Shown in pieces: positions 1 through 17,063 of a DNA stretch of 17,063 nt. How positions within the stretch are numbered: position 1 is the first letter of the stretch; each line of letters begins with the position of its first letter. Origin of the DNA: Tubiluchus corallicola (lineage: Eukaryota > Animalia > Priapulida); the NCBI GenBank assembly GCA_030141605.1, contig JAQGDQ010002041.1, positions 1 through 17,063 on the forward strand. Direction: 5' to 3'. The notes under the pieces were generated by a model, which saw nothing but the letters and a program-made list of their open reading frames with translations, was not told the DNA's origin and did no database searches. Position numbers and translations under genes: made by a program.

Positions 1-120
1 GAAGATATTCCGTTGGATGCTGGTGCACCCGGTGGCATGATTCGATATCGCCGAACATTGACACTTAGTTTTTTCTACAAATTTTATCTGATGGTGCTTC
101 GTCAACTTAGTGAATTGTGT
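1..120 (+). CDS. XDH: Xanthine dehydrogenase/oxidase, exon 1 in window (5'-truncated; C-terminal FAD domain)
   Basis: Frame 1 reads [40 protein letters not shown], matching the animal XDH motif [22 protein letters not shown]; donor GTGAGT at 121, phase 0. Confidence 0.93.
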
Positions 121-280
121 GTGAGTACCGACTGAAGCTTGTAGTGTTACAGACAAACTAAGACTTTGACATAATTAATTAATTAAGTAACTAATTAAAG
201 CTCGAGTTGCTCAACTCTTTCGGGACTGTAAATGTTTGCTGCATTTTGCACGGGTTCATGAAAAACTGCTGTCACTAAGT

Positions 281-993
281 AGCGATTACATTATATTTGA
301 TAATTTTTATAGGTTTCTACTCCTCACACAATGGATTTTCATGCTGAATTATATATGAAATGCATTTGCTTACCTTAGGCAAATTAAAAATCAATTTTTG
401 ATGAAAAAATTTAAAAACTTTCAGTAACTGCTGTATTTGCACTGTAACAATGTTCAGTATCTCTTGTAATCGGCTAATGTAGAAAATTTCAACTATCCAG
501 ACACAACACTCTGATAAACTTTGACCTCAAGTCTACTCTATGTTTAAGGGAAAATTCCTGTTAAAAGACGAAATGGCGTTAATTTGTCCTTGCCAGATCG
601 TTTGTTTTTCCTGGAACTCTGCACAGTTCCCTTGGGCTGTAGCAATAAATTAGTGTGTTCGATCACGCAAGTGTACACCAGACTCAGTTACTCAATAGGC
701 TAAATTGGAGTTGCTGACAAGGGCGTGTTTTTCTTAAATTTATCCAATTAAATCACTTATAAATGTTTAAACAGAGTATGATTGGATAGCCGATGTTCCC
801 CTGAATTTAACAGTACCCAATTTGTAATCATTTAGTTGTGTCTGTACTCATACACTAGCAGAAAAGTCAGAGGTCTTATAAGACTTATTTTGAATTGTGC
901 GGTCCTGAAGGAGTTGAAAAGATTTGTACCTGTATAGTAATGACAGGTGTGATTTCCTCGTATTCAACTTTCACCAGTTTGGCTGGTGGGTAA
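281..993 (-). repeat. Interspersed repeat family A, inverted copy carrying an XDH exon-5 3' fragment (930-983)
   Basis: The reverse complement aligns along most of its length with 12090-13018, and its right end aligns with 9054-9500 (reads [18 protein letters not shown]|gtac). Confidence 0.88.
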
Positions 994-1029
994 TGTACAT
1001 TAAATAGATTTACCAATAAACAATACATA

Positions 1030-1580
1030 TAAATTACATGTGCATCAAATCAGCTCATGCATACAGAAAAAGCAATCATAATTCTCCTAACATAAGAATC
1101 TATCTTATGGTCGGCCACTAGAATTAGTTACGAAAAAAATTACAATATATACAGATACAATATTACAATATAACAAATATAAATACGGGTGGGAAGTAAT
1201 AAAAATTTATTATACTAGAGGGGAAGTTTTGAAAATGAAAAACAACAAATCATGATTGAGTGATCAGTTATATGTTTCAAGTAAGTTTCATTTATAATTT
1301 TTTTTAAATATGGACAGCGAGTTGGCATTTTTAATAGCTGGAGCAATTGAATTCCATATGTAAGGGCCATTGTATTTAATAGAAAATTTTCTAACATTTG
1401 TGTTGCACTGTATGTAGTGATAGTGCAGCCTATAACGTGTACCGTAATTATGATCTCAGCATTCAAACAAAAATAATCAGTAAATAAGGGAGGCAATAAT
1501 TTATGAAAATTTGTACATAAAACAAACAAACTATAATAAACTAATATTTTAATAGAAAATGGATAAAGTGTGTAGCTATT
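1030..1580 (-). mobile_element. Decayed 3' end of a CR1/L2-group LINE ORF2
   Basis: With two frameshifts the - strand reads CFMYKF/HKLLPPLFTDYFCLNAE/HNYGTR..CNTNVRKFSIKYNGPYIWNSIAPAIKNANSLSIFKK, the typical HxYxTR...GxxxWNxL...FKK C-terminus of CR1/L2 elements. Boundaries approximate. Confidence 0.75.
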
Positions 1581-1688
1581 TTCTCTAACAAAAATGGTAC
1601 AGTGACATTTCTTGATTGTTTATATAACAAAAATTGTTTGTCTGTAAGGTAGGCTTAATTTCACATACATTAAATATTTTACATTTAG

Positions 1689-1781
1689 CCTGGTCTGTGT
1701 AAATCAGTGGTTCCTGGCACATACCGGAGTGCGACAGATCAATTCCACAAAGAGCATTTTCAAAGTACGCAATTATATGAG
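1689..1781 (+). CDS. XDH: XDH exon 2 in window (linker region)
   Basis: Acceptor ttttacatttAG, reads PGLCKSVVPGTYRSATDQFHKEHFQSTQLYE (resembles XDH ..TYTSAT..F.K....QLFQE), donor GTATGT at 1782; 93 nt, phase 0/0. Confidence 0.8.
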
Positions 1782-2430
1782 GTATGTAAATTCATGTCAC
1801 CACTACTAATAAGCACTGCTTGTGCTACTGTTGTGTTTTGTTTCTCTCGGAAGGCTCGTAGAGAAAACCAGAAAACACTTCTTCAAATTAAACTAGTTTA
1901 TTATACGAGAATTCTACAACACAAAAGTATGAAAGAATGCGAAATGTTTACAGTAAACGTGAAAATCTGGAAAACGTTTAAGTGTATCTGAAAATGCAAG
2001 TATACAAGAGAATTTGTAAGTGGCATCCGTGTGAATCTGCGTGCGTCTGTCTCAGCGGCCTGCTTCGCCTTACATAGGATGCCCGAGAAGCTTCCAGAAG
2101 TTATGTTCCAGAACATTCTACACGGTAAGACAATCATTTCAACGGAACATTCTACAATGTTCTATTTAATTCTAATAGATGCCAGCGATATCCACAACAG
2201 TTACCTTCTTATAAAAAAATTTATAGCATAATGTAATTGTGTTGCTTGAATAGTTTAATCTGAAAACAAATCAGATAATTTTATATAATTTGCTCAGTTT
2301 CATGGAGATATTTAAACCAAATTGTTCTAATTAACTTTTAACAAGTTTTTACGTAAATTACAAAATCTAATCTCTAGTCTAATTAATCTAACATCTTTAA
2401 TAAACAAAGGTTCAAAATTTAAGAAACTGG

Positions 2431-2690
2431 ATACTTGCAAACCAAAACCGTCCACAAGTTGACATAGTTAAAACTACTTGATGATATTTCAAAGTAGAAT
2501 GCTTCAAAAATTTAGTCAAACTTCAATTTTGTTTTTTTATAAAAAATAAATAAATTGGATTTTTATATTCTAACATCAAATTTTCAAGAAAATGTTCAAG
2601 AAAGACTAAAAATCTGATTTTATCACCCCGTACCCAGTTTTCTGGCTAGAAACTAGGACTGCAATTGTAAAAAACTTGTATTTTCAAACT
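2431..2690 (+). repeat. Interspersed repeat family B, copy 1
   Basis: Reverse-complement match to 8593-8882 (e.g. aaactaggactgcaattgt vs acaattgcagtcctagttt; cttgcaaaccaaa vs tttggtttgcaag). Confidence 0.8.
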
Positions 2691-3200
2691 CCGACAATAG
2701 CTCAAGGAAGCTGCCATTTTGATTCTGATTTTTTCTGTTGCCAAGCCCAGATGTTCATCAGCAAGAGCCATCTACTGGATTTAAGCATAATTCAAATACG
2801 TTCCGTGCAATGTCCATAGCAACCAATAGTTGTACGGTTGCTAAGTGTTTTGTAGAACTGCTACAAAAAACAATGACTGACTTTAACAGTGATTTTGTCA
2901 AGGTTGTTTTTCAGTGTGCAGCCTGCACCTCAACTTCAACGTGGATTATCTTAGCTTAGAAATAACATAGAGTGATGAGCTTGGTATCAAAATGATCTTC
3001 ATAAAATGGAGATTCAGGATATATGAATAATTAGAACTTATGGATGATTTTGTTATGCAAGCTAACAGTTAATAAATCAACTTACATGGTAATCTTCTAT
3101 CAGTGTACATAATTATGAAATTATAATAAAAAATCAATGAGCGACTCTAATTAACCTGTAACTGCAGTGTATGTGACTACCTGTGTGATTTTCACTTACA

Positions 3201-3976
<776 letters not shown>

Positions 3977-4347
3977 AATCTCCAGTAGTTATAATATAAC
4001 TTTTGAGACAAATAGCTCTTCGACTGTAATTGCGACAAATTGCACATACAATAGATTGTCATCAACACCCGTGTGACTCCACTGGCAAGTTTTCTCACTA
4101 TAATATGTAATCCAGCATCCTTGTTAGGCATGTTCCAATTAGCATGGTGATTAAATTTCAATCACGGTAAGCTTACAGGTAAGAAATTTGGTCACATGAC
4201 CAGTTCTAAAGGAAACCAATTGATAACAGAAAAGAGGGGGACCAATACAAGCTTATTTATTTGATATTTATTTATTTATTTATTTTAGCCATAACAAATT
4301 AACATAATAACAAAAAAAAGATACAAAGCAATATGTTGCCCAAGGAG

Positions 4348-4682
4348 CAGGGCCTATTTCAGCCAAAGCGAGGCCTGGGGAAGTGGGGCGTGTGAGGCCC
4401 CTTGGGGGGTGGGGGTGGGGGGCACCACCATGGTTGAAGCCTAGGAAATTTTTGAACTACTAGAACGCCGGAGAATCATTCTCGAAGAGGAAATATGGAG
4501 TTGTTAAACGAAAGAACAATTGAAAGAAAAACTGCTTTATTCTCAAGAGAATAGAGAGAGAGAGGGGGAGAGAGGAGGCAGTATGTTCGCATAAAGCAAA
4601 AAAAGTTACCTTGGCGCGAGGCCCCCCTGGAGGTTGAGGCCCCGGGGAGTATCCCCACTTCCCCCCTCTGAAATAGGCCCTG
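4348..4682. mobile_element. hAT-type MITE (non-autonomous DNA transposon), 335 bp
   Basis: Perfect 15-bp TIRs CAGGGCCTATTTCAG (4348-4362) / CTGAAATAGGCCCTG (4668-4682); exact 8-bp TSD CCAAGGAG at 4340-4347 and 4683-4690; subterminal inverted GGGGAAGTGGGG/CCCCACTTCCCC; GC-rich relative to the flanks. Confidence 0.93.
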
Positions 4683-5875
4683 CCAAGGAGACCAGTGCAG
4701 GCCACCCAAAGTAAAGTGACCCAAATGGTTCTTAAATCAGCACACTGCTTGTTAAATGGTTTGTTATCAGTACCATTTACTTTAAGCATCTTTTTATTGT
4801 TCAGTCTATAAATAGTTGAAATAATGATTGAAATGGATACAAAACACCAGTTTAACGTGTTGACCAAAAGTTTCTTTATTCTGAAATACAATTATTAACA
4901 TTTAGTTTAATTTGCATTGAGTAGAAGAAAATTAGTTGTATGATTAAATGTATTGCTATAACCAAGCACTGATATAAAAATTATGTATATTATATTGAAA
5001 TTAATTAACAATAACTTACGTTGTTAGAGCCTTTAACAGTTACAAAGACAGTAATGAGAACTCCAAGTAGCATTAAGAACAACAAAAATGTCACAACAAT
5101 AAATTCGTAAGTGTGAAAGTCATGTTTGAAGTTATAGATTATTCACTTTGTTATGATTGAGTTTAGGCACAGAAGTATGAACAAGAATAAAAAATCTGTA
5201 ATACATATTTGCACTGAACACAACAGAAAAGTGTTTATTAAAACTACAGAAACATGAGTAGCATGACTGCTGCACTGAACACTGAGAATGAGAGAGTGTC
5301 CTGCACTGCTGCACTGCACTGAGAGTGAGAGTGACTAGAAAGCAAAACCAGTCGGTATATATATAGGTATAGGTGACCTATGCAGACTTGTACAGGCTTC
5401 ACAACAACCATTATTTTAAAATAGGGAGAGATCCAGTGAATATGCATTCACTGGACCATACAATTATACTGGGGGTAAGTCAGCTGGTAGAATAACAGGA
5501 TTAGTTCATAGATGGCAGCACCTGATTAAAAATGTACAATGCCAACTTCCACAATAAGAAATTCACAGTCATAATGCTCATCACTGTCAGAAAAATAGAG
5601 CAATGGTGGAGAGAACCAAAAGACGGGTAAAACGTCATACAACTACTACAGCTATAGCTCACGAAAGACTAAAATGCTAATGTATAGAAGAATATTAGGT
5701 GCTTCAATTTTAAAAGAGTGACTACTGTAAAAAGCTAAATGCCTACTAAGTCAACAAACAGGTGGCAGCACCGTATGAGTAATTGAAAACTAAATTAAAA
5801 CCAGAAAGGGCCTATGCACCTACTACAATGATGATCAGTAAGCAAAGAGTTAATGTCTTTCATTATTTCTTACAG

Positions 5876-5993
5876 GTAGCTTCTGCGCGAAGCCATGCTA
5901 CAGGTGCTGTAGGTCGACCTTTAATTCATCAGTCGGGTTTAAAACAGGTGACAGGTGAAGCCAGATACACAGATGACATGCCGTATCTAGAAG
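5876..5993 (+). CDS. XDH: XDH exon 3 in window (start of Moco domain)
   Basis: Acceptor tttcttacAG; VASARSHATGAVGRPLIHQSGLKQVTGEARYTDDMPYLE-G (VGRP..H....QxTGEAxYxDD motif); donor GT at 5994; phase 0/1. Confidence 0.93.
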
Positions 5994-7003
5994 GTAGTTT
6001 TATTTACTAATTTAATTTGTAAAGAGAATTTTAAACTGAATACATTTAAATATCGCTTAGTCATTCGTAAAATGTATTTTTTATGAGTTTTTTTTTGTTT
6101 ATTGGTACAGCTACAAATGGCGTAGCTTCAAGTAAAGTGACTGTCATTTTTTTTAAATGAAACGGTGGCTTGTGGCACCAGGGTGGCAAAAAATTCCTGG
6201 TGCCCCACCCTTTTAATGTTTTTATCATTTGTTTCGTGGGTGAAGCCACAAATTCTGCACGTCTTCTGCATCCCTGAGCCCAACTTTCATTTTTCAACAT
6301 GATGGGATAAAGATCGAATTTTTTCTAAGAATCACCCGGAGTTTGATTTGTGGTACTGCAGCGGAGTAACTCTCTTCTATGCATTAGTTGCTCATAACAC
6401 GACAGTCATTAAACATTCAGCTCCAGCATTAAAACATGCAAAGATTATGAAAGATACAGAACACTACAGGTTTTCATAATAATACAATCAGCATTTAGAG
6501 AAACGTCAATGTTTCTGTCAAAATTATCAATCTGCTAAGCCACACTACACCCACACACGCTGTTAAGTAACAACTTTGGCCTTTTTTCTAGGCTGTATGT
6601 AGTAACTAAGTCAGCTATGTTGATCTCTGACTAGGCAAGTTTGTTGTAGTTTGAAAAATTTTGTTAATTGTTTTGTTAATGTCGGGTGAGTAATTACTAA
6701 TTAATAGTCATTAAAACTCTAGGAGAATTTTGCATCCTCTCATTCTTGCATCTGAGGTCGACTCCTCCCTTCCCCTTTGTTGTGCCTCTATTTTTCATCT
6801 TTGAATTAGTTTTGATCAATCTCTGATTAATGAATTAGTCTTGTGACTAACGACTAATCTGACTAAATAAATAACTTATTCATACTTATAATACAATTTA
6901 GTGGTTCCATGTCTCATGCAGTTGCAATATATGGCCTCCAATCAATTATAATGCTATTTTAATATACCTCTATGGAAATTAAACATACACTGTGGTCGTT
7001 TCT

Positions 7004-7368
7004 TCTCCTCTTTTCCTTCTTCCTTCCCTAATCTTACTATTTTTTCCATTCCATCATGTCTGCTAACCCTAACCATTCTTTCATTCACTCATCCTCCCCT
7101 CCCTTCCTTCTTCCTATCCCTAAACTTACTATTTTTTCCATTCCATCATGTCTACTAACCCTAACCATTCTTTCATTCACTCATCCTCCCCTCCCTTCCT
7201 TCTTCCTATCCCTAATCTTACTATTTTTTCCATTCCATCATGTCTACTAACCCTAACCATTCTTTCATTCACTCATCCTCCCCTCCCTTCCTTCTTCCTA
7301 TCCCTAATCTTACTATTTTTTTCCATTCCATCATGTCTACTAACCCTAACCATTCTTTCATTCACTCA
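7004..7368. repeat. Pyrimidine-rich minisatellite, about 4 x 92 bp
   Basis: Unit ...ccctaatcttactattttttccattccatcatgtctactaaccctaaccattctttcattcactca recurs at a period of about 92 nt. Confidence 0.95.
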
Positions 7369-7371
7369 TTT

Positions 7372-7549
7372 GTGCCACCTTAACAAGCCAAGCTTTCAAT
7401 GTGTCATACAGCAACTCTTTTATTTGGTTAATTTGACTTCATCAACGTTTTTTTACCTATACTGTTTCTTTTTGTTTCAATAATATTGCATCTTGATGCA
7501 TTGTATATGTATTGCTGGAGTGAAATAAATTGATTGATTGACTGATTGA
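7372..7549 (+). mobile_element. Probable L2/CR1-type retroposon 3' end
   Basis: T-rich UTR-like stretch ending in AATAAA (7524-7529) followed at once by a (TTGA)n tail, a pattern typical of L2-group 3' ends. Confidence 0.45.
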
Positions 7550-7672
7550 ACTACTAAATCAGCTACAGAAATCATCACCACTTGCTGTGTAGGAGAACTC
7601 TAACTGTGCTGCATTCTCAGTCATATATACCACATGATACAAGAATCTGCATGATGGTTTTGTTGATTACAG

Positions 7673-7851
7673 GTGAACTTTACCTGGGATTCGTACTCAG
7701 TAAGAAAGCTCACGCACTCATCAAATCAGTAGATCCGAGTGAAGCATTGAAATTACCTGGTGTTGTATCTTATGTGGACCATACCGATGTACCTGGGAGT
7801 AATCTTACTGGACCTATTGTACCTGATGAAGAAATTTTTGCTTCTCACAAG
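7673..7851 (+). CDS. XDH: XDH exon 4 in window
   Basis: Acceptor ttgattacAG; (G)ELYLGFVLSKKAHALIKSVDPSEALKLPGVVSYVDHTDVPGSNLTGPIVPDEEIFASHK; donor GTGAAT at 7852; phase 1/0 fits the neighbouring exons. Confidence 0.93.
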
Positions 7852-8170
7852 GTGAATTAACTTGCGATATTTGTCGTAGCGTTTTGTCACTAAACCTTTT
7901 CACAGTTTCGGTGATTCATGATGATCTTGAAAAGGTCAAAGGTTAAGTGTACCAGACAATGAATTTGTGTAAACTTGACGATGCCTCGCATAAATAGGTA
8001 AAGTCTAAGCAAAACAACTAAAGTTACTGAACTGATGCTGCAGGCGAGTTTGCTTTACCCATGTGTGATTTGTAGTTAAGACGCATTGCTGTTGCTACGC
8101 TTAACCTTCCACCTACAGCTCTAGCGCGTGCGCACAACGAAACCGTGAAAAGGCTCATGCACGCTCGGAC

Positions 8171-8253
8171 GCACACACACACACACACCCTCACACACAC
8201 ATGCACTCACGTCCACACTCACACACACATACACACTCACATGCACACACACA

Positions 8254-8292
<39 letters not shown>
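8171..8292. repeat. Imperfect (CA)n microsatellite
   Basis: Directly visible. Confidence 0.97.
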
Positions 8293-8296
<4 letters not shown>

Positions 8297-8592
8297 ATAT
8301 TTATGCAAACACACATTGACACATTATTTAGCATTATTTAGTACCTTATTATATGATTGTTAATACTGACAGACTTATTACTCCTGTGAGTATGATACTA
8401 TATACAAAACTATTAAGTGGTAAGTGATAAAATTACGTTTTTTATATCTATGCCATCTTATGGACGGTTTTCATTTTCAAGTACACATTTATAGCTTTAG
8501 CAGATTATTGCTCTATTGTGGTTGACTGGTCTGTTGTATGTTAATTTATGCATAATTAGGTTAATTTATGCATAATTACTTGTGCAGGTCAG

Positions 8593-8882
8593 TTTGGAAA
8601 TACAAGATTTTAACAATTGCAGTCCTAGTTTTTAGGCACAGAACTGGTTATGAGATTATAAAATTGAATTTTTAGTCTTTTCTGAACATTTTCTTGATGA
8701 TTTGATGCTAGAATATAAAAGTCCAGTCTATTTAGCGTTTGTAAAAAACAAAAAATTGACATTTGACCAATCATCTGGTCAGTATATTTAGCATTTGACC
8801 AATCATCTTTTTGATCATCCAACTTTGAACCATGGTAACGTAGTTTTAACTATGCCAACTTATGGCTTTGGTTTGCAAGCAT
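8593..8882 (-). repeat. Interspersed repeat family B, copy 2 (inverted relative to copy 1)
   Basis: Reverse complement aligns with 2431-2690. Confidence 0.8.
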
Positions 8883-8987
8883 GCGTAGAGTATTTCAAAA
8901 TCGTGTGCCAATTATTCTGATTATGATGTGTGTTAAATCAATAATCTATTTTGAAATTTTGACATTTTGAAATTTGAAATTGTGCAG

Positions 8988-9107
8988 GTGGTTTGTGTGG
9001 GTCAGATCATTGCTGGAATTGTAGCTGAGAATCAAGCAGTTGCTCAGAAAGCAGCTAAACTGGTGAAAGTTGAATACGAGGAACTCACACCTGTCGTTAC
9101 TATACAG
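8988..9107 (+). CDS. XDH: XDH exon 5 in window
   Basis: Acceptor ttgtgcAG; [40 protein letters not shown]; donor GTACTA at 9108; 120 nt, phase 0/0. Confidence 0.92.
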
Positions 9108-9611
9108 GTACTAATCTTTTCAACTCTTTCAGGACCGCATATTAGTTTCCTGTCACCCATCCATTTACAGACCTTTACTCACCAGCTAAACTGGTGAAAG
9201 TTGAATACGAGGCATTCACACCTGTCATTACTATACAGGTACTAATCTTTTCAACTCCTTCAGGAACGCACCATTCAAAATAAATCTTATAAGACCTTTG
9301 ACTTTTTTATATTAGTTTCCTGTCACCCATCCATTTACAGACCTTTACTCACCAGCCAAACTGGTGAAAGTTGAATACGAGGAACTCACACCCGTCATTA
9401 CTATACAGGTACTAATATTTTCAATTCCTTCGGGACCGCACCATTCATAAGAAATCTTATAAGACCTATGACTTTTCTGCTACTGTATGAGCACAGACAT
9501 AACTAAATTATATTAGTTTCCTGTCACCCATCCATTTACAGACCTTTACCCACCAGCCAAACTGGTGAAAGTCGAATACGAGGAACTTCAACCAGTCATA
9601 ACCATTGAGGT
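9054..9611 (+). repeat. Tandem array of the XDH exon-5 3' end + donor + family A fragment (4 copies of the exon end)
   Basis: 54-nt exon-end copies at 9054-9107, 9185-9238, 9355-9408 and 9556-9609, each followed by GT; periods 131, 170 and 201 nt. Confidence 0.93.
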
Positions 9612-10505
9612 GTGTGAGTTGTAGGTAAATAAAATAAACATTCGTAACTTCGTTTTAGTATTAAAAGTGTTAAAAGATGGCGCCATGGTTCTTCATATAC
9701 TACCCCGTTTTCAGGTCCGTTGAAAAGTATACATTTTAATGTGATTAATACTGCAAAAGTGTTTCTGATAATTAAATAATAAATTAAAATCTTAATTAAC
9801 GGCAGGCAAGCCCAACTATTGATAACATCACAAACTAACATAATTTCCAACAGCAAAAATATTCCATGACCGTATTGCACGTGTGTAAGAAAGCAAAAAT
9901 TCAAGTAGAGTGCTTCTGTAAGATAATCAGTGTGTTATACTAAAACTAGGCAAGTTTTAAGATAAAAACTGAAATTTCAAATTTACCACTGTGCTTACGC
10001 ATGAGCTGTCGAACATATGGAATACATCACAAACGAACACCGTTATGCTGAGAGGTACAGTACCTTTTTTTGAGGAACCTTTTCCAAATTGCAGGCATTA
10101 GTGTCCGTGTAAGTAGCAAATGGTGAAATACGTGTAAAAGCGAAGAACTAGTGGCGTGAACGTTGAACGTGAAACTGTGTTCATGTGGTAATAATTCTTT
10201 CACGTAAGTCATTTTTGAAAAAAATGTATGTTTCCTTTCAATATTGTATAGAATAGCTTGATTTGACCTGTAGTTTAAAATTGGGTCCAGTTTTGCTTTA
10301 ATATTTGCATTAATGACAAATACTGCATCTTTTTACTTCGTTGGCGCCATCTATTAACAGAAAAAAGGTACAAATAATAGACCAATTTCGACAATTTGCC
10401 GTTTTTCATCAATGCTAAGCAATTACAGGCCTGGAGATTGACAAATAAATTACTTACTTACTGACTTACTAACTTACTAGTTTTACACTTCATCGTATTT
10501 TCCAG

Positions 10506-10727
10506 GATGCAATTCGTGAGAAGTCTTTCTTCAATTTCCCGCGGAGTCTTCGCAAGGGAGACGTGAACGTCGGATTTGAAGCGTCTGATTTCATCACAGA
10601 GGGAGAATTCCACATGGGAGGTCAGGAACATTTCTACCTGGAAACTCAAGCTTGTATTTGCATTCCTAAAGGGGAAGACGGGGAGATGGAGATCATTTCC
10701 TCTTCTCAGACACCAACCAAAGCTCAG
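10506..10727 (+). CDS. XDH: XDH exon 6 in window
   Basis: Acceptor tattttccAG; DAIREKSFFNFPRSLRKGDVNVGFEASDFITEGEFHMGGQEHFYLETQACICIPKGEDGEMEIISSSQTPTKAQ with the hallmark GGQEHFYLET and the conserved Mo-site Gln; donor GT at 10728; 222 nt. Confidence 0.95.
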
Positions 10728-10833
10728 GTTCACATTCGTGTTTTCTATTTCTGAATGATATTTACTGTAAATGTCTTTGTGTGTCAGTAATCTAGTAAGA
10801 TAAGCTTTTAACTAACAAAATTTTCATTTTCCT

Positions 10834-10837
10834 TATT

Positions 10838-10869
<32 letters not shown>

Positions 10870-10929
10870 GGTGATGGTGGTGGTGGTGGTGGTGGTGCTG
10901 GTGCTGGTGGTGGTGGTGTTGGTTGTTGG

Positions 10930-11014
<85 letters not shown>

Positions 11015-11110
11015 CATAATCATTACTATTACTATCACTATCACTATTACTATTATACTTTTACTATTACTATTACTATTACTGTTATTATTATTATTAG
11101 TAGTATTATC
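10834..11110. repeat. Compound microsatellite (TTG)n/(TGG)n/(TTA/TAC)n
   Basis: Directly visible. Confidence 0.97.
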
Positions 11111-11998
11111 ATTATAGTTATTTATTTTATTGACATTTAAAAATGATACAGCACACAACAGGGTTAGTAAACAACAAGTATATATACGCAAAGATAAGAG
11201 TTAAGCATATTATAAAATAATTATTTTCTTACAAGATCATAAATTGATTTCTTGACAGTACTTTTTACATTGTAATTAAAGTACAAAGAACAACCATATT
11301 TTAATCGCAAGTTAAATTTGCTACCATTGATAATAGTATCAGACTCGAATATTGAATTTTTCTTGAAAAGTCAAAGCACAAGAAAACCCTCCGCTTACAT
11401 AAAGCTTAGAAAATTCATCTTCAAATCTTATACCACTTAAGCAAATTTAATAAGTGGTAAATTTTGCAAATGCACGCCATTTTGTAAATTTCAACTCCCG
11501 CGATGACGATTTTAATGGTTGCTTGTTTGAAACAAGTTTTGAAAACATTGCATATATGAAGTTTGAAAAAATAATCAGAGCTTTCATGGCGCGCATGTTG
11601 CTAACTAAGTAAAATTTTAAATTACTGGAAGGGGAAGCCAGCGACATTTTGTCAATTGACACGAACATTTTAAATTATTATTTCTAGTTACAGCTACTGG
11701 CGTATTACTACGGAAAGGGTACTTATAAAGCAGGTTTCAGAAAAATTGCCTTAAAAATTATCACTTTACAGCAATCTGTTTGTATATTGTACTCTACTGA
11801 AGGGATTTTTAGTTTGTTTCATTTTAAACGACCCTCCATAAATTATTGTGTAATTTGACAAACACAATTCCGCAGTAATACATCAGTAGCTTGACGCTTT
11901 CATTTTGTCTGTACTTAAATTTTTTTTCAAACCATATCCAGCTGATTTTGTGACGTGCTTATTTGTGAAACAGAGTGAATATAATCATGTTTTTCCAG

Positions 11999-12062
11999 TT
12001 ATTGGCAACAAAGGCCCTTGGAATTCCAGCTAACAGGATTGTGTCAAAAGTTAAGCGAATGG
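11999..12062 (+). CDS. XDH: XDH exon 7 in window
   Basis: Acceptor tttttccAG; LLATKALGIPANRIVSKVKRM-G, the segment that directly precedes the GGGFGGKE motif; donor GTAGGT at 12063, phase 0/1. Next exon not found in the window. Confidence 0.9.
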
Positions 12063-12089
12063 GTAGGTACAATGGATTATCAGTCTAGT

Positions 12090-13018
12090 TACTAGTTTTT
12101 TAACTTCTACAGGACCGCACTGTTCACAATAGGTCTTATAAGACCTATGACTTTTTTGCTACTGTATTAGTACAGACACAACTAAATGATTACAAATTAG
12201 GCACTGTTAAATTCAGGGGAACATCGGCTATGCAATCATGCTGTTTGTTTAAACATTTATAAGTGATTTAATTAAATAAAATTTAGAAAAGTGCACCATT
12301 TTCAAGCACTCCAACTTAGGCTATTGAGTAGATTAGTCTGGTTTACACTTGCGTGATTGTACACAGTATTTTATTGATCCCTTGCTTTCTACATCTCAAG
12401 ACAACCATGACTTTTATGCTACTGTATGAGCACAGACATAACTAAACGATTACAAATTAGGAACTATTCTATTCACGAGAATCTCAGCTATCCAGTCATG
12501 GTATTTGTTTAAACATCTGTCAGTGATTTAATTGGATAAATTTAAGAAAAACACGCCCTTATCAGCAACTCCAATTGAGCTTATTGAGTAGCTGAGTCTG
12601 GTGTACACTTGCATGATCCTACACAATATTTTATTGATCACCCACTTGCTACAGCCCAAGAGAATTGTGCAGGGTTCCAGGAAAAACAAACAATCTGGCA
12701 AGGACAAGTTAAGGCCGTTTTCGTCTTTTAACAAGAATTTTCCCTTAAATATCGAGTAGACTTGAGGTCAAAGTGTATCAGAGTGTTTTGTCTGGATAGT
12801 TGAATTTTTCTGCATTAGCTGATTTCACACAAGTGATACTGTACATTGTTATAGTGCAAATACTGCAGTTACTGAAAGCTTTTTTTTAATTTATTCAACA
12901 AAAATCAATTTTTAATTTGTCTAAGGTAAGTAAATGGATTTCATATATAATTCAGCATGAAAATCCATTGTGTGAGGAGTAGAAACCTACAAAAATTATC
13001 CAATATAACATAATCGCT
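12090..13018 (+). repeat. Interspersed repeat family A, forward copy with an internal ~230-bp tandem duplication
   Basis: Inverted match to ~281-927; ~12147-12379 is repeated at ~12407-12639 (atgactttt..gctactgta...ttttattgatc). Lacks the exon fragment. Confidence 0.88.
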
Positions 13019-13224
13019 GAAAATTAATAAAAGCACCTGCAGCGCACTTCAGTAACCAGGCAAAAGTACAAATAACTGTATCTTGTGAATATAATTAAGA
13101 ATATTTTTTTGGTTAATCAGTAGTGCACTGGGAAAATGCATCAATGACGTTTTACCGATTGGCGTGAACTTTTAAATTTACTAAATTTACTCTTTTCTAC
13201 TTACATAAGTCTTTCAAGCGTCTG

Positions 13225-13406
13225 CTGTACAGAGTTACAGGAAAAACCAACCGATCAGTCAAGGATAAACTAAGGTCGTCTCAAATTCCAACAGGAATTT
13301 CTGCTTAAAAATAGAATATACTTGAGGCCAAAGTATATCAGAGTGTTATGCCCGGACAGTTGAAATTTTCTGCATAAGCCGATTTCGTACAAGTGATACT
13401 GTACAC
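13225..13406 (+). repeat. Family A, more diverged partial copy
   Basis: Aligns with ~12665-12846 (caggaaaaac..., cttgagg.caaagt.tatcagagtgtt, caagtgatactgtaca). Confidence 0.8.
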
Positions 13407-13632
13407 TGAGTTCCCAAGTACAAATATTTGCTTAGAATTCGTGTAATACTTATTAAAGCATTGGATTTCTGATGACTAGATTTAACCAAATGAATAATGC
13501 ATTTCTAAGATGCACTTTGCTGTTTCTTATCACTTTCTTCTATCCAATCCCAAACCTTTCTTAAATACAAATCAACACTCCGAATTTCCGCCTCCTCCAA
13601 TATTCCTTCCCCCTGATTTGCTGCATGTGTTT

Positions 13633-15933
13633 TTAGCATAGCGCGGTACTTTTCACTAGACGAAAATCTGGTTCCATTAGACCTTTTTTTGATGGTATGG
13701 CATCAATATCTAATTTGTTGGCTATAGCACGTGCTGCGTCTTCTGCCAATGTTAACAATGGAATGCCACTCATTTCTTTATGTTTTAGATCTTCTAAGAT
13801 ATTGACATCATTTAGCAGTGGGTGAAACATTGTGCCTTCTCGGCAACAGTCCCCAATGTACTGGAATATAGAGACAGCTCGAGCTTTCAAGTTTTCTGTG
13901 CCCCAGTCATCTTTAGTGGTCACTACTTCATGCAAGAAGGCCACTTTTAACATGTAAGAGTCAATGACCTTATCTGGTTGATACTTTATTGCTCTGTATA
14001 ATTCTGGCAAGTTAGCATCTAAACTGACCAAACTGGTGTGGTATGCTGAAGCATCAGGATTGGGATATAAATGTATTTCTTTGTTGCAAGAATACAGGAC
14101 AGGCTTTACTAGCACCTTTATGAGGATCAACACCATCTTACGGCTGTTGTCTAAGTTCTTTATAAATTCACATTCAGCAACAGCAAATGTGGGTTCAATT
14201 TTTGTTTTTGATTCGTCTGGTTTGAGCACATAGTGATAACTGTTGACAAACTTTGGCCATTTATCATTGGCATTCTTTGGTACTCCCTCTTCTTCAGCAC
14301 ATGGTGTCACATCTACAGAGACTTGTGCTATTTTTTTGTTTGGCAACAGAACACATAATTTCAAACATGTACAGACTTTATTCCATTCCACTACATGTGG
14401 AAAGCTGTTTGGCACAATTTTTTCTTTAAATTTCTCTTCTTGCAAAGCTGTTGCCACGGCTCTGCACAGGGATTGGGAAAACATCTCCTTTAATTTTCGT
14501 AAATCTGCTGTGAAATCTCCGTGCAGCTTTTCATACTGTACCACAACAAAAAAGTCTAATTCATCTGGCTGGCCAATTTTTACTCCACAAGCCGAACTGC
14601 CGACCAGTATGGGCACAAATCTTATGCGATGATTTTCGTAAACAATTCTGCTAACAGCACCTAACAATTCCTCTATATTGGTTCTAATATCGTCGAATTC
14701 TTTTACATTTGAAATTGTTCCTAATCCAGGCTTAGAAACCAAGTCCTTTAGAGGCAATCCACAAATGTTTTTTGACACTGTTTCATCATCCCCTGTGACA
14801 GAAAGTTCTGAAGACACTTCTTGCCACATTTGAAAGTACCGATAAGAAAGAAAAAGTCCTGCAATTTGTTTGTAATTTCTGTTCAGTGCCTTTTCGTAAG
14901 CTCGTTGGATGCAAATATCATAAACCGTTTCATGAAGGATATTTAACATTTCAGTCTGAACTCCTATATCAATGAGGTATTTAACAACGTCTACACTTTG
15001 AGCTGACAAGTGAGCATTTAGACAAGCCAGATGAATTAGACTTCCTGTATTGTAAAGTTTATTTACTATCTGCCTTACTATTTCGCCTGAATGCCTCTCT
15101 AGCATATTTTCATATATTAATTTAACAACATCCAGTCTACCTTCCATACATGCTATGGTGAGTGGGGTCAAATCATCATTATTTTCTGCCAGAATGTCAC
15201 AGCCCGCAAAAATCAGAACTGCTGCACAATGAACATGTCCTTGCAATGCTGCCATATGCAGAGCGGTATAACCTGCTGTGTCTAGGTAGAAGACATTTGC
15301 ACCTTTGAGAAGCAGCAAAACAAGGGTTCCAAAGTGCCCTTGAAATGCTGCAGCATGGAGGGGCGGAGCACCATCAACTGAAATGTAAGGATGTTCATCA
15401 ATTTTGGCGCCATATTTAATTAACAGCTTCACTACTTCAGTGTGGCCTTCCGATGATGCATACTGTATAGGTCGTATTTTATACTTTTCTGAGAAGCCAT
15501 CAACTTCTGCTCCATGAACCAACAGCATTTCACAAATTTCTGTATGTCCTTCTGAAGCTGCTAATATTAAAGGCGAGTGTCCATTCCTTCTAGAAAGACA
15601 GTTTACGTCAGCACCCCGTTCAATGAGTTGCTGTGCAAGAAGAGTATGTCCCAAATAACATGCAACTTCAAGGGGGGTTACTTCTGCATAACCTAGACTT
15701 GAAAGTTTTATAGTGAATCGTGATAGACTTTCCATTTCTGCTCCTCTGTTGAGAAGTTCATGAACAAGCTCAGGCACGTTAAACTGCGTTGCAGAATGTA
15801 GCAGGTCGTTGAGCAACTCTGTTCCATCTTCATCAAATATAAGAACAAATTGGTAATTAACTAGTAACGCCTCGAGTAAAAATTTTTGTTCAGCGTCTAA
15901 CACACTGTCAATAAGTACCTTGATTCTTTCCAT
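13633..15933 (-). CDS. Ankyrin-repeat + Mab-21/cGAS-like nucleotidyltransferase (cGLR) fusion protein, 766 aa, single coding exon
   Basis: Uninterrupted ORF with an in-frame TGA five codons upstream of the ATG. aa ~37-345 hold about 8 ankyrin repeats (TPLEVACYLGH, SPLILAASEGH, PLHAAAFQGH, TALHMAALQGH, TPLTIACMEG). aa ~410-745 hold ILVGSS..GVKIGQPDELDF (G445 S446 E458 D460), VSVDVTP (D541), TFAVAECEFI..RKMVLILIK, DSYMLKVAFLH, DW...L and HPLLNDVNIL, collinear with cGAS/Mab-21 motifs. Confidence 0.92.
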   Translation of the reverse strand: MERIKVLIDSVLDAEQKFLLEALLVNYQFVLIFDEDGTELLNDLLHSATQFNVPELVHELLNRGAEMESLSRFTIKLSSLGYAEVTPLEVACYLGHTLLAQQLIERGADVNCLSRRNGHSPLILAASEGHTEICEMLLVHGAEVDGFSEKYKIRPIQYASSEGHTEVVKLLIKYGAKIDEHPYISVDGAPPLHAAAFQGHFGTLVLLLLKGANVFYLDTAGYTALHMAALQGHVHCAAVLIFAGCDILAENNDDLTPLTIACMEGRLDVVKLIYENMLERHSGEIVRQIVNKLYNTGSLIHLACLNAHLSAQSVDVVKYLIDIGVQTEMLNILHETVYDICIQRAYEKALNRNYKQIAGLFLSYRYFQMWQEVSSELSVTGDDETVSKNICGLPLKDLVSKPGLGTISNVKEFDDIRTNIEELLGAVSRIVYENHRIRFVPILVGSSACGVKIGQPDELDFFVVVQYEKLHGDFTADLRKLKEMFSQSLCRAVATALQEEKFKEKIVPNSFPHVVEWNKVCTCLKLCVLLPNKKIAQVSVDVTPCAEEEGVPKNANDKWPKFVNSYHYVLKPDESKTKIEPTFAVAECEFIKNLDNSRKMVLILIKVLVKPVLYSCNKEIHLYPNPDASAYHTSLVSLDANLPELYRAIKYQPDKVIDSYMLKVAFLHEVVTTKDDWGTENLKARAVSIFQYIGDCCREGTMFHPLLNDVNILEDLKHKEMSGIPLLTLAEDAARAIANKLDIDAIPSKKGLMEPDFRLVKSTALC

Positions 15934-17063
15934 ATCAACAATGAATCAAAAACACTTCTCACTGTAATCTTTTAGTCAGGTAGCAGAAAAACCAAAGTGG
16001 CTAATTTATATTGTGTATCAAAAATATCATACAAACAGCATACAAAATGGTCTTATGCTTTATTTTATTTTCAAGCACGTAAACTTGTACCAGATAGTAG
16101 AACGTTCTAGCAAATAATAATTCCACAAGCTGTGATAGTAAAATTTGTGCATATTGTTTATCTTGATATCAAGACTGACCTTTGTACCTTAATCACAGCA
16201 GACTTATGACCAAAAAACGTACAACTTATCTTGGCAAATAAGACGCAATTTGTCTAAGCGCTGTTATCAGATGTAAATAGGGAAACATGGAGCCTTGGAT
16301 AAATTGTTGCTGTATATTTAATTCTAAACGTGGACTCTTGATACAGTCTTTTAGGTTCATTTTGTTTATTTATTGGTGGCCATTACATATTTTCAAGGCT
16401 TGATAATGTAGTTGTACTCAAAATGAAAATATAATTATTATGGAGCTAGCAATAATTATATATGTACAAGAAAAATATACCCAGTCTATAGGTTGCTGTG
16501 ACGTCAGTCTGGAATATAAGAACTACGGAGCAGCATTGCAACCCCTTTTAATATAGTTGACTTTGTATTCTAGTATGATTTTGTGTATATCCTATACTTA
16601 GGTTGCATTAATAGCTTAATTTAGTTAATTACTTATGTTAATTGAATGAGTCATTAGTTAATTACTCATTAAGCGAATTTATCTACTACAATAAAGCAAG
16701 TAGTGACTGTACATATATGAGCATGCACCTAGTTAGCTCTGGGAAGGGTCCCACCTCATACCTGTCCTAGATCTCCTTTACAAGAAAGTAAGTGATTGGT
16801 CAAACGCTCAACTGAACAGGCTATCTGGCCAATGAATCGTCGTGTTAAAGGACAAGATCATCCAGTTTTACCTGTTCTAGAAATTGAAACCCGGTTCAAC
16901 ACAGCGTGTCGAACGTGCTAAGCCAGTGAAGTCATCGAATATGGCTTCCGATGAACATTCATTAATAATCGAAGTCAAGACTTAATTACTGTGGCGACAG
17001 AAAGTGATTAAAGGGCACTGACACACCAAAGGGTTAGGTGTTTGAGCCGTGAGGCGAAAACGC

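What the first reader, a model, noticed from the sequence alone, without database searches (positions are those of the whole stretch)
13633..15933. Ankyrin-repeat-fused cGAS-like receptor with an intact active site
Seen: about 8 ANK repeats joined to a full Mab-21 domain that retains GS (445-446), E458/D460, D541, the helix Lys (K606) and the SYxxK motif. Established: cGAS/cGLR enzymes use these residues to make cyclic dinucleotides for STING, and the well-characterised animal members sense nucleic acids. Invertebrate cGLRs with accessory repeat domains have been noted in family surveys, but I know of no defined ligand for ANK fusions. Inference: the ANK array may be a protein-sensing or autoinhibitory module, giving a protein-triggered nucleotide second-messenger immune pathway. 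This is the best candidate for an undescribed system in the window.
Basis: partly seen in the sequence, partly recalled or inferred. Interest (0 to 1): 0.85.

Follow-up and report, generated by a model that had tools for sequence, protein, structure and literature searches.

The report
Ankyrin-headed cGAS-like receptor, tail-clipped copy
This invertebrate gene joins an ankyrin-repeat array to a cGAS-type enzyme domain that keeps all its catalytic residues, a layout already catalogued in corals and a priapulid worm; the family likely makes a nucleotide immune alarm when the variable ankyrin surface binds a trigger, and this copy has lost its usual tail to a frameshift.

Summary
Observation confirmed. 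The 766-aa single-exon ORF has 8-9 ankyrin repeats and a cGAS-fold domain (best match Cv-cGLR1, Z 23.3). G445/S446, E458, D460, D541, K606 and SYxxK are as stated and invariant in 11 of 11 aligned family members. The layout is not new. Li et al. 2023 describe ANK-cGLRs, and their Table S1 holds two Priapulus caudatus members of this same subfamily (WNKVC signature); I found none in their activity screen. (1) An 8-nt surplus at 13652-13662 shifts the frame after the cGAS fold and drops a ~48-aa tail that 11 of 14 relatives carry. (2) The gene lies antisense, 1.6 kb after exon 7 of an in-phase xanthine dehydrogenase gene, likely inside its intron. (3) Public contigs point to several paralogues at 86-97% identity. 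(4) The catalytic domain is not basic (pI 6.4), and the ankyrin binding face varies more than the rest. Most likely the family is a set of ankyrin-gated cyclic-dinucleotide synthases with a non-nucleic-acid trigger; ligand, product and expression are untested. The scan had not reported this protein on other DNA. New member of a known kind.

The parts
13633..15933 (-). Single-exon ANK-cGLR reading frame, 766 aa
   Evidence: start aligns with the start of closest relative P0002
14833..15825 (-). Ankyrin array, residues 37-367: six canonical repeats plus degenerate and capping ones; capping helices 337-368 are the best-conserved part (66% to P0002)
13678..14751 (-). cGAS/Mab-21-fold catalytic domain, residues 395-752
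14554..14601 (-). G445-S446 loop and catalytic E458/D460
   Evidence: 11 of 11 invariant
14371..14385 (-). WNKVC subfamily signature, residues 517-521
   Evidence: 11 of 11; in Li Table S1 found only in two Priapulus entries
14311..14313 (-). Third catalytic carboxylate D541
13945..14118 (-). K606 and D658-S659-Y660-x-x-K663 of the helical lobe
   Evidence: 12 of 12
13652..13662 (-). Frameshift: 11 nt lie between F757 and the conserved KY, where P0002, P0003 and P0014 have one residue (8-nt surplus); nine unrelated residues and a stop follow
13505..13654 (-). Out-of-frame remnant of the family's C-terminal Trp-helix tail, 49 open codons and a stop
1..120 (+). Xanthine dehydrogenase exon (cut by the window start), host gene, XDH residues about 492-528
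1689..1781 (+). Likely XDH exon (AG/GT, open, in phase; no database match sought for it alone)
5876..5993 (+). Likely XDH exon (AG/GT, open, in phase; no Pfam hit)
7673..7851 (+). XDH exon (PF01315)
8988..9107 (+). XDH exon (PF01315)
10506..10727 (+). XDH exon (PF02738; XDH residues 701-773)
11999..12062 (+). Last XDH exon in the window (to residue about 795 of 1332); the cGLR lies 1.57 kb after its donor site

Best explanation
This is an intronless, tail-truncated copy of an ankyrin-fused cGAS-like receptor, and its family likely makes a cyclic dinucleotide alarm when the variable ankyrin surface binds a non-nucleic-acid, probably protein, trigger. Shown: the ANK array, the cGAS fold with all catalytic residues, ANK fusion in every full-length relative found, a non-basic catalytic domain, higher variability on the ANK binding face, and the frameshift after the fold. 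Inferred: (1) several paralogues with different ANK faces would recognise different ligands; (2) binding would be passed through the conserved capping helices (337-368) to switch on the enzyme; (3) the product would be a cyclic dinucleotide of unknown bases read by STING-domain proteins; (4) this copy reached the XDH intron by a recent duplication and may be active without its tail or may be decaying. The class assignment is about 0.97 sure; the stated confidence is for the ANK-gated mechanism.
For: Fold and active site. ANK fusion in 10 of 10 full-length hits of a filter-free search of 1.84 billion representatives (13 hits, 3 fragments), plus P0015. The N-terminal part varies from 172 to 581 aa while the junction is kept. 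Catalytic-domain pI is 6.4, and 9 of 11 family members are below 8.5; Li et al. report pI >8.5 for DNA/RNA-sensing cGLRs (section 6). No Zn-thumb-type insertion before K606 in 11 of 11. Identity to P0002: binding-face positions 6 of 35, convex surface 16 of 36 (p 0.02), framework 60 of 97. Among 16 ORF variants displayed from public contigs, 12 of 13 in the ANK half change the residue against 1 of 3 in the catalytic half, and 6 of 9 variable repeat codons are face positions (p 0.001). Paralogue signal: contig pieces 86% and 92% identical to the ORF at single-copy-like depth, against 95-98% on an XDH exon stretch; summed depth is about 12x (X1) and 3x (X4) that exon. Priapulus has at least five members and 5 STING genes.
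Against: No ligand, product or transcript was observed. Face positions are the most variable in any ankyrin protein, so drift gives part of this pattern; the excess of residue-changing variants is not significant (Fisher p 0.07; p 0.13 against a neutral 75%) and rests on 16 rows that the tool chose from 634. Two of 11 relatives do have basic catalytic domains (pI 8.6). This copy has a frameshift, and the segment after D460 is about 20 residues shorter than in Priapulus XP_014668761. Summed contig depth is not a copy number (tool caveat). Many enzymes in the Li screen were inactive for unknown reasons, so an intact motif does not guarantee activity.
Confidence: 0.45

Rival explanations
1. This particular copy is a dead or dying duplicate in a birth-and-death gene family. 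It landed in an XDH intron, took a frameshift and does nothing; the function lies in its paralogues. This can hold together with the best explanation for the family.
For: 8-nt surplus removes a tail present in 11 of 14 relatives; shortened segment after D460; antisense position among high-copy repeats; at several displayed sites nearly all laid contigs differ from the window copy.
Against: 757 codons are open with every invariant residue kept; the cGAS fold is complete before the shift; the closest relative P0002 and P0012 also lack the Trp tail; the displaced tail is itself still open for 49 codons, so the shift is recent.
Confidence: 0.3
2. The enzyme is switched on by nucleic acid like most characterised cGLRs, and the ANK array only localises, scaffolds or holds it off (autoinhibition released by ligand or by cleavage).
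For: 9 of 15 characterised active cGLRs respond to dsDNA or dsRNA (Li section 6); closest structures are nucleic-acid sensors; the ANK capping helices are well conserved (66%) and the full-length model has pTM 0.75, which fits a fixed ANK-enzyme geometry.
Against: Catalytic pI 6.4 and full-length pI 5.5; ANK groove poorly conserved; repeat number varies about threefold, unlike a fixed self-binding lid.
Confidence: 0.2
3. The ANK array picks a protein substrate and the nucleotidyltransferase modifies it (protein NMPylation) or makes a linear product, so there is no diffusible second messenger.
For: Ankyrin arrays often serve as substrate receptors (ASB, FEM1 structures among the hits); the same fold is used by non-cyclase NTases; the position matching the cGAS guanine-reading Arg (recalled) is not conserved in this family.
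Against: Sequence and structure rank cGAS/cGLRs first, above MiD49, MAB21L1, OAS and polymerases; the helical-lobe K606 and SYxxK cage residues are invariant; Priapulus keeps 5 STING genes, and both cGLRs that Li counted there belong to this subfamily.
Confidence: 0.1
4. The gene is a bacterial or viral passenger (endosymbiont or giant-virus ankyrin effector) or a contaminant, as its lack of introns might suggest.
For: Intronless and ankyrin-rich.
Against: It sits in animal DNA beside a spliced XDH gene and repeats; all named relatives are animal; atlas look-alikes are 100% eukaryotic; other cGLR loci fetched are also long uninterrupted frames (12 of 12, 466-907 codons); GC3 0.32 is close to the XDH exons' 0.36.
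Confidence: 0.02

Closest known systems
Priapulus caudatus ANK-cGLRs XP_014668761.1 and XP_014666123.1 (Li et al. 2023, PMC9980059, Table S1), plus LOC106811728, LOC106804703 and LOC106815824
   Same: N-terminal ANK array, WNKVC signature, all catalytic residues, about 29-30% identity over the catalytic domain
   Different: The window protein groups with unnamed P0002 (56%, 100/100), outside the clade that holds the four Priapulus proteins in the tree; it lacks the Trp tail through a frameshift and has a shorter segment after D460. No activity is reported for any of them in what I read.
ANK-cGLRs of cnidarians (Stylophora pistillata, Li Fig. 4C legend; Actinia and Acropora entries in Table S1)
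   Same: ANK-then-cGLR layout; ligand undefined
   Different: No WNKVC signature in the searchable Table S1 text outside Priapulus, so a different subfamily; whether the fusions share one origin was not tested
Cv-cGLR1 (PDB 8gjw), Sp-cGLR1 (8gjy), Tc-cGLR (7lt2), cGAS
   Same: Caged NTase fold, Z 20-23, GS loop, three carboxylates, SYxxK
   Different: These are stand-alone, basic, nucleic-acid-activated enzymes; this one is ANK-fused, non-basic, 15-18% identical, with no Zn-thumb insertion
Acidic cGLRs with unknown ligand (Pd-cGLR, Sp-cGLR2; Li sections 6 and 10 passages)
   Same: Low pI and a proposed non-nucleic-acid trigger
   Different: Their ligand is thought to bind the enzyme's own back face; here a separate, variable repeat array is the candidate sensor

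Membership tests
cGLR (Li et al. 2023 criteria) | Active-site motif h[QT]GS-X8-20-[DE]h[DE]h-X50-90-h[DE]h | tested here: met
   L-V-G445-S446, 11 residues, E458-L-D460-F, 78 residues, V-D541-V (criteria). One deviation: V instead of Q/T before GS, also present in XP_014668761, which Li accepted.
cGLR (Li et al. 2023 criteria) | [quoted passage not shown] | tested here: met
   Family profile matches both lobes of cGAS and Sp-cGLR1; Mab-21_C above cut-off. PF03281 is not hit by this protein alone but is above cut-off in 3 of 13 relatives.
cGLR (Li et al. 2023 criteria) | Predicted structure homologous to cGLR/CD-NTase | tested here: met
   pTM 0.83 model; Foldseek top hit 8gjw E 5e-11; VIA Z 23.3, rmsd 3.1, 293 aligned
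cGLR (functional) | Ligand-dependent synthesis of a cyclic dinucleotide | not testable with these tools
   Needs purified protein
cGLR (functional) | STING receptor in the same organism | not testable with these tools
   No genome held. Unreviewed scan notes report STING-domain genes in this genome; not checked by me.
Nucleic-acid-sensing cGLRs | Basic catalytic domain, pI > 8.5 | tested here: not met
   pI 6.4 for residues 395-750; threshold from Li section 6. Surface charge of the groove itself could not be mapped.
Vertebrate cGAS | Zn-thumb His/Cys insertion before the helix Lys (feature recalled; seen in the cGAS sequences printed) | tested here: not met
   No insertion between E587 and K606 in 11 of 11
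Priapulus-type ANK-cGLR subfamily | N-terminal ANK array and WNKVC signature | tested here: met
Priapulus-type ANK-cGLR subfamily | C-terminal Trp-helix tail (11 of 14 relatives) | tested here: not met
   Encoded but out of frame; also absent in P0002 and P0012
MAB21L1/2 developmental proteins | Closest similarity to MAB21L1 | tested here: not met
   Last of 42 profile hits, E 3e-6 against 5e-16; Z 18.1 against 23.3; Priapulus has a separate mab-21-like 2 gene

The most novel reading that the evidence does not exclude
The family is a fast-evolving receptor repertoire, NLR-like in logic: paralogues with different ankyrin faces each detect a pathogen protein and fire a shared cGAS-type enzyme, whose cyclic dinucleotide directly switches on caspase-STING and RNase-STING fusion effectors in the same animal. 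That would be a protein-triggered, CBASS-like defence circuit in a metazoan.
Probability: 0.15. Interest if true: 0.88.

Novelty: new member of a known kind. Interest (0 to 1): 0.38.

Why it matters
Whether any animal cGAS-like receptor senses something other than nucleic acid is an open question that Li et al. state themselves. This subfamily gives a sharper test than the stand-alone acidic enzymes, because the candidate sensor is a separate domain that can be deleted or swapped, and natural paralogues differ on its binding face. The specific copy in this window is a poor reagent by itself because of its clipped tail; tail-bearing paralogues or the Priapulus proteins should be run beside it.

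Tried and rejected
Whole-genome paralogue and STING search: no genome is held. Expression: no RNA holder listed, and the one guessed-RNA run had no depth on the ORF; neither is evidence. ANK domain against catalytic domain as two chains: no answer, score 0.00, alignments not used by the tool; no evidence either way. Stand-alone forms of the catalytic domain: none at 204-707 aa, but that search also missed P0006, which is in its own query, so it is weak. Viral contigs (35 pattern matches, 0 confirmed) and prokaryote genomes (25 matches, 0 confirmed): no relative, but the scans are pattern-limited. Metagenome scan: 12 of 178 matches were generic cGLRs without WNKVC, one of them ANK-fused by its motifs. 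Spine-helix charge is 0 to -5 in 11 of 11, but by my hand count the same stretch of human cGAS is also near neutral, so I did not use it. Tail profile built from distant relatives only: weak (4.3 bits; 17 of 995 scored shuffles reached it); with P0003 and P0014 included 16.2 bits, 0 of 995. The 8-nt surplus is not among the 12 of 41 indel rows displayed, so I cannot say whether it is private, shared or an assembly error. One contig of depth 4.7 stops aligning exactly at 13662; too shallow to count. Transposon carriage: no terminal inverted repeats flanking the ORF and no transposase hit among 70 short frames scanned; not supported, not excluded, since the window ends 1.1 kb upstream of the start. 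No Rfam match. The sigma-70 scan is irrelevant to a eukaryote. PMC10327000 does not mention ankyrin.

Full report
Observation. The window holds one long non-repetitive reading frame, 13633-15933 on the minus strand, 766 aa. Pfam finds ankyrin repeats and the Mab-21 helical lobe above its cut-off, but not the Mab-21 NTase model, and a single-sequence PDB search reached only E 0.47. The NTase assignment therefore needed relatives.

Relatives. A filter-free search of 1.84 billion representatives with residues 371-766 returned 13 proteins. Ten are full length and all ten carry N-terminal ankyrin repeats; three are C-terminal fragments. A profile search of longer proteins added one more, P0015. The five that carry a name are all Priapulus caudatus; the rest have no name. 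G445, S446, K452, E458, D460, WNKVC (517-521), D541, K571, K606, D658-S659-Y660, K663, H668 and H704 are invariant in all aligned members. The family profile hits cGAS (5e-16) and Sp-cGLR1 (6.5e-16) in both lobes, with MAB21L1 last of 42 hits. The catalytic-domain model (pLDDT 81, pTM 0.83) matches Cv-cGLR1 first by Foldseek and by VIA-align (Z 23.3, rmsd 3.1, 293 residues). The full-length model (pLDDT 83, pTM 0.75) shows 8-9 ankyrin helix pairs. In a tree of 11 catalytic domains the window protein pairs with unnamed P0002 (56%) and lies outside the clade holding the four Priapulus rows; P0015 and the fragments were left out. I did not determine the organism beyond 'animal with spliced genes'.

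What is already known. Li et al. 2023 (PMC9980059) say that some cGLRs carry ankyrin or TPR modules and show ANK fusions in Stylophora. I read passages, sections 5-7, part 1 of 8 of Table S3, and ran word searches of the supplementary tables. XP_014668761 (my P0007) and XP_014666123 (same locus and sequence start as my P0015) are in Table S1 and are the two cGLRs counted for Priapulus, beside 5 STING genes. WNKVC occurs only in those two rows. The screened set, Table S3, has no Priapulus entry and none of five common ankyrin words or WNKVC; cells are cut at about 400 characters, so C-terminal repeats or trimmed cores of ANK fusions could be missed. Seven literature searches (open-licence library only; listings seen, plus passages of PMC10327000) showed no paper on the ligand or product of an ANK-cGLR. 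The scan's own index has no look-alike of this protein.

The frameshift. After the GLMEPDF motif the ORF adds nine residues and stops. Another frame, 13511-13654, matches the C-terminus of P0014 at 48% over 44 residues (E 1e-13) and weakly that of P0003. P0002, P0003 and P0014 have one residue between that F and a following KY; the window has 11 nt there, an 8-nt surplus. A terminal helix with a Trp is present in 11 of 14 relatives, unclear in P0004 and absent in P0002 and P0012. A tail profile scores the displaced frame at 16.2 bits with 0 of 995 shuffles reaching it, but only 4.3 bits (17 of 995) when the two close fragments are left out. The cGAS fold ends near residue 752, so the shift spares it. 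The copy is thus catalytically complete on paper but not full length.

Setting. Seven plus-strand exons with AG/GT ends, no stops and consistent phases encode xanthine dehydrogenase residues of about 492-795 of 1332; five of them have database support. No later XDH exon was found in the window. The cGLR lies antisense 1.57 kb after the last donor, so it is nested in an intron if XDH is complete, which the window cannot show. High-copy repeats flank it.

Paralogues. Contigs of public DNA runs laid at 85% give ORF pieces 86% and 92% identical at depths of 211 and 161 in run X1, where a contig on the XDH exon has depth 247 and the exon-spanning pieces in three runs are 95-98% identical. Median summed depth over 12 ORF bins is about 12 times the exon mean in X1 and 3 times in X4. 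The tool warns that summed depth is no copy number, so I take this only as 'several paralogues'. Both ORF indels displayed are 3 nt (2 of the 12 rows shown of 41).

Clues to the trigger. The catalytic domain has pI 6.4 and the whole protein 5.5; nucleic-acid-sensing cGLRs have pI above 8.5. Nine of 11 family members are below that mark and two are at 8.6. There is no Zn-thumb insertion. The N-terminal region varies from 172 to 581 residues, while the capping helices next to the enzyme are the best-conserved segment against P0002 (66%). Using the DARPin convention for binding-face positions (recalled), identity to P0002 is 6 of 35 on the face, 16 of 36 on the convex surface (p 0.02) and 60 of 97 in the framework. 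Of 40 variant rows displayed (of 634), 16 lie in the ORF: 12 of 13 in the ANK half change the residue against 1 of 3 in the catalytic half (p 0.07; p 0.13 against neutrality), and 6 of 9 affected repeat codons are face positions (p 0.001). These numbers argue against a fixed partner for the groove, such as the protein's own enzyme domain, and fit variable ligands. They also fit simple lack of constraint, since these positions vary in all ankyrin proteins.

Mechanism. The most likely reading (0.45) is an ankyrin-gated cyclic-dinucleotide synthase family with a non-nucleic-acid trigger. Architecture, fold, motif conservation, charge and variability are shown; ligand binding, allosteric relay through the cap, product and STING read-out are inferred. 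Rivals: this copy is decaying (0.3, compatible with the family model); nucleic-acid activation with ANK as scaffold or lid (0.2); protein-modifying transferase (0.1); foreign gene (0.02). Unreviewed scan notes describe caspase-STING-STING and HEPN-STING-STING genes elsewhere in this genome. I did not check them; they only shape the most novel reading.

Verdict. Real and correctly identified, but a new member of a published architecture and of a subfamily already listed for Priapulus. Its value is as a handle on the open question of non-nucleic-acid cGLR ligands. Interest 0.38.

Noticed in passing
window 1-12062 (+): Seven in-phase exons of a xanthine dehydrogenase gene (residues about 492-795); the rest of the gene lies outside the window.
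   Followed up: yes
window 9052-9611 (+) and 898-1009 (-): The 3' end of the XDH exon 8988-9107 with its donor site is repeated four times in tandem at 131-201 nt spacing, and an inverted copy lies at 898-985, joined to a repeat also found at 12097-13018. Looks like a piece of exon carried along with a repeat; the extra donors could allow alternative exon ends.
   Followed up: no
window 281-920 versus 12097-13408: Large inverted copies (79-86%) of a high-copy repeat with internal 260-nt and 560-nt duplications; summed contig depth about 1e5 in run X1. Probably a non-autonomous transposon family.
   Followed up: partly
window 9690-10310: Very high-copy repeat (summed depth up to 2.9e6 in X1) inside an XDH intron, not detected by self-comparison of the window.
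   Followed up: no
window 7001-7369: Four 92-nt tandem copies, pyrimidine-rich, each with a short CTAACCCTAACC telomere-like word.
   Followed up: no
window 3200-3975 and 10830-11110: Long compound trinucleotide microsatellites (TAG/TGG/CAG; TTG/GTG) that produce spurious low-complexity ORFs.
   Followed up: no
L008 308-3013 (+): A second intronless 901-aa protein with ankyrin-type motifs ahead of a cGLR active-site motif, without WNKVC, on a metagenome contig: another ANK-cGLR subfamily (no Pfam scan run).
   Followed up: partly
P0007, P0008, P0010, P0011, P0015: Priapulus caudatus has at least five ANK-cGLRs of this subfamily, while Li et al. Table S5 counts two cGLRs for the species.
   Followed up: yes
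window 14488-14553 (-), residues 461-482: The segment after catalytic D460 is 22 residues to the conserved K482, against 29 in P0002 and 42 in XP_014668761 (read); low model confidence at 469-475.
   Followed up: partly
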